A stretch of DNA of 64,000 nucleotides from an uncultured bacterium (lineage in GTDB: Bacteria; Fidelibacterota; Marinisomatia; Marinisomatales; TCS56). The stretch is taken from contig CAYPJE010000006.1 in assembly GCA_964410945.1 (NCBI GenBank), positions 2,469 through 66,468 on the forward strand, read 5' to 3'. Of the stretch, positions 1 through 64,000 are shown piece by piece. How positions within the stretch are numbered: the first letter of the stretch is position 1; each line of letters begins with the position of its first letter. Under the pieces are notes generated by a model. It saw only the letters and a program-made list of their open reading frames with translations, did no database searches and had not been told where the DNA came from. The position numbers and the translations under genes were made by a program.

Positions 1-998
1 CTCAGGTTGCGGATATGCTTGGCCGTCATTATCCCGGTCACGGCAAAAATAGTGATCGGGAAAAAGGATACCACCGAGGTTGGGATATGATGCAAAGGAC
101 CGGTCATCCACAGAATGACGGTCATCACGAATACGGGCATCACCAGGATCCGTTTCCACATCGGCAGCTGGGCCCCGGTTCGTGTCTGCCACTGCAAACC
201 GGTAATATTCACCGTATCAATTCGGGCCGGGTATGAAAACCGCAAATATAACCAGATCACAAAAAACAGAATGATTGCCGTGGGCAGGCCGGCTGTCATC
301 CAGCGTAGAAAATCAATGGTAGTGGCAGTTGACAGGGAGCCGGCGGCGATGGCATTGGGCGGACTGCCGATAATTGTACCCATTCCACCTACGTTGGCGG
401 CGAAGGGTATACCAATCAGGATGGCCTTGCGGAAAGGATCGGTTTTGGGTATCGAATTAACAATCGGCATAATTACAGCCATCATCATGGCTGTAGTAGC
501 TGTGTTGGACATAAACATGGAAAAAGTAAATGTAACCGCCATGGCACCGAATAGAACCGATCCGGGACGAGTACCAAACCAGTTTAGAACATAACGGGAA
601 AACAGACGGTCAAGACCGGTTACATGGGCTGCTTCCGCCAGGACGAAGCCACCAAAGAACAACCACATCAACGGACTACTCCAGGGCTGGACAAACATCT
701 CCCAATCCTTGGAAGTCTCAGCGAAAACACCGCCTGGTTTCCCCAAAATCAGGATTTGCAACATTATTATCAGTATAGCCACTGAGAAAGATGGTACGGC
801 CTCAGTGACCCAAAGGCCGGCGGCCAATAGCAGAATAAAAAATGACCAGGCTCCGGCCGGTGTTAATCCATTCCAATTGGGTACCAAAGCAACTACAGTC
901 GCAAATATGATGCAAAAAGCAATTTTATAGAGTGTTCTGAAGGAGGATATTTCCAGCTTTCCCCAAACACGTAATACTTCCCGGCGAGTGTCGATCAT
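1..998 (-). CDS. SLC13/DASS family anion permease, 3' end runs off the window
   Basis: Hand translation from ATG at 998: MIDTRREV...LWVTEAVP...LFFGGFVLA...FMSNTATTAMM...PFAANVGGMGTIIGSPPNAIAAG, typical DASS motifs. Not in the ORF track because no stop lies in the window. Confidence 0.85.
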   Translation of the reverse strand, partial: MIDTRREVLRVWGKLEISSFRTLYKIAFCIIFATVVALVPNWNGLTPAGAWSFFILLLAAGLWVTEAVPSFSVAILIIMLQILILGKPGGVFAETSKDWEMFVQPWSSPLMWLFFGGFVLAEAAHVTGLDRLFSRYVLNWFGTRPGSVLFGAMAVTFTFSMFMSNTATTAMMMAVIMPIVNSIPKTDPFRKAILIGIPFAANVGGMGTIIGSPPNAIAAGSLSTATTIDFLRWMTAGLPTAIILFFVIWLYLRFSYPARIDTVNITGLQWQTRTGAQLPMWKRILVMPVFVMTVILWMTGPLHHIPTSVVSFFPITIFAVTGIMTAKHIRNL

Positions 999-1113
999 AA
1001 TTTAATCCAAGGTTTTAGCTACTAGAAACAGTCCGGAAATTACTGGAATAAAGAAATATGTAACCGGGGTATTTTTGAACTGATAGAAAATTAAATTGGT
1101 TGATGTACTATAA

Positions 1114-1530
1114 CTATTTCCATAGTACCAGTACAACAGCAGCAATATTGAAGGCTGTGAATGAATAACCGGTATTCAGGATTGCCAGCTTCATTGACCG
1201 ATTTTCAAAAAGAACCAGATTGAGGGTACTCATACCAATAAATCCCACTGACAAAAGGCTTCCAACAATGATGGCATCTAATAATGTTACCGCATCGATC
1301 ACACCCAGTACAATGGCCAAAAGGATTATCGTAATGGCCGCTGGAAATATACTCAGCATCATCGATTTATTAGCATCATTCTGATTGATATCCTCCATTT
1401 TAAGACCAGTCAATTTCAGCCAGTAATTACCAAACAGGACCGGTGAGTACCAAAGGGCACCGATGATCATATTGGTTACGATTCCGGCCAGTACGGCCCA
1501 AGGATTAAAGAAATGGATTTCCAGTGACAT
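1114..1530 (-). CDS. DUF1761 family membrane protein
   Basis: WAVLAG...IGALWYSPVLFGNYW motif, four hydrophobic segments, GGAG RBS. Confidence 0.8.
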   Translation of the reverse strand: MSLEIHFFNPWAVLAGIVTNMIIGALWYSPVLFGNYWLKLTGLKMEDINQNDANKSMMLSIFPAAITIILLAIVLGVIDAVTLLDAIIVGSLLSVGFIGMSTLNLVLFENRSMKLAILNTGYSFTAFNIAAVVLVLWK

Positions 1531-1590
1531 GACGACTCCTTACTATTTAAAGATCTATTCAAATAGATACGATGGAACCAACCAGGAGTT

Positions 1591-1974
1591 TCAATCAATG
1601 CTGCTGTTTTCCAGCCATTGTAATGCTTCATCGCGGTGGTGGCATACTTTAAAATCCATTATCAGATCTGTGCTCAACATCTCCAACATTCGACCCAATC
1701 CGAAATGCAGGTCGTTACCAGCCACCAGAACAATGCGACCCGAACCTCGCCGATCCTGAATACCTTTAAAAAAAGAAATTCCTTTTTCAACTGAATTTAA
1801 ATCAAATTTCAGCTTGGCTTTTCCCAAATTTATCAGGGAGTTCATACCTTTTGAAAAATTTGTATCACGGACAAGTTTTTCTTCAAAGTCTTTCCACTCC
1901 AGAAGATCAATATTCCCACTTAATGAGACCTCAACCAGATTCCGGTCTTTGTTTATACAATACTCCATTCCCAT
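1591..1974 (-). CDS. Small SpoIIAA-like (STAS/SEC14-type) protein, paralogue 1
   Basis: 127 aa; FGLGRMLE and C-terminal DEALQWL motifs shared with neighbours. Confidence 0.6.
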   Translation of the reverse strand: MGMEYCINKDRNLVEVSLSGNIDLLEWKDFEEKLVRDTNFSKGMNSLINLGKAKLKFDLNSVEKGISFFKGIQDRRGSGRIVLVAGNDLHFGLGRMLEMLSTDLIMDFKVCHHRDEALQWLENSSID

Positions 1975-2095
1975 AATTGACGTTCGCCAGGAAACTGAAA
2001 AGATGCAATTAAAAATAATGCGGTGCGGTTTATGATACCCAAAATATCATGTCGTGAGAATTACCACTTATCTCCAAATACTAAATACTTTTTAC

Positions 2096-2473
2096 TTATG
2101 TCTTGTCATTGATCCACATGCGGGCATCATCCATGGTGGCAAATGTTTTTGCCTGCAAATTCAACTGATCACCGATCTTATTATATAAAACAAGCATCTT
2201 GTTGTTAATATCCTTTGGATATACTACTGCCCATTTGCATCCACGGAATGAAAATGAAAGCTTTTCAATATAGGTAATAAATTTTATCATCAGGTTAAAG
2301 TCTGTTTTGACAATTGCCGTGGATAAATCGGCAATTACATCAATCTTTGGATTCCAGTCCGGATCAATCATAACTCTATCAACATAGTCTAGAAAGACAT
2401 CCAGCTTAAACTGACCGGCACAAACGTACACCAGTAGATTATTGTGAACCGATAATTCATGCGAAATCACCAT
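2096..2473 (-). CDS. Small SpoIIAA-like protein, paralogue 2
   Basis: 125 aa; DVIADLS, KWAVV, FATMDDARMWI. Confidence 0.6.
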   Translation of the reverse strand: MVISHELSVHNNLLVYVCAGQFKLDVFLDYVDRVMIDPDWNPKIDVIADLSTAIVKTDFNLMIKFITYIEKLSFSFRGCKWAVVYPKDINNKMLVLYNKIGDQLNLQAKTFATMDDARMWINDKT

Positions 2474-2664
2474 ATTTAATCCTGCAATTAATAAATTTAC
2501 AATAATTTACGCATTGTCTACGACTAAAATAGCTCTATTAAATAAACAATAAAATGATTTTATAACTGATCAATAGGGTACAGTAAGACCAGGTTAACCA
2601 ATGATATTCAGGAAAATTTTAACAGATCGAAATGATAACAGGGCCAAAGATTGAGAATATTAAT

Positions 2665-3042
2665 CTATTCCAGCAACCACTCCATAGCTTCATCCATTGT
2701 GTGGAATATTTGAACCGCGCTGGGAGTATTCAGGGATAATGGCTGCTCATACATCCTTGCCAATCCGAAAGCTAAATCCTGACCAGCAACAAAAGCTGAT
2801 TTTTTATTACCCTCAATTCCCCAATTATCCTTTACAAACGAAACAAGGCTCGAAACCTGGTCGGCAGTTATGGATGATAAGTCTGCCTCATTGAGATCCC
2901 AGATGGAGTAGGGTAATTCGGCAAATCCGGGATCACCGTATAGTTCCTTCAGACTCGCAATTAATTCTTTATAATCAATCTTCCCCACCAGCCTGGAAAT
3001 CCTGATCAAATTATCGTGATCGATTTCAGTAATAACTGCCAT
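2665..3042 (-). CDS. Small SpoIIAA-like protein, paralogue 3
   Basis: 125 aa; IWDLNEAD, AFVAGQDLAFGLARMYE, FHTMDEAMEWL. Confidence 0.65.
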   Translation of the reverse strand: MAVITEIDHDNLIRISRLVGKIDYKELIASLKELYGDPGFAELPYSIWDLNEADLSSITADQVSSLVSFVKDNWGIEGNKKSAFVAGQDLAFGLARMYEQPLSLNTPSAVQIFHTMDEAMEWLLE

Positions 3043-3179
3043 ATTTACACTCTTGATATATTGCTTTTACCTGCCAAGTTGAATTTATTATTTTTACTCC
3101 AACAACTCAAGTGTGTTAATATAATTATCAGATACAGGTATGACAAATTAAATATTCTATTATACCCTATCTGGATTTA

Positions 3180-3773
3180 TCAGGAAGTTATTTTGACGAA
3201 TTGAGCAAATCCGGTCATCAGCATCTGCATCGCGATTGCAATCAGCAGCATTCCCATTAACCGTTCAATCGCAATCAGGCCTTTTTCTCCCAAAAACCGT
3301 GACAGCTTGCTTGAGCCGATAATGATCATGCCTGACACCAACCAGGCAAGAAATAATGCCAGCAGCCATTCAGGCCAACGTTCTGGTTCACGATTCATGA
3401 CCAGCAAGACAGCAGCCATGGCCGAGGGACCGGCAACATAAGGTATTGCCAAAGGAACAATAAACGGCTCACCAGATACTTCTTCCCCGGTTGTATCTTT
3501 AGGTCTCGGGAAAATCATTTTTATTGCGATCAGGAATAATATAGTCCCGCCGGCAGCCGTTAATGCCGGTTCTGATATTTGTAATGCCCAGAGAATATGC
3601 TGTCCTGCAAATAAGAATATCACCAATACGGACAGAGCAATGAGCAGTTCTCTGATAATGATCCGATTATGTTTTGATTGATCGGTATTCCTTAACGCCG
3701 CGATATAAAATGGAATATTACCAAACGGATCCATTACCAGCAGTAAAAGCAGTGCAGCTGAAAAAACGGTCAT
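3180..3773 (-). CDS. MarC family (YhgN-like) membrane protein; ATG 3773 preferred, ORF track uses TTG 3794
   Basis: VMDPFGNIP, AGGTILFLIAIKMIFP, PFIVPLAIPYVAGP, AIERLMGMLL signatures. Confidence 0.9.
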   Translation of the reverse strand: MTVFSAALLLLLVMDPFGNIPFYIAALRNTDQSKHNRIIIRELLIALSVLVIFLFAGQHILWALQISEPALTAAGGTILFLIAIKMIFPRPKDTTGEEVSGEPFIVPLAIPYVAGPSAMAAVLLVMNREPERWPEWLLALFLAWLVSGMIIIGSSKLSRFLGEKGLIAIERLMGMLLIAIAMQMLMTGFAQFVKITS

Positions 3774-3815
3774 TACTAATCTTTCTTCTGACAATTACTA
3801 ATGATTTTAATTCGA

Positions 3816-4472
3816 CTATATTTCATTGCTCAAATCGTAATCGGGGTAGAGCTCTTTGGCGCATTTGGGACAGATACCATGTGAAAACTGGGCACCCGTC
3901 CGGTCAGTAATATAAGATTCAACCTGTTCCCAGTAGCCATCATCATTTCTGATCTTTTTACAATTTGCACAAATAGGCAGTATGCCCCGCAGTAATTTTA
4001 TTTCATCCAGTGCGTGGCGTAGATTTTCATTAACCTTCTTAAGTTCCTCCTCCGCCAGCATCAGGGCTGTTAAATCAGTATGGGCTCCGAGCATTCTAAT
4101 CGGCTTTCCATTTTTATCACGTATGGCTACGCCACGGCAGCGCACCCAGACGGTCGAACCGTCTTTGTGGTGATAGCGCACAACCTGATCATAGGGATGA
4201 TTCGCATCGGCACAGTGCTTTTGGAAGTTATCGAGAGCAACCTGCAAGTCGTCCGGAAATATGAGATGCTGCCATTCGTCGGGGTGATGTTCCTTTTCGT
4301 CCGGATCGAACCCCAGGAGTTCCCAGAACCGGGGACTCATCCACTCATCGGTTTGTGTCTCCAAATCCCAGTACCACACGCCATCCAATGAGCCTACCTG
4401 CAAAAACTCAAATATCGTATCGTCCTGTTTCAGTAAGGAATATAACTCCTGCTTTAAATAATGGTCTGGCAT
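3816..4472 (-). CDS. PAS-domain protein with coiled coil and C-terminal Cys/His-rich domain
   Basis: GGAG RBS before ATG 4472; DGVWYWD...YHHKDGSTVWVRCRG PAS/PAC; C-terminal LPICANCKKIRND...FSHGICPKC. Confidence 0.85.
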   Translation of the reverse strand: MPDHYLKQELYSLLKQDDTIFEFLQVGSLDGVWYWDLETQTDEWMSPRFWELLGFDPDEKEHHPDEWQHLIFPDDLQVALDNFQKHCADANHPYDQVVRYHHKDGSTVWVRCRGVAIRDKNGKPIRMLGAHTDLTALMLAEEELKKVNENLRHALDEIKLLRGILPICANCKKIRNDDGYWEQVESYITDRTGAQFSHGICPKCAKELYPDYDLSNEI

Positions 4473-4775
4473 ATGTGTTTCTCCGTTTATGACTGCTCTA
4501 TTGGCAATCAGTAAGGACAATCATCAATCATGGTAAATGATTTCTTCTCCTGCAACCTACATCAAATTATACCACTGGAATTTCTATTCCAATGAAATTG
4601 CCTTTACATAACAACTTGGCTTTACAAATATTATGTATGTAAAAAAGTCGTATCATCAAAAATATGGTCTCACCTTTATATCACAGGCAATAAATAAAAA
4701 CTTTGCTAAGTCATCTGGAAAATTCTTCATTTAATTGATACCGATTGCAAAATATATTTTTCAAAGAATCCCGGA

Positions 4776-7748
4776 TTAGTCAAGATAAGGTTTAATTTTT
4801 TCCAGTAACTGATCTTTCATTATTGGTTTCGCCATATAATCATTACAACCAGCATTAATAACATTATCGCGATCTGAAGTAAAAGCATGAGCTGTCACAG
4901 CAATAATTGGTATTGACTTCCATTGCTTGGACTGTCGCATGAAGCGTGCTAAATCTAAACCATCTTCATTACCGACCAGAGAAAGATCAAGAAGAATCAA
5001 ATCTACATTATGTTCTTTCAATTGTCGCTTTGCCTCGACGACAGATATGGCATAATACAACTCGTACTGGTTTTGCAGGAAAAACCGGAAAAGGTTCTGG
5101 GCATTCTGATCATCTTCTACGATTAAAATACGACCTTTCTTTTTAACTGCTGGTAGTTCCGTAACAGTTACTTCTTTCTTTTTGGCTTTCAGTTTGGGCT
5201 TCAATATCTGTGTAAATACAAGGGTAAATGTGGTGCCGACATCTTTCTTGCTTTCCACTTTAATTGAGATTTCATTCAAATCCAAATAACGTTTGGTGAG
5301 TGCCAGACCCAACCCTACACCTTGATACTTTTTTGTATAACCAACGCTCTCCTGGGAAAATAACTCAAATATGTGTTTCTGGTATTCCTTTGACATACCA
5401 ATTCCGGTATCAGATATTTTCAGTATTAGTTGATTTTCTTTTTCTTGAAGGGAAACTGATACAATGCCTTTATCTGTATATTTAAGAGCATTGTCAAGCA
5501 GGTTGGATATTGCTTGTTGAACACAATATTTATCAGCCTTGATAAAGGGATTCTCTGCTTCAAATGAAAATTTGATTTCCAGATTATTCTCCGATGCCAG
5601 AGGATAATAACTTGATGTTATCCCACCAAGCACTTCAATCAGATTCAGAGCTTCAGGGTTGAGGTCAAAACTCATAGATTCAAGCCGTGAAATATCCAAG
5701 ACTCCATGAATGGTTTTTAGTAATCGCTTATTGCTACTCCTGATTACGTCAAAAAAGCGCCTTTCTTCAGGCTCAATTTTGTTACTCACCCGTTCTTCAA
5801 GTAATTCTGAAAAGCCGATGATGGAATTAAGCGGTGTTCGAATTTCATGGGACATGTTAGCCAGAAAAAGAGTCTTTAATTTTTCTGCTTTTTTTGATTC
5901 TTCATACAGTTGCGCATTTTGAATGGCAATTGCACTTAAATCAGCAAGATTTTCCAGAAAATCCAGATCGTGTTCCAGGAATTCATCCTCTCCTAATTTG
6001 CTTAATGTTATAGCCCCAATGACATCATTTTTAATCCTTAAAGGAGCACACATCAAAGATTCAGGCTCCAGTGGCGTACCCGGAACCAGCTTGCCGATAT
6101 TAGTTAAATCAATTCTGTTTACCATTCTGGCTTCATTTTCCTGAACAACTTTACCGGTTAAACCTTCCCCAACTTTCAATCTGAAATTCATTATCTCATC
6201 TTTGTATTTCCCATTTGACGCCAAAGGTTTTAAATATTCTTTCTCTTTTTCCAGTGTGAATAAGGTAACTTCATTCGCTTCGAATACCTCTTTAGTAATA
6301 TCAATGCAATTGTCTATCACCAATGTTGTATTCAGGCTTTGTGTGAGAATATGACTAGCCTCGTTGATTCCTCTCGTGCGGTTAATATGGTGTTTAATCC
6401 TCATCTCTGTCCGCTTGTATCTCAGCACCTCTACAATGGCAACAGAAAGATTTTCAACCATTTCCTGGTCAGCTATCTCATATCCCCCTTTTTTATTGCC
6501 CAAGCCAATCATACCTATGGTTTTACCTTTGTGCTTCATGGGAACGCATAAAAAGGACGTTAACTCAGGATGACCCTCTGGTATACCGACTCGATCGGGA
6601 TGATTCTTTATATCATCACCATTCACAATTTGAGATTTACCTTCCTGGAGAGTTGATTTATAAATACCTCTGACAGGCATGTTCTTAATGAGCTTCTTAG
6701 CATCGGATGCCACCATTTTACATGTTTCCCAGCCCGGATCGCTAATTGCAATGACATCAATAAGACCTTCGGCGTTGATCTCATCAATAAAACCGAATTT
6801 GCTGTCAGTAAGACCTTCTACTATTGTGAGACATGTCTTGCCTAATTCTTCATCGGTTTCACAAATCAATGCCCCTTGAAATACTTTATTAATTGCTTTA
6901 AATAACGCTGTTTGTCTTAATATCTGGTTTTCCTTCTGCTTATCCTCAGTGATATCACGTGATACTCCCATTACCCCAATTTGATTACCATCCGTGTCCA
7001 ATAAAACTGATGCTGAGAGCAGGGTTGGGAAAGTCTCACCATTTTTTCTTCGGTTGCGTATTTCCTTAACATGACGTCCATTCAGAACGGTCTTCTTATG
7101 TACTCTTAAACCCTCTCTGGGGTCGGCATAGAGTAGATTAATATGTCTTCCTAAAACTTCCTTTTGCTTATACCCAAAAGTCTTTTCCGCAGCTTTGTTA
7201 AATTCACTTATCTTTCGTTTATTATCCACAGCTATGATCATGTCCAAAGAACTGTCAATTAAATTTTGAGAGTATTCTCTTGACAATCTTGTCTCCTGTT
7301 CGGCCGCTTTTCGTTTTGAAATATCACGATTACTGGCACGATATCCAAAAAGGGTTCCTGCATCATCTTTAACTGGCTGGCAAATATGTTCAATCCAGCG
7401 CACTTCTCCATTCTTATGAAAAAACCGAAACCAGATTTCTTTCAATCCAGGATTTTCTTTTACATCATGGGTATGCCTTTCCCAAATATTCTTATCATCC
7501 GGATGAATAATATCCATCAGCAATTCCGGGTTTTCCATGAATTGCACAGGTGTATAACCTGTTATACGTTCACAGGAAGGAGATACAAACATCATTCTAT
7601 CGTCTGGAGTCAGCAAGTACTCCCAATCACTGGTAAATTCTACCACCAGGCGACATTGTTCTTCATTTTGTTCTAATACCAAGATTTGCTCGCGTAAATC
7701 AAGTATTTCCTGTTTTAACAGCTCAGTTGTATTAAGCTCTTCTTTCAC
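4776..7748 (-). CDS. Hybrid sensor histidine kinase (PAS-PAS-GAF-GAF-HisKA-HATPase-REC)
   Basis: H-box ANMSHEIRTPLNS, N-box NLLDNALKYT, G-boxes DTGIGM and GVGLGL, REC LILLDLSL...MAKP. Confidence 0.93.
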   Translation of the reverse strand: MKEELNTTELLKQEILDLREQILVLEQNEEQCRLVVEFTSDWEYLLTPDDRMMFVSPSCERITGYTPVQFMENPELLMDIIHPDDKNIWERHTHDVKENPGLKEIWFRFFHKNGEVRWIEHICQPVKDDAGTLFGYRASNRDISKRKAAEQETRLSREYSQNLIDSSLDMIIAVDNKRKISEFNKAAEKTFGYKQKEVLGRHINLLYADPREGLRVHKKTVLNGRHVKEIRNRRKNGETFPTLLSASVLLDTDGNQIGVMGVSRDITEDKQKENQILRQTALFKAINKVFQGALICETDEELGKTCLTIVEGLTDSKFGFIDEINAEGLIDVIAISDPGWETCKMVASDAKKLIKNMPVRGIYKSTLQEGKSQIVNGDDIKNHPDRVGIPEGHPELTSFLCVPMKHKGKTIGMIGLGNKKGGYEIADQEMVENLSVAIVEVLRYKRTEMRIKHHINRTRGINEASHILTQSLNTTLVIDNCIDITKEVFEANEVTLFTLEKEKEYLKPLASNGKYKDEIMNFRLKVGEGLTGKVVQENEARMVNRIDLTNIGKLVPGTPLEPESLMCAPLRIKNDVIGAITLSKLGEDEFLEHDLDFLENLADLSAIAIQNAQLYEESKKAEKLKTLFLANMSHEIRTPLNSIIGFSELLEERVSNKIEPEERRFFDVIRSSNKRLLKTIHGVLDISRLESMSFDLNPEALNLIEVLGGITSSYYPLASENNLEIKFSFEAENPFIKADKYCVQQAISNLLDNALKYTDKGIVSVSLQEKENQLILKISDTGIGMSKEYQKHIFELFSQESVGYTKKYQGVGLGLALTKRYLDLNEISIKVESKKDVGTTFTLVFTQILKPKLKAKKKEVTVTELPAVKKKGRILIVEDDQNAQNLFRFFLQNQYELYYAISVVEAKRQLKEHNVDLILLDLSLVGNEDGLDLARFMRQSKQWKSIPIIAVTAHAFTSDRDNVINAGCNDYMAKPIMKDQLLEKIKPYLD

Positions 7749-8017
7749 GATCTGCTCCCGGTTTCATGTTAATTCGTGTTTTCCAATAAAATTATATTCG
7801 ATAATTACGCTGGAGGTGCCGGAATAATAAATGAATCATTATGCTAAGAATTATTACACCAGGCGGGGTTAGTCTGTTTAAAAAAATAATAGCCCTCCAA
7901 CTAAATAGTTCTAAATCAGCTTTTTGCTAGTAGTTTATAGTAAACCGTACCATATTTCAAGGTTAAATTTTCCATAATTATCATTTGAGTTAAGAGTAAT
8001 ATCTATAGTCAACCGGA

Positions 8018-11000
8018 TTAGTCAAGATAATGTTCAATTTTTTTTAGTAACTGATCTTTCATTATTGGTTTCGCCATATAATCATTACAACCAGCGTTAA
8101 TAACATTATCACGATCTGAAGTAAAAGCATGAGCTGTCACAGCAATAATTGGCAGTGACTTCCATTGTTTTGACTGTCGCATGAATCGTGCTAAATCCAA
8201 ACCATCTTCGTTACCGACCAGAGAAAGATCAAGAAGAATCAGATCTACATCATGTTCTTTCAATTGCCGCTTCGCCCCGACTACGGAGATTGCATAACAT
8301 AATTCATATTGACTTTTCAGGAAATACTTGAAAAGGTTTTGGGGTTTTTGATCGTCTTCCACGATCAAAATGCAACCTCTCTTTACAGCTGAGATGGACT
8401 CTGAAACATGTGTTTCTTTAAAATCGACTTCCAGTTGAGGTTTTAATATCTTTTTAAATTGTAAGGTAAATGTGGTGCCAACACCCTTTTTGCTTTCCAC
8501 TTCGATAGGGATTTCATTCAAGTCCAAATAGCGCTTAGTGAGTGCTAGCCCCAGGCCCACACCCTGATACTTTTTTGTATAACCAACGCTCTCCTGAGAA
8601 AATAACTCAAATATATGTTTCTGGTATTCCTTTGACATACCAATTCCGGTATCAGATATTTTCAGTATTAGATGATCTTTATTTTCTTTTAGGGAAACGG
8701 ATACATCTCCCTCATCTGTATATTTGATAGCATTGTCAAGCAGGTTGGATATAGCTTGTTGAATACAATATTTATCAGCCTTGATAAAGGGATTCTTTAC
8801 CTCAAATGAAAATTTGATTTCCAGTCTTTTTTCCGATGCAGGAAAATAATAATTAGGGGTTATTCCTTCCAGTATCTCAATCAGATTGAGGGCTTCGGGG
8901 TTGCGTTCAAAACTCATCGATTCAAGCCGAGAAACATCCAATACCCCATGAACGGTTTTTAACAATCGCTCATTGCTACTCCTGATTATATCAAAAAAGT
9001 GCTTTTCTTCAGGCTCAATTTTATCGCATACCCGTTCTTCAAGTAATTGTGAAAAGCCGACGATAGAATTAAGCGGTGTCCGAATTTCATGGGACATATT
9101 GGCCAGGAAAAGAGTCTTCAATTCCTCTGCTTTTTTTGATTCTTCATATAGTTTTGCATTTTGAATAGCGATCGCACTTAAATCAGCAAGATTTTCCAGA
9201 AAACCCGAATCGTTTTCCAGAAATTGATCCTCTCCTAATTTGCTCAAGGTAATAGCCCCAATGACATCATTTTTAATCCGCAAAGGAGCACACATCAACG
9301 ATTCAGGTTCCAGTGGCGTACCTGGAACCAGCTTGCCGATTTTTGTTAAATCGATTCTATTTATGATTTTTGCTTTATTTTCCTGAACAACTTTCCCAGT
9401 TAAACCTTCCCCAATTTTCAATCTGAAATTCATGATTTCATCTTTATATCTTCCTTTCGATGCCAAAGGTTTTAAGTATTCTTCCTCTTCTTCCAGTGTG
9501 AATAGAGTTACTTCACTGGCTTCGAACATATCCTTGGCGATGTTGATACATCGGTCTATTATGAACTGTGAGTCCAAACTTTTTGTGAGAACATGGGTAG
9601 CCTCATTGATACCTTTCACTCGATAAAAATAGTGTTTTTTTTCTTTCTCTGCCCGCTTGTCTTTCAACACTTCCACTATGGCTACAGAAAGATTTTCCAC
9701 CATTTCCTGATCGGCAATCTCATATCCCCCTTTTTTATTGCCCAGGCCAATCATTCCAATGGTCTTACCTTCGTATTTTAAAGGAACTCCAAGAAATGAG
9801 GTTAGTTTTGGATGGCCTTCCGGCGTTCCAATCCGGTCTGGATGGGTAGCAAATTCAACCTCATTAACTATTCGAGATTCACCATCCCTGATTGTCGATC
9901 TATCAATTCCTCTGATAGGCATACTTTTAAGGTTTTCCCTGGCATCATTGACAGCCATTTCGCAAACATCCCACCCCGGGTTACTTATAGCAATAGTATC
10001 AAAAAGACCCGCCGGGTTAACTTCACCCAGTAAGCCGAACTTGCTCTTGGTAAGGTTTTCTGCTATGGAAAGACACGACTTCCCCAATTCTTCCTCGGTT
10101 TCACAGGTTAATGCCTCCAGGAATACTTTATTGATTGCTTCCAGTAAAGCTGTTTGGTTTACTATCTGGTTTTCCTTCTTCTTTTTCTCAGTGATATCCC
10201 GGGACACTCCCATCACCCCAATTTGATTACCATTCGTATCCAATATTACTGATGCTGAGAGCAGGGTTGGGAAAATCTCACCATTTTTTCTTCGATTGCG
10301 TATTTCCTTGACATGACGTCCATTCAGAACGGTCTGCTTATGTACTCTTAAACCCTCCCTGGGATTGGCATAGAGGATGTTTACATGTTTCCCGATAATT
10401 TCATCACGACTATAACCAAATGTTTCTTCCGCAGCCCGGTTAAATTCGGTAATCTTCCGCTTATTGTTTACGGCAATTATCATGTCTAAAGAACTGTTAA
10501 TCAGATTCTGCGAGTAGTCCCTGCTGATCTGGAGAGCTTCTTCAGAGCGCTTGCGTTCAACAATATCCCACACCAGGTCAGCAAGTGCGGAAACAGTATT
10601 AATATCATTTTGGGTATAATCAGTTGATTTGTTCCCAACTCCGAGAATGGCAGCAATCTTTTCATTTCGAAACACTGGAACGACCAGCTCACGTATCACC
10701 TTGGCATGATTTTCGGGCAGTCCTTTTCGATGTGATAGCGCGGCATAATCGTTATGGATAACTGGCTTTTGTTGATGAATACAATCAACCCATACACCAG
10801 CTTCATCGATACTATAGTGCTTACCTTTTCTCTCTGCTTTACAGAATTTCGATTTTGTTCTTGTTGACCAGTTTTGGAGCGTCAGAGATTTCTGATCTTC
10901 ATCCACAAAATGATAGAATCCAATCAGACTATCGGTCAATTTTTCTGCTTCGTTAAGAGTTTCTTCCAATAATTCATCAAGCGAGTGGGTATATGAGAAT

Positions 11001-11062
11001 TTCACCAGATATGCTCTAGATTCAGTTACTAATTGTTTTTTGTCACTAGCTTTTTTTTTCAT
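8018..11062 (-). CDS. Hybrid sensor histidine kinase (GAF-PAS-GAF-GAF-HisKA-HATPase-REC), paralogue of 4776-7748
   Basis: Same H/N/G boxes and REC; N-terminal GAF (IGFYHFVDEDQ...RELVVPV...LGVGNK). Confidence 0.93.
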   Translation of the reverse strand: MKKKASDKKQLVTESRAYLVKFSYTHSLDELLEETLNEAEKLTDSLIGFYHFVDEDQKSLTLQNWSTRTKSKFCKAERKGKHYSIDEAGVWVDCIHQQKPVIHNDYAALSHRKGLPENHAKVIRELVVPVFRNEKIAAILGVGNKSTDYTQNDINTVSALADLVWDIVERKRSEEALQISRDYSQNLINSSLDMIIAVNNKRKITEFNRAAEETFGYSRDEIIGKHVNILYANPREGLRVHKQTVLNGRHVKEIRNRRKNGEIFPTLLSASVILDTNGNQIGVMGVSRDITEKKKKENQIVNQTALLEAINKVFLEALTCETEEELGKSCLSIAENLTKSKFGLLGEVNPAGLFDTIAISNPGWDVCEMAVNDARENLKSMPIRGIDRSTIRDGESRIVNEVEFATHPDRIGTPEGHPKLTSFLGVPLKYEGKTIGMIGLGNKKGGYEIADQEMVENLSVAIVEVLKDKRAEKEKKHYFYRVKGINEATHVLTKSLDSQFIIDRCINIAKDMFEASEVTLFTLEEEEEYLKPLASKGRYKDEIMNFRLKIGEGLTGKVVQENKAKIINRIDLTKIGKLVPGTPLEPESLMCAPLRIKNDVIGAITLSKLGEDQFLENDSGFLENLADLSAIAIQNAKLYEESKKAEELKTLFLANMSHEIRTPLNSIVGFSQLLEERVCDKIEPEEKHFFDIIRSSNERLLKTVHGVLDVSRLESMSFERNPEALNLIEILEGITPNYYFPASEKRLEIKFSFEVKNPFIKADKYCIQQAISNLLDNAIKYTDEGDVSVSLKENKDHLILKISDTGIGMSKEYQKHIFELFSQESVGYTKKYQGVGLGLALTKRYLDLNEIPIEVESKKGVGTTFTLQFKKILKPQLEVDFKETHVSESISAVKRGCILIVEDDQKPQNLFKYFLKSQYELCYAISVVGAKRQLKEHDVDLILLDLSLVGNEDGLDLARFMRQSKQWKSLPIIAVTAHAFTSDRDNVINAGCNDYMAKPIMKDQLLKKIEHYLD

Positions 11063-11875
11063 TATTTACTTCCAATAATCAGATTCTCAACAAATGAGGT
11101 CCGGGGGACATTTATCACTTTTGCTTCATCAGCCGGGTACGGTTGAAAACTACTGTTCCGAAACGTGATTGGAGAACCATACCACAGTTTCTAATAATCA
11201 TGTTAGTTACTTATTTATGTAAGGTTAATCATTGATAATGATTTCCATCAGATTTTTCGTGGATATTTCACCGGACCGCAACTACAATCATCTAACTCAA
11301 GCAGATTAATTGATAGTTATAACGAATATTTCCCAGAGCCTGCGCAACAGTATTCACCCATATATAACAGGAGTATAATCAATGACAATAATATAAACAA
11401 TACGCCTAACGCAGTATATTTAATAAAAAACCTGAGTACTTTATAATAAATCAGTCCCTCCTTACCCACCATCATAAGGTAATCTTCCAGTCTACATAGT
11501 ATTGTAATCTTCCCCAACTACAGGGCCATCAGAGTGAGAATTTTCACATTTATATTGGTACTGAAAAGGGTGGAATCACTGATGTTCACTACAGTTGTAA
11601 TTCACCATTCTTTTTTTTACAATACCATGAAAGAGTCGGTTCTATTTATACCAGAGAAATATAGTTGTGGAAATTGGAGGCCTGTAAACTGAAAATGAAT
11701 GGAATAAATGGCCATCAAAATCCCTTTCAATACCACTCTAAACTTACGGTTCTGATTCTCTGGAAATACGGTACTCAGCGTATTTCTATTATGGCCCAAC
11801 AGCGTTAGAATCAGTCTGTAAATGATATCCGTAGTGGCAAATGACACGGATTCATTGCTCCTTTAGCATATAAGC

Positions 11876-12244
11876 AAGCGGCTTGAATTCAGATCCCAAT
11901 ACCGCTGGATATCTGGTCAGGCCGCTTTACAAAATAAAAGCTGGCGGTTCGTTTTGTCGGAGGGGTGGTGTAATTGGTCCCCCTGTGTATCATCAATTTG
12001 AGAAGTAGGAACCAATTGTTCGAGGCATAACGAACCGCTGGAACTAATCGATTATTGACCAGAAGGCGGCTCGCCGGGGATGGATTGCATAGGGAACAAG
12101 TTGTGGGTATAACGAACCGCCTTGGTCAACTTCAATCATATAATTAAACTTAGTGAAAGCGGTTCACAAAATGGGTCTGTAAAATGGCTCTGGTTATTAA
12201 GGGGAGGGGAGGGATTGGAGCCAGAAAGTGTATCTGTGAACCGC
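11876..12244. repeat. Array of four imperfect hairpins sharing a GCGGYT...RCCGC closing stem
   Basis: Hairpins at 11876-11927, 11941-12041, 12055-12129 and 12159-12244, separated by short A/T-rich linkers; pairings traced by hand. Confidence 0.75.
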
Positions 12245-12354
12245 CTCCAAGTCCATTTATCGGTTTCAAAAATCAATGCAAATCAAGGGTAATAATTACG
12301 GTTTAAGTACCACAGTTTTAAATGCCATTCTGGCAGTACTGTTCCGTCATAAAA

Positions 12355-12408
12355 CCAAATGTCTCAAATAGCGCGAGAACAATGTCTCATTTATCGCGAC
12401 TACGTACA
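12355..12408 (-). mobile_element. Transposon-end-like sequence: TGT terminus plus two 23-bp repeated units
   Basis: Minus strand TGTACGTA GTCGCGATAAATGAGACATTGTT CTCGCGCTATTTGAGACATTTGG; units match 16/23. Confidence 0.5.
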
Positions 12409-12540
12409 AAATCAAACGGCTTACAGGTAAAAATATTGTGGATTGAGATAAAATCGGCCTGGATATCTCGATATAACTGAGAAATACGCGGGATTTTATA
12501 CATTTGCATGGGATTCAGTGGGATAAGATCATGCAATAAT

Positions 12541-12760
12541 GGAGCCCTGCAGGTAAACCCTGCCTGCACAACGTAGCTGCTTTCTGTACGCAGGCGTGGC
12601 ACCCAATACATGACTCGCCTTCATCGCTCGTGAGACTACGACACGATCATCCGCCTTGCGCAAAAGGTGACATCGCACCGAAGCGGATGACTGATCATTC
12701 TTTCCCGTACAAGCACGAGGTCTCCCGTCCGCCCGCCTACACAGTAGGTGCGCGGAGGTG
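12541..12760. other. GC-rich, multi-hairpin non-coding block, possibly a mobile-element end/leader remnant or ncRNA
   Basis: About 59% GC by hand count vs about 33% in 12781-12900; stems 12549-12563, 12562-12595, 12647-12690 and 12728-12756. Confidence 0.55.
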
Positions 12761-12926
12761 GATGAAAATAATTCCGGTTCATTCGCAGTGAAATCAGTGG
12801 GGATGTAAAATCAAATTGGTGCTACACGCAACTGATTCATTAATTCCAAATACAAAATATAAGGTTATCAGTCAGGTCGTGTAAAAGAGGTATATTAAAA
12901 AATATTACTCTACAAATCCACTTGAA

Positions 12927-13307
12927 TTAGTTAGGATTAACCCACTCCTTGGCTTGATCCAAAGAATTGAAAAACTGGAACTGCACAGGTAATCGCATCA
13001 AACATTCAGAAAATGCGGTTAACGGCACAGTCATGTAATTTCTGGGGGCAACTAAAGCAAATTTCATAGATGAGTTTAATCGTTTTTTATTTTGATTTAT
13101 AAAATGAATCAGTTGGAATATTTCAATAGATGATACTTTATTGATTAAATTATTTTCAATATTTATTATCATATTAACATTCTTATGAGTCCTGCCATAG
13201 TCCATAGCATATATAATTGAATTAAGAATATTCATTTTAACGACAATATCCCCACATGAATGTATAATCGTGTTGGTTTCTTCCAATATTATAGTCTTGA
13301 CTGGCAT
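12927..13307 (-). CDS. Small SpoIIAA-like protein, paralogue 4
   Basis: GGAGGG RBS before ATG 13307; KFALVAP, FFNSLDQAKEWV. Confidence 0.55.
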   Translation of the reverse strand: MPVKTIILEETNTIIHSCGDIVVKMNILNSIIYAMDYGRTHKNVNMIINIENNLINKVSSIEIFQLIHFINQNKKRLNSSMKFALVAPRNYMTVPLTAFSECLMRLPVQFQFFNSLDQAKEWVNPN

Positions 13308-13385
13308 AGTTCCCTCCATGGAAATATTAACAATCTTTTGCTATAAATCACACAACTTTATTTTAGATGCAATTAAGCGGAGTAA

Positions 13386-13435
13386 AAGCGGCCCCGCATC
13401 AGATATTGATACTTGTGGTATTAACGAACCACCTT
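13386..13435. repeat. Degenerate fifth copy of the hairpin unit
   Basis: AAGCGGC-N6-TCAGAT-N4-ATAC-N3-TGG spacing identical to the 11876 unit; right arm TAACGAACCACCTT resembles 12110-12123. Confidence 0.55.
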
Positions 13436-13465
13436 CAGGTCCATTGTACAATAAAAGTATTCCGT

Positions 13466-13510
13466 TCAAATAGCGCGAGAACAATGTCTCATTTATCGCG
13501 AGTACGTACA
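13466..13510 (-). repeat. Second copy (direct repeat) of the TGT-terminated end-like sequence
   Basis: 44/45 identical to 12364-12408. Confidence 0.9.
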
Positions 13511-13540
13511 TAAGTATTTTTAAAACCTCAACAATAATTC

Positions 13541-13570
13541 TTGACTATCAGGGGTAAAAAAAACTAGTTT
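13541..13570 (+). promoter_or_regulatory. Sigma70-type promoter of the dcw operon
   Basis: TTGACT (13541-46), 18-nt spacer, TAGTTT (13565-70), 42 nt upstream of mraZ. Confidence 0.6.
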
Positions 13571-13590
13571 GTGGGTAGTTGTGGGTAATT
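13571..13590 (+). promoter_or_regulatory. MraZ-binding dcw boxes
   Basis: GTGGG at 13571 and 13581 with 10-bp periodicity, immediately upstream of mraZ, matching the known MraZ operator architecture. Confidence 0.75.
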
Positions 13591-13612
13591 TTCCCTTTAG
13601 TTAAACGAGCGG

Positions 13613-14077
13613 ATGGCACTAAACGAAAATACATTCATCGGCGAATACGCCTATACTATCGATGCCAAAGGGCGCGTAAACGTTCCGGCTAAATTTCGGC
13701 AGGTTCTGACAGAAACCAATGCCAATACTTTCGTCGTCACCAAAGGCCTCGATCCCTGCATCTGGGTCTATCCCCAGGTGATCTGGCAGGATATTATGAC
13801 CGAGCTGCGTAACCTGTCCTCCCTTTCCGCACTGAACCGGACCTTCGTGCGCAGTACCACCCGGTACGCCACTTTTTCTACCTACGACAAACAGGGTCGT
13901 ATCCAGATTCCTCAAGCTTTAATCGACTATTCCCAGTTAGACAAAGACGTGCTGATAATTGGGATGGTCAACAAAATCGAAATCTGGAACCCCGCAAACC
14001 TGGAGCAGGTGGACCAGTCCAATCTTGAACTGGACCCCGCCGCATATGATGAACTGGCTGATAAAATTATCCTCTGA
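13613..14077 (+). CDS. mraZ: Transcriptional regulator MraZ
   Basis: FIGEYAYTIDAKGRVNVPAKFR, DKQGRIQIP, IIGMVNKIEIW. Confidence 0.96.
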   Translation: MALNENTFIGEYAYTIDAKGRVNVPAKFRQVLTETNANTFVVTKGLDPCIWVYPQVIWQDIMTELRNLSSLSALNRTFVRSTTRYATFSTYDKQGRIQIPQALIDYSQLDKDVLIIGMVNKIEIWNPANLEQVDQSNLELDPAAYDELADKIIL

Positions 14078-14973
14078 TGTCGTCAACGGATTCACAGGAC
14101 ACCAGGGCGCACATCCCGGTAATGCAAACGGAAGTGCTGGACTGGCTGTCAATCCAATCCGACGGAATATATTTCGACGGGACCATTGGTCTCGGAGGGC
14201 ACGCCACTGCCATCCTTGCCCGGCTTTCTGCCGACGGCAAGTTGATCGGGTCTGACCTGGATGAGGAGGCGCTCGCAATTGCAAAATCCAGCTTGCGCGC
14301 CTCCTTACCACCCGTATCCCTGCACCACGCTTCCTACGCCTCCCTGCCAGCCATTCTTGCCAAAGATGGAATCAACCAGGTGAACGGCATCCTTCTGGAT
14401 CTGGGCCTCTCTTCCCTGCAACTGGATTCACCACAACGCGGTTTCTCGTATCGCTCGGAAGGACCGCTGGATATGCGCTTCGATACCAGCCGCGGAATCC
14501 CTGCTTCAGAACTTATCCACAACACCAGTGACACTGATCTGGCGAACCTTATATATAAATATGGAGAAGAACGGCGCTCCCGCTCGATCGCCCGCTCCAT
14601 TAAACAAACCTCAGCAATGGAAACCATTGCCGATCTCACCGAAGCCATCCGCCGGTCCACCCCGCCCAACCAGCGCCAGCGTTCACTGGCCCGGGTTTTC
14701 CAGGCCTTGCGCATCGCTGTGAATGACGAACTGGATCAGCTGGAATCCTTCCTGGAAAAGTTCAAGGATTATCTCACCATCGGCGGCCGGATCGTCATCC
14801 TCAGTTACCATTCGCTGGAAGACCGGCTAGTAAAACATACTTTCAAAGCCCTGGCCCAATCTGGAGTACTAAAAATTCTTACCAAACGACCCCTCCGCCC
14901 CGGTGAAGAGGAAATTATCGTCAACCGCCGGGCCAAGCCGGCCAAGCTGCGAGCCGCCGAGAGAATTGCCTGA
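14077..14973 (+). CDS. rsmH: 16S rRNA m4C1402 methyltransferase
   Basis: HIPVM, DGTIGLGGHA, DLGLSSLQLD, RGFS, FQALRIAVNDEL, SYHSLEDR. Confidence 0.97.
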   Translation: MSSTDSQDTRAHIPVMQTEVLDWLSIQSDGIYFDGTIGLGGHATAILARLSADGKLIGSDLDEEALAIAKSSLRASLPPVSLHHASYASLPAILAKDGINQVNGILLDLGLSSLQLDSPQRGFSYRSEGPLDMRFDTSRGIPASELIHNTSDTDLANLIYKYGEERRSRSIARSIKQTSAMETIADLTEAIRRSTPPNQRQRSLARVFQALRIAVNDELDQLESFLEKFKDYLTIGGRIVILSYHSLEDRLVKHTFKALAQSGVLKILTKRPLRPGEEEIIVNRRAKPAKLRAAERIA

Positions 14974-15305
14974 TGATCACCAAGCGCCGATCATCCAAAA
15001 AGAAGAAGGAGTTCATCCAGACGGTGACTTTTTTCTTTATCTCGATTTTTTCGATTACCGGTCTCCTGGTCTATCTCTGGGTGTATAACGAAATTAATCT
15101 GACAATCCGTGATGTGGCCGCTTTGGAAAAAGTCGCCGCCGGGCTGGAAAATGACAATAAAATTCTGACTAACACCGTATCACGCCTGGAACGGATCGAC
15201 CGCATTACCCAGATCGCCCGTGATGAGTTAGGGATGGTTGCGGCCGCCCCGGAAACAATCGTGGTTTACGTGGATTATGACAAGCTGGAGGAATGGCGTG
15301 ACTAA
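14973..15305 (+). CDS. ftsL: Cell division protein FtsL-like
   Basis: Basic N-terminus, one TM helix, leucine coiled coil, LERIDRITQIARDELGM; lies between rsmH and ftsI. Confidence 0.8.
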   Translation: MITKRRSSKKKKEFIQTVTFFFISIFSITGLLVYLWVYNEINLTIRDVAALEKVAAGLENDNKILTNTVSRLERIDRITQIARDELGMVAAAPETIVVYVDYDKLEEWRD

Positions 15306-17280
15306 GGCCTTCCTGAAATACCGCTCCCGGATAACCGTGCTGTCATCAGTGATCCTGATCGGCTGGGCGGTTTTGGCCGGCCGCCTGTTCCAGATCCAGG
15401 TTGTCGAAGGCAATGCCTACCGCAGCCGCGGAATCAGGCAGGCCCAGGTCCGGGAGACAATACCGCCGGTGCGGGGAACGGTTTTCGATCGCAACCAGCT
15501 GGCCCTCACCGCCAATATGATCCATTATTCGATTGGCGTACATCCGAAAAACCTGACCGAACCGGATAAAGTGGCTGAAGCCGTAAGTCAAATCACCGGC
15601 CAGCCGGTCCAGACTTATTTAAATCGGATCAATTCCGATAAAGCATTTGTTTACCTTGAGCGCAACCTTGATAATCCGAGTTGCGAAGAGTTGATTACCC
15701 GTCAATTCCCCGGTGTCACAATTGACAAGACCGTCAGCCGCAATTATCCCCATGAGAATGTGGCCGGGCAAATCCTGGGTTTCATTAACGTGGATGGACA
15801 GGGCATTGCCGGCCTGGAATTGAAATATGATCAACATTTAAAAGGTAATCCCGGATGGATGGTTAAGCAGGCCAATGGCCTGGGGAAAACTCAGCGGAAT
15901 ATGAGTTACCCGGTTCAAGAGCCGGAAGACGGCGCAGATATCCATCTGACGATTGATCTGGAATACCAGACCCTGCTCCAGGAGGAATTATACCGGCGCC
16001 TGAAGACCACCGAATCCACCATTGCCACCGGTATCCTGATGAACCCGCAGGACGGCTCAATCCTAGCCATGGCTTCAGTACCGGATTTCAATCCGGGTGC
16101 ACCTGGCCATGCCCCGGCTGAACACCAGAAAAATCGCGTAATCACCGATCAGTTCGAACCTGGATCAACTTATAAGATCGTATGTGCCACTGCCGCCCTG
16201 GATCAGAATATTGTGAGCGTCGAGCGGGAGTTTAATTGTGAAGGTGGTGAATATGCCTTCGCAGGGAAGATAATCAAGGACTGGGAAAGCTTTGGCCTGT
16301 TGAATTTCTCCCAGATAATGGAGCAATCAAGTAATGTAGGCGTAATTAAAATTGCTGAAGAGGTGGGCCAGAAAAACCTGTTCCGTTACTCCCGCGATTA
16401 CGGGTTCGGTGCACAGACCAATATCAATCTTGTAGGCGAAACCTCTGGTATATTGCGGGCCCCGGACCGCTGGTCGGAAATTTCCCTGGCTGAAGTTTCC
16501 ATTGGATATGAAGTAGGCGTAACTGCCCTGCAACTGGCCACGGCCTATTGCGCAATCGCCAACGGCGGAATTCTGATGAAACCGCGCATAATCGACCGGA
16601 TCGTCTCTTCTGATGGCTCCACTATCTATCGTGACGCACCTGAAGTGGTGCGTAAAGTAGCCTCACGCGAGGTCATGGCTCAACTAACCGATATGCTGGT
16701 ACAGGCTGTGGAAAACGGCACCGGTGTCAAGGCGCATATTCCCGGCTGGACAATTGCCGGGAAAACCGGTACAGCCCAGAAATACATGGCTGGCGGCTAC
16801 TCAAACAGCAAGTACATTTCCAATTTTGCAGGCTTCTTCCCGGCTGATAATCCACAGATTGTTGGTGTATTCGTTCTTGATGAACCGAAGGTCGGTTATC
16901 ACTGGGGCGGCTACGGTGCGGCACCATTATTCAAGAATGTTGTTCAGCGTATCATTAACCTGGACGACAATCTGCTGCTGACCCAGAAACAAAAAGCCAA
17001 ACCCCGGCACACCAAACAAAAAATTGTCACCGAGCCAGCACCGGATAAACAGAATTATGTCAGCCTGTCAACCGTAGCACTGACCGAACCACCCTCGGGG
17101 ATGGATGGAATCTGCACTATCCCGGATATCCGTGGAATGAGCCTGAAAAAAGCCCTTCAGGTAATCAGCGGCGCTGGTCTGAAACCAAAATTTCAAGGCT
17201 CAGGCACTGTTGCCTGGCAAAGCCCCAAGCCGGGGACGATTGTTAAACCCAACAGCGTATGCATAATCGGTTTACGATGA
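15298..17280 (+). CDS. ftsI: Class B PBP FtsI with C-terminal PASTA domain
   Basis: GTG start after GGAGG; EPGSTYK (SxxK), SSN, KTGTAQ; [13 protein letters not shown]. Confidence 0.95.
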
Positions 17281-18734
17281 AAAGATACATCCACACCCTG
17301 GCCACCGGATTGGTATCGGGACTGGAATCAGTACCACAGATTCCCGTTTACGGAATCACCTCCGATTCCCGGACAGTAGAGCACGGCTACCTGTTTATTG
17401 CAATCCCCGGCCATGACCTCGATGGGCATGATTTCATCGACCAGGCCATCGCTAACGGCGCTGCTGCCGTGATGACTGACGGACGTGATATGCCTGAGCT
17501 GAAGGTTCCCCGCATTCGGGTGAATGATCCCCGGCGTGCTGCGTCACTGGTAACTGCCGATTTCTACGGGCATCCATCGCGCCAATTGACGGTAGTGGGA
17601 ATTACCGGCACCAACGGCAAAACAACTACCTCTTTCCTGATTCAATCAATCCTGGAGGAAGCGGGAATAAAATCGGCCCTGCTGGGAACATTGGGGGTCT
17701 TTGCCGGAGAATACTCTCAAGGGAAATCTTTGACAACCCTGGACGCCCCGGCCCTGCAGAAATTATTTGCGGAAATTCTGACTGAGAACTATACCCATGC
17801 AGTAATGGAAGTATCATCCCATGCCCTGGCCCAGCAACGGGTTGCCGACGTGGATTTCAATCTGGCCGCCTTTACCAATCTGACCCAGGAGCACCTGGAC
17901 TATCACGGCTCAATGGAAAATTATTTTCAGGCCAAAGCCCATTTATTCAAGACTTTGCCAATCACAGCCACAGCTATAATCAACATCGATGACCCTTATG
18001 GAAAGCAGTTGAAGGAAAGCAGCCTGGCTCCGGCTGTGACCACCTCGATGTCGATCGACGGGGATGCTCATTATATTGATTACAAGGCGTCGCTGGAGGG
18101 CGTAAAAGGAATCATCGAAATCGGCGAACACCGCATTTTTGTACGCTCGAATCTGCTGGGTAACTTCAATCTTGAGAATATCCTGGCCGCTGTGACAACA
18201 ACCTGGGCTATGGGAATCGAGCCAGATATTATTGCCAAGGGAATCCAGCGTTGCAGCAACGTTCCCGGCCGGATGGAACGCTTCACCACTCCCAAAGGTG
18301 GAACAGTGGTAATCGATTATGCCCACACTCCGGATGCGTATACCAAAGTAATGTCTACCATACGCCGGCTGGTAGATGAAAATGCCCGGGTCTACCTGGT
18401 GTTCGGATGCGGGGGTGAACGGGATCGCAGCAAGCGCTCTGAAATGGCCGCTATCGCGGAAAAATTTTGTACCCATTGTTTCATCACGCCGGATAATCCC
18501 CGTCATGAGTCCGTCGAGGACATCAACACAGATATAATCGCCGGATTTTCCACAAAAAATTATACTGTATACGATGACCGGGGAGAAGCCCTGGCAGAAG
18601 CCCTGAATAAGCTGCGCTCCGGCGATGTTTTGCTGGTACTTGGCAAAGGCCGGGAAGAATACCAGGATGTGGCCGGTGAGAAGATTTTTTATTCCGATCT
18701 TAAAATAATCGAACGGTTCTGTCATGCGGATTGA
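17277..18734 (+). CDS. murE: UDP-MurNAc-dipeptide--meso-DAP ligase
   Basis: [35 protein letters not shown]; DNPR motif indicates meso-DAP specificity; ATGA overlap with ftsI. Confidence 0.96.
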
Positions 18735-20067
18735 CTTACCTGATCCCAAGCAATTTATGCAGATATTCGAGTCTGTGACAGGTGAAAGCCTGAAGGAATT
18801 TCCAGCCGGTATCGCCACGGACAGCCGGGAGTGCTCGGCTGACGATATCTTTGTGGCCATCAGTGGCGAACAGGTCGATGGACACCATTTTCTGGATCAG
18901 GTTTGGAAAAACAGCTGTAAAACAGCCATCGTCAAACAACCCGAACCCGGACTGGCAGGTTTCCAGCAGATTCAAGTGACTGACCCGGTTAAAACAATTG
19001 GGAAAATCGCCCGCCAATGGAGAAGACAGTTTGCTATACCTGTGGTGGGAATTACCGGTTCCAACGGCAAAACCACCACCAAGGAATTACTGGCCCACCT
19101 GCTTTCCCCGGAATTCAATGTTCATGTTACCAAAGGGAATTTTAATACCTCGATCGGCCTGCCGCTGACCCTGCTCACCCTGACTGGTGAAAATACTGTT
19201 TCAGTCCTTGAGATGGGAGCCAACCAGCCTGGTGATATTGCCACGCTGGCGGAAATCGCCGAACCAACTCACGGACTGATCACCAATATTGCCCCGGCCC
19301 ACCTGGAGGGTTTCGGGAACCTGGAGACTGTGGCACGTACCAAAGGTGAATTATTCCTGGCGCTGGAAACAGGAACCGCATTCGTCAATTCCGATGATGA
19401 ATTGATCCAAAAACTCCCGAAAATTGGTACTACACTGACCTTCGGATTCAGTTCCGATAGCGATTATGCGGCTGATCTGGCCATCGATTCCAGCCAGTCC
19501 ATCATTTTAATAATAAACGGAGCGGAACTGGCTACCGGATCAACCAATCCGGTTTTCGCCCGCAATCTGCTGGCTGCCTCCGCCATTGCCACAAACCTTG
19601 GTCTTAACTGGGAACAGATTCAAAAACAGGTAAAAACATTTTCCATGCCAGCCGGCCGAACGGAAATCAAGATAGTTGGACATTTAACGATCATCGATGA
19701 CAGCTATAATGCCAATCTCGCTTCAACCCGGGCGGCAATCAATTATCTCAGCAATTATACCACCACCGGCCGGCGTATTCTGGTTTTTGGCGACATGTTC
19801 GAATCAGGGGCAGAATCCCCCATTCTCCACCGGCAGGTCGGCGAAGCGGCGAATGAAGCCCGGTTAGATGCGGTTTTCACAGTCGGCAAAGATACGGAAT
19901 ATACCGACCAGGCCCTCGCAGCAATTCCGTATCATCAACATTTTGAATCCAAGGATGATCTGCTGGCCGACCTTAAGAAATACTGTGCGGCCGGAGATGT
20001 TATCCTGGTAAAGGGATCGCGGGGAATGGCCATGGAAACCATCATCGAAGGCCTGGGAGACCAGTAA
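18724..20067 (+). CDS. murF: UDP-MurNAc-pentapeptide ligase
   Basis: [41 protein letters not shown]. Confidence 0.96.
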
Positions 20068-21170
20068 TGCTCTACCACCTCCTATATCCGTTAAAGAGTT
20101 ACCTGTCAGGGCTGAATATTTTCCAGTACATAACCTTCCGCTCCACCGCAGCGGCGATCCTGGCACTGCTGTTAAGTTTTATTATCGGTCCCTGGATCAT
20201 CCGGTTATTGCAGCGTTACCAGATCGGCGAGGAAATCCGGGAAAGCGGACCCCAATCGCACCACCTTAAAAAGGGTACACCCACGATGGGTGGAATAATC
20301 CTGCTGAGCGCGGTGTTGATACCCACCCTCCTGTTCGCCCGACTGGATAATCCCTACATCCTGATCGTGCTGATGTCGGTGGTCTGGATGGGGTTGATCG
20401 GTTTCCTGGATGACTATTTAAAAACAATCCGGAAAATGAAAAGCGGACTGGTAGCCCGCTATAAACTGATCGGACAGGTGTTGCTTGGTGTCGCCGTCAG
20501 CATCTGGATTTTCTATTCCCCGGTATTCGAAGATTTCCGCAGCGTAACCTCAATCCCGTTTTTCAAGAACCTCGAACTCGATTTTGGTTTTCTCTATCCA
20601 TTAATCATTATTCTGATAATCACGGGCTTCAGTAATGCCGTTAACCTGACCGATGGCCTGGATGGCCTGGCCGCCGGGCTGGCAGCAATCTGTTTTACTG
20701 TTTTTGCTGCCGTGGCCTATATCTCCGGCCGGGTGGACTTTTCCGATTATCTCAATATTATCTATCTGCCCGGAGCGGGAGAATTGACCATATTTTCCAC
20801 CGCCATGGCCGGGGCCTGTCTGGGTTATCTCTGGTTCAACGCCGCCCCCGCCCAGGTTTTTATGGGTGATACCGGTTCCCTGGCCACCGGAGCTGCCCTG
20901 GGAACTCTGGCGGTCCTTTTAAAAAAAGAATTATTGCTGTTAATCATCGGTGGTGTTTTCGTCGTGGAAGCTGCTTCCGTCATGCTGCAGGTTGGCTATT
21001 TCCAGTGGACCAAGCGCCGTACCGGTGAAGGTAAACGAATTTTCAGGATGGCTCCCATCCACCACCATTTCGAACTGTCGGGCTGGCCGGAAACCAAGGT
21101 TGTGATCCGGTTCTGGATCATTGGGATTCTACTGGCCCTGCTCACCTTAAGCACCTTCAAGATCCGTTGA
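20067..21170 (+). CDS. mraY: Phospho-MurNAc-pentapeptide transferase
   Basis: KKGTPTMGG, GFLDDY, NAVNLTDGLDG, FMGDTGS, APIHHHFE. Confidence 0.98.
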   Translation: MLYHLLYPLKSYLSGLNIFQYITFRSTAAAILALLLSFIIGPWIIRLLQRYQIGEEIRESGPQSHHLKKGTPTMGGIILLSAVLIPTLLFARLDNPYILIVLMSVVWMGLIGFLDDYLKTIRKMKSGLVARYKLIGQVLLGVAVSIWIFYSPVFEDFRSVTSIPFFKNLELDFGFLYPLIIILIITGFSNAVNLTDGLDGLAAGLAAICFTVFAAVAYISGRVDFSDYLNIIYLPGAGELTIFSTAMAGACLGYLWFNAAPAQVFMGDTGSLATGAALGTLAVLLKKELLLLIIGGVFVVEAASVMLQVGYFQWTKRRTGEGKRIFRMAPIHHHFELSGWPETKVVIRFWIIGILLALLTLSTFKIR

Positions 21171-22552
21171 TGAATATCAAAGACCGCAAAAATATCAGTA
21201 TTGCCTACAGTCCTATCGCTGTGATCGGGTTGAGCCGCAGCGGTTTCGCTGCTGCAAAACTGGCTTATCACATGGGGGCACAGGTCTTTGTCAGTGATGG
21301 TTCAACCAATGAAAATATTGTGGCCAATCTGGAGGAGCTTGAAACAGTGGGGATCGCCGGTGAATGCGGAGGTCACAGCGATCGGATTTTCGAAGCGGAA
21401 CTGTGGATACTATCTCCGGGGATCGCTCAGGATTCCAAGCTGGTAAAGAAGGCCCAGGCGCATGATATCACGATTGTCAGTGAAGTTGAATTTGCCAGCT
21501 GGTTCACAACGGCACCAATCATCGCGGTTACCGGATCCAATGGTAAAACAACTACGGTCCATGCCCTGGCCAAAATGTGCCAGACTGACGAAATCCATGG
21601 CGTTCTGGCTGGAAACGTCGGGATTCCATTTGCGGAAATGGTTCTAAAAGAATTGCTGGAACCCGATCCTGATACAGTATTTATCCTGGAAGTATCCAGC
21701 TTCCAGTCAGAATTCCTGTTGCATTTCAAACCTCAAATCAGTGTTTTCCTGAATATCACACCCGACCACCTGGACCGCTATCATTCAATGGATGAATACA
21801 TAACGGCCAAACTGAATATGGTCTGCAATACCGATAGTAATGATAAAGTTATTTACAATTCCGATGATCCGATTTTGACACAACGCCTGAGCGGTTCATC
21901 CGCCGAATTATTACCATTCAGCCTGTCTGAAAACCAGCAGCAGTTATATTCCCTGAACAAAGACAAGATTTATACTTCTGAGCACGCCACGCTCGTTACT
22001 CTGGATGCGGTTGCACTGCCCGGCCCCCACAACTACTCTAACTTAATGGCCGCTGCAACAGCCGCACATCTGATCGGGATACCCGATCATAAAATCGCCG
22101 CGGTGATGAAAACTTTCCAGGGCGTACCTCATAGGCTCGAGGAAGTTGGCGTCATCGCCGGCGTACGTTACATCAACGATTCAAAAGCCACCAATCTGGA
22201 TGCAGTCAAGGTGGCTCTCCAAAGTTACCCTGGCCCGATTATCCTGATTCTGGGAGGCAAGGACAAAGGCGGTGATTTCACCGAACTGATTCCTTTCCTG
22301 AAAGATCGCGTTAAACAGGTAATCGCCATCGGCCAGGCCCAAACCCGGATCTTTATCGCCCTTAGGGATGCGGAGAGACCTGAATGTGTGAGAGGTCTCG
22401 GGGATGCGGTTGAGATCACACGGGAACGCGCGCTGCCTGGGGATTTGGTCCTCCTTTCCCCAGGTTGCGCCAGCTTTGACCAGTACCGTGATTACGAGGA
22501 ACGGGGTGATCATTTCAGAAGCCTGGTTGATAAAATGAAAGTACCGGCATGA
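21167..22552 (+). CDS. murD: UDP-MurNAc-L-Ala--D-Glu ligase
   Basis: [45 protein letters not shown]. Confidence 0.96.
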   Translation: MMNIKDRKNISIAYSPIAVIGLSRSGFAAAKLAYHMGAQVFVSDGSTNENIVANLEELETVGIAGECGGHSDRIFEAELWILSPGIAQDSKLVKKAQAHDITIVSEVEFASWFTTAPIIAVTGSNGKTTTVHALAKMCQTDEIHGVLAGNVGIPFAEMVLKELLEPDPDTVFILEVSSFQSEFLLHFKPQISVFLNITPDHLDRYHSMDEYITAKLNMVCNTDSNDKVIYNSDDPILTQRLSGSSAELLPFSLSENQQQLYSLNKDKIYTSEHATLVTLDAVALPGPHNYSNLMAAATAAHLIGIPDHKIAAVMKTFQGVPHRLEEVGVIAGVRYINDSKATNLDAVKVALQSYPGPIILILGGKDKGGDFTELIPFLKDRVKQVIAIGQAQTRIFIALRDAERPECVRGLGDAVEITRERALPGDLVLLSPGCASFDQYRDYEERGDHFRSLVDKMKVPA

Positions 22553-23685
22553 ACCAACTGCAAATAATCTGGAAAAACTATGACCGGGTCTTGATGTCAA
22601 CAGTAGTTCTACTGTGCATTGTGGGAACGATAATGCTGTACAGCGCCAGTTCGATCTGGGCCTATAACCAGTTTTCTTCCGATACCTATTACCTGCAGAA
22701 GCAGGCCCTGCGCATGATCGTCGGTCTGGTTGCCATGTATGTATTTATGCAGCTCGATTATCGCCGCTTGAAAGATTGGGCCACCATAATTATGGTCGGA
22801 GCACTGGTGATGCTGATTTCCACCAAGATTGCCTATCTGTTACGCCACGACAGCAGTCCGGCCCGCTGGATATATCTGGGGCCGCTGTCATTACAAACAT
22901 CTGATATCGCCCGTTTGGGATTGATTATTTACCTTTCGGCCTACATCACCAAAAAACGCCAACAACTGGAAGATTTTTATTTTGGCTTTCTACCGGCCAT
23001 CGTTGTTATGGCCCTGACCCTGGGACTGATTGTTATACAGCCTGATTTCAGTACGGCTGCCATCATCGGGGTCATCGGATTCGCAATCCTGTTTCTGGGT
23101 GGGGCAAAACTACCCCATATCCTGGTTACGGTAACAACTGCTGTTACCGTGATGATACCAGTCATGCTGATGGAACCGTACCGCCGTGCCAGGGTGTTGT
23201 CATTCCTTAATCCGGCCGCTGATACCGGTGGTGCCAGCTATCAGGCCCAGCAAAGCCTGATCAGCCTGGGTAATGGCGGACTATTCGGACTGGGGCTGGG
23301 TAACAGCATGGAGAAGAACCTGTTTCTGCCGACCCCACACACCGATTTTATTTTCTCGATCATCGGTGAGGAAACCGGTTTTATCGGCGCTATACTAGTC
23401 TTAACACTTTTCCTGATTGTATTCCAGCGTGGTGTGAAAATTGCCAAGGAAGCCACCGATCCATTTGGTATTCTGCTGGCACTGGGAATCGCTTTCAGTT
23501 TTATCCTGTACGCCTTCATCAATGTCGGCGTTGTAACCAACCTGCTGCCAACCACCGGTCTGCCAATGCCACTGATCAGTTATGGCGGATCGGGACTGTT
23601 GCTGAATCTGGCCAGCATCGGAATCCTGCTCAACATCAGCCGCAAAAACCGCCGGACCAAACAGAAGAGCAAACTGTTCGCATGA
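22549..23685 (+). CDS. ftsW: SEDS peptidoglycan polymerase FtsW
   Basis: ARWI, QPDF, YQAQQSL, LPTPHTDFIF, PTTGLPMPLISYGGS. Confidence 0.95.
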   Translation: MNQLQIIWKNYDRVLMSTVVLLCIVGTIMLYSASSIWAYNQFSSDTYYLQKQALRMIVGLVAMYVFMQLDYRRLKDWATIIMVGALVMLISTKIAYLLRHDSSPARWIYLGPLSLQTSDIARLGLIIYLSAYITKKRQQLEDFYFGFLPAIVVMALTLGLIVIQPDFSTAAIIGVIGFAILFLGGAKLPHILVTVTTAVTVMIPVMLMEPYRRARVLSFLNPAADTGGASYQAQQSLISLGNGGLFGLGLGNSMEKNLFLPTPHTDFIFSIIGEETGFIGAILVLTLFLIVFQRGVKIAKEATDPFGILLALGIAFSFILYAFINVGVVTNLLPTTGLPMPLISYGGSGLLLNLASIGILLNISRKNRRTKQKSKLFA

Positions 23686-24791
23686 GTAATTCCGGTCAAT
23701 TACGAGTAATAATTGCCGGTGGCGGTACCGGCGGGCACCTCTTCCCGGCCCTGGCGATTGCCCAAGGCCTGCAGGCCCGCAATCCGGATGCTGAAATCCA
23801 TTTCATGGGATCGCAATACGGGATTGAAGCCCGGGTATTACCCGAACGGAATTTACCCCACACCCTGCTCAACGTGCGTGGTTTCCAGCGCGGTCTTGAT
23901 TTTACCAGCCTGGGGCGCAATCTGCTGTTCGCTCCCCGTTTCCTGGGCTCATATATAAAAGCAAAGTCCACCATTAACCGGATCAATCCCAGTGTTGTTG
24001 TTGGAACTGGTGGTTATGCCAGTGGCTTACCTCTCCTGGCAGCGGTCCGCCGGAAAACAGCTACCCTGATCCAGGAACAGAATTCCTACCCCGGATTCAC
24101 CACTCGCTGGCTGGCGGATAGGGTCGATAAAATCTGTATCGCATTTGATGATGCAAGGGCTTATATCCCGGCCGACAAGACCATTTTAACCGGCAATCCG
24201 GTTCGAAAGAATATAGCCAGCGGAACTGCCGATCAGGCCGCCATCAAATTCAATCTTGATCCGACACGACCAGTCCTGTTCCTGTTTGGCGGCAGTCAGG
24301 GTTCGGCCATCTTGAATCATACCATGGCAGCGGCCACAGACAAATTTGCTGATAGTGATGTACAAATTCTATGGCAGACCGGCCAATTGCAGTTCGAACA
24401 ATATGAAAATTTTAATTCCGGCAATATCAGGGTGCTGCCGTTCATCGATGAAATGAACCTGGCCTATGCCCTCGCTACCCTGGTGATCTCCCGGGCCGGG
24501 GCCCTGACGCTGGCCGAAATCACCAGCTGTGGTCTCCCGTCAATTCTGGTTCCGCTGCCCAGCGCTGCCGCCGATCATCAGACCAGGAATGCCAATGCCC
24601 TGGTTACGAAGCAGGCCGCACTCGCAATAAATGAATCACAATTGACTCCGGAACTACTGGTCAACCAGATTTCCGATCTTTTAAATGATACAAACCGGCT
24701 GAATAAAATGTCAACTGCCGCCGGAAAACTGGCCCGTTCCGAAGCCACTGAATCAATCGTCAACGAAATTTTGGAGTTAGCACAAGCCTGA
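23682..24791 (+). CDS. murG: Lipid II GlcNAc transferase
   Basis: GGGTGGHLFP, GTGGYAS, EQNS, GNPVR, GGSQG, RAGA, HQTRNA. Confidence 0.97.
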   Translation: MSNSGQLRVIIAGGGTGGHLFPALAIAQGLQARNPDAEIHFMGSQYGIEARVLPERNLPHTLLNVRGFQRGLDFTSLGRNLLFAPRFLGSYIKAKSTINRINPSVVVGTGGYASGLPLLAAVRRKTATLIQEQNSYPGFTTRWLADRVDKICIAFDDARAYIPADKTILTGNPVRKNIASGTADQAAIKFNLDPTRPVLFLFGGSQGSAILNHTMAAATDKFADSDVQILWQTGQLQFEQYENFNSGNIRVLPFIDEMNLAYALATLVISRAGALTLAEITSCGLPSILVPLPSAAADHQTRNANALVTKQAALAINESQLTPELLVNQISDLLNDTNRLNKMSTAAGKLARSEATESIVNEILELAQA

Positions 24792-26170
24792 TGTTCAGAA
24801 AAGTAAAAAAATTACATTTTGTGGGAATCGGCGGCATCGGAATGAGCGGTATCGCCGAATTGCTGCTTAACCAGGGATTTGAAATTTCCGGATCGGACAT
24901 GAAAGAATCGGAAATTATTATCCGCCTGCGGAAACTGGGAGCCATAATCCACAAAGGTCATAAATCCGAACATGTGCAGGAATGCGATGTGCTGGTCTAT
25001 TCCAGTGCCGTTAAACTGGATAATCCCGAATTGGTTGAAGCCCGCCGGCGAGGCATACCCATAATCCGCCGGGCGGAGATGCTGGGTGAATTAATTGCCG
25101 TTAAGGATTTGAGTATCGGTGTCAGTGGAACCCATGGAAAGACAACGACAACATCAATGATCGGTTCGGTATTATCCCAAGCTACACTCGATCCAACCCT
25201 GGTGGTAGGCGGCTTGGTAAAAACAACCGGTTCCAACACGCAACTGGGCTCCGGAGAGATCATTGTGGTCGAGGCCGATGAATTCGATCGCAGTTTCCTG
25301 GCATTACGCCCCACTCTGTCGGTTGTTACCAATATTGAGCTGGAGCATACCGACTGCTACTCCGACCTGGATGACCTCCAGGGAGCTTTCACGCAATTCT
25401 GCAATGCAGTTCCATTTTACGGGGTAGTAATCGCCTGTCTCGATTCACCCGGGGTGCAGACCATTCTGAGCGAAATCAAGCGGCCAGTGATAACATACGG
25501 CTTGTCCAACCAGGCGATCTTCCGGGTAACCGATATTACCTACCAGGAAACTGAATCACGATTTACCGTTCATCACTACGATAATGTGCTGGGACAGGTG
25601 AACCTTCCGGTGCCGGGGCAGCATAACGTGCTGAATGCCCTGGCGGCAATTGCCCTGGCCATGGAGATGAACGTGCCTTTTGAAGAAATCAAGGCCGGCC
25701 TGGAAAATTTCACCGGCGTACGGCGTAGATTTGAGATCAAAGGTATCAGAAATGATATTATGGTAGTTGATGATTATGCCCATCATCCGACGGAAGTCGC
25801 TGCTACATTGAAAGCTGCCCGCAACGGCTGGGATCGCCGTCTGGTTGCGGTATTTCAACCACACCTGTTCTCACGCACTACCGATTTTCACCGTGAGTTT
25901 GCCGCCGCTTTCCTGGAAAGCGATGTGTTGGTGGTAACCGATATTTTTGCAGCCCGCGAGGAGCCGGTCGAGGGTGTGTCCGGCGAAACGGTGGTGCAAT
26001 CAGCCCGCGATCTGGGACATAAAAACGTCCATTATGTTCCCCACCTGGAAAACCTGATCGATGAATTGAATACGATCACCAAAGCCGGAGATATGGTAAT
26101 CACAATTGGCGCCGGTAGTATCTGGCGCTATAATGAAAAATTTTATCAAAGCCTGGAAAAAACAGTTTAA
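24791..26170 (+). CDS. murC: UDP-MurNAc--L-Ala ligase
   Basis: GIGGIGMSG, GTHGKTTTT, EADEFD, GVRRRF, DDYAHHPTE, FQPH. Confidence 0.97.
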   Translation: MFRKVKKLHFVGIGGIGMSGIAELLLNQGFEISGSDMKESEIIIRLRKLGAIIHKGHKSEHVQECDVLVYSSAVKLDNPELVEARRRGIPIIRRAEMLGELIAVKDLSIGVSGTHGKTTTTSMIGSVLSQATLDPTLVVGGLVKTTGSNTQLGSGEIIVVEADEFDRSFLALRPTLSVVTNIELEHTDCYSDLDDLQGAFTQFCNAVPFYGVVIACLDSPGVQTILSEIKRPVITYGLSNQAIFRVTDITYQETESRFTVHHYDNVLGQVNLPVPGQHNVLNALAAIALAMEMNVPFEEIKAGLENFTGVRRRFEIKGIRNDIMVVDDYAHHPTEVAATLKAARNGWDRRLVAVFQPHLFSRTTDFHREFAAAFLESDVLVVTDIFAAREEPVEGVSGETVVQSARDLGHKNVHYVPHLENLIDELNTITKAGDMVITIGAGSIWRYNEKFYQSLEKTV

Positions 26171-26931
26171 TGGCCAGGAAGAAGAAAAAGAACAAAGTTC
26201 CTGTGCTGGTCACATGCAGCCTGTTGCTGGGCTTTGCCCTGCTGTACCGGGTTTCGTTCAGCTGGGCCGAATCAGGAAAAACTACTAAACTGACTAATAT
26301 CAATATCAGGGGGAATCGAATAATACCGGACCGGGAAATTCTCCCCTTCTTCGATGATATCCGCGGATTGGAACTGAACAAGATCGACCACTACCGAATC
26401 AATTCTGAAATTGAGAAAATGCCTTTCGTGGCTGCTGCACGGATCAGCAGGCACTACCCCTCAAATCTCAGAATTGAAATACTGGAACGTAAGCCGCTGG
26501 CGATAGTCAATCTGGATGAACTGATGCTCCTGGACCAGAGCGGGATCGTCCTGCCCATGGTACCGGCTGCTTACGAACTTTCAATCCCGATTTTATCCGG
26601 TTTCAACCCTGAACTTAACCTGTATCCGATCGGTAAACCGGTGCTGTCGGTTAAAATGAAGGATACGGTAAAACTGCTGAACCGTATCCGGGAAATTGCT
26701 CCTCACTTTTTCACCCAATTATCTGAGATAACTCTCAACCAGGATGAAGAATACATCCTGATCCTTACCGAGCGCCCAACACGGATTAATCTGGGCGATA
26801 AAGCAATCATGAAAAGTATCTTCACTTTGCTGGCTTTCGACCAGACCCTTCACGGTAGCCGGGCATTGACCGATTACCAGTATTTAGATATGCGTTATGC
26901 CAAACAAATAATTGCCAAGGAATGGTCATGA
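26170..26931 (+). CDS. ftsQ: Cell division protein FtsQ/DivIB
   Basis: TM helix, POTRA-like region, RHYPSNLRIEILERKP, C-terminal YLDMRY. Confidence 0.9.
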   Translation: MARKKKKNKVPVLVTCSLLLGFALLYRVSFSWAESGKTTKLTNINIRGNRIIPDREILPFFDDIRGLELNKIDHYRINSEIEKMPFVAAARISRHYPSNLRIEILERKPLAIVNLDELMLLDQSGIVLPMVPAAYELSIPILSGFNPELNLYPIGKPVLSVKMKDTVKLLNRIREIAPHFFTQLSEITLNQDEEYILILTERPTRINLGDKAIMKSIFTLLAFDQTLHGSRALTDYQYLDMRYAKQIIAKEWS

Positions 26932-28199
26932 ATCCATTGAATCGCGGACAAGAAAAAAATATACAGGTGGGAATCGATATTGGATCTTCATTGATCCGGT
27001 GTGCAATTGTTGAATCCAATCCGGTGAACGGAACCATCAAATTACTGGGACTAGGCGCGAAGCCCTTCCATGGAATGCGCAAAGGCAGCCTGATCCATAT
27101 CGATAAGACGATTGCCGCCCTTGACGAGGCTCTTAAAGAGGCTGAACTGATGGCCAATGTGAAAGTCGAACGAGCCATACTCAGTCTGTCTGGCGAAAAT
27201 ATCCGTGGAATAAATACCCAGGGCGCCATTGCCGTCCACAAAAGCAGTACCCAGAATATTCCCGTGGAACATGAAATCACTGCCCATGATGTGCACCGGG
27301 TACTGGAATTATCCAAGGCGATATCCCTGCCCATGGACCGTGATATCCTCCACGTTCTGCCCCAGGAATATATCATCGACACGATGGGCAGCATCAAGGA
27401 TCCGGTGGGTATGTCCGGTCGTCGCCTGGAAGCAAGGATCCATCTGGTAACAGTGGCTACTACGGCCGCAAAAAATATCGCCAAATGTGCCGAAGAACTG
27501 GGCATTGAAGTGGATGGACTTGTATTCCAGGCCCTGGCAGCTTCCCTGCCAACATTGACCCAGGATGAAAAAGAATTAGGTGTTGCCCTGGTTGATATTG
27601 GGGCCGGTACGACTGATATTACCGTCTATCACGAAGGTGGAGTACGTCATTCGGCCGTGATCGGACTGGGAGCCAACAGCATCACCAATGACATTGCCAT
27701 GATGCTGCAGGTCAATATTGACGAGGCCGAACAGATTAAACTGAAATACGCCTCTGCCAAAGCCGCCATGGCCTCCACCGAACTCAGCTTTGAATTACCG
27801 GCCGAGGAAGGCGAACTGGTGCGGAAAGTATCCGAGCATGAGTTATCGCGCTATGTGGAAGCACGGATGGTTGAGCTGTTCCAGATGGTAATGCGCGAGA
27901 TCAGTCGGGCCGATATTCGTGAGAAACTGACCTTCGGGGTCGTGCTGACCGGTGGTGGTGCATTACTAAAAAATATTACCTCCCTGGCTTCGGAAGTATT
28001 TCAGGAGGCAGTACGGATCGGTTATCCAAAAGGTATCAGTGGTGTTGTCGATGTTGCTTCCAGCCCCGTTTATGCCACCGTACTGGGTTTAACCCAATGG
28101 AAATCCAGGGAAGATGAATTTAATCCCGGCCTGTTGCCTGAAAAACCACTGGCGCAGGCAATGGGCAAACTGAAAAAATGGTTTAAAGAATTTTTCTAA
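26928..28199 (+). CDS. ftsA: Cell division protein FtsA
   Basis: GIDIGSS, PVGMSGRRLE, DIGAGTT, VLTGGGA. Confidence 0.97.
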   Translation: MNPLNRGQEKNIQVGIDIGSSLIRCAIVESNPVNGTIKLLGLGAKPFHGMRKGSLIHIDKTIAALDEALKEAELMANVKVERAILSLSGENIRGINTQGAIAVHKSSTQNIPVEHEITAHDVHRVLELSKAISLPMDRDILHVLPQEYIIDTMGSIKDPVGMSGRRLEARIHLVTVATTAAKNIAKCAEELGIEVDGLVFQALAASLPTLTQDEKELGVALVDIGAGTTDITVYHEGGVRHSAVIGLGANSITNDIAMMLQVNIDEAEQIKLKYASAKAAMASTELSFELPAEEGELVRKVSEHELSRYVEARMVELFQMVMREISRADIREKLTFGVVLTGGGALLKNITSLASEVFQEAVRIGYPKGISGVVDVASSPVYATVLGLTQWKSREDEFNPGLLPEKPLAQAMGKLKKWFKEFF

Positions 28200-28229
28200 A
28201 AAATTGATCATTAAGTAAGGAGAGCATCT

Positions 28230-29429
28230 ATGTTGTTTGAATTCGATTATCTGGCCGAACAGAAAGCAAAACTGAAAGTAATTGGTGTCGGTGGTGCCGG
28301 TGGCAATGCCATCAACCGTATGATCCAGACCGGAATGCAGGGCGTTGATTTTATAGCTATCAATACCGACGCTCAAGATCTTGAGAACAATGCGGCTTCA
28401 CATAAAATCCAGATCGGGAAAAGTTTGACCAAAGGCCTCGGAGCCGGGGCCAAGGCCGAGATCGGCCGTGAGGCGATCGAGACCGACAAGGAAGCTGTGA
28501 TGGCTGTCCTGGAAGACCTGGACATGGTCTTCATCACCGCCGGAATGGGCGGTGGTACCGGCACCGGCGCGGCACCGGTAATTGCCCAGCTGGCCCGGGA
28601 AATGGACATCCTGACGGTTGGCATTGTTACTCTCCCCTTCAATTTCGAAGGCCCTAAACGGATGAACCGTGCCTTGAATGGCATCAGTGAACTGCGGAAA
28701 GCCTGCGATACTACAATCGCCATTCCCAACCAGAAACTGATGTCCATAGTGGATAAATCCACCACGGTCATGGAAGCATTTAAAACAGCCGACTCTACCC
28801 TGCATCAGGCTGTAAAAGGCATATCCGACCTGATCAACGTCCATGGTTTGATTAATCTGGATTTCGCTGATGTAGAAACAATAATGAAAAATATGGGTGA
28901 AGCCATCATGGGTACCGGTAATGCCAGTGGTGAAGAACGGGCTGTACTGGCTGCCCAGCAGGCCATATCCAGTCCTTTACTGGACAGCGCACCAATCAGC
29001 GGCGCCCAGGGTGTACTGGTGAATATCACCGGCGGCCCAGACCTGACCCTGATTGAAGTGGACGAAGCTACTTCCATTATCTTTGAAGAAGCCGGTCAGG
29101 ATGCCAATATCATCTTTGGTGCCGTGATCGATCCGGCCATGGCAGAGGAGATTCGCGTAACTGTCATAGCCACCGGTTTCTCACTCCCGGACTACGCCGA
29201 GGAAGAAAAACGACCCGCAACTAAGAAAAATCTACCAGAAGAAACCAAGGTACCGGTCTATGCTGAAAGCCTGAATCTGCCCCTGATCAATCAGAAGCAG
29301 GTGGACAGCCACACCCCGGACCAGCCGGCGGGCCAGCCTAATCCCAAATTCGTATTTGATGATAACAATTCATCATTATTCGACAACGATCTGGAGATTC
29401 CGGCCTTTGTCCGGCAACAACATAAGTAA
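28230..29429 (+). CDS. ftsZ: Cell division protein FtsZ
   Basis: GVGGAGGNA, tubulin signature GGGTGTG, NLDFAD, C-terminal LEIPAFVR. Confidence 0.99.
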   Translation: MLFEFDYLAEQKAKLKVIGVGGAGGNAINRMIQTGMQGVDFIAINTDAQDLENNAASHKIQIGKSLTKGLGAGAKAEIGREAIETDKEAVMAVLEDLDMVFITAGMGGGTGTGAAPVIAQLAREMDILTVGIVTLPFNFEGPKRMNRALNGISELRKACDTTIAIPNQKLMSIVDKSTTVMEAFKTADSTLHQAVKGISDLINVHGLINLDFADVETIMKNMGEAIMGTGNASGEERAVLAAQQAISSPLLDSAPISGAQGVLVNITGGPDLTLIEVDEATSIIFEEAGQDANIIFGAVIDPAMAEEIRVTVIATGFSLPDYAEEEKRPATKKNLPEETKVPVYAESLNLPLINQKQVDSHTPDQPAGQPNPKFVFDDNNSSLFDNDLEIPAFVRQQHK

Positions 29430-29454
29430 CCTGTAACTTACGATGATGCTCAGG

Positions 29455-29479
29455 CGGCCCCCGCAAGGGGGCCGTTTTT
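29455..29479 (+). terminator. Intrinsic terminator of the dcw operon
   Basis: CGGCCCCC-GCAA-GGGGGCCG followed by TTTTT. Confidence 0.9.
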
Positions 29480-29482
29480 ATT

Positions 29483-29514
29483 AAGTGCCTGGCACCTCAA
29501 GGTGCCAGGCACTT
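29483..29514. repeat. 14-bp perfect inverted repeat whose arms are themselves palindromic (REP-like)
   Basis: AAGTGCCTGGCACC-TCAA-GGTGCCAGGCACTT. Confidence 0.75.
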
Positions 29515-29537
29515 TTTCAAATTATGTTTGATTACAT

Positions 29538-29566
29538 AAAAAAATACCCGGCCGGAGCCGGGTATT
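29538..29566 (-). terminator. Intrinsic terminator of rpmB
   Basis: AATACCCGGC-CGGA-GCCGGGTATT, with a U-run on the minus strand (A7 at 29538-44). Confidence 0.85.
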
Positions 29567-29591
29567 AAAAAATCGGATTGGATTCGAAATA

Positions 29592-29828
29592 CTATATCTT
29601 CATCCCTTTGGCACGCAATTCACCGACAATCTTACGAATGCCTTTTTTGTCGATCAGACGCATACCCTGGGTCGATACTGTCAAAGTGACGAATCGTTTT
29701 TCGTCCGGCAGCCAGAAACGCTTTTTCTGTAAATTGATATTAAAACGCCGGCGGCTTTTGTTGTGAGCGTGGCTGACGTTGTTGCCATACATCGGTTTGT
29801 TACCGGTTACGTCGCATACTCTGCTCAT
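29592..29828 (-). CDS. rpmB: 50S ribosomal protein L28
   Basis: MSRVCDVTG...[17 protein letters not shown]. Confidence 0.97.
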
Positions 29829-29917
29829 GATATTCTCCAGATAATTGTTTTGTACTTAACCAAAAAAGCCAGCAAATTTACACTTCAATTTTAAAAGGAC
29901 AAACGAAAAGGTTAAGA

Positions 29918-30376
29918 ATGTCGTTAACAATTATCCGTCCCGCTGCCCTCGCTGATACATCGGTTATTGCCGATTTTAACATCCGGCTGGCCTGGGAAAC
30001 AGAAAATATCCAATTGAAACCGGAAATAATTAAAACCGGCGTACAGGCTGTATTCAATGATACCTCCAAAGGATTCTACCTGCTTGCTGAACGGGATGAG
30101 GGTATTGCCGGACAGTTACTCATAACCACTGAATGGTCGGACTGGCGCAATAAATATTTCTGGTGGATACAGTCGGTCTACGTGGAGCAACAGCACCGTG
30201 GAACTGGCGTATTCAAAGCACTGTATTCCGAAGTCATCGATCTGGCCCGCCGGTCGGGTTCGGTCTGCGGAATCAGGTTGGATGTTGATACTGCCAACAT
30301 AAAAGCCCAGGAAACCTACCAGAAACTGGGAATGCAACCATCCAATTATTTATTATACGAGCTGGAAATCGACTGA
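29918..30376 (+). CDS. GNAT family N-acetyltransferase
   Basis: EWSDWRN..FWWIQSVYV..HRGTGVFKALY, GIRLDV, YQKLGM. Confidence 0.9.
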   Translation: MSLTIIRPAALADTSVIADFNIRLAWETENIQLKPEIIKTGVQAVFNDTSKGFYLLAERDEGIAGQLLITTEWSDWRNKYFWWIQSVYVEQQHRGTGVFKALYSEVIDLARRSGSVCGIRLDVDTANIKAQETYQKLGMQPSNYLLYELEID

Positions 30377-31363
30377 ATGCAGATCGGCTCGCTGAAAATT
30401 ACCCCCCCCATTTTACTGGCACCCATGGCCGGTGTCACCGATTATCCTTTCCGTGTTTTATGCAAGGAACAGGGAGCACAGCTGGTCTATTCCGAATTTG
30501 TATCAGCCCATGGAATCATCCGGGAAAATGCTAAAACCCTGGATATGATCCGGTTCACCGAATTCGAACGGCCCATTGGAATTCAAATATTCGGTGACGA
30601 TCCACAAATCATGGCCCAGGCCGCCCGGTTGATCGCCGACCGTTTCCAGCCTGACCTGATCGATATCAATTACGGTTGTCCGGTACCCAAAGTCACCAAG
30701 CGCGGCGCCGGATCGGCGGCTTTGAAGGATCTGTGTTTGATGGATGATATTACCGGGGCAGTAGTGGAAGCGGTCCCGGAATTACCCGTGACAGTGAAAA
30801 TGCGTTCCGGTTGGGATTCCAGAAGCTGCGTCATCCCGGAAGCCGGGCCACGGCTGGAACAGGCCGGTGTCAAGGCAATCACCCTTCATCCCCGCAGCAC
30901 CAAACAGAGTTACAGTGGTCGGGCAGACTGGGACCTGATCCGGGAATTGAAGCGGGCGGTCACGATCCCGGTGATCGGTAACGGCGATGTACAAACCGGA
31001 GATGATCTGCTCCGAATGATTGAGTCAACCAAATGCGATGGCGTGATGATTGGCAGGGCTGCACTGGGGAATCCATTTATATTTAAGGAGCTCAATGCTG
31101 CTTACCGGGGTAATGAAAAATCAGACAAACCATCGGTCGCACTAATGGTCAAAACCTGCCGTCGCCATCTTGATCTCCAGGTTGAATACCGGGGTGAACT
31201 AGTAGGCTGCAAGCTGATGCGCAAACATTTCGGCTGGTACCTGAAAGGATTTCCCGGTGCCTCCGGTTTTCGGCAGAAACTTGTCACAGCACCCAGCTTG
31301 AATGAGATCAATTCAATCCTGGATGAAGTACTAATTAGCCATTCCCCCGCATTCACAGAATAA
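30377..31363 (+). CDS. dusB: tRNA-dihydrouridine synthase B
   Basis: LAPMAGVTD, QIFG, DINYGCPVPKV, VTVKMR, NGDV, GVMIGRA. Confidence 0.95.
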   Translation: MQIGSLKITPPILLAPMAGVTDYPFRVLCKEQGAQLVYSEFVSAHGIIRENAKTLDMIRFTEFERPIGIQIFGDDPQIMAQAARLIADRFQPDLIDINYGCPVPKVTKRGAGSAALKDLCLMDDITGAVVEAVPELPVTVKMRSGWDSRSCVIPEAGPRLEQAGVKAITLHPRSTKQSYSGRADWDLIRELKRAVTIPVIGNGDVQTGDDLLRMIESTKCDGVMIGRAALGNPFIFKELNAAYRGNEKSDKPSVALMVKTCRRHLDLQVEYRGELVGCKLMRKHFGWYLKGFPGASGFRQKLVTAPSLNEINSILDEVLISHSPAFTE

Positions 31364-31480
31364 AATAACCGAAAAACAGTAATTTTACTAATCGGCAGGC
31401 CTTGCTTATGATTTTTGGGGACACCTAAATTTCATACGTTCTTTAGCATAATTATTCATAATCTAACCTGGAGGCAGGAC

Positions 31481-33115
31481 ATGCCAAACATAAGAGTATC
31501 TGTACCAAAACCGCTCAACGATCCTGTCAAATCCTATGCCCCCGGAAGTCCGGAGCGAAAGGAACTGGTTTCCAAGCTGGCGGAGTTAAAGTCAACGGAA
31601 ATCGAGATTCCCCTGATCATCGGCGGCAAGGAAGTACGTACTGGTAATCTGGCGGAATGTGTTATCCCCCACAACCATCAGCACATATTGGCGCGCTACC
31701 ATCTGGCTGGAGAGAACGAAGTAAACGCTGCCATTGATGCATCCCAGGAAGCCTGGAAGACCTGGTCCACCATGCCCTGGGAAAGCCGGGTTGCTATCTT
31801 TCATAAAATCGCCGCTTTGCTGGCCGGACCGTATCGCCAGACCCTCAATGCGGCCACGATGCTCAATATGAGCAAGAACGCCTACCAGGCCGAGATCGAT
31901 TCAGCCTGTGAATTAATTGATTTCCTGAATTTCAATGCCTGGTACGCCCAGGGAATCTACGAGATTCAACCTCCCTATTCCCCGGCCGGATTCTGGAATA
32001 TGGTGGAACACCGCCCGCTGGAAGGATTCATCTTTGCAGTGACGCCCTTCAATTTTACCGCTATCGCCGGCAACCTGCCCACCGCTCCGGCCCTGATGGG
32101 TAATGTGGCCCTGTGGAAACCGGCCTCCAGCGCTGTCTATCCGGCTTATCACCTGATGCGGCTGTTCCAGGAAGCTGGACTGCCCGATGGCGTAATCAAC
32201 TTCATTCCCGGTCCCGGTTCCAAGGTCGGCCCGAACGTTTTGAAAAGCGGTCAGCTGGCCGGTATTCACTTCACCGGTTCGACCGGCGTATTCCAGAATA
32301 TGTGGAATACAATCGGTAATAATATTGCTTCCTATAAATCCTATCCGCGAATTGTCGGCGAGACTGGCGGCAAGGATTTTTGCATGGCCCACGAATCGGC
32401 CGATACCGATGGCCTAGCTATCGCTATGATCCGCGGCGCCTTCGAATACCAGGGACAAAAATGTTCCGCCCTGTCGCGCGCCTACATACCATCCTCGATC
32501 TGGCCCCAGGTTAAGGATCGTTATCTATCAGAGCTGGAAACGGTAAAAATGGGCGACGTGGAAGATTTCAGCAATTTCGTTAATGCTGTCATCGATAAAG
32601 CAGCTTTCGATTCGATCACTGCCTATATCGATTACGCTCAGGCATCACCGGAAGCGGAAATCATCTCCGGTGGAAAATATGATGATTCGGAAGGCTATTT
32701 CATCGAACCTACCACAATTGTTACCACCAATCCCCATTTCAAGACAATGGAGGAAGAGATATTTGGTCCGGTGCTGACAATCTACGTCTATGATCCCAAG
32801 CAATGGACCGAAACACTTGAACTGGTTGACAACACCTCACCCTACGCCCTGACCGGCTGCGTATTCGGAAATGACCGCCAGGCCGTGATCGAGGCAACCA
32901 ATGCTTTGACACATGCCGCCGGTAATTTCTATATCAATGACAAGCCCACCGGTGCCGTGGTGGGACAACAGCCATTCGGTGGTGGCCGGGCCTCGGGTAC
33001 CAATGATAAGGCCGGATCGATGTTCAATCTCCTGCGGTGGATCTCCCAACGGACAATGAAGGAAACCTACGTCCCACCGACCGATTACCGGTATCCATTC
33101 ATGGCCGAAAAATGA
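31481..33115 (+). CDS. pruA: L-glutamate gamma-semialdehyde (P5C) dehydrogenase
   Basis: GGAGG RBS before ATG 31481; QAEIDSACE, TPFNFTAI, FTGST, GETGGK, FEYQGQKCSA, EEIFGP, GNFYINDKPTG. Confidence 0.93.
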   Translation: MPNIRVSVPKPLNDPVKSYAPGSPERKELVSKLAELKSTEIEIPLIIGGKEVRTGNLAECVIPHNHQHILARYHLAGENEVNAAIDASQEAWKTWSTMPWESRVAIFHKIAALLAGPYRQTLNAATMLNMSKNAYQAEIDSACELIDFLNFNAWYAQGIYEIQPPYSPAGFWNMVEHRPLEGFIFAVTPFNFTAIAGNLPTAPALMGNVALWKPASSAVYPAYHLMRLFQEAGLPDGVINFIPGPGSKVGPNVLKSGQLAGIHFTGSTGVFQNMWNTIGNNIASYKSYPRIVGETGGKDFCMAHESADTDGLAIAMIRGAFEYQGQKCSALSRAYIPSSIWPQVKDRYLSELETVKMGDVEDFSNFVNAVIDKAAFDSITAYIDYAQASPEAEIISGGKYDDSEGYFIEPTTIVTTNPHFKTMEEEIFGPVLTIYVYDPKQWTETLELVDNTSPYALTGCVFGNDRQAVIEATNALTHAAGNFYINDKPTGAVVGQQPFGGGRASGTNDKAGSMFNLLRWISQRTMKETYVPPTDYRYPFMAEK

Positions 33116-33236
33116 TTAAACTGATCGCCGACTTACTTTCATTCCAACAGGACTTCGGTTATTCCTGATCAAGCAGTAATACCTTCATCAGGCCATCAGC
33201 TGCCACACTTTATTCAATTAAACATTTGGAGTAATC

Positions 33237-34553
33237 ATGAACCGAATTAAAACACTGATTATGGGCGCCGCCGGGCGGGATTTTCATAATTTTAATGTTA
33301 TTTACCGTGATAACGATCAATTTGATGTTGTCGCCTTCACTGCCACCCAGATTCCTGATATCGAGGGTCGGGTATACCCGGCTGAATTAGCCGGTAAACT
33401 ATACCCGGAAGGTATTCATATTCACGATGAGAGTGACCTGGAGGTCCTGATCGATCGTCACCAGGTGGAAGAAGTTGTCTTTTCCTATTCCGATATATCC
33501 CACGAGACTGTCATGCATATCGCCTCCCGCGTGATTGCCACCGGAGCCCATTTCAAACTGCTGGGTGCCGCCCCAACCATGGTAAAATCAACCAAACCGG
33601 TGATCGGAATCGGTGCGGTCAGAACCGGTTGCGGAAAAAGCCAGACCACCCGCAAGGTAGCCCAGATCCTGAAGGATGCCGGTAAAAAGGTAGCCGCTAT
33701 CCGCCACCCCATGCCATATGGCGATCTGGCAGCTCAGAAAGTTCAGCGCTTTGCCTCGATCGAGGATCTTAAGAAACACAAATGTACCATCGAGGAAATG
33801 GAAGAGTATGAACCACATATCACTACCGGCACCATCATCTATGCCGGTGTCGATTATGAAGCCATCCTGAGGGAAGCGGAAAAGGAAGCGGACGTAATTC
33901 TCTGGGACGGCGGTAATAATGATATGCCTTTCTACAAGCTTGATTTGAACATTGTAGTGGCCGATCCTCATCGTCCGGGACACGAATTAACTTACTACCC
34001 CGGTGAAACCAACCTGCTGATGGCCGATGTGGTGGTAATCAACAAGATCGATACTGCCGATTCGGATTATACCGAAGAAGTACGCTGGAATATCCGCCAG
34101 AACAATCCCGAGGCCGTTATCATTGATGCTGCCTCGCCAATCTCGGTAGAAGATCATAAGCTGATTCTGGGGAAACGGGCTCTGGTCGTGGAAGATGGCC
34201 CGACCCTGACCCACGGTGAAATGAAATATGGTGCCGGCACTGTGGCCGCTGAAAAATTCGGTGCAGCCGAAGCAATCGATCCCCGGCCCTTCACTGTAGG
34301 TACAATTTCCGATACCTTCGAGAAATACAATGATATCGGAACGGTATTGCCAGCGATGGGTTATGGTGATCAGCAGATGAAAGACCTGGAGGCCACGATT
34401 GCCAAAGTGGACTGTGATGTTGTCATTATCGGTACACCGATCGATCTGCGGCGGGTCTGCGAAATCAAACAACCTTCGGTTCGTGTAACTTATGATTTAC
34501 AGGAAATCGGCCGTCCCAGCCTGGAGGACGCCCTGGCCGAATTCTTGAAATAA
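33237..34553 (+). CDS. P-loop protein of the cyclic 2,3-diphosphoglycerate synthetase-like (COG2403) family; probable arginine synthetase
   Basis: GAAGRDFHNFN, AFTATQIP, Walker A GAVRTGCGKSQT, IRHPMPYG, EEMEEYEPH, WDGGNND, VEDGPTLTHG; stop overlaps the arcC start. Confidence 0.8.
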   Translation: MNRIKTLIMGAAGRDFHNFNVIYRDNDQFDVVAFTATQIPDIEGRVYPAELAGKLYPEGIHIHDESDLEVLIDRHQVEEVVFSYSDISHETVMHIASRVIATGAHFKLLGAAPTMVKSTKPVIGIGAVRTGCGKSQTTRKVAQILKDAGKKVAAIRHPMPYGDLAAQKVQRFASIEDLKKHKCTIEEMEEYEPHITTGTIIYAGVDYEAILREAEKEADVILWDGGNNDMPFYKLDLNIVVADPHRPGHELTYYPGETNLLMADVVVINKIDTADSDYTEEVRWNIRQNNPEAVIIDAASPISVEDHKLILGKRALVVEDGPTLTHGEMKYGAGTVAAEKFGAAEAIDPRPFTVGTISDTFEKYNDIGTVLPAMGYGDQQMKDLEATIAKVDCDVVIIGTPIDLRRVCEIKQPSVRVTYDLQEIGRPSLEDALAEFLK

Positions 34554-35497
34554 TGGCCCGAACAGCTATCATCGCCTTTGGGGGAAATGCCCTTTCCCCC
34601 AAGGGTGAATCCGGTACGATTTCCCAGCAATTCGCCCATACCCGCGAAAGTCTCAGTGCCGTCATGCATTTTGTTGAGTTGGATTATAACTTATGCCTGA
34701 CCCATGGGAATGGGCCCCAGGTGGGCGATGAGCTGTTGCGGATGGAAATCACTCATGAAAAAATTGCTCCTCAGCCACTAGGCGTTTGTGTGGCCGGCAC
34801 CCAGGGAACGATCGGCTACATGATCCAGCAGTCGCTGCAGAATGCTCTGAAAACAGCCGACGTAGACCGGGAAGTTGTTACCCTGGTTACCCAGGTAGTT
34901 GTAGATCCGGATGATCCGTCGATTGCTAACCCTACCAAGTATATCGGACGTTCCTATCCCCTGGCGGAAGCGGAAAAGCTGGCTAAAAAATTCGGCTGGA
35001 ATATATCAGAACAGAATCCCGGCGAATGGCGCCAGGTGGTTCCCAGCCCCATACCCCAGTTTATAATGCACGGTATGAGTGTCCGTGCCCTGGTTGATCG
35101 TGGCACAATTGTGCTGGCGGCCGGTGGGGGTGGTATCCCGGTCTATTACAAGAAAAACGGCTGCCTGGAAGGCCTCGATGCCGTGATCGATAAAGACCTG
35201 GCCGCTGCCTTGATGGGCCGTATCGTCCATGCTGATGAATTATGGATTATAACCGATATCGATGCGGCCTACCGGAATTTCAATCAGGCTGGCCAGGAAC
35301 GCCTGGCAACCCTTACTGTTTCCGAGGCAAAAAATCTTATGAAAGAGGGAGAATTTCAATCAGGAAGTATGGCACCGAAAATCCAAGCAGCCATATATTT
35401 CCTGTCGCACCACGGTGAAAAAGTGGTGATTACGTCCATTCCTGAAGTCGCTAATGCATTTGAAGGAGCCGCAGGAACGACAATTGTCAGGGATTAA
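34553..35497 (+). CDS. arcC: Carbamate kinase
   Basis: AFGGNAL, THGNGPQVG, PTKYIG, AGGGGIP, AVIDKD, GSMAPK. Confidence 0.95.
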   Translation: MARTAIIAFGGNALSPKGESGTISQQFAHTRESLSAVMHFVELDYNLCLTHGNGPQVGDELLRMEITHEKIAPQPLGVCVAGTQGTIGYMIQQSLQNALKTADVDREVVTLVTQVVVDPDDPSIANPTKYIGRSYPLAEAEKLAKKFGWNISEQNPGEWRQVVPSPIPQFIMHGMSVRALVDRGTIVLAAGGGGIPVYYKKNGCLEGLDAVIDKDLAAALMGRIVHADELWIITDIDAAYRNFNQAGQERLATLTVSEAKNLMKEGEFQSGSMAPKIQAAIYFLSHHGEKVVITSIPEVANAFEGAAGTTIVRD

Positions 35498-35512
35498 TCC
35501 CGGGAGGAAATA

Positions 35513-36682
35513 TTGAAAATTCACGAGTACCAGGCCAAGGATATATTCCGGCAGTTCAAGGTAGCCGTTCCTAAAAGCCGCCCCGCATTCAGTATTGATG
35601 AAGCCGTTAACGTATACAACCAACTCGGCTCGAAACTGGCGGTAGTCAAAGCCCAGATCCATGCCGGTGGCCGTGGAAAAGGCGGTGGTGTGAAACTGGC
35701 CCATAACGAGGTTGAGGTCCGCAATATCGCCCGGCGCCTGCTTGGTATGAATCTGGTCACCCACCAGACGGGTCCTGGGGGGACCAAGGTTCAGCGCCTG
35801 CTGGTAGAAGCGGGTATTGATATCGCCCGTGAGTTGTATGCCGGTATCGTATTGGATCGAGCCAGCGGACAATTTGTCTTTATGGTATCCACCGAGGGTG
35901 GTGTCGAAATCGAAAAAGTGGCCGCCGAAACTCCTGAAAAAATTATCAAAGAATGGATCAATCCCGGATTGGGATTTCGGATTTACCAGGCCCGTAAGCT
36001 GGCATTTGCCCTCGGGCTGAAAGGTGCCCAGGTTAAATCAGCAATTAAAATCTTCCGAGCCCTGTGGGAGGTATTCCAGGCCAAGGATTGCTCACTGATC
36101 GAAATCAATCCCCTGGTGGTTACCAAGGATGATCAGGTAATCGCATTAGATGCAAAAATCAATTTTGACGATAATGGACTGTTCCGCCACCCCGATCTGA
36201 AAGAATTGCGGGATGTTACCGAGGAAGATCCAGCCGAACTGGAAGCCAGCAAATTCAGCCTCAATTATATCAAGCTGGATGGTACTGTTGGGTGCATGGT
36301 CAATGGTGCCGGTCTGGCAATGGCCACAATGGATATTATTAAACTGAACGGTGGTGAACCGGCCAATTTCCTGGATGTGGGTGGGGTGGCTAATTCGGAA
36401 ACGGTCGCCAATGGATTCCGCCTGATCCTGGCCGACCCGAATGTAAAGGCAATCTTAGTGAATATTTTCGGTGGAATCGTCCGCTGTGACCGGGTGGCCA
36501 ATGGACTGATCGAGGCACTGACGACAGTACAAGTAGAAGTTCCTGTCGTAATCAGACTGGAGGGAACGAATGCCCAGGAGGCAGCTGTTATTCTTAAAAA
36601 TTCAGATCTGAAATTTAATGTGGCCGACAGCCTGCAGGATGCGGCACAGAAAGCGGTGGCTGAAGCCCGGGGAGGTATCTGA
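35513..36682 (+). CDS. sucC: Succinyl-CoA synthetase beta subunit
   Basis: TTG start after GGAGG; [51 protein letters not shown]. Confidence 0.97.
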
Positions 36683-37557
36683 TGAGTGTTCTGGTAAACA
36701 ATGATACTCGCTTAGTGATCCAGGGAATTACCGGCCAGGAAGGAAGCTTTCACGGCGAACAGATGCAGGCCTATGGCACCAAGCTGGTCGGTGGTGTCAC
36801 GCCAGGTAAAGGCGGCCAACAGGTTCTTGGCGTGCCGGTGTTCGACACTGTTGCAACAGCTCGAAAGGAAACCGGTGCCAACACCAGTGTTATTTTTGTC
36901 CCTCCTGCTTTTGCCGCCGAAGCGATTATCGAAGCTGCCGATGCCGGAATTGAGCTGGTAGTCTGTATTACCGAAGGTATTCCAACCATGGATATGGTTG
37001 AGGTACATGATTTTCTTAAATGTACCAATACACGATTAGTAGGTCCCAACTGCCCGGGAGTAATTTCACCCGGACAGGCCAAAGTGGGAATTATGCCCGG
37101 GTTCATCCATTCACCTGGCAAGATCGGTGTTGTATCACGGTCTGGCACCCTGACCTACGAAGCGGTACACCAGTTAAGTCAATTTGGAATGGGCCAGTCA
37201 ACATCAATTGGAATTGGTGGCGACCCGATTATTGGCACGAATTTTATCGATATGCTGGAATTATTCCAGAACGATACAGGAACCGAAGGGGTGGTGCTGA
37301 TCGGTGAGATCGGGGGAACCGCTGAAGAAGAGGCCTCCCAATGGGTTATCGACCAGAAATTTAATAAGCCGATTGTGGCTTTCATTGCCGGGCAGACCGC
37401 TCCGCCGGGAAGGCGAATGGGGCATGCCGGGGCAATTATAGCCGGTGGAAAAGGAACTGCAGCCGATAAAATGCAGGCCCTGACCAGGGCGGGAATCCGG
37501 GTCGTGAAAAGCCCGGCTGAAATTGGTGCAGCCATGCATGCTGCCATAAACGAATAA
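36682..37557 (+). CDS. sucD: Succinyl-CoA synthetase alpha subunit
   Basis: [31 protein letters not shown]. Confidence 0.97.
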
Positions 37558-37596
37558 ATCTTGATAACTGATTAAATGAAAAAACAGGAGTAATTT

Positions 37597-38019
37597 GTGG
37601 GAAATCGCACATTAGCTATCATTAAACCGGATGCCGTTGGAAATTTATATACAGGAAAAATTATTGATCGTCTGTTAAGTGGCGGCTTTAAAATTGTTGC
37701 TGCCCGGCTCGAACACCTGTCAGACGATAGGGCTCAGGGATTTTATGCTGTTCACAAAGAGCGTCCCTTCTTTAACGATCTGGTGGAATTCATGACCTCC
37801 GGTCCCTGCATGCCAATGGTTATAGAGCATGAAAACGCCGTTGAATCATTTCGGAATTTTATCGGCAAAACCAACCCGGCTGAAGCCGCAGAAGGCACAA
37901 TTCGCCGCGATTTTGCCGAAAGTATCCAGAATAATGCGATTCATGGCTCCGATTCAGACGAAAATGCTGAAAAAGAAATTGCATTTTTCTTTTCAGCCGA
38001 TCAAATTCATACTACTTGA
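37597..38019 (+). CDS. ndk: Nucleoside diphosphate kinase
   Basis: [25 protein letters not shown]. Confidence 0.97.
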
Positions 38020-38051
38020 TTAGCATTTTTTCCAAAATACATGCGAGGGTT

Positions 38052-38843
38052 ATGAGTATTAAACATTACTTTACAATCTTATTGGCTGTATTACTACTGA
38101 TCGGTTGTGGTGGAGATGGGGTTGAAGGTGTTGTCGGTGAATACCAGTCGGCTGAAGCCGAACTGCCGGCAGATGACGGGATTTTTGATTTCACCTGGTC
38201 GATCATACAGCAACCGGATGCCAGTATTCTGGCCACCGATGATCTTGAGTTGAGCCAGGATGACCATGTCATCAGCTTTATTCCTGACTATGCTGGCAAT
38301 TACATCTTTGAAGTTATTGTTTCCGATGAATTTGGAGATGAGGTGTCAACACAGCAATTTGAGTTTATCATCACTGATTCAGACGAATCGGCGGCAGAAG
38401 ATGATGAAGATTTAGATGATATGGAAGAAGAAGCTGAAGATTCAGAATCAGACTTCTATGCTGAAGATACAGTGGAGGAAACTTATACTCCACCGCCACC
38501 TCCTCCGGAACCGGTAAAACAGCCGGTGCGTGCGGTATCCAAACCAAAACCAAAGCCGAAACCGGTAATTGGTGCTGATATCCCCAAAGATCCGTTGCGT
38601 TACACGATCCAGGTTTCCGCCAAGCGTACCTTTGAAGAAGCCCAGCATTCCGCCGAGCAATTTATCCAAGCCGGTTATGATGCCTACATTCAAAAGGCCT
38701 ACTTTAAAGAAACCGATGAAATCTGGTACCGGGTAAGGGTTGGTAGTTTCGAAAGCTATACTACCGCCCGCAATGTAGCAAAAGAAATATCCGGCATAGC
38801 TCAAAGTGATATCTGGGTCGATCACATTCGACTGGAAAATTAG
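38052..38843 (+). CDS. Lipoprotein with Ig/PKD-like domain, acidic/Pro linker and C-terminal SPOR domain
   Basis: Lipobox LIGC; FTWSIIQQP...PDYAGNYIFEVIVSD; YTIQVSA...WYRVRVGSF. Confidence 0.8.
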   Translation: MSIKHYFTILLAVLLLIGCGGDGVEGVVGEYQSAEAELPADDGIFDFTWSIIQQPDASILATDDLELSQDDHVISFIPDYAGNYIFEVIVSDEFGDEVSTQQFEFIITDSDESAAEDDEDLDDMEEEAEDSESDFYAEDTVEETYTPPPPPPEPVKQPVRAVSKPKPKPKPVIGADIPKDPLRYTIQVSAKRTFEEAQHSAEQFIQAGYDAYIQKAYFKETDEIWYRVRVGSFESYTTARNVAKEISGIAQSDIWVDHIRLEN

Positions 38844-38855
38844 AAGGAGTAAATC

Positions 38856-40046
38856 ATGGGTCCCATGAATCTACATTTTGATGTGCGCGACATCTTTCGC
38901 GCCCCGCGTCTGGCTTTAAGTGGTAAAAAAATCCTGATCTTTCTGTTTGGCCTGATCAGCGGTTGGATTGTCTACTGGATATTGACTTACCTGGCCCTGG
39001 CCCTGGCAGGTAACAGTTTCAGCACCGCCTGGTCGCAATTCGGCCTGTACCCTTGCCTGTATGCCGCCGGTTGCGGGCCATGGTACGCCCAGCTGGTCTA
39101 CTGGATCGGAATAATTTTCTGGTTTTTGACGATCAACCTATCATGCACCGCCGTTGCACGGGTAACCTATAAGCAGCTGAAAGGCGATGAATTCTATTCT
39201 TCCGGAGATGCCTGGAAATATGTCAAGAAACACTGGCATCCGGTGGTATTCACTTCATTGAGTATCATCCTGATCATTGCTTTCTTTGTTGTGATGGCAG
39301 CAATATTCGGGTTAATCGGTAAAATTCCTTACCTGGGTGAATTCCTGTTTGCCCTGCCCTATCTGTTCTACTTCTTCGGATCGGTATTCACTGTCTACAC
39401 ACTGGTAGTTCTGGTCACGTCTTTCATTTATACACCGGCAATCGTCAGTGCCTATGAAGAGGACACGATGGGCTCGGTCTTCCAGAGTTATTCATTAACC
39501 TGGTCACAACCCTGGCGTATAATTCTTTATCACCTCGTTCTATTACCGATCAGTTATCTTGGTATTTACCTTTTCGGCCTGTTCTGGTTCGGTGGCTATA
39601 AACTGGTAAATCTGGTGATGGGTGCTGATTGGGCTCTTGGAATGGGTGATAAACTTTCCAACATTGTCGGCTTTGCCAGTAATATTGTTTTCCCGTCCTT
39701 TTGTTCAAGTGCCGGCTGTTGCAATTGGTGTTGTCTCTTCCCTGTCGCTGGTAGTGAAATTCCGGTAGTTCAGTCAATTGCCGGTGTAATTGTGGCGGTC
39801 TTTCTATTCATTCTTTTCGCTTCGGTCATCGCCTATGGATTATCAATAATATCCGTGGGTGAAACGTTGATGTTTGTGATTTTCAAGAAGAAATCAGATG
39901 ACGATAATCTTCTGGAACGCAAGGACGAGGAAGAATTAGCCGAAGAAGAAGCCGAAGAAAATGAAAGTGAAGGTTCGGAACCGGAGGACTCTGACTCCAG
40001 TACCGGGGAACCGGAAGAAGACCAACCGGAGAAAGATAACGGCTGA
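38856..40046 (+). CDS. Multi-pass membrane protein of unknown function with a Cys cluster and acidic tail
   Basis: Several hydrophobic segments, FCSSAGCCNWCCLFP, D/E-rich C-terminus; AGGAG RBS. Confidence 0.8.
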   Translation: MGPMNLHFDVRDIFRAPRLALSGKKILIFLFGLISGWIVYWILTYLALALAGNSFSTAWSQFGLYPCLYAAGCGPWYAQLVYWIGIIFWFLTINLSCTAVARVTYKQLKGDEFYSSGDAWKYVKKHWHPVVFTSLSIILIIAFFVVMAAIFGLIGKIPYLGEFLFALPYLFYFFGSVFTVYTLVVLVTSFIYTPAIVSAYEEDTMGSVFQSYSLTWSQPWRIILYHLVLLPISYLGIYLFGLFWFGGYKLVNLVMGADWALGMGDKLSNIVGFASNIVFPSFCSSAGCCNWCCLFPVAGSEIPVVQSIAGVIVAVFLFILFASVIAYGLSIISVGETLMFVIFKKKSDDDNLLERKDEEELAEEEAEENESEGSEPEDSDSSTGEPEEDQPEKDNG

Positions 40047-40084
40047 CTTCTTTCCAGCCAACTGATTATTGACTGACCAATCTT

Positions 40085-40113
40085 AAAAAGTGCCTGTAAA
40101 ACAGGCACTTTTT
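40085..40113 (+). terminator. Intrinsic (possibly bidirectional) terminator
   Basis: AAAAAGTGCCTGT-AAA-ACAGGCACTTTTT. Confidence 0.85.
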
Positions 40114-40158
40114 ATCCTTGTAAGAATCATTAACAAAGATTAGTTTTGCGGGCTAAAA

Positions 40159-40656
40159 ATGAAGCTTTTACGCAATGAGCTGGCATCCGGCTTAAAAAAC
40201 GAGCTTTTTGAGATTCCAACCGAAGATCTGCAAATCAGTGATATTGAATTCGCAGCATCCACATATAGTTGTACTTTATCCTCGGAAACAGCCCTCGGGG
40301 GCTTCAAGCTGACCGGTACTATCGAACTGAAAACTATTGAGACCTGTGACCGTTGTTTAAGCAGGTATGATCAGAACCATTCCATACCAGTCACCTTATG
40401 GCTGACCGCTGATCCGGAATTGATATCCGAAGTTAATGAGGATTTTATCTGGTTTCCCGAGCAGCAGGATTCAATCGATATTACAGACACTATTCACGAT
40501 CTTGTCTATCTGGACGAACCACTAAAGCGAATTTGCAGCAGCGGTTGTAAAGGATTATGCCCAGCCTGTGGCCATAATCGGAACAACGGTGATTGTCAAT
40601 GTGATACGACAGATGGGGATGATCGTTGGAATCAACTGAAACAATTGATTGAATAG
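40159..40656 (+). CDS. yceD: DUF177/YceD family protein
   Basis: CDRCL and PLKRICSSGCKGLCPACG...DDRWNQLK; immediately upstream of rpmF. Confidence 0.88.
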   Translation: MKLLRNELASGLKNELFEIPTEDLQISDIEFAASTYSCTLSSETALGGFKLTGTIELKTIETCDRCLSRYDQNHSIPVTLWLTADPELISEVNEDFIWFPEQQDSIDITDTIHDLVYLDEPLKRICSSGCKGLCPACGHNRNNGDCQCDTTDGDDRWNQLKQLIE

Positions 40657-40690
40657 ATATTTAATACAGGAAAAAGAATTAGGAGTACTA

Positions 40691-40870
40691 ATGGCTCTTC
40701 CAAAAACAAGAATTAGTAAAGCCCGCGGCCGTAAACGCCGCACGCATTATAAAGCGTCAGCAGTCAGTTATGCCGCCTGCCCTCAGTGTGGTCAGACAAA
40801 AATGCCCCACCGCGCCTGCCCGAATTGCGGGTATTACCGTGGACGTCCGGTAATCTCAAATACCGACTGA
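40691..40870 (+). CDS. rpmF: 50S ribosomal protein L32 (C4 Zn-binding form)
   Basis: MALPKTRISK...CPQCG...PHRACPNCGYY. Confidence 0.97.
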   Translation: MALPKTRISKARGRKRRTHYKASAVSYAACPQCGQTKMPHRACPNCGYYRGRPVISNTD

Positions 40871-40884
40871 TACACTCAAGCTGA

Positions 40885-41889
40885 ATGAGATTCGCTTTAG
40901 ACGCCATGGGGGGAGACTTCGCCCCTGGGGCCGTCGTCAAAGGTGTACTGCAAGCACTGGCAGTAACACCTGATAATATTAAATATATTCTGGTTGGCCA
41001 GCCAGCTGCCATCCAATCTGAGTTAGGTACGCTCAATTCCGACCGTATCAGTATCCACCCGGCATCGCAAATAGTATCAATGGAAGAATCGGCTTCACGG
41101 GTGATCAAAACCAAACCAGACTCATCGATTGTACAAGGAATAAAATTAGTTAAGGAAGGTAAGGCCGATGCCTTTATCAGTGCCGGGAATACCGGTGCGG
41201 TAATGTCCACCTCCCTCCTGGTGCTGGGACGGATACCGGGAGTAAAACGTCCGGCCCTGGGTGCTTACATTCCTACCTTATCAGGTGGAAAAATCCTCTG
41301 TGATGTTGGTGCCAATCCGGATGCCAAGCCGTTTCATATTTTGCAATTCGCAATTATGGCCTCTCATTATCTGAGTCATGTGGAGGGAGTGAAAAATCCA
41401 CCTGTTGGACTGGTAAATATAGGATCCGAACCGAATAAAGGCAGCGAACTGTACCAGCAAACCCATTCCCTGCTGAAAAATGAATTGGACAATTTCACCG
41501 GAAACGTAGAAGGACGACACCTGTTGGATTGTGAAGCACAGGTACTGGTCTGTGATGGATTTGTCGGTAATACAATCCTGAAATTTGCCGAAGGCTGGAC
41601 AAAGATTTTTTCAGATGAAGTCCGCCAGAGAATCGGGAAACGTCCCCGGTATTTACTGGGAACATATTTTCTTAAGCCGGTTTTTAAGGCTATAAAAAAA
41701 CAATTTGATTATGAAGAATACGGCGGGACACCTCTATTGGGAGTAAACGGGGTCAGCATAATTTGTCATGGCAGTTCAAGTGAGAAAGCCATAAAAAATT
41801 CAATCCTGGTCGCCAAGTCCTGCGTTGAGAAAAACTTGATAGAAGACACTAAAATCAGTGTCGCCGAACATTTAGGAGTACAGAATTGA
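40885..41889 (+). CDS. plsX: Phosphate acyltransferase PlsX
   Basis: DAMGGDFAP, SAGNTGA, RPAL, DVGAN, CDGFVGN, HGSS. Confidence 0.96.
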   Translation: MRFALDAMGGDFAPGAVVKGVLQALAVTPDNIKYILVGQPAAIQSELGTLNSDRISIHPASQIVSMEESASRVIKTKPDSSIVQGIKLVKEGKADAFISAGNTGAVMSTSLLVLGRIPGVKRPALGAYIPTLSGGKILCDVGANPDAKPFHILQFAIMASHYLSHVEGVKNPPVGLVNIGSEPNKGSELYQQTHSLLKNELDNFTGNVEGRHLLDCEAQVLVCDGFVGNTILKFAEGWTKIFSDEVRQRIGKRPRYLLGTYFLKPVFKAIKKQFDYEEYGGTPLLGVNGVSIICHGSSSEKAIKNSILVAKSCVEKNLIEDTKISVAEHLGVQN

Positions 41890-42863
41890 AAGCAGTAATT
41901 ACAGCTACGGCACGATACCTTCCTGAGCGAGTATTGACGAATAAAGAATTGGAAAAAATGGTAGAAACCAACGATGAGTGGATCAAATCCCGGACTGGAA
42001 TCTCAGAGCGTAGAATGGTTGCACCGGGACAGGCAACTGCCGATATGGGCACCCGCGCCGCCCAGGCCCTGCTGGAGAAAAGCGGACGCAAACCGGAAGA
42101 CGTGGATGTCATCGTTGTTGCCACAGTAACCCCGGATATGTTTTTCCCCTCAACTGCTTCAATGATCCAGCATAACATTGGTGCCACCAACGCCTGGGGC
42201 TTTGACCTGTCAGGCGCCTGCACCGGCTTTCTCTACGCTTTGCAGACTGGTGCTAATTTCATCGAATCGGGACGTTATTCTACCGTTATGGTAATCGGTG
42301 CCGATACAATGAGCGCCATTGTTGATTATACCGATCGCAATACCTGTATCCTTTTTGGGGATGCCGCCGGTGCAGTCCTGCTGGAAGCCGGAAACTCAGA
42401 CCGTGGTGTCATCGATGCCAAATTGCACCTGGACGGTTCAGGTGGAAAATATTTATATATGTCAGCCGGTGGCAGCCTGTTACCGGCCAGCCATGAAACA
42501 GTCGATAAAAAACAGCATTACATCTACCAGGATGGTAAAGCTGTTTTCAAGGTTGCCTCCAAAGGGATGGCCGATGTCAGCCATGAAATTCTGGAACGCA
42601 ATGGTTATTCCGGCTCGGATGTGAAACTTTTCATCCCCCACCAGGCCAATAAGCGTATTATTGATGTTTCGGCCAAACGGCTGGGATTAGATCCTGAGCA
42701 GGTAGTCATCAATATCGGCAACTATGGAAACACAACCGCCGCCACTATCCCCCTGGGAATCGATGAGTCAGTCGAGCAGGGTAAATTGAAGGAAGGCGAT
42801 CTGCTGCTGATGGCCGCTTTTGGTGCCGGTTATACCTGGGGCAGCATGCTGGTCAGGTGGTAA
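41886..42863 (+). CDS. fabH: 3-oxoacyl-ACP synthase III
   Basis: SRTGISERR, ACTGF (Cys), PHQAN, YGNT, FGAG. Confidence 0.96.
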   Translation: MKAVITATARYLPERVLTNKELEKMVETNDEWIKSRTGISERRMVAPGQATADMGTRAAQALLEKSGRKPEDVDVIVVATVTPDMFFPSTASMIQHNIGATNAWGFDLSGACTGFLYALQTGANFIESGRYSTVMVIGADTMSAIVDYTDRNTCILFGDAAGAVLLEAGNSDRGVIDAKLHLDGSGGKYLYMSAGGSLLPASHETVDKKQHYIYQDGKAVFKVASKGMADVSHEILERNGYSGSDVKLFIPHQANKRIIDVSAKRLGLDPEQVVINIGNYGNTTAATIPLGIDESVEQGKLKEGDLLLMAAFGAGYTWGSMLVRW

Positions 42864-42864
42864 T

Positions 42865-43785
42865 ATGAGTACAGCCTTTATCTTTCCGGGGCAGGCTTCA
42901 CAAAAGGTCGGTATGGGTGCCGATCTTTACGAACAGACCGAGATTGGAAAAAAATACTACGATCAGGCCAATGATATTATGGGGATCGACATCCGGGATA
43001 TCTCATTTAAGGGACCCGATGAATTACTGACCCAGACCAGATATACTCAACCGGCGATATATATCGTCAGCGTAATCCTGGGCGAGTTACTATTGAAAGC
43101 CGGTATCCAGCCAACAGCCGTAGCCGGCCATTCACTGGGTGAATATTCGGCTCTGGCTATCGCCGGTGCCTTCGATTTCGAAACTGGATTGAAATTGGTC
43201 AAACTACGCGCCGAGAGCATGCAGGCCGCTGGTGAAACCCAGCCGGGGACAATGGCAGCTATTATCGGCCTCACCGGCGAAAAGGTCGATGAAGTATGTG
43301 ACCGGATTTCCAACGGAATCGTAGTTGCCGCTAATTATAACACCGATACCCAAATCGTTATCTCAGGTGAAACCGAGGCCGTCAGACAGGCTATGGAACT
43401 GGCCAAGGAAGCAGGAGCAATGAAAGTCGTGGAGTTGAATGTAAGCGGTGCCTTTCACTCCCCGCTGATGACACCAGCCAAAGATCGTCTGGAAGAAAAA
43501 CTTGATACTATTACACTTTCTGATCTGACAATCCCCCTCTATGCTAATGTAACCGCCGAGCCTGTCAGCAAAGCGGTTGAGATTCAACAGCTACTGATAA
43601 ACCAGCTTGAAAATCCTGTTCGTTGGAATGCGACAATGAGGAATATGGAAGCCTCTGGTATAACTAATTTTATTGAAGTTGGACCGGGACGAGTTTTACA
43701 GGGGCTATTGCGCCGAATTAATCGTAAATTAAGTGCTGGTGGAGTTGAGATATTAACTGATATTGAAAAAATTACCGATGCTTGA
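42865..43785 (+). CDS. fabD: Malonyl-CoA:ACP transacylase
   Basis: FPGQASQ, TQPA, GHSLGEY, VSGAFHS. Confidence 0.96.
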   Translation: MSTAFIFPGQASQKVGMGADLYEQTEIGKKYYDQANDIMGIDIRDISFKGPDELLTQTRYTQPAIYIVSVILGELLLKAGIQPTAVAGHSLGEYSALAIAGAFDFETGLKLVKLRAESMQAAGETQPGTMAAIIGLTGEKVDEVCDRISNGIVVAANYNTDTQIVISGETEAVRQAMELAKEAGAMKVVELNVSGAFHSPLMTPAKDRLEEKLDTITLSDLTIPLYANVTAEPVSKAVEIQQLLINQLENPVRWNATMRNMEASGITNFIEVGPGRVLQGLLRRINRKLSAGGVEILTDIEKITDA

Positions 43786-44524
43786 GTTAAATGATAAAAT
43801 TGCCCTGGTCACTGGTGCTTCACGCGGAATCGGTGCCGGGATTGCTCATAAACTGGCTGATGCCGGAGCTACTGTTATTTGTGTCAGCCGTACCCTGGAA
43901 GCCGTACAATCGGTTGCCGGGGAAATCACTGCCAAGGGACTACAGGCCCATGGACGTGCCTGTGATATTTCCAGTTCCGAATCGGTTACCGGTCTGGTTA
44001 AAGAACTGATTGAAAAATTTGGCAAAATAGATATCCTGGTCAACAATGCCGGTGTCACCCGGGATACCCTGCTAATGCGTATGTCTGAAGCGGACTGGGA
44101 TATGGTATTGAATACGAACCTTAAGGGTGCATTCAATTCGACCAAAGCAGTGACCCGCCCCATGATGAAGCAGCGCTGGGGACGAATAATAAATATTTCA
44201 TCGGTGGTGGGTATCACCGGAAATGCCGGCCAGGCCAACTATTCAGCCTCTAAAGCCGGATTGATTGGTTTCACCAAGGCAACTGCCAAAGAATTCGGAT
44301 CCCGCAACATAACAGTAAATTGCGTTGCCCCGGGATATATTGAAACCGATATGACTGCTGAATTGAAAGATGATTTAAAAGCTGAAATGATCAAACAGAT
44401 CCCAATTGGTAGGATTGGGACTGTCAATGATATTGCCGGTCTGGTATTGTTCCTGGCTTCTGATGAGGCCGAATATATCACCGGACAAACTTACGCCGTC
44501 GATGGCGGTATGACTATGTCGTAA
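43778..44524 (+). CDS. fabG: 3-oxoacyl-ACP reductase
   Basis: [25 protein letters not shown]. Confidence 0.96.
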
Positions 44525-44540
44525 CACTAAGGAGAATACA

Positions 44541-44771
44541 ATGGATACATTTGCAAAGATTAAGGATGTTATAGTCGACAAACTGGGAGTTGATGAAGAT
44601 AAAATTACCATGGAAGCCCATTTTGTGGATGATCTTGGCGCCGATTCACTGGATACAGTCGAACTGATTATGCAGTTAGAAGAAGAATTCGGAATCGAAA
44701 TTCCGGATGAAGACGCCGAAACGATTACCACTGTTGGCGCAGCCGTCAATTATATCGAAAATAAAGCTTAG
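44541..44771 (+). CDS. acpP: Acyl carrier protein
   Basis: [12 protein letters not shown]. Confidence 0.98.
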
Positions 44772-44778
44772 TTAAACT

Positions 44779-46026
44779 ATGCCTAAACGGCGCGTTGTTG
44801 TTACCGGTATGGGTGCCCTGGCCCCAAACGGTAATACTGTACCACAATTCTGGGGGGCAATAAAATCCGGAACCAGTGGCATTGGACCGATCACTAATTT
44901 CGATGCCACCGACTTCACCGTCAAAATTGCCGGTGAAGTTTTGGATTTCCAGGCTGAAGACCACTTTGACCGTAAGGAATTGCGAAAGCTGGACCGGTTC
45001 ACGGTTTATGCTTTAGTAGCCGCTGCCGAAGCGATCGAACAGGCCAACCTGAATGTCGGAGCTACACCAGCCGAACGGATTGGTGTAATTCTTGGATCGG
45101 GGATCGGTGGAATCGGAACCTTCGAGGAACAGCATAAAAACCTGCTTGAAAAAGGACCGCGACGTGTTTCCCCGTTTTTTATCCCCATGATGATAGCCAA
45201 TATCGCTTCCGGCCATGTGGCCATCAAATGGGGCTTCAAGGGTCCCAATCATGCGGTAGTATCGGCCTGCGCTTCTGGGAATGATGCCATCGGAGAAGCA
45301 TTACGGACCGTTCAATACGGTGATGCCGATGTAGTTGTTACCGGAGGATCGGAAGCATCGGTCTGTCCGATGGCGGTGGCTGGCTTTGCCAACATGAAAG
45401 CCCTGTCCACCCGTAATGATGATCCAACCGGCGCCAGTCGTCCTTTCGATCTGGATCGTGATGGTTTTGTAATTGCCGAAGGTGCCGGCATTCTTATCCT
45501 GGAAGAACTTGAGCACGCCCGGAAACGCGGTGCCGAAATCTTCGGTGAGATTGGTGGCTATGGGGCCACCGATGATGCTTATCATATCACCCAACCGGCC
45601 GCAGGTGGCACCGGTGCGGCGGTGGCAATGCAAATGGCTATCGGCGATGCCGGATTAAACCCTGCCGACATTGATTATATCAATGCTCACGGTACTTCGA
45701 CACCATATAACGATAAGAATGAGACCCTGGCTGTCCATACGGTTTTCGGAGAACATGCCCGCAATCTTGCGATTAGTTCCACAAAATCCATGACCGGACA
45801 CCTGCTGGGAGCGACTGGAGCAATCGAAGCAATCGCATCGATCATGTCGCTGCGCGAACAAATTCTGCCACCCACAATCAATCAGATTACAGCTGATCCG
45901 GAATGTGATCTTGACTATGTGCCCAATAATGCCCGACCGGCTAACATTAGAAATATAGTCTCGAACACACTGGGCTTCGGTGGACACAATGCAGTTCTAT
46001 TGATTAAACGATGGGACGAAGATTGA
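44779..46026 (+). CDS. fabF: 3-oxoacyl-ACP synthase II
   Basis: [31 protein letters not shown]. Confidence 0.97.
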
Positions 46027-46733
46027 CAGTTTTATCAAAGTTATTTGGTAGAAAAAACACTGATAACCGGTTTGCTGCCCTGGAGCGGCAGATCGGTTAT
46101 CGCTTTTCTAAGCCTGATTACCTGGAACAGGCCTTCACCCATCGCTCGATTGATACTGGTCCCAAGCAGAATTATGAACGCCTGGAATTCCTGGGGGATG
46201 CAGTTATTGACTTGATAATCAGCAAGGAACTGATGAAAGAATTTCCCGCGGGTGACGAAGGGATACTGACTCAGAAACGAACTGCCCTGGTTCAGAAATC
46301 ATTTCTTTCATCGATGGGGAATCTGCTAAACCTCCTCGATCTTCTGAAGATTGAATCATCAGTAAACCTGGAAGTTGATAAAATTGCAGTTAAGCAGTTA
46401 GGCAATATATATGAGGCCCTGATTGGAGCTATATACATGGATGGTGGTCTGGAACCGTGCTATAAACTGGTTATGGATACTGTCTGGCGACACCGAACCG
46501 AAGCATGGAAAACGACTAATTTCAAGGGGCGGTTGATTGAATATTGCCATTCCTATCAATTGGCGAATCCAAAATTCTGCATTGCTTCGGTCTCTGGCCC
46601 CGAGCACCAGAAAATGTTCGAGGTGCATGTAAAAATAGGTGAAGATTCCTACCCATCCGGAATCGGTACCAATAAAAAAGCCGCAGAACAGGCCGCGGCT
46701 CAAAATGCAATTGAAGCTTTAATCGGGAATTAA
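46011..46733 (+). CDS. rnc: Ribonuclease III
   Basis: [22 protein letters not shown]-terminal ds[12 protein letters not shown]. Confidence 0.96.
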
Positions 46734-47296
46734 CTCAATCGCGATAGTTCCCTGATCTGATCTCTGAGCTTAGCTGCAATTTCATATTCTTCCTTTTCCA
46801 CTGCATCAGCTAATTGCTTCTCAAGAGTGGCTTTGGAAGGAGCAAAAGCTCCAGCATTATGAGATTCAATCCCCTCCTGCTCGCGATCCTCCAGAACTCC
46901 AGATTCATCCATCACAGTACTGGCAACCAGAATGGTGGTTTGCATTCGAAGTGCCAGTGCGATTGCATCACTGGGACGGGCATCGATGGCGCGAATGTCA
47001 AAATGTTTGCTGCCGATCTCAAGTTTGGCATAGTAAATACCATCCTTGAGTTCAGTAATCATAACCGATAAAAGTGTTCCGTCGATTCCAATAATCATAT
47101 TGCTGAGCAGGTCGTGAGTCATGGGACGCGGTGTCTGGATGTTTTCCATCGCCAGGGCAATTGCCTGAGCCTCGAAAGCACCGACAATCACCGGTAATTT
47201 CCGCATTCCATCCAGTTCCTTCAGCACCACCGCATAACTGTTGTTGGGCGGATGAAATGATATTTTATCGACTTGAACGGGAATCATTCGCTTCAC
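46730..47296 (-). CDS. Bifunctional nuclease (DUF151) with UVR domain
   Basis: LPVIVGAFEAQAI, PRPMTHDL, DARPSDAIALA, EEYEIAAKLRDQI. Confidence 0.92.
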   Translation of the reverse strand: MKRMIPVQVDKISFHPPNNSYAVVLKELDGMRKLPVIVGAFEAQAIALAMENIQTPRPMTHDLLSNMIIGIDGTLLSVMITELKDGIYYAKLEIGSKHFDIRAIDARPSDAIALALRMQTTILVASTVMDESGVLEDREQEGIESHNAGAFAPSKATLEKQLADAVEKEEYEIAAKLRDQIRELSRLS

Positions 47297-47342
47297 AATA
47301 CTAATATAATCAGTTGATCGGTCAACCTCAACATCTATTATA

Positions 47343-48383
47343 TTAAAGACGTGCCAGGCGGTCTTTCAGTTCCATGATTTTTTCCACCGGGGTGGGATCG
47401 GTTTCATGTTCCAGTGCACACCAGTAGCTTACCCAGTCACCAAAGTGGATCAGATGCAACAACCTGACAAAACGACTGTCACCGGAAACCGAAATTATTT
47501 CCTGAGGACAGTATTCTTCGATCAACTCCACCGTTATCCCCTGTCGCAACTGAACCCGTGGATTATCATTCTCATCCTTCAGCCAGATAACAGTAAATTG
47601 TTTCAGAAGTTCGCGGTTATTCTGCCAGCCCACAATCTCATTATGATTGAACTCCGGCAGTTCATTATAATAAGCCAGCATTTTGGAATTTTCACTCAGC
47701 TGTCCACACCAACGACGGGCAACCACTGCGGTTGCTTCGGTTTCACCATAGATTATGGGCAGGCGCGGTGCAATTCTGTGCGCCAGTTCCAGCGTAGGAT
47801 TATCCTGCTCCCGGGAATACTGGTCGCGCTTTAATTTCAATTGGCTAACCGTACCAATCAGTTCATTAGCAATAGTATCCCTGATCACACCGATCTCCTT
47901 TAACAGGAATAACAGGGTCACAAAGGAATACGCAAGTGCTGCCCGTGGCTGTAATCCTGGCACAATGGATACTTTATCAAAACCATCCGAAACCAATTGC
48001 TGTCCGATTTTCCCGCCGGTTGTAATACCACAGATTCGGGCACCCTTTGATTTCGCATCTTCATAGGCTGACAGCGTTTCTTCGGTATTTCCTGAATATG
48101 ATGAAGCAATCACCAATGTATCCGGTCCTGCCCAATTAGGTAATTGATACCCACGTACCACCTTCAGCGGCAAAGTCAATTCATTACCGATCAGCATGCC
48201 CGCCACATCACCACCAATGGCTGAGCCACCCATACCCGACACAATTATATTCTTCAAGCCGGCGTAGTCATTCTTTAGGTTGATTGCCGAACCTATTTTC
48301 ATCGCATCCTCGATATGATCAGGAAAATCATAGATGGCCTGAAACATATTGTCAGGATCATATTTAGAAATTTTGGTAGCCAT
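47343..48383 (-). CDS. Bifunctional phosphoglucose/phosphomannose isomerase (SIS type)
   Basis: GMGGSAIGG, SYSGNTEET, QPRAA, ENSK, PEFNHNEI, DPTPV. Confidence 0.92.
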   Translation of the reverse strand: MATKISKYDPDNMFQAIYDFPDHIEDAMKIGSAINLKNDYAGLKNIIVSGMGGSAIGGDVAGMLIGNELTLPLKVVRGYQLPNWAGPDTLVIASSYSGNTEETLSAYEDAKSKGARICGITTGGKIGQQLVSDGFDKVSIVPGLQPRAALAYSFVTLLFLLKEIGVIRDTIANELIGTVSQLKLKRDQYSREQDNPTLELAHRIAPRLPIIYGETEATAVVARRWCGQLSENSKMLAYYNELPEFNHNEIVGWQNNRELLKQFTVIWLKDENDNPRVQLRQGITVELIEEYCPQEIISVSGDSRFVRLLHLIHFGDWVSYWCALEHETDPTPVEKIMELKDRLARL

Positions 48384-48441
48384 ATTTACTCCGCTAATTG
48401 TTATCAAAGACTGAACCAATCATCATTGATCCAGATAAGTT

Positions 48442-49419
48442 CTATTTTTTTCTATTCAGTATATAATCTGAAAAAGCTATCAAATCATCCCGTCCGGATT
48501 CCGGAACAACCAATAATTTCTGCCGGGACTGTTCAACCAGTTCGCCGGCTATATTTTCAGCCTGTGCCAAAATACCGGTAACGGTATAATAGTCGCGATA
48601 TACAGAGCATAGTTCAGCTACTGGCAACTCGGCTTGCTCCTTCTGAAAACGTTTCCATTCGGAAGCGTTCCTATCCCGCGCAAGGATTGTCAATACTGTC
48701 TGTTTCCCGGCTGCGATATCGCTGCCAAGACTCTTGCCCATATTTTTTACATTGGCGGTAATTTCAAGGATGTCATCCTGTACCTGGAAAGCCTGGCCGA
48801 GTAAAATCCCGTATTCAAACAAGGAGCGACAAACATCATCCCCCTGATCAGCAAGCAGCGCACCTAATTCCGCACACAGCCCAATCAGGTTGCCGGTTTT
48901 CTTCCCTATCATAGCCAGATACTCATCCATGGTCACATCTGTGCGGGCTTCAAAATCCTTGTCGAAGGCTTGCCCTTCACAGATTTCCAGGGTAGCTTCA
49001 TTGAAACGATGGAAACACTGCCGGGCATTGACTGATACGCGCCCGATCAACAGTTGACTGATAGTAAAAATACCATCTCCAGCCAGGATAGCTGTCGATT
49101 CGTCCCATTTATGATAGACGGTTGGCTGCCCATGCCGCAGACTGTCCTGATCCATGATATCATCATGAACCAGGGTAAAATTATGCAGCAATTCAACGGC
49201 CAGACCGGCAACGGCCAAATCCTCCTTTTGGGCATCAAAAGCCTTTCCCGACAGGTGCACCAACACAGGTCTGAGCCGTTTGCCCTTTCCAGCAATTACA
49301 TAACGGATCGGATCGTACAGATAGGCCGGTTCAGTCGGGAAAACCAGTTCATCCAGGCCCTCCTGGATTTCTGTCTGGAGAACCTCCAGGCAGCTTTTGA
49401 ATTGGTTAGTGACCGCCAT
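48442..49419 (-). CDS. Polyprenyl diphosphate synthase (short-chain/GGPP type)
   Basis: GKRLRP, HNFTLVHDDIMD..LRHG, GQAFD, KKTG, FQVQDDILE. Confidence 0.92.
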   Translation of the reverse strand: MAVTNQFKSCLEVLQTEIQEGLDELVFPTEPAYLYDPIRYVIAGKGKRLRPVLVHLSGKAFDAQKEDLAVAGLAVELLHNFTLVHDDIMDQDSLRHGQPTVYHKWDESTAILAGDGIFTISQLLIGRVSVNARQCFHRFNEATLEICEGQAFDKDFEARTDVTMDEYLAMIGKKTGNLIGLCAELGALLADQGDDVCRSLFEYGILLGQAFQVQDDILEITANVKNMGKSLGSDIAAGKQTVLTILARDRNASEWKRFQKEQAELPVAELCSVYRDYYTVTGILAQAENIAGELVEQSRQKLLVVPESGRDDLIAFSDYILNRKK

Positions 49420-50776
49420 CCAGTTCAATCTTACCAATCGATTGCAGCTTGTCCAGGACCAGAGTTTTGATCTCCTCCATCCGTTCCTGAGATGCCGCTT
49501 CGAAGCGACAGACAATAACCGGTTGAGTGTTGGATGACCTTACAAGCCCCCAACCATCACCGAATTTAATCCGGACACCATCAACGTCAATTACGTCATA
49601 ATTAGCGCTGAAATATTCGGCTGCCTCCTTTGCGATCCTGAATTTCTCTTCATCCGATTCGCACATCATACGCATTTCTGGTGTAGAGTAATAACGTGGA
49701 ATCTCGGCTGCCAACTCAGATAATTTTTTATCGCTGCGGGAAATCAATTGTACCAGCCGGGCGGCTACATACAGGGCATCATCATATCCGAAATAATCAT
49801 CGGCAAAAAAGATATGTCCACTCATTTCACCGCCAAATTTACAATTCAGTTCGCGCATCTTTACTTTAATCAGAGAATGGCCGGTTTTCCACATTACCGG
49901 CTTACCGCCATATTTGACGATCATCTCTTCCAGGGCCTGAGAACACTTCACATCGAACAGAATTTCATCACCAGCTTCCACAATTTCCGGCAGGAATAGG
50001 GCCATCAACTGATCAGCCCAGATAATATTACCGGTTTCATCCACTACACCAACCCGGTCAGCATCTCCGTCAAAAGCAAGCCCCACATCGTACTCACCGG
50101 TTTTCATCAGTTTAATCAATTCCGTCAGGTTGGCTTCAACAGTCGGATCAGGGTGATGGTTGGGGAAAGAACCATCAATATCACAGAATAATTCCGTCAG
50201 TTCGACACCCAGTTCCTTGAAAATAGTCGGGCTGTTAATACAGGCTGCCGCATTTCCACAGTCCATCACTACTTTAACCGGACGCTCCAGTTTAATCTTG
50301 CCAAGTATCATCTGCTCGTAATCAGATTTGATCTCATGGCGGATTTCATTGCCTTCACCAACTGCAAAAGCATTGGTTTCAATTATTTTCCGGATATCCT
50401 GAATCTGTTCACCGTAAACAGCACCCTTGTTATAACTTAACTTGAAACCATTGTACTCCGGGGGATTATGACTTCCTGTAATCTGACAGGCTCCGGCCAC
50501 ATCCAAGTGAAACATGGCAAAATAATTAACAGGCGTCGGTAATAATCCTAAATCAATAACATCGACTCCGGTAGATAAAACGCCACGTTTAAATTGTTCC
50601 ATCAATGACGGGGTAGTCAGACGAACGTCACCCGACAGTGCAATTTCTCTTCCGCCTTGATTATATACAAAAGTACCGAAACCTTTGCCCAGTAAAACCA
50701 CCACATCCGGTGGAAAATCTTCCGCCACATTGCCGCGGATATCATATTCTCTAAACATATAAGGATTTATATTCAT
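49406..50776 (-). CDS. Phosphomannomutase/phosphoglucomutase
   Basis: FREYDIRG, TGSHNPPEYNG, FDGDADR, GEMSGH, VRSSNTQP. Confidence 0.95.
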   Translation of the reverse strand: MNINPYMFREYDIRGNVAEDFPPDVVVLLGKGFGTFVYNQGGREIALSGDVRLTTPSLMEQFKRGVLSTGVDVIDLGLLPTPVNYFAMFHLDVAGACQITGSHNPPEYNGFKLSYNKGAVYGEQIQDIRKIIETNAFAVGEGNEIRHEIKSDYEQMILGKIKLERPVKVVMDCGNAAACINSPTIFKELGVELTELFCDIDGSFPNHHPDPTVEANLTELIKLMKTGEYDVGLAFDGDADRVGVVDETGNIIWADQLMALFLPEIVEAGDEILFDVKCSQALEEMIVKYGGKPVMWKTGHSLIKVKMRELNCKFGGEMSGHIFFADDYFGYDDALYVAARLVQLISRSDKKLSELAAEIPRYYSTPEMRMMCESDEEKFRIAKEAAEYFSANYDVIDVDGVRIKFGDGWGLVRSSNTQPVIVCRFEAASQERMEEIKTLVLDKLQSIGKIELDGGH

Positions 50777-50935
50777 TAATTACCTCTTTGAAATTGAATG
50801 GGTATTATCATACCTGTGGGTCAAATAAATCTTATACAAATTTACGGAAAGTATATTTAGGATTCTATCAGGGAGAATGGAAAATAAAGAAAGGATGTCG
50901 TGCTGATTAATTAATCAACAGACAGAAAAATTTCG

Positions 50936-51883
50936 TTAATAATTTTGATAGGAATACCTGGTTACCGTCTGAAGGGAATCTTCATCAAATATAACCATAT
51001 AGTACTGATCTTCAATCAGGCGACCGTTTTCATCATAGATGTATTTATTCTTTGTGCTGTTGATAGTCCATGTTTTCAAATTCACGTCTGATTGGATATA
51101 TTGTTCCATTCGGTCTTTATCATCATAAGAATATGAACGATCCTGACTTACACGACCATTTCTGATGGTCATATCAGTGATAAGTCGGGCCTGGTCATCG
51201 TAAGTCTGCAAGCGGGCAAAATTCATGGTGTCGCCAGGGGAATAGAAATATTCGCGCTTCAGATAGAATTCGTTGATGTAATTATACTGTTCTCTATATA
51301 TCAACGTCCCATCAGATCGATATCGCAGGCATTGAGACCGATTGCCGTTATTATTATATTCGTAAATCTGAGAGAATTTCAATTCATCGTCAATATAATC
51401 GTAAGTCCCTGTCAACAAACGTCTATTGTTGTAGATCAACACTCTTTTTTTTATACTGTTATTTTTATCTTTAGACCTGATCCGTTCAATAAGATTTCCC
51501 CACTCATCATATTTATATCGATAATTAACAATCAACTCACCATTACCGGTAAAACTGGACTCTGTGGTTAGTAGCGACCGATCATCATAAACTGCTTCCC
51601 GGTACCACAACAATGAATCATTAAGACCATACCACTGCAACACGATACTGTTACCGCGAATATCATAATGTTCAATTAACTGATTATACTTTACATTCCT
51701 CGGAATATTTTTTATCCTCATTTCAACCGGAGTTAATACAGTATCACCGCTGGAAATTGTCACATCATAAATTTTGGCAACGCGAATTTTCACACCGGAA
51801 TATGGATCTACATCTTCTGTACTGGAACAGCTTACAAGTAATATCAAAACCACTAATTTCAAGATATTAATAATTATTCCCAA
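50936..51883 (-). CDS. Putative lipoprotein with YD/Rhs-like repeats, no toxin tail
   Basis: Lipobox LVSC; repeated Y.YD..G(N/R) units (YKYDEWGN, YEYNNNGN, YIYDENGR). Confidence 0.65.
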   Translation of the reverse strand: MGIIINILKLVVLILLVSCSSTEDVDPYSGVKIRVAKIYDVTISSGDTVLTPVEMRIKNIPRNVKYNQLIEHYDIRGNSIVLQWYGLNDSLLWYREAVYDDRSLLTTESSFTGNGELIVNYRYKYDEWGNLIERIRSKDKNNSIKKRVLIYNNRRLLTGTYDYIDDELKFSQIYEYNNNGNRSQCLRYRSDGTLIYREQYNYINEFYLKREYFYSPGDTMNFARLQTYDDQARLITDMTIRNGRVSQDRSYSYDDKDRMEQYIQSDVNLKTWTINSTKNKYIYDENGRLIEDQYYMVIFDEDSLQTVTRYSYQNY

Positions 51884-52020
51884 TAGCTTGAATCCTGTAG
51901 TCCTTTCTGCTGGGGTGGAGAATGTCGATCCAATGTAGTTCCTTTGCCAAGGTATGCAAGTTTACCTTTCCATGAAATATAATAACAACAATAAATGCTT
52001 TCTACATGAAATTCAAACAC

Positions 52021-52533
52021 CTATCCTATTATTCTGGGAACCCACATCGGGACTTCCCGCATATACAGGCGATAATCTTCTCCGAACCGCTCCAATAGTA
52101 ATTTTTCTTCATACCGACAGATAATACGGAAAAACATTATAGCCAGCGCCAGGATTATCAAGGCAATTACCGACATATCAATCAGCAGCAAACCTCCATA
52201 CAGAATTATTTCACTGACATACATCGGATGGCGAATATGGTTATATACACCTTTCCGAATTACAGCAGGAATCTCACGCACTTCTCCAAATACTATTTGG
52301 TAGCTTTTCCAAGCCAGCACTCCTGCCCCGATTAACAACAGGATACCAATCGGAACCCGGATATATCCATCCATGAAATTATTCAGGGTTGTACTGTATT
52401 CTGGGAATATGGGATCGGTCAGCCAGGCAGCAAAGAAAAGGACCAAGACCACCAACTGACCAGCATCCCCAATTTTATGTTCTCCGGTCAGATCATCACG
52501 GGCATGATGGCCGGATCTTTGAGTACTACGCAA
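52021..52533 (-). CDS. Isoprenylcysteine carboxylmethyltransferase/PEMT family membrane protein
   Basis: GVYNHIRHPMY, EEKLLLERFGEDYRLYMREVPMWVP. Confidence 0.88.
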   Translation of the reverse strand: MRSTQRSGHHARDDLTGEHKIGDAGQLVVLVLFFAAWLTDPIFPEYSTTLNNFMDGYIRVPIGILLLIGAGVLAWKSYQIVFGEVREIPAVIRKGVYNHIRHPMYVSEIILYGGLLLIDMSVIALIILALAIMFFRIICRYEEKLLLERFGEDYRLYMREVPMWVPRIIG

Positions 52534-52539
52534 TATGAA

Positions 52540-53040
52540 TTACCCGATCTGCTGGTATTTTTCAGCTTTCAAACCACAGATGGGACAGCTATCTTCCGGT
52601 TTACCGATTTCAATATGTCCGCAGACCGGGCAGAGATAGATATCGCCAACCGGCAGATCCTTACCCTGCTGAACAGCTTCCAGCGCCAGGCGGTATAATT
52701 CGGCGTGTACTGCTTCTGCTTCAATCGCATAGCCAAACATCCGACGAGCCTTGTGATTTTCCTTTTCAGCCTGTTCAAGCATCGGTGGATACATCTGCTC
52801 AAACTCATATGTTTCACCATCGATGGCTGCTAACAGGTTATCAAGGGTTGAACCGATTCCATCCATGGCCTTCAAATGACCGGCAGCGTGAATACGTTCC
52901 GCTTCGGCAGTAGTTCGGAAAAGCTGGGCAATATTCGGGAATCCATCTCTAACAGCTTTAGCCGCGAAGGCTGTGTATTTCTGGAAGGCCTGGCTCTCAC
53001 CGGCAAATGCTGTTTTGAGGTTATTCTTGGTATCAGACAT
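52540..53040 (-). CDS. rbr: Rubrerythrin
   Basis: AFAGES, EAERIHA, GETYE, EAVH, CPVCGH...CPICG. Confidence 0.93.
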   Translation of the reverse strand: MSDTKNNLKTAFAGESQAFQKYTAFAAKAVRDGFPNIAQLFRTTAEAERIHAAGHLKAMDGIGSTLDNLLAAIDGETYEFEQMYPPMLEQAEKENHKARRMFGYAIEAEAVHAELYRLALEAVQQGKDLPVGDIYLCPVCGHIEIGKPEDSCPICGLKAEKYQQIG

Positions 53041-53507
53041 CAGGTTTTCTCCTCATTTATTCCTGTGGTCAATTTACATAAATATTTTACATTGATTTCC
53101 ATACCCGGGGCATCGGACGGTCGTTTCTGAAAACCGAATTTCTCATAGAACAGTCTGGTATCCCGGGCGGCGAATAACTGAATGTCACGGATTTTATGGT
53201 CCCGGCATTTTTCAATCAGGCGATTTAAAATATTCCCGGCAATCCCCCTTCTCCGGTATTCCGGGTCCACGATCAAATCCAGAATCAGGGCATGAACACT
53301 TCCATCGCAAATAATTCGCCCACTACCCACAAGTTGAGTACCTGAATATGCATAAATATAATACCAGCTGTTCTTTACAGCATCAAATAACCGCTCGGCA
53401 TCTAAACAATAATTCTCATTCCATCCCGTAGTTAAAAATAATTTAAACAGAGCCTGTTTGGGCGGTAATTCTTCCCGATATAGAATATTTTCAGTTATGG
53501 CAGCCAT
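53040..53507 (-). CDS. GNAT family N-acetyltransferase
   Basis: DLIVDPEYRRRGIAG, FYEKFGF. Confidence 0.88.
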   Translation of the reverse strand: MAAITENILYREELPPKQALFKLFLTTGWNENYCLDAERLFDAVKNSWYYIYAYSGTQLVGSGRIICDGSVHALILDLIVDPEYRRRGIAGNILNRLIEKCRDHKIRDIQLFAARDTRLFYEKFGFQKRPSDAPGMEINVKYLCKLTTGINEEKT

Positions 53508-54811
53508 ACCCCAAACAAAGTGGCGTACATCATTCTATAGATATCGGTATTGTCGACGTTATTCGGTAATAGATGGGCATTTAGCCCGTGGGCTTTGGCC
53601 ACTACACCACCGGCACCATCACCACCCTGGGCCCATCGGACACTGAAGTACATGGTTCTCCCAAACTGATCCGGCTGAGCAATAAATGGCGGAGTCCCAG
53701 TGCCATTCTGGCCATCAATTGGAGCACCGTTGGGATCATTGGGCAGTAACGGCTGCGTAAATGATAAAGTATCGCGGACACCCATCACCTCCATGCCACC
53801 GGCATCACTGTCAGCCGCTGTGATTAACAATGTCCGTGGATTTTCGGCTACATAATCTCTGGCAATACCAATAGCTTCGTCGGCCCGGTGCAACGCCTCC
53901 AGGGCACCCCGGGCGTTATTGTAATTGGAAAAATTATCTGTTCCTTCCTCTTCCACAACCATCAGAAACGGTTTCCCTTTATGGTGCAGTATTTCAAGTG
54001 CTTTAGATGTCATTTCGGCCAGGGTTGGAGCGGCCGGGTTGAATAATTCCAATCCAAGGGAATCCAATTTCTCTTCACTGTTATCATTAAAGGTATGCAG
54101 GGCGGCAAATACGCCAAAGACGCGGTCGGTACTGGCTGGCAAAGCCATCAATTCAGCCGTTGTATAAACCACTTCATAACCCAGCGCCTGGGCTTCCATG
54201 ATCAGGTTTTTTCCATCCTGCCGGCGCCCCGGTTCACCATGACGGCCAGTAATTTCCGGTGGTAACAGCAGAACTTCACCACCAGACAGAATAATGTCGG
54301 CGCCACTGTTTATAATCTGCTCTGATATCTGATCGGTAAATAGCCGGCTGGTATAGTTGGACATAAACGCACCGGAACCGGGCTCACATAAATGGCCACT
54401 GTTGATTATGGCCGTGGATATACCGGCGGCCTGGGCTTCACCCATGACACTGAAATCCTTACCCGAAAGTGACTTGAATGGTTTTTCAGGATTTATGCCA
54501 TAAGCCAGATAATCGGCTTTTACTCCCAGGGCATGAACTGTGGCCGCTCCATTGGAAGAGCTGGATAACGAGTTGGTCAAATGGCCCCGATAAACTCCCA
54601 ATTCATCCAGTTGATCCCAGTTGAGCATCCCATCCGGACCCACCTTCAACATTCTCAGGGCCCCCCACATGGCAACACCACTGCCGTCGGGATGGATGAA
54701 AATGGCACTGCCAATCTTAATTCTTTTTAACCTGCCACCCTGCACCAGGTTAACTGCACACAGGCTGAACAGGATGGAGAATGTTATCAATACTTTAATT
54801 GTTCTATTCAT
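53495..54811 (-). CDS. Alkaline phosphatase superfamily protein with atypical metal ligands
   Basis: Signal peptide; FIHPDG, SSNGAAT, ILSGGE, VEEEGTDN, AADSD, VDNTDI. Confidence 0.8.
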   Translation of the reverse strand: MNRTIKVLITFSILFSLCAVNLVQGGRLKRIKIGSAIFIHPDGSGVAMWGALRMLKVGPDGMLNWDQLDELGVYRGHLTNSLSSSSNGAATVHALGVKADYLAYGINPEKPFKSLSGKDFSVMGEAQAAGISTAIINSGHLCEPGSGAFMSNYTSRLFTDQISEQIINSGADIILSGGEVLLLPPEITGRHGEPGRRQDGKNLIMEAQALGYEVVYTTAELMALPASTDRVFGVFAALHTFNDNSEEKLDSLGLELFNPAAPTLAEMTSKALEILHHKGKPFLMVVEEEGTDNFSNYNNARGALEALHRADEAIGIARDYVAENPRTLLITAADSDAGGMEVMGVRDTLSFTQPLLPNDPNGAPIDGQNGTGTPPFIAQPDQFGRTMYFSVRWAQGGDGAGGVVAKAHGLNAHLLPNNVDNTDIYRMMYATLFGVWLP

Positions 54812-54832
54812 TGTGATCCCGCTTATCAGTAA

Positions 54833-55756
54833 TTACTGTCCGGCTACATCGCCGATTATATTTCTCAACAATCCGTTATTTTCTGCAATCAATTCCCGGG
54901 CAGCAATTTTATCGCAGTCTTTCATAACCATAACAATGGCTGTCTTGACCTCTTTATCGGCGGCAAATAAGCTATCCCTGGCCGCCTCGTATTCCAGTCC
55001 CGTTAATTGCTGAATGATCCGGGAACCACGATCCACCAGTTTTTTATTAACCGCTGACAGATCGACCATCAGGTTGCCGTAGACCTTGCCGATTTTTATC
55101 ATCGTAGTAGTAGAAATCATATTTATGACCATCTTGGTGGCTGTCCCTGATTTCATTCTGGTCGAACCGGTCAAAATTTCCGAACCGACATCCACTGCGA
55201 TTAATACATCAACACCGATGCTGATCAACGGCTTCGGATTACAAATTAAATATACTGTCCCGGCCCCGTTGCTTCCAGCCCATTCCAGCCCGCGAACTAC
55301 ATAGGGCGTGGCACTGCTGCTGGCAATTCCGATCAGGACATCATTGGAATTGAAGCCAGCGGCTTTCAGATCACGGACAGCGTCTTCCGGCTCATCCTCG
55401 GCACCTTCAATCGAGCGCACCAGGGCATCGCTGCCACCGGCAATCACACCTTGGAACCAGTTCCGTGGTGCGGAAAAGGTCGGTGGGATTTCAGAGGCAT
55501 CCAGTACTCCCAGCCGGCCACTTGTACCGGCTCCGATATAGAACACTCGGCCACCATTTCTGATGGCATTAACAGTTAATTCAGTAGCTCTGGTAATCTC
55601 AGGTAAAACTGCTCTTACTTTCCCGGCCAGAGTCTGGTCTTCCTGGTTGATAATGGACAGTATATCAGAGATTGGTTTTTTATCGATTCCAATGGAATTC
55701 GGATTCTGTTTTTCGGTCTGTAAATCTTTTCGCGCTTTGGGTTGTGTATTTTCCAT
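54833..55756 (-). CDS. murQ: N-acetylmuramic acid 6-phosphate etherase
   Basis: TEKQNP, GAGTSGRLGVLDASE, TGSTRMKSGTATK, GKVYGNLMVD. Confidence 0.95.
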   Translation of the reverse strand: MENTQPKARKDLQTEKQNPNSIGIDKKPISDILSIINQEDQTLAGKVRAVLPEITRATELTVNAIRNGGRVFYIGAGTSGRLGVLDASEIPPTFSAPRNWFQGVIAGGSDALVRSIEGAEDEPEDAVRDLKAAGFNSNDVLIGIASSSATPYVVRGLEWAGSNGAGTVYLICNPKPLISIGVDVLIAVDVGSEILTGSTRMKSGTATKMVINMISTTTMIKIGKVYGNLMVDLSAVNKKLVDRGSRIIQQLTGLEYEAARDSLFAADKEVKTAIVMVMKDCDKIAARELIAENNGLLRNIIGDVAGQ

Positions 55757-55860
55757 GGTTGAATTTAGAATCATTAACTAATACGGTTTCACCACTAATT
55801 CACATAAATCTCAAAACATAATCCCGATGGAATTTCCCCCAGAAGCATTAATATTGCCCT

Positions 55861-56154
55861 ATGATCAAATCACCACCAGTAGCCTTATTGGTTATCGAGT
55901 TACACATTCCGGCTGCTCAATCTTTAAAGGACAAACGGCGGATAGTCAAAAGCATAAAAGACCGAATTGGTAGACATTACAATGTGTCCATTGCAGAAAT
56001 TGGTGAAGCGGAAAAATGGCAATCGGCTGCACTGGCAATCACCGCTGTTGGTAATGATCGCCGTATATTAGGAAGTAATATGCAGAAGATTCGGAACAAT
56101 ATCGATAATGACCATGCTGCAGAAATAATCAATCAGTCACTGGAGTTTATCTGA
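55861..56154 (+). CDS. DUF503 family protein
   Basis: SLKDKRRIVKSIKDRI...YNVSIAE..E...WQSA. Confidence 0.9.
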   Translation: MIKSPPVALLVIELHIPAAQSLKDKRRIVKSIKDRIGRHYNVSIAEIGEAEKWQSAALAITAVGNDRRILGSNMQKIRNNIDNDHAAEIINQSLEFI

Positions 56155-57044
56155 TGGGCTGGCAGAATCTTATCATTTCCTGCCAAAACTTTGATCCGCA
56201 TCTGCTTTCTGATTTCCTCGTTGCCAAAGGGGCTCTGGCAGTATCCATAATCAATACCAATCCTGACAGCCGGGAAAAGGATAAATGGTTCGATGATCCG
56301 AATCGGCCTGATTTTATTGATCGTGATACTGCCGAAGTGGCAGCGATATTCCCCCAGAACAGCCCCATCGATGAACTAATTGAGGCTGTCCGTAATAATT
56401 TTTCAATGGTCGATTTACCCCTATACCGCGTCGAAACATTACCGGACCAGGATTGGGTCAGCAGTACCCAGAAACTGTCGACTGCACAGAAAATCAGTGA
56501 CCGGATCTGGATTGTTCCAACCTGGGAAGCTGTCAAGGAAGAAAAGGCTGTTAATATCCGATTAGATCCGGGCCTGGCATTTGGTAGCGGTACTCACCCT
56601 ACCACCCGGCTGTGCCTGAAATGGCTGGAAAACAATGTCAGCGGTGGCGATTGTGTTCTTGATTATGGCTGCGGATCCGGTATTCTGGCCATAGCAGCGC
56701 TGAAATTGGGGGCGGAGGAATGTATCGGAATAGATATTGACCAGCAGGCACTGGAAAGTACGTACAACAATGCCCGCATTAATCAGGTTAAAATCAAAAC
56801 ATTTCTACCGGAAGATGAACCGCCCCGGCAATACAACAGTATAATCGCAAATATCCTGGCAAACCCGTTAATGGAATTGGCTGAGTTATTTGCCACACGA
56901 TTAAAGGTAAATGGTACAATTGCCCTGTCCGGTATCCTTGATTCACAGATTGAGGCAGTGCAGCAAGCCTATGGCCGGCACTTCAGCAATATGAAGGTCG
57001 AAAAAGAAGAGGGCTGGGCTCTGATCAGTGCGAAACTAAGTTAA
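56154..57044 (+). CDS. prmA: Ribosomal protein L11 methyltransferase
   Basis: DQDW, LDPGLAFGSGTHPTT, DYGCGSGILA, ANILA, LSGIL. Confidence 0.95.
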   Translation: MGWQNLIISCQNFDPHLLSDFLVAKGALAVSIINTNPDSREKDKWFDDPNRPDFIDRDTAEVAAIFPQNSPIDELIEAVRNNFSMVDLPLYRVETLPDQDWVSSTQKLSTAQKISDRIWIVPTWEAVKEEKAVNIRLDPGLAFGSGTHPTTRLCLKWLENNVSGGDCVLDYGCGSGILAIAALKLGAEECIGIDIDQQALESTYNNARINQVKIKTFLPEDEPPRQYNSIIANILANPLMELAELFATRLKVNGTIALSGILDSQIEAVQQAYGRHFSNMKVEKEEGWALISAKLS

Positions 57045-57116
57045 TACTTCCGGCATAATAATTCTCATATCCGAATATCTAATTAAATTCAGGCCTTGAA
57101 AACAGGCAGGAAATAA

Positions 57117-58205
57117 TTGAAAAAACTTGATCTTTATTTAGCCCGTCAATTTCTGACCATCTGGGTTATGGCCCTGCTGGGTTTCATCTGTGTATTTATA
57201 ATCGTTGACATAATTGAAAACCTGGATGATTTCATCGATAATTCTGTTCCGTTCGGAATTGTATTACGCTATTATTTCTATTACCTGCCCTGGTTTTTCA
57301 ATATCGGGTTACCCATGTCCACCTTGATTGCAACCGTCTTTTCGATCGGGCTAACGGCTAAACGCAATGAATTGACTGCCATGAAAGCAACCGGTATCAG
57401 CCTTTACCGAATGTCTGTCCCATTGATTCTGCTTGGTTTTCTGATCAGCTGTATTTCATTTGTATTTGAAGATCAATTCGTTATAGCGGGAAATGCCAGC
57501 CGCTCCGCGATTAAACAGGAATACATAAAAAAAGCCAAGAAAAAGAAAAAAGACCGGCGGGAAAACATTTTTTTGCAACGGGCCGAAAAATATCATATTG
57601 CCCTCGGACAGTATAATTTCAACACCAAAATCGCCAATTCAGCCACGGTCCAGGTAATGGAACTGGATAAGGTTTTTGAACGAATTGACCTGCAACAGAT
57701 TGCCTGGGTTGATTCAGTCGAAAGCTGGTCAGCTAATCAATATTCTATCCGCCGGTTTACACCTGATGGTGAAGAACAGGAAGTCATCGTCGCCACCCGG
57801 GACACGTTATTCAACCTGGGCTTTGTTCCGGCTGATATCGAACGTAAATCTTCATCACCCGACGAATTAAACTATCGCGACCTGAAAGAGTTTATTGCCC
57901 AGCTTGAAGACAATGGTGTTGATACAACCCGGTGGGAAGTAGTCCTTAATTTCAAGGTGTCATTTGCCTTTACCAGTTTGATCCTGGTTTTGTTTGGCAT
58001 TCCCCTCGTATTGATCAAACCCAAGAGTGGCCTTACCTTTGGTGCGGGAATGAGCGTCCTGGTAATATTTGCCTATTATGCTTTTATCAAATTCGGGCAA
58101 TCAATGGGTTATAAGGATCTACTCGATCCGTGGCTCTCAGCCTGGATCGGGAATATGGTCTTCTCGACAGGGGGAATAATTCTACTGATCAGCGTTCGGA
58201 AATAA
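57117..58205 (+). CDS. LptF/LptG family LPS export permease
   Basis: TTG start; KKLDLYLAR, NELTAMKATGISL, PWLSAWIGN. Confidence 0.9.
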   Translation: MKKLDLYLARQFLTIWVMALLGFICVFIIVDIIENLDDFIDNSVPFGIVLRYYFYYLPWFFNIGLPMSTLIATVFSIGLTAKRNELTAMKATGISLYRMSVPLILLGFLISCISFVFEDQFVIAGNASRSAIKQEYIKKAKKKKKDRRENIFLQRAEKYHIALGQYNFNTKIANSATVQVMELDKVFERIDLQQIAWVDSVESWSANQYSIRRFTPDGEEQEVIVATRDTLFNLGFVPADIERKSSSPDELNYRDLKEFIAQLEDNGVDTTRWEVVLNFKVSFAFTSLILVLFGIPLVLIKPKSGLTFGAGMSVLVIFAYYAFIKFGQSMGYKDLLDPWLSAWIGNMVFSTGGIILLISVRK

Positions 58206-58209
58206 CCGC

Positions 58210-59613
58210 TTAACCTTCCGGTTCTGGTGTATCTTCTTTCCGGCTTTTAAAACTGGTAATTGTCAAACCCAATGATATGTTAAGGCCTTTCATTGTATGT
58301 ACCCACAATCCATTTCGGAAAGCCAGTCCAAAATCAAAAATCATCGGCCCCTTGTGGATTCCGAATCCCATGCCCATTTCTTTAAAATCAGCACCGCCCC
58401 AGGAATAGCCCAGGCGGATAGGCACGGTCGGGTTGCGGACGAGCTCCGCCCCAATTGACCATTTCCAGCTGTCGCGGGAGAAAAAGCGATCCTCAAACCC
58501 GGCCACCAGATCTGATACCAGCAATACATCCGGATAGCGCTTGGAAACCGATACCCGGAACTGAGCCGGGTAGCGGGTACTGAATTTTTTCAGGTTTCCC
58601 TTATCATCAAGGTCATAAATAATCTGGTCCTTGGTAGGATTGGAATAAAATATTGAGTCATTCGACATGGTGGTGGCATTGAGCGAATCTATGGTATAAA
58701 TATATTTAACAGCCATGCTGTCATTCAGTATTTCACCACCCCAGGTGAAATGGAACAGATCATCCTTATTACCATAGATGTTATCGCTGCCAGCCAACAG
58801 GTTTTTAATCATACCGGACTGATTCCAGTTGATCTTCCCCACTGCATTTATCAGAGAAACACCTATCCGCCAGCCTTCCATTTCACGGGTTGTGAAACCC
58901 AGGTCCAGACCGAGGCCACTGCCACCAATCCCCTGTCGCATATAATAAACGCCGGTACCATACATGGATGAAGGCTCGGTGACCAAATTTGCATAACTGG
59001 AATCGGGATCGATACCGAAATAGAATAATCCCTGCAAGTATTTGATAGTCATTCCCCAGGCAAAATCATCATTGGGAATGGCGAAGGAAAAACCGAATTC
59101 ATTGACACCCAGGATATCCATCCCCAGGGTCATGTCAATATCCTGTCCAACCGGGTTGCCGTTCAATAACAAACTCATGACACCGGTTGGTAAGGTAGCA
59201 TCGGCCAGAATGACCATATTGGACGTCAGCGCCATGTTACCGGAAGCATAATTCAGGGCCGGTATCGGCAGGTGCATATCGGTATACAGATTCAGCCCGC
59301 CGCTGCGCTCCAGATCATTGAGAATCTGGTCTTTGACGGTTTGTGTCAGGGTATCACCACTGATCTCGTTCAAATTTGACAACGATATATAATTACTGAC
59401 CAAGCCGAAATCCAGACCAACCAGTTGCAACATAAATGGTTTATCCTGCTGAAAGGCCAGCAGGGCCGGATTATACCCAACGGCGAAAATCCCGTCAGCC
59501 ACCGAACCATAAGATCCGGCCAGACCTACGGCGCGCGGATCACGTTTCACCTGTCCTGATAGAATCGTGCAGGTCAGTGCCAGACTCAGCAATGTCAAAA
59601 TGATCCGCCTCAT
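58210..59613 (-). CDS. Secreted outer-membrane beta-barrel-like protein (DUF5723/FadL-like)
   Basis: Signal peptide; DPRAVGLAG...YNPA N-terminal motif, GLGLDLG, amphipathic strands at the C-terminus. Confidence 0.6.
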   Translation of the reverse strand: MRRIILTLLSLALTCTILSGQVKRDPRAVGLAGSYGSVADGIFAVGYNPALLAFQQDKPFMLQLVGLDFGLVSNYISLSNLNEISGDTLTQTVKDQILNDLERSGGLNLYTDMHLPIPALNYASGNMALTSNMVILADATLPTGVMSLLLNGNPVGQDIDMTLGMDILGVNEFGFSFAIPNDDFAWGMTIKYLQGLFYFGIDPDSSYANLVTEPSSMYGTGVYYMRQGIGGSGLGLDLGFTTREMEGWRIGVSLINAVGKINWNQSGMIKNLLAGSDNIYGNKDDLFHFTWGGEILNDSMAVKYIYTIDSLNATTMSNDSIFYSNPTKDQIIYDLDDKGNLKKFSTRYPAQFRVSVSKRYPDVLLVSDLVAGFEDRFFSRDSWKWSIGAELVRNPTVPIRLGYSWGGADFKEMGMGFGIHKGPMIFDFGLAFRNGLWVHTMKGLNISLGLTITSFKSRKEDTPEPEG

Positions 59614-62540
59614 TTCAACCCGCCTGTCCGATTGCCGGCTGACAGTTTCGTTTGAATCGACCGTGCCGCCTCAACTAGACTGAAATACCACCCATTGATA
59701 TCGGCAGTGGATGAATTATCGTCAGAAATTCTAATCCTGATACTGTCCCGTTGTTCTACTGCAATATCGCCAATTATTGCTGAGGCATCCCAGACAAACG
59801 AATCGACATTGGCAATCGCTGTCCAATCGCTGGTCAATGGTGTCCATATATCATCATTATCAATACCCGGGTCGGTAGTTGTGGAATAATCCAGGTTGAC
59901 TTTATTCACTTTACCGTAGGTCAACCAGCGGATTATAATGGGTGATGATGTGGTTAAGGTTTCACCGCCGTTAGGATAAGTTATAATCAGTTCGTCGGGA
60001 GCAGATTCCATTACGCCCGTGCTGCTGATTTCAAATGTCATGTAGGATTGGATTTCGATATAATCCTCAAGGGCGAGATAGATTGACAGCGAATCACCGG
60101 AAATCGGATCAATCGGCGACCCGTTGAGATGGAAACGGGGTGTAGTATAGTGTTCACCGGCACTAGTCAATAACTTGATCTTGCCAGTGTCCATAACACT
60201 CGAACTGGTAAATTCACTGGGCTCGCCAACCAGGCGCGGATCGGTGTAATCGGTATCATAACTGATCAACTGGGGATCAGGAAGAACAATATTCAGTAAT
60301 GTGTCGATATAGGTGACGAGGGTATCCTTGACTGTATCCGAACCGCGCACAATATAGACCGGACCTTCTATACATTCGCTGAAATCGGACATAACACCGA
60401 AAATATAAATGGACGAGTCGGCTGACAACGATGGGTCCAACTTGGCGCATTCAGTAACGGCATATAAGCTATCACCACCGGACAGATCAACTCCCATAGC
60501 GGCGGCCAGACTGTCCAGGTACACTCTTTCCAGGCTGAGTGGGAAATAACTCTGGTTGGACATCAATATGGAAATTTCGCCACCAACCGGAATATGATTG
60601 ATCACCTGCGCAACCAGCTCGGCTCGCTTCAATGAAGATCTGATCGTATTGCGCAATTCATAATCCCATTCTTCCAGTGGGGATTCATTGACGGGAATGA
60701 ATGTCATGGGTGACATCAGTACCTCAAATGGTGCAATCAGCCGGTAGCTGCCTCCGATGGAGGCACCAACCACTATTGTTCCCCGTCCGTCGATCCGGGC
60801 AGCGGAACTGATCGTCATCACTTCCGGGTTGAATGATAATAGATCGACAATTGTTGATTCGCCTTCTCCCGGCGAAACAGTTGTGCTGTCCGACCATTCT
60901 GTTGCCGAGGGACTATCGTAGATCAAAGTGGTCGTTCCCAGGCGGCTCAGCCGGATTATGGTTTTAATCGTGTCAATGGCATTATCCGGACTTCCCATTG
61001 CCCCGCGAACCCGCACGATACTGGAATCACCGAATGTATTCACTCCGATCATGTCCAGATCGAGAGCTACCGGAAGCTGAATCTGATTTAGCATTTCAAA
61101 TTCGATCTTAACATCGGTAAAGGCCATACCACTGAATCCTTCCGGCATGCCCGCCATTTCCTGTTCGGTGGGCGGAAAGGTTTGGATCAGGTTGGCCTGG
61201 AGTTCGGAAAAATGTAATTCCTGAACCTGAACCCGCAAGCCCATCCGGCCGAATTCGGAACCGTCCAGTGGCAGGGAAGCTGTCTGTTCGGGAATTACGG
61301 CTGAAATATCAATCACCATTTCGGTCAGAGCACTGTCAACACTGATCGGATTCCTGAAAGTATAGCCATCGATATCATAGGTACGCGAATAAGCACTGCT
61401 GTCACGGCTTAATACGGTTTCTATCTTAACCGAATCCTCTCCCACCGGCGGAACGAAATTGCGGAAATTCATGGCAAAGTCGATGTCGAAAAGATAGGTG
61501 CTCTGAAGATCGGAAATAACAATCTCATTCACATTAAAACCGCTGGATGGATCGTCAAATACTCCGGAATATATTTCAATATCCGATGGAAACTCCAGTG
61601 AAGGCAGTTCCGGAGACAAATCATATTCTGCAACTTCAACAATCGCCTCATCCACTCCGGCAATTTTTATACGGAACGACAGGTTGACTTTTACCGAATC
61701 GCCAGCTTCGATTACCAGGGTATCCAGTACGGTTTCTTCTTCCAGTCCGAAACCAAAACTCATGCGGATTTTCGATCCCAGGCGCTTATCACCAAGTAAA
61801 GTATACTCGGAAAAGGTACTGTCTTTCTCCAGACGATCCTTTGTATGATAGGCCAGCGAATCATAGGGAGCATTTAAATCGGTAAGTAAGCTGAATTCAA
61901 TATCTTTAACAGACGTCGGCAGGCCGTTATTCAGCAGGCTGGTTAAAAATAGGCTGGAGTCGGTGTCAGTATCAGCGGAAATAACGATTGCTTCCACGGA
62001 GGTGATGAATTCAGGCAGGGCGCTGTCATCAACCTGGGGGATATCGATATCGATCTGTATAGTTGTATCAAAAGCTGATGCAATCTGATTCCAGGTAGCG
62101 GCAAAAATATATTTATCAACGGTGGCGGGGACATCAAAGGTATCCAGGTCAACGTCCATGAATTGATTATTAGGGGCAAATGGAATTTCTATGGTAACCA
62201 GGGTATCAAAGGAAAAAGACATATCCGGGGCATAAACCGGATCCTGTTGAAAATCCACATCCTGGTTCAATTCCACCTGCAGGTAGGAAGCATCGATGGA
62301 AGTATCGGGCAGGTCACCTTCAAAAATAATCTGCATACCCAGGGAATCATCGGTGGCGAAGATTTGTTCATCATCGACCATATCGGATAAAAAGTATTGC
62401 TCCTGGATCAGCGGAATTGTTAAATCCATGAACCAGGTAGGCATTTCAAAATCGGCCGGACTTTGAAAATCACAACTGAACAGGATTATCAATAATATGA
62501 CGAAAACACCCGGAAGAGTCAGTTTTCTCAGATATCTCAT
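59610..62540 (-). CDS. Large acidic lipoprotein (~976 aa) of unknown function
   Basis: Signal II with lipobox LFSC from ATG 62540; Asp/Ser-rich beta-type sequence; C-terminal ITYPNGGETL Ig-like module; stop overlaps the start of the barrel gene. Confidence 0.8.
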   Translation of the reverse strand: MRYLRKLTLPGVFVILLIILFSCDFQSPADFEMPTWFMDLTIPLIQEQYFLSDMVDDEQIFATDDSLGMQIIFEGDLPDTSIDASYLQVELNQDVDFQQDPVYAPDMSFSFDTLVTIEIPFAPNNQFMDVDLDTFDVPATVDKYIFAATWNQIASAFDTTIQIDIDIPQVDDSALPEFITSVEAIVISADTDTDSSLFLTSLLNNGLPTSVKDIEFSLLTDLNAPYDSLAYHTKDRLEKDSTFSEYTLLGDKRLGSKIRMSFGFGLEEETVLDTLVIEAGDSVKVNLSFRIKIAGVDEAIVEVAEYDLSPELPSLEFPSDIEIYSGVFDDPSSGFNVNEIVISDLQSTYLFDIDFAMNFRNFVPPVGEDSVKIETVLSRDSSAYSRTYDIDGYTFRNPISVDSALTEMVIDISAVIPEQTASLPLDGSEFGRMGLRVQVQELHFSELQANLIQTFPPTEQEMAGMPEGFSGMAFTDVKIEFEMLNQIQLPVALDLDMIGVNTFGDSSIVRVRGAMGSPDNAIDTIKTIIRLSRLGTTTLIYDSPSATEWSDSTTVSPGEGESTIVDLLSFNPEVMTISSAARIDGRGTIVVGASIGGSYRLIAPFEVLMSPMTFIPVNESPLEEWDYELRNTIRSSLKRAELVAQVINHIPVGGEISILMSNQSYFPLSLERVYLDSLAAAMGVDLSGGDSLYAVTECAKLDPSLSADSSIYIFGVMSDFSECIEGPVYIVRGSDTVKDTLVTYIDTLLNIVLPDPQLISYDTDYTDPRLVGEPSEFTSSSVMDTGKIKLLTSAGEHYTTPRFHLNGSPIDPISGDSLSIYLALEDYIEIQSYMTFEISSTGVMESAPDELIITYPNGGETLTTSSPIIIRWLTYGKVNKVNLDYSTTTDPGIDNDDIWTPLTSDWTAIANVDSFVWDASAIIGDIAVEQRDSIRIRISDDNSSTADINGWYFSLVEAARSIQTKLSAGNRTGGLK

Positions 62541-62676
62541 CCTTGAATTCCCGGTAAAATTGGGGTTTAATATATTGTTTTTATCCACCAGCCCTGGAGT
62601 TATTCTGTTAAGTTGTTCAAACGAAAGAACATAAGATTAACCACGTAAGTTTAATCATTTTTAGGCGCTATGCCAT

Positions 62677-62704
62677 AAAAAAAACTCCGCAGAATGCGGA
62701 GTTT
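62677..62704 (-). terminator. Intrinsic terminator of ahcY
   Basis: AAACTCCGCA-GAA-TGCGGAGTTT with a U-run on the minus strand. Confidence 0.85.
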
Positions 62705-62724
62705 GATTTGAATTAAAAATGACC

Positions 62725-64000
62725 CTAATAGCGATAATGATCAGACTTATAGGGGCCTTCCTTGGGAATACCCAGATAATCGGCCTGTTTATCAGATAAC
62801 CTGGTCAGAGTAACCCCCAGATGGTTGAGATGCAGGCGGGCTACTTCTTCATCCAGATATTTTGGCAAGCGGTAAACGCCGATCTCCGGCCGGTCTTTGG
62901 CCAGGGCAATCTGGGCCAGTACCTGATTGGTAAACGAATTCGACATCACAAAGCTGGGGTGCCCGGTGGCACACCCAAGATTGACCAGCCGCCCTTCCGC
63001 CAGCATGATTATCTGATGTCCGTCGCTGAAGGTATACTTGTCAACCTGCGGTTTGATTGTCTCGCGTTTGATAGTAGGATCAACATTCAACGGCTCAACC
63101 TGGATCTCGTTATCGAAATGCCCGATATTGCAGACAATGGACTGATCATTCATTTTCTTCATGTGTTCCAGGGTGATAACGTCAATATTGCCGGTAGCGG
63201 TAACAAAGATATTACCTTCCTCCAAGGCCTGTTCCACGGTTACTACCTTGTAACCTTCCATGGCAGCCTGCAGGGCACAGATCGGGTCGATTTCCGTTAC
63301 CAGAACTTTAGCCCCGTATCCCCGCATGGACTGGGCACAACCCCGCCCAACATCGCCATAACCACAGACAACCACTGTTTTTCCTGCAATCATCACATCG
63401 GTGGCCCGCTTGATGCCATCGGCCAGGGATTCACGGCAACCGTAAATATTATCAAATTTGGATTTTGTTACCGAATCATTCACATTGTAAGCCGGGAATA
63501 AGAGAGCACCTTTTTCAGCCATCTGTTCCAGACGGTGAACACCGGTAGTGGTCTCCTCTGATACACCTATAATCTCAGCAACCACTGACTGCCAATGGCC
63601 AACCTCCGAAGGAATAGCTTCACACAGATTGCTCTCCAGAGCAACCTCATCACCACTCTCCGCCTTCAGTTCCGGAAGAGCACCGGTTTCAGCAAATATT
63701 TTTTCCAGTTCAACGCCACGATGGATCATCAATGTGGCATCACCACCATCATCGACTATCAGCTGGGGGCCTTTGTTACCCGGGAATGTCAGCATCTGGC
63801 GGGTGCACCACCAGTACTCGTCCAGTGTTTCCCCCTTCCAGGCAAAGACCGGAATACCACGGGCGGCAATAGCGGCTGCGGCATGATCCTGGGTTGAGAA
63901 AATATTACAGCTGGCCCAGCGAATATCAGCACCAAGATCGTACAGCGTTTCGATCAACACAGCAGTTTCAATCGTCATATGCAGTGAACCGCTGATTCGA
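62725..64000 (-). CDS. ahcY: S-adenosylhomocysteine hydrolase, 5' end beyond the window
   Basis: [55 protein letters not shown]. Confidence 0.98.

Follow-up and report, generated by a model that had tools for sequence, protein, structure and literature searches.

In the enterobacteria and in Pseudomonas, REP/BIME clusters act as mRNA-stabilising stem-loops in operon spacers, while the BOX elements of Streptococcus pneumoniae are multi-copy modular repeats (boxA-boxB(n)-boxC) with fixed module sequences. Here we describe a row of four hairpins, units A to D (11876-12244), in an uncultured marine Marinimicrobia species whose 3.3-Mb genome (46% GC, 84 contigs) is 95% complete. Positions refer to the window, i.e. 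the whole 64-kb stretch of DNA that was analysed (C6:2469-66468), and features are listed in Table 1. The array is a genuine feature of unusual form that fits none of the known families, and it has neither conservation nor a partner gene. The explanation that we tentatively place first, by analogy with REP/BIME clusters, is that it may be a species-private set of generic stable stem-loops in a long untranslated spacer transcript; the odds of a palindromic repeat without function are only slightly lower.

Table 1. Coordinates of the hairpin units and of neighbouring features in the window
Feature	Position	Strand	Description
Unit A	11876-11927		52-nt hairpin; arms 11876-11886/11917-11927; covariance model 45.7 bits
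Unit B	11941-12041		101-nt hairpin; arms 11944-11956/12026-12038; covariance model 70.1 bits
Unit C	12055-12129		75-nt hairpin; arms 12063-12073/12113-12123; covariance model 66.8 bits
Unit D	12159-12244		86-nt hairpin; arms 12159-12168/12235-12244; covariance model 56.9 bits
Broken fifth copy	13412-13441		TTGT-GGTATTAACGAACCACCTTCAGGTC, like the 3' half of unit C
Spacer	11063-12926	-	1.86 kb, from STAS-like ORF to hybrid histidine kinase 1; contains the array
Sigma-70-like promoter match	11841-11869	+	ATGACA-17-TAGCAT, 9/12 positions; weak evidence
P0121	12927-13319	-	Distant SpoIIAA/STAS-like protein; full-length alignment with the three STAS-like ORFs at 1591-3042
Hybrid kinase 1	8018-11062	-	GAF-PAS-HisKA-REC
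Hybrid kinase 2	4776-7748	-	78% identical to kinase 1
PAS protein, MarC, three STAS-like ORFs	Downstream of kinase 2	-	
mraZ	Other side of the array region	+	First gene of the dcw cluster
48-nt direct repeat	12364-12411 and 13466-13513		96% identical; two 19-nt sub-repeats (AATGTCTCAnnTAnCGCGA) per copy
GC-rich structured block	12536-12768		Present in 8 or more genomic copies, all beginning ATGGAGCC
mraZ promoter region	13533-13600		Two direct TGTGGGTA boxes 10 nt apart

Four hairpins with a common closing stem

All four hairpins that a preliminary description of the region had reported are present, with the same boundaries and arms, and are separated by A/T-rich linkers of 13, 13 and 29 nt. 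Units A to D have in common a closing stem, GCGGYTC/GARCCGC, which extends over 10-13 bp and encloses loops or interiors of 30-75 nt. The closing stem of unit A (AAGCGGCTTGA/TCAGGCCGCTT) consists of 10 Watson-Crick pairs and one T.G, and is followed by an inner stem of 5-6 bp. That of unit B (GCGGTTCGTT/AACGAACCGC) continues into a weak outer extension, and the predicted fold includes an inner stem, AATTGGTCC/GGAACCAATT, at 11972-11981/12008-12017. In unit C, which has no inner stem, AAGGCGGCTCG/CGAACCGCCTT sits inside an outer TTGACC/GGTCAA, and the single internal mismatch reads as C x A on the plus strand and as G.U on the minus strand. Unit D combines a closing stem, GCGGTTCACA/TGTGAACCGC, with an inner stem, TGGCTCTGGT/ATTGGAGCCA, and holds GGGGAGGGGAGGG in its apical loop. 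Unit C also contains a match to the mraZ operator (GTTGTGGGTA), which we rejected as an MraZ box as this motif occurs at chance frequency genome-wide.

A broken fifth copy lies 1.2 kb from the array, directly upstream of the second copy of the 48-nt direct repeat, and lacks the complementary left arm. Its local alignment with unit C scores 30, compared to 15.7 +/- 2.0 for shuffled sequences (0/500 as high); the covariance model built from the four units did not detect it at E<=10.

Pairing and common origin of the units

The four-hairpin observation is confirmed as real and not due to chance. When the 3.3-Mb genome was scanned for hairpins of long range (10 or more paired bases and an interior of at least 15 nt), 2128 were found. 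Among them, chains of two occurred 71 times and chains of three 4 times; the one chain of four is the array, which is also the only chain in the genome whose hairpins have a stem sequence in common. Likewise, 6 of the 19 GCGGYTC sites in the window fall inside 300 nt at the array. Relative to dinucleotide shuffles, individual units fold with z-scores of -2.2 to -3.9 on the plus strand and -3.9 to -6.3 on the minus strand (unit A, -3.9 on both; unit C, -2.3 and -6.3, respectively). The whole array reaches z = -1.9 on the plus strand and -6.5 on the minus strand; because the free energies of the two strands are essentially equal (-124 and -126 kcal/mol), this gap reflects the folding of the G-rich shuffles and is no strand signal. 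The array is identical in independent metagenome contigs of three studies, so that it is no assembly artefact. The surrounding sequence is found near-identical to the reference in seawater metagenomes from at least three studies, with a word depth of about 137x for the locus in the sample of run X3, and population variation inside the array amounts to a single SNP (11893 A>G).

Across a four-unit alignment, the 12 pairs of the closing helix are 89% paired and 6 of them are altered at both sides, which bears out the initial observation that the arms vary between units in a compensated way. With the partners shuffled, 2.9 +/- 1.2 pairs changed on both sides and 11 of 500 shuffles reached 6, and sliding the partner register by 1-3 columns lowered pairing of the helix to 22-44%. 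Three adjacent stem pairs are swapped on both sides between units B and D (G-C to A-T, T-A to C-G, and T-A to A-T), and 4 of the 5 positions after GCGG differ between units A and B with pairing intact. These compensated changes in B, D and A indicate that complementarity was kept while the sequence drifted. This covariation is one among paralogues of a single locus: it records that complementarity was retained, and does not indicate by which mechanism.

The interiors had been described as unrelated, a view that the alignments contradict. Units B, C and D align (MAFFT) on a common skeleton composed of the left arm, a G-rich GGGGAnGG motif (GGAGGGGTGG in B, GGGGATGG in C and, in D, the motif of the apical loop), GGAAC-CAA-TTGT, and the right arm, and a 31-nt 3' block is common to B and C (score of 29, compared to 14 +/- 2.4 in shuffles). 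This skeleton and the block common to B and C identify B, C and D as diverged tandem duplicates. The inner stems of B and D pair different partners, and C is devoid of one; such unit-specific inner stems point to a need for any stable hairpin more than for one particular fold.

Distribution of the array

To look for further instances, we built a covariance model (R1) from units A to D, which scores these units at 46-70 bits. Within the 3.3-Mb source genome, this model recovered only the four units, with everything else not above 18 bits. Other genomes from the order (232) and genomes from the phylum (400) gave no match, and neither did 79 viral loci. Short-word BLAST found no further or partial copy in the source genome, where the stem core GCGGTTCG/CGAACCGC is not enriched (37 and 50 occurrences on the two strands, for about 50 expected). 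When the region 11600-12900 was compared to 40 relatives by BLAST, matches occurred only in the neighbouring GC-rich block and the 48-nt repeat, and BLAST against phage and plasmid collections returned no match. Pattern scans of genome, metagenome and viral contigs gave, among the matches listed, chance ones only, mostly in GC-rich DNA; for the genome and metagenome contigs this is a weak negative. No hairpin chain with shared stems was found near the copies of the multi-copy GC-rich element or in the loci of relatives.

Synteny gave the same picture. The closest relatives have ordinary genes where the source genome has the kinase/array region, and no kinase orthologue that could serve as an anchor exceeded 63% identity over half the length, apart from the in-genome paralogue. 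The array is missing upstream of mraZ in 80 Marinimicrobia loci, in which the mraZ promoter alone is conserved. Rfam had nothing in the whole window at gathering score and nothing overlapping the array at E<=10 (11000-13000), and tests against individual families failed as well, in agreement with the original statement that no known class fits.

The array is thus private to one locus in one marine Marinimicrobia species. Nothing of it is conserved outside this species. The preliminary description had named homologues, conservation and transcription as the points on which its proposal would stand or fall, and here the array does badly: the covariance model found no homologue among the 632 Marinimicrobia genomes, covariation is that among the four units alone, and there was no RNA run among the runs containing the array stretch. 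Overall, its interpretation is partly supported.

Genomic context

The spacer that contains the array holds short ORFs only, none of them convincing and none with a family match. A scan of 11000-13650 for intrinsic terminators found none on either strand, while canonical terminators are used elsewhere in the genome, e.g. after ftsZ; any transcript that enters the spacer is thus expected to continue across the array. The linkers, at 13-29 nt, are too short to provide each unit with a promoter and a terminator. From the sigma-70-like match upstream of unit A, a plus-strand transcript is predicted to start at about the first base of this unit. The region holds 14 promoter-like sites, compared to 9.3 +/- 3.2 in shuffles, so that this match is not significant alone.

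The small proteins on the minus strand near the array, namely the three STAS-like ORFs (~125 aa) and P0121, form a set of four SpoIIAA/STAS-like sequences with 17-20% identity and a C-terminal D-x-A-x-x-W. They flank the tandem GAF-PAS histidine kinase pair, in what looks like a lineage-specific, duplication-rich sensory island, of which no close orthologues were found in public genomes. MraZ, encoded on the other side of the array region, has a best identity of 86% among relatives, and these place the genome in the Marinimicrobia (SAR406 / Neomarinimicrobiota / Fidelibacterota). The two boxes of the mraZ promoter region are conserved across dozens of Marinimicrobia loci and probably represent the MraZ operator of the phylum.

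The neighbourhood differs between strains. The two copies of the 48-nt repeat bracket a 1.1-kb segment that contains P0121 and the GC-rich block; contigs from runs X6, X10 and X11 join 12412 to 13511 directly, i.e. the segment is missing in some strains. The second copy of the repeat lies in the mraZ upstream region, itself partly conserved in one relative (L016). Contigs of a second strain (runs X10 and X11) depart from the reference in the C-D linker after 12141 and return at 12135, with unrelated sequence at the two junctions, which is consistent with an insertion duplicating 7 bp (ATCATAT); none of these junction sequences occurs in the source genome. Taken together, the linker insertion and the absence of the 1.1-kb segment suggest that this neighbourhood is dispensable or in flux.

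The GC-rich block is an element of its own. Its other copies are located at C9:3051, C5:36907, C6:81717, C84:112 and 768, C27:12758, C42:24444 and C24:38522. The first hairpin is CCACGGG-TAAA-CCCGTGG, for which the copy in the window has a compensated change (CTGCAGG...CCTGC). Short copies extend over ~85 nt and are followed by terminator-like hairpins, and long copies extend over ~230 nt with a different 3' part; the element has no Rfam match at E<=10. Between the two element starts on C84 lies a 159-aa ORF (C84:240-716), the C-terminal half of which resembles, by eye, a putative AP2-type DNA-binding domain.

Strand signals and possible functions

Tolerated G-U pairs on the plus strand had initially been taken as a hint of selection on a single-stranded structure. 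Such pairs are indeed tolerated, but they are not specific to the plus strand: of the mismatches in the closing stems, three are G.U-type on the plus strand (T.G in A; T.G and G.T in the outer part of B) and three are G.U only on the minus strand (C x A in C; two A x C in the outer part of D). The inner stem of D adds three plus-strand wobbles, for an overall ratio of 6:3 that is not significant. This balance in the closing stems favours neither RNA strand, and is as expected of DNA palindromes with random transitions. It therefore does not sustain selection on a plus-strand RNA.

The same even distribution is one of several features expected if the array were a functionless by-product, in which an inverted-repeat segment was tandemly amplified in a duplication-prone, strain-variable region, and in which a mutational process (intrastrand template switching at quasi-palindromes), not selection, kept or rebuilt the stems. 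We regard this as possible, if on balance doubtful. It would agree with the restriction to one species and one locus, with neighbours that are themselves tandem duplicates (the kinases at 78% identity and the three STAS-like ORFs), and with the 48-nt direct repeat, the 1.1-kb indel polymorphism and the probable C-D linker insertion. Different inner stems in each unit are likewise what a general palindrome-forming tendency predicts. However, perfect cores of at least 10 bp persist in all four units despite almost unalignable interiors, and the array is invariant across the three independent studies. Its arms are also 30-75 nt apart, a distance far above that of the spacers for which template-switch correction is best documented.

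A second alternative would have the array act in trans as a multi-module regulatory RNA, either through C-rich anti-Shine-Dalgarno seeds on the minus strand (CCCUCCCCUCCCC, CCCC and CCCCUCC), left unpaired and repressing translation of target mRNAs, or through a G-rich plus strand that titrates CsrA or ribosomes. A CsrA gene is present in the genome (PF02599, 77.5 bits, C24:56-205), Shine-Dalgarno sequences are in use (GGAG upstream of 17% of starts, for a background of 3%), GGAGG occurs 3 times for 0.65 expected (p 0.03), and the C-rich motifs on the minus strand are all predicted to be 83-100% unpaired. The promoter-like site immediately before unit A would serve a plus-strand transcript, and the sole SNP in the array retains its pair as G.U on that strand. 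Conversely, GGA is not enriched, although several interiors had been described as rich in it: 11 occurrences compare to 8.5 expected from base composition (p about 0.19), and the unpaired probability of these triplets ranges from 0.06 to 0.89, with 7 of 11 below 0.5 and most of them paired or in internal loops and not in exposed apical ones, so that the protein sponge suggested at first is not supported even in a genome with CsrA. The three C/G-rich motifs derive from one ancestral motif by duplication and are thus not independent evidence, while exposure of the C-rich motifs is a trivial result of the shortage of G in the loops. Along with the lack of a terminator on either strand and of a promoter per unit, and the lack of homologues and of an RNA run noted above, this makes a trans-acting RNA unlikely. 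One specific form, a young modular riboregulator in which a single transcript would carry GC-clamped modules with unpaired minus-strand anti-Shine-Dalgarno seeds, is a long shot. Such a regulator would have arisen through tandem duplication in one Marinimicrobia lineage and, controlled by the neighbouring STAS/hybrid-kinase sensory cluster, could act on many ribosome-binding sites simultaneously, by repression or titration.

Third, the hairpins could be recognised at the DNA level, as single-stranded hairpins or inverted repeats for a recombinase, HUH protein or transposase, or as decayed nested MITE-like ends, along the lines of the recombination sites suggested in the preliminary description. 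Eight copies of the 7-bp core in alternating orientation inside 370 bp would suit such a role, as would the seven Y1-transposase-like genes of the genome and the indel polymorphism in the region. Yet the stem core occurs no more often than expected, neither the covariance model nor short-word BLAST found an extra copy, and the flanks of the Y1 genes carry hairpins unrelated to the arms. No recombinase, transposase, HUH or reverse-transcriptase gene was found within about 11 kb to one side of the array and about 16 kb to the other; there are no target-site duplications, cassettes, or RYYYAAC/GTTRRRY boxes; and nothing similar was seen in phage, plasmid and viral collections (for the viral pattern scans, among the matches listed). 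Recognition as DNA is accordingly improbable.

The reading that we tentatively prefer, generic stable stem-loops in an untranslated transcript, would begin with an ancestral module of ~75-100 nt whose ends paired as a GC-rich clamp (GCGGYTC...GARCCGC). Duplicated in place, this module would have given rise to four full modules and one broken copy 1.2 kb off, and the copies would have diverged, each keeping or rebuilding its closing stem of 10-13 bp. Within a spacer transcript, the modules could block exonucleases or offer cleavage sites, and either effect could determine how stable the neighbouring messages are or how far they are decoupled, as REP/BIME clusters do in enterobacterial operon spacers. 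Our data establish the hairpins themselves, their descent from one ancestor, the compensation in their stems, the uniqueness of the array, and the lack of a terminator and of promoters for single units; transcription of the spacer, the strand that would be relevant, and an effect on stability or processing are inferred. Stem-loops in a spacer transcript are favoured by flanking genes that share a strand and are related in function (the STAS-like ORFs and the two kinases), and also by the non-random hairpins, the duplicate origin of B, C and D with a fifth half-copy, the complementarity kept during drift, the unit-specific inner stems, the lack of an intrinsic terminator in 11000-13650, and linkers too short for a promoter and terminator per unit. 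The missing RNA run, the absence of conservation outside the species, the 3 vs 3 mismatches that favour no strand, the indels in the neighbourhood, and loops of 30-75 nt that are far larger than those of REP stabilisers all argue against it.

If these are functional RNA stem-loops, they would offer a rare view of a structured element at its birth, at one locus of an uncultured and abundant deep-ocean lineage: an element made by tandem duplication, with stems retained and the rest drifting. It would also mean that REP-like stabilising hairpins can arise privately, with no mobile family behind them. A functionless array, by contrast, would be a warning to covariation scans, since compensated stems among paralogous units can mimic selection on RNA structure without conservation. 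As no second instance was found, the element at present offers no family for comparative work.

Comparison with known families

Several classes were rejected on their defining features. A terminator cluster does not fit because the loops are long (30-75 nt) and T-runs are absent, while the real terminators of this genome are canonical. Tandem sRNA arrays (LhrC, Qrr, FopS-like) were set aside, as the array has one promoter-like site, before unit A, no terminators, and linkers of 13-29 nt. For MITEs, the arms are inverted as in these elements, but no unit has flanking direct duplications, and the array is restricted to a single locus.

Like integron attC sites, which are 50-140 nt long, the units are imperfect palindromes in a row in which structure is conserved above sequence. 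Neither integron attC sites nor CALINs are supported here: RYYYAAC/GTTRRRY boxes are absent from the unit ends, linkers of 13-29 nt leave no cassettes, and no integrase is nearby.

Y RNAs and TIGR-Tas arrays likewise consist of successive modules in which a conserved or covarying stem closes off a variable interior, and the preliminary description had considered a guide-like array. The array, unlike these, has irregular unit lengths, no tRNA-like domain and no partner proteins. For Y RNA/Ro60 (Rsr), both PF05731 and PF11443 are absent from the genome, and no Rfam Y-RNA or YrlA model matched at E<=10. For TIGR-Tas/CRISPR, the Nop-domain family PF01798, the effector searched for, is absent, the repeats are inverted, the lengths are 52, 101, 75 and 86 nt, and a repeat finder reported no regular direct-repeat family in the array. 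The genome thus lacks Nop/Tas, TROVE/Ro60 and DUF2828 proteins, and the units lack a promoter or terminator of their own, which does not speak for guides.

The CsrB/CsrC and RsmX/Y/Z sponges resemble the array in having hairpins in a row, one G-rich strand, and a CsrA gene in the genome. They differ in that sponges carry many A(N)GGA motifs, displayed in short apical loops, and have a terminator at their end, whereas the array has GGA mostly paired or in internal loops, no terminator and no Rfam match; a CsrB/RsmZ-type sponge was rejected on the GGA counts and pairing probabilities given above and on the missing terminator.

Like the array, BOX elements are modular and intergenic, with a middle unit that is repeated in tandem and predicted to fold into stable stem-loops, and both may affect neighbouring transcripts. 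The array differs from BOX in being confined to one locus, with the clamp alone common to its units.

A close counterpart is REP/BIME. The array cannot be assigned to REP/BIME/REPIN families, which are dispersed genome-wide, since its core is not enriched and the covariance model finds four units only. There is also no cognate RAYT: the +/-700 nt flanks of the seven Y1_Tnp genes have no GCGGYTC-type hairpins. One of these Y1-transposase-like genes (C11:82463-83264) has repeated CGACAGACA-loop-TGTCTGTCG hairpins on both sides, unrelated to the array, and may form a RAYT/REP-type pair with them. REP elements are dispersed in tens to hundreds of copies alongside their RAYT and measure 20-40 nt with small loops, whereas the array occupies a single locus with units of 52-101 nt and interiors of 30-75 nt. 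Nonetheless, the units are extragenic imperfect palindromes in a cluster, and like REP/BIME they follow one another head to tail, with alternating arms and hairpins that can form on either strand, in an untranslated operon spacer and without a promoter or terminator for each unit.

Follow-up and report, generated by a model that had tools for sequence, protein, structure and literature searches.

An arginine synthetase orthologue coupled to carbamate kinase, and a conserved candidate leader peptide upstream, in an uncultured marine bacterium

In a 64,000-nucleotide stretch of DNA from an uncultured bacterium of the Marinisomatales, in the phylum Marinimicrobia (hereafter the window), the product of the open reading frame (ORF) at 33237–34553 (plus strand; ATG start, 438 aa) is, judged by its sequence, an orthologue of the arginine synthetase ArcE, and neither a cyclic 2,3-diphosphoglycerate synthetase (cDPGS) nor a GTPase. 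We hold with good confidence that this P-loop ArcE is coupled to carbamate kinase in an ATP-yielding breakdown of arginine, because the protein is orthologous to the ArcE of Thermococcus and because gene order, the genome inventory and the fold agree with this. The enzyme and its bacterial spread have already been published; what is new here is an 18-codon ORF upstream of arcE, a candidate for its regulatory leader peptide.

To our knowledge, the sole characterised ArcE is that of a hyperthermophilic archaeon, and no bacterial ArcE has been assayed. An earlier note on this DNA had referred to an arginine synthetase of Thermococcus kodakarensis, and the published work bears this out: TK2200 (ArcE), whose partners are ornithine carbamoyltransferase (OTC) and carbamate kinase, carries out the reaction Arg + ADP + Pi = citrulline + NH3 + ATP (PMC11032458). 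The same study reports that arcE is found throughout the Thermococcales, that its homologues are widespread among bacteria, and that it lies near arcC in some genomes (Michimori 2024, PMC11032458). By orthology, the window protein would catalyse this reaction, forming citrulline, NH3 and ATP.

A family-alignment scan of genome contigs yielded 80 loci, none of them from Thermococcus; Thermococcus genomes were reached via the Pyrococcus furiosus carbamate kinase sequence, rebuilt from a PDB alignment, and then searched. A single strong homologue was present in each of 40 of 41 Thermococcus genomes, with 64–67% identity to the window protein over residues 3–437 (about 650–670 bits); these orthologues serve as a proxy for TK2200, and the identity figures refer to them and not to TK2200 itself. 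At the 85 signature positions of the family (columns conserved to at least 97% among 112 ArcE-like sequences), the window protein and Thermococcus ArcE are identical throughout (85/85). Consistent with this, the window protein fell inside the ArcE clade of a maximum-likelihood (ML) tree (126 sequences, cDPGS as outgroup), at a path length of 1.25 substitutions/site from Thermococcus ArcE. These results support the earlier note in calling it a probable arginine synthetase. It is also the P-loop protein described there, the Walker A motif AVRTGCGKS lying at residues 127–135 (nt 33615–33641). An AF2 model (pLDDT 93.7) predicts a P-loop nucleotide-binding core with an LpxK-like fold match, and the nearest PDB folds to it are cDPGS (best Foldseek match; E 9e-18, TM-score about 0.45) and LpxK (4EHY; TMt 0.68). 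The published model of TK2200p has an LpxK-like ATP-Mg pocket, and its fold neighbours are likewise cDPGS and LpxK (PMC11032458).

On the same strand, arcE is followed by arcC (34553–35497; ATG start, 314 aa). At the junction, GAAATAATGGCC, the arcE stop (TAA, 34551–34553) and the arcC start (ATG, 34553–34555) have one base in common (TAATG), an overlap already pointed out in the earlier note; through it the two genes are translationally coupled, and they are probably co-transcribed. Upstream lies a gene for L-glutamate gamma-semialdehyde (P5C) dehydrogenase (P5CDH; 31415–33115, plus strand; TIGR01236 770 bits, cut-off 614), and 15 nt past the end of arcC begins sucC-sucD (35513–37557, plus strand), encoding an ADP-forming succinyl-CoA synthetase (NF001913 572 bits, NF004230 448 bits), with ndk (nucleoside-diphosphate kinase; 37597–38019, plus strand) as further context. 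The order P5CDH-arcE-arcC-sucCD-ndk is kept in same-order and same-class relatives, in which the sampled upstream P5CDH shows 67–79% identity, and ndk adjoins arcE even where relatives are without arcC and sucCD. Directly downstream of arcE, arcC was found at 15 of 29 other loci of the phylum versus 6 of 80 loci of other phyla; within 6 kb, the loci of other phyla held arcC in 12/80 and OTC in 8/80. No plus-strand intrinsic terminator was found between 29918 and 38019, scans for sigma-70 promoters and intrinsic terminators gave matches at chance level only, and an Rfam search of 29400–38200 gave no credible match.

The product of arcC is a carbamate kinase, as had been proposed: it scored 299 bits against NF009007 (cut-off 266) and 336.8 bits against TIGR00746 (under the cut-off of 358), and its closest solved structure is P. 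furiosus carbamate kinase (1e19, 251 bits). It is the sole carbamate kinase in the genome, which is 95% complete. The absence of arginine deiminase (arcA) from the window, remarked on in the earlier note, was confirmed and extends to this 95%-complete genome, where the only protein found by a PF02274 search is dimethylargininase-like, 252 aa long and encoded on a different contig. OTC, for which the same note had advised a genome search, is encoded on contig C2, unlinked to the operon (TIGR00658 384 bits, cut-off 281), and the genome thus combines arcC and OTC with an absence of arcA. An ornithine aminotransferase-like protein is encoded on contig C8, also unlinked (TIGR01885 378.3 bits, cut-off 378.4); argG, argH and carB are all present, and no member of the arginase family was found in the 95%-complete genome. 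A YgeW-like carbamoyltransferase lies on contig C7 beside xanthine-dehydrogenase-type genes. As a separate observation, the dimethylargininase-like hydrolase could yield citrulline from a guanidino substrate and the YgeW-like cluster could supply the single carbamate kinase, either of which would count against a route through ArcE.

In the proposed pathway, ArcE would convert arginine, ADP and Pi to citrulline and NH3 with formation of one ATP, the unlinked OTC would split citrulline phosphorolytically into ornithine and carbamoyl phosphate, and carbamate kinase would form ATP, CO2 and NH3 from carbamoyl phosphate and ADP, the ArcE and carbamate kinase steps giving a sum of 2 ATP per arginine. 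Ornithine would then pass to glutamate by way of the aminotransferase and the dehydrogenase encoded upstream of arcE, P5CDH being the final step of that conversion. The ArcA-ArcB-ArcC deiminase pathway likewise leads from arginine via citrulline to ornithine, carbamoyl phosphate and ATP, with the same final two enzymes, whereas the first step here would fall to an unrelated P-loop enzyme that captures the energy released by deimination in a second ATP, and this genome has no arcA. Closer still is the ArcE-ArcB-ArcC pathway of T. kodakarensis (Michimori, Yokooji, Atomi 2024, PMC11032458; Michimori et al. 2026, PMC13260591), with which the window shares an orthologous ArcE (at the identity to Thermococcus given above), an absence of arcA beside arcC and OTC, and the same predicted fold neighbours. 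Unlike T. kodakarensis, however, the host here is a mesophilic marine bacterium, its arcE is coupled to arcC inside a conserved gene array, and a candidate leader ORF is conserved before arcE.

The ArcE reaction is near equilibrium (ΔG about −6.8 kJ/mol at 80 °C; PMC11032458), so its direction in vivo is set by metabolite pools. In T. kodakarensis the reversible reaction supports arginine synthesis in vivo (PMC11032458) and the pathway provides carbamoyl phosphate (PMC13260591), but we think it improbable that ArcE is mainly synthetic here (citrulline, NH3 and ATP to arginine), or that the pathway mainly delivers carbamoyl phosphate for pyrimidines. With argG, argH and carB present, ArcE is needed neither for making arginine nor for supplying carbamoyl phosphate, and since CPS and argG/argH are in place the supply role of the Thermococcus type is not needed. 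Moreover, one neighbour of arcE encodes a catabolic semialdehyde dehydrogenase and the other carbamate kinase, and the 2024 paper takes ArcE as catabolic where argG/argH occur (PMC11032458). Because argG/argH and carB are present, ArcE is best read as catabolic here, and we infer both that direction and a gain of 2 ATP for each arginine.

It is more doubtful again that this ArcE-family protein acts on another guanidino compound while carbamate kinase mainly serves the YgeW-like, purine-type cluster on C7. Such a division of labour would suit a genome with only one carbamate kinase and with a carbamoyltransferase adjoining xanthine-dehydrogenase-type genes, but the window protein has about 65% identity and all 85 family positions in common with Thermococcus ArcE, which is specific for L-arginine (PMC11032458), and translational coupling joins arcC to arcE and not to the C7 cluster.

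Automatic pipelines had been expected by the earlier note to mislabel the gene, and close homologues in NCBI and JGI records are indeed labelled either as "cyclic 2,3-diphosphoglycerate synthase" or as "GTPase". We regard the identity carried by these names, a cDPGS or a regulatory GTPase, as extremely unlikely and have rejected it: a weak Pfam match to cobW (23 bits), an NKxD-like motif (VINKID, residues 267–272) and a closest solved fold in cDPGS speak for it, but true cDPGS orthologues align over only about 190 residues with at most 25% identity, form a clade of their own and carry only 22 of the 85 signature positions. The window protein scored at most 46 bits against 14 Methanobacteriales cDPGS orthologues, and 23.5 bits (9sxb) and 17.9 bits (8oru) against structures of the Methanothermus fervidus type. 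In the ML tree the cDPGS clade is split off at 100% SH-aLRT, about 11.5 substitutions/site from the window protein, so that the phylogeny called for by the earlier note groups this protein with Thermococcus ArcE and far from true cDPGS. The M. fervidus enzyme (PDB 8ORK, 8ORU, also 9SXB) is a distant homologue with a like P-loop core and a similar length, but it differs from the window ArcE in identity (15–25%) as well as in fold (TM-score about 0.45), and is without most ArcE signature residues, having MEGSGAA where ArcE has WDGGNND and no counterpart of RHPMPYG. The supplier of 2,3-DPG is 2-phosphoglycerate kinase. As to a GTPase, TK2200p favours ADP, with GDP giving 8% of activity (PMC11032458). 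Hundreds of close homologues in the public records of the phylum bear these names and should be called arginine synthetase.

The upstream ORF (uORF; 33112–33168, plus strand) reads MIKLIADLLSFQQDFGYS-stop. It begins with an ATG that shares bases with the stop codon of the P5CDH gene (ATGA), and a 68-nt spacer (33169–33236), with a Shine-Dalgarno (SD) sequence GGAG at 33228–33231, separates its stop from the arcE start. A small ORF ending in FG[FY]x-stop was found 52–91 nt before arcE at 22 of 50 sampled loci of the phylum (a count that takes in one same-family copy interrupted by an in-frame TAA), and 16 of the 19 ATG-started copies have exactly 18 codons, with the consensus M-x-[KSRQ]-[YFQ]-[LIF]-x-x-[LIV]-[IL]-x-[WFY]-[RTK]-[QYH]-x-F-G-[FY]-x-stop. 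Across the copies FG[FY] is invariant yet its Gly is written with each of the four possible codons, variation is highest at codon position 3, and the stop codon differs between relatives (TAA, TAG or TGA). By chance, 0.0024 occurrences of the FG[FY]x-stop motif would be expected per 309 nt. This genome contains the motif a single time, and among 84 loci outside the phylum it was seen at one, in keeping with chance. This pattern of variation argues for a uORF that is conserved upstream of arcE and selected at the peptide level.

Very short ORFs directly ahead of a catabolic gene are known from the termination-stalling leader peptides TnaC (tryptophan), SpeFL (ornithine) and PepNL. Like these, the uORF has its conservation focused on the last residues abutting the stop, and an aromatic residue about eight positions upstream is likewise conserved; it differs from them in its variable stop and has no sequence similarity to them. 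We tentatively propose, as a possibility and with less than even confidence, that the uORF is a phylum-specific nascent-peptide sensor that switches on arcE-arcC. Abundant arginine, or another pathway metabolite, would cause the ribosome to pause at or beside the uORF stop codon, and the pause would turn the operon on, either because the ribosome-binding site of arcE becomes accessible or because Rho is blocked. A good anti-SD:SD helix could be drawn at about 9 loci; cognate duplexes were not significantly better than non-cognate ones (2411/20000 permutations), and a model of SD sequestration is therefore not claimed. Literature searches gave no publication that deals with ArcE in Marinimicrobia or with an arcE leader of this kind. 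The conserved uORF offers a concrete candidate for control of a bacterial arginine synthetase operon. If the proposal is true, arginine catabolism and the arginine synthetase pathway would here have their first known leader-peptide switch, and this in an uncultured group that is among the most abundant bacteria of the dark ocean.

In deep and oxygen-poor ocean waters Marinimicrobia are abundant, as yet uncultured, and live by degrading peptides, and 125 of the 151 genomes sampled from the phylum contain arcE (about 83%). The gene is set among enzymes of substrate-level phosphorylation (ArcE, carbamate kinase, succinyl-CoA synthetase and Ndk). Together, this frequency and these neighbours suggest that arginine is a significant source of ATP and ammonia for Marinimicrobia.

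We found both open reading frames to be as the earlier note had described them, with the stop codon of arcE (plus strand, 33237-34553; 438 aa) overlapping the start codon of arcC (plus strand, 34553-35497; 314 aa); the arcE TAA (34551-34553) and the arcC ATG (34553-34555) have one base in common in the junction GAAATAATGGCC. The Shine-Dalgarno of arcE is GGAG (33228-33231), and both genes are present as a single copy in the whole genome. The second ORF was recognized as a carbamate kinase (NF009007, 299 bits; cut-off 266), with a score slightly under the cut-off on TIGR00746 (336.8 bits; cut-off 358) and Pyrococcus furiosus 1e19 as its best solved relative (251 bits). The arcE product gave a marginal cobW/HypB/UreG match alone among curated families (23 bits) and, among PDB sequences, very weak matches to cyclic 2,3-diphosphoglycerate synthetase (cDPGS) alone (23.5 and 17.9 bits). 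Close homologues are named "cyclic 2,3-diphosphoglycerate synthase" or "GTPase" by NCBI and "predicted GTPase" by JGI, the very mislabelling that the note had predicted.

The arginine synthetase literature to which the note pointed was located: TK2200 (ArcE, "arginine synthetase") of Thermococcus kodakarensis was shown to carry out the reaction Arg + ADP + Pi = citrulline + NH3 + ATP and is L-arginine-specific (Michimori, Yokooji, Atomi, PNAS 2024, PMC11032458). Homologues of ArcE occur widely in archaea and bacteria and make up for a missing arcA; the outgroup in that study was the distantly related cDPG synthetase (PMC11032458). A carbamoyl-phosphate-supply role has been shown for the T. kodakarensis pathway (PMC13260591).

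Thermococcus genomes were reached via their carbamate kinase genes and then searched with the window ArcE, which returned exactly one strong homologue each (4 of 4 genomes at first, then 40 of 41 across the genus). These homologues, which are Thermococcus orthologues and not TK2200 itself, share 64-67% identity with the window protein over residues 3-437 (650-670 bits). Because arcE is present throughout Thermococcales (PMC11032458), we equate the single strong homologue with the TK2200 orthologue. A PDB 8ORU fragment used as query retrieved true cDPGS orthologues of Methanobacteriales, and these reached at most 25% identity to the window protein over ~190 residues (≤46 bits). In a maximum-likelihood tree (n = 126; the window protein, 29 from its phylum Marinimicrobia, 78 from other phyla, 4 from Thermococcus and 14 cDPGS), the cDPGS clade was set apart at 100% SH-aLRT, and the path from the window protein was 1.25 substitutions per site to Thermococcus ArcE versus ~11.5 to cDPGS. 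Of 85 alignment columns conserved at ≥97% in 112 ArcE-like sequences, the window protein and all four Thermococcus proteins are identical at 85, and the cDPGS consensus agrees at only 22; among the conserved blocks are GAAGRDFH, the P-loop RTGxGKS, RHPMPYG, WDGGNND and EDGPTxTHG. Together, orthology, tree and conserved columns support the arginine synthetase identity proposed for this gene. An AlphaFold2 model (50 homologues; pLDDT 93.7, pTM 0.91) had cDPGS as its nearest solved fold (E 9e-18, TM ~0.45), followed by LpxK 4EHY (TM 0.68 on target), the structure superimposed on the TK2200p model in PMC11032458, and then HypB and MeaB. The family is large, with matches to 667 clusters at 50% identity (E ≤1e-30).

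Some side observations concern the protein family. At 34035-34052 (residues 267-272, VINKID), ArcE proteins keep an NKxD-like motif, with K270 nearly invariant, that is typical of guanine-specific SIMIBI GTPases; despite this motif, T. kodakarensis ArcE favours ADP and is poor with GDP (CDP 38%, UDP 13%, GDP 8% activity; PMC11032458). In eleven Thermococcus genomes ArcE is accompanied by a very remote paralogue (open frames of 443-464 aa, scoring 17-29 bits), probably a cDPGS-like protein. In some metagenomic representatives the ArcE domain is fused behind 130-500 additional N-terminal residues (P0130, 766 aa; P0135, 655 aa; P0138, 651 aa; P0253, 806 aa).

The pair lies in a tightly packed one-strand array extending from 29918 to past 40046 in the order GNAT, dusB, L-glutamate gamma-semialdehyde dehydrogenase (P5CDH; plus strand, 31415-33115; TIGR01236, 770 bits), arcE, arcC, sucC, sucD and ndk, and no plus-strand terminator-like sites were found between genes from GNAT to ndk. 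Of 151 genomes sampled across the phylum, 125 encode ArcE, and these cover 49 of 60 genera. Among 29 other phylum loci, arcC directly follows arcE in 15 and a semialdehyde dehydrogenase precedes it in ~13; relatives of the same order and class retain the entire dusB-to-ndk array, and arcE-ndk adjacency recurs across the phylum even without arcC and sucCD. In other phyla (80 loci), arcC lies within 6 kb of arcE in 12, adjacent in 6, and ornithine carbamoyltransferase (OTC) within 6 kb in 8, which is independent evidence for a link between the three genes. The sucC-sucD genes begin 15 nt after arcC and are followed by ndk (35513-38019; relatives' loci L237-L252), placing four consecutive phosphotransfer or substrate-level-phosphorylation enzymes in arcC-sucC-sucD-ndk.

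We then searched the genome (3.3 Mb, 95% complete), which the names of close homologues assign to Marinimicrobia / Neomarinimicrobiota. The OTC and the missing arcA that the proposed pathway called for were both borne out: one bona fide OTC was present (contig C2; TIGR00658, 384 bits; cut-off 281), and the search for arginine deiminase yielded only a 252-aa dimethylargininase-like protein. No arginase-family protein was found in the genome. An ornithine aminotransferase-like protein (contig C8; TIGR01885, 378.3 bits; cut-off 378.4), pyrB, argG, argH and carB were also present; the operon is linked to neither the OTC nor the aminotransferase. Since OTC, aminotransferase and P5CDH are present, a complete route can be written, which would run from arginine through citrulline, ornithine and glutamate semialdehyde to glutamate with two substrate-level phosphorylations. 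ArcE would be its sole recognisable entry step, in a near-equilibrium reaction whose direction is unreadable from sequence. Because argG/argH and CPS are present, biosynthetic and carbamoyl-phosphate-supply roles for ArcE are not needed, a conclusion also drawn for organisms with both ArcE and ArgGH (PMC11032458).

The dimethylargininase-like protein, of the amidinotransferase superfamily (C34:11561-12319; 236 bits, cut-off 450), might form citrulline from a guanidino compound, methylated or otherwise. A second carbamoyltransferase is YgeW-like, below both OTC and YgeW cut-offs, and lies in a xanthine-dehydrogenase-type cluster (C7:19068-34946) with adenine-deaminase-like, SsnA-like, YgeY-like, PLP-enzyme and YgfK-like genes; the cluster recalls the ygeW-yqeA region of E. 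coli, except that it lacks a dedicated carbamate kinase, the genome's only one being the window arcC.

The enzyme, its pathway and its wide occurrence in bacteria have been described before; what is new here is a conserved leader ORF before arcE. Alignment of the 121-nt P5CDH-arcE gap with relatives revealed an 18-codon upstream ORF (uORF; plus strand, 33112-33168) encoding MIKLIADLLSFQQDFGYS-stop, whose ATG overlaps the P5CDH stop (ATGA). Of 50 phylum loci sampled, 22 have a small ORF ending in FG[FY]x-stop 52-91 nt before the arcE start, a count that takes in one same-family copy disrupted by an in-frame TAA; the 22 span many families and differing upstream genes. ATG-started copies (n = 19) had exactly 18 codons in 16 cases and 19 in 3, with the consensus M-x-[KSRQ]-[YFQ]-[LIF]-x-x-[LIV]-[IL]-x-[WFY]-[RTK]-[QYH]-x-F-G-[FY]-x-stop. 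The copies draw on all four codons for glycine, both for phenylalanine and each of the three stops, and codon position 3 has an entropy of 1.5-1.6 bits versus 0.7-1.1 at positions 1 and 2, indicating that selection acts on the peptide. By chance FG[FY]x-stop would occur 0.0024 times per 309 nt in this genome, whose six frames contain the fuller motif a single time, at the arcE site. Of 84 arcE upstream regions from outside the phylum, one contained the motif, as chance would give. In the disrupted copy (L177/L241, genome G016) the TAA replaces codon 13, which is CAA, CAG or AAT elsewhere, and a peptide-like ending HFGFC-stop remains in frame behind it; recent loss, assembly error or read-through could account for this.

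No Rfam family matched the uORF region, and a literature search turned up no description of such a leader. The uORF is built like termination-stalling leader peptides such as TnaC, SpeFL and PepNL: it is very short, is conserved chiefly in the residues next to the stop, with an aromatic residue eight positions upstream, and keeps a set place in front of a catabolic gene. It shares no sequence similarity with them. The uORF is a candidate leader or arrest peptide. It is very probably a translated, selected element, and control of arcE in cis appears somewhat favoured; that it senses a metabolite as an arrest peptide is a tentative and rather doubtful reading. As a read-out we examined pairing of the arcE Shine-Dalgarno with an anti-SD element downstream of the uORF stop. 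A good helix formed in ~9 loci, and cognate pairs overall were not significantly better than non-cognate ones (2411 of 20000 permutations). Several spacers are rich in C and poor in G right after the stop. The Gly-Phe codons (GGNTT) of many copies pair with the bases just after the stop (AANCC), forming a hairpin of 5-6 bp that places the last codon and stop in or near its loop (window 33154-33200 and eight relatives' loci), and some changes look compensatory (GGA/TCC, GGC/GCC).
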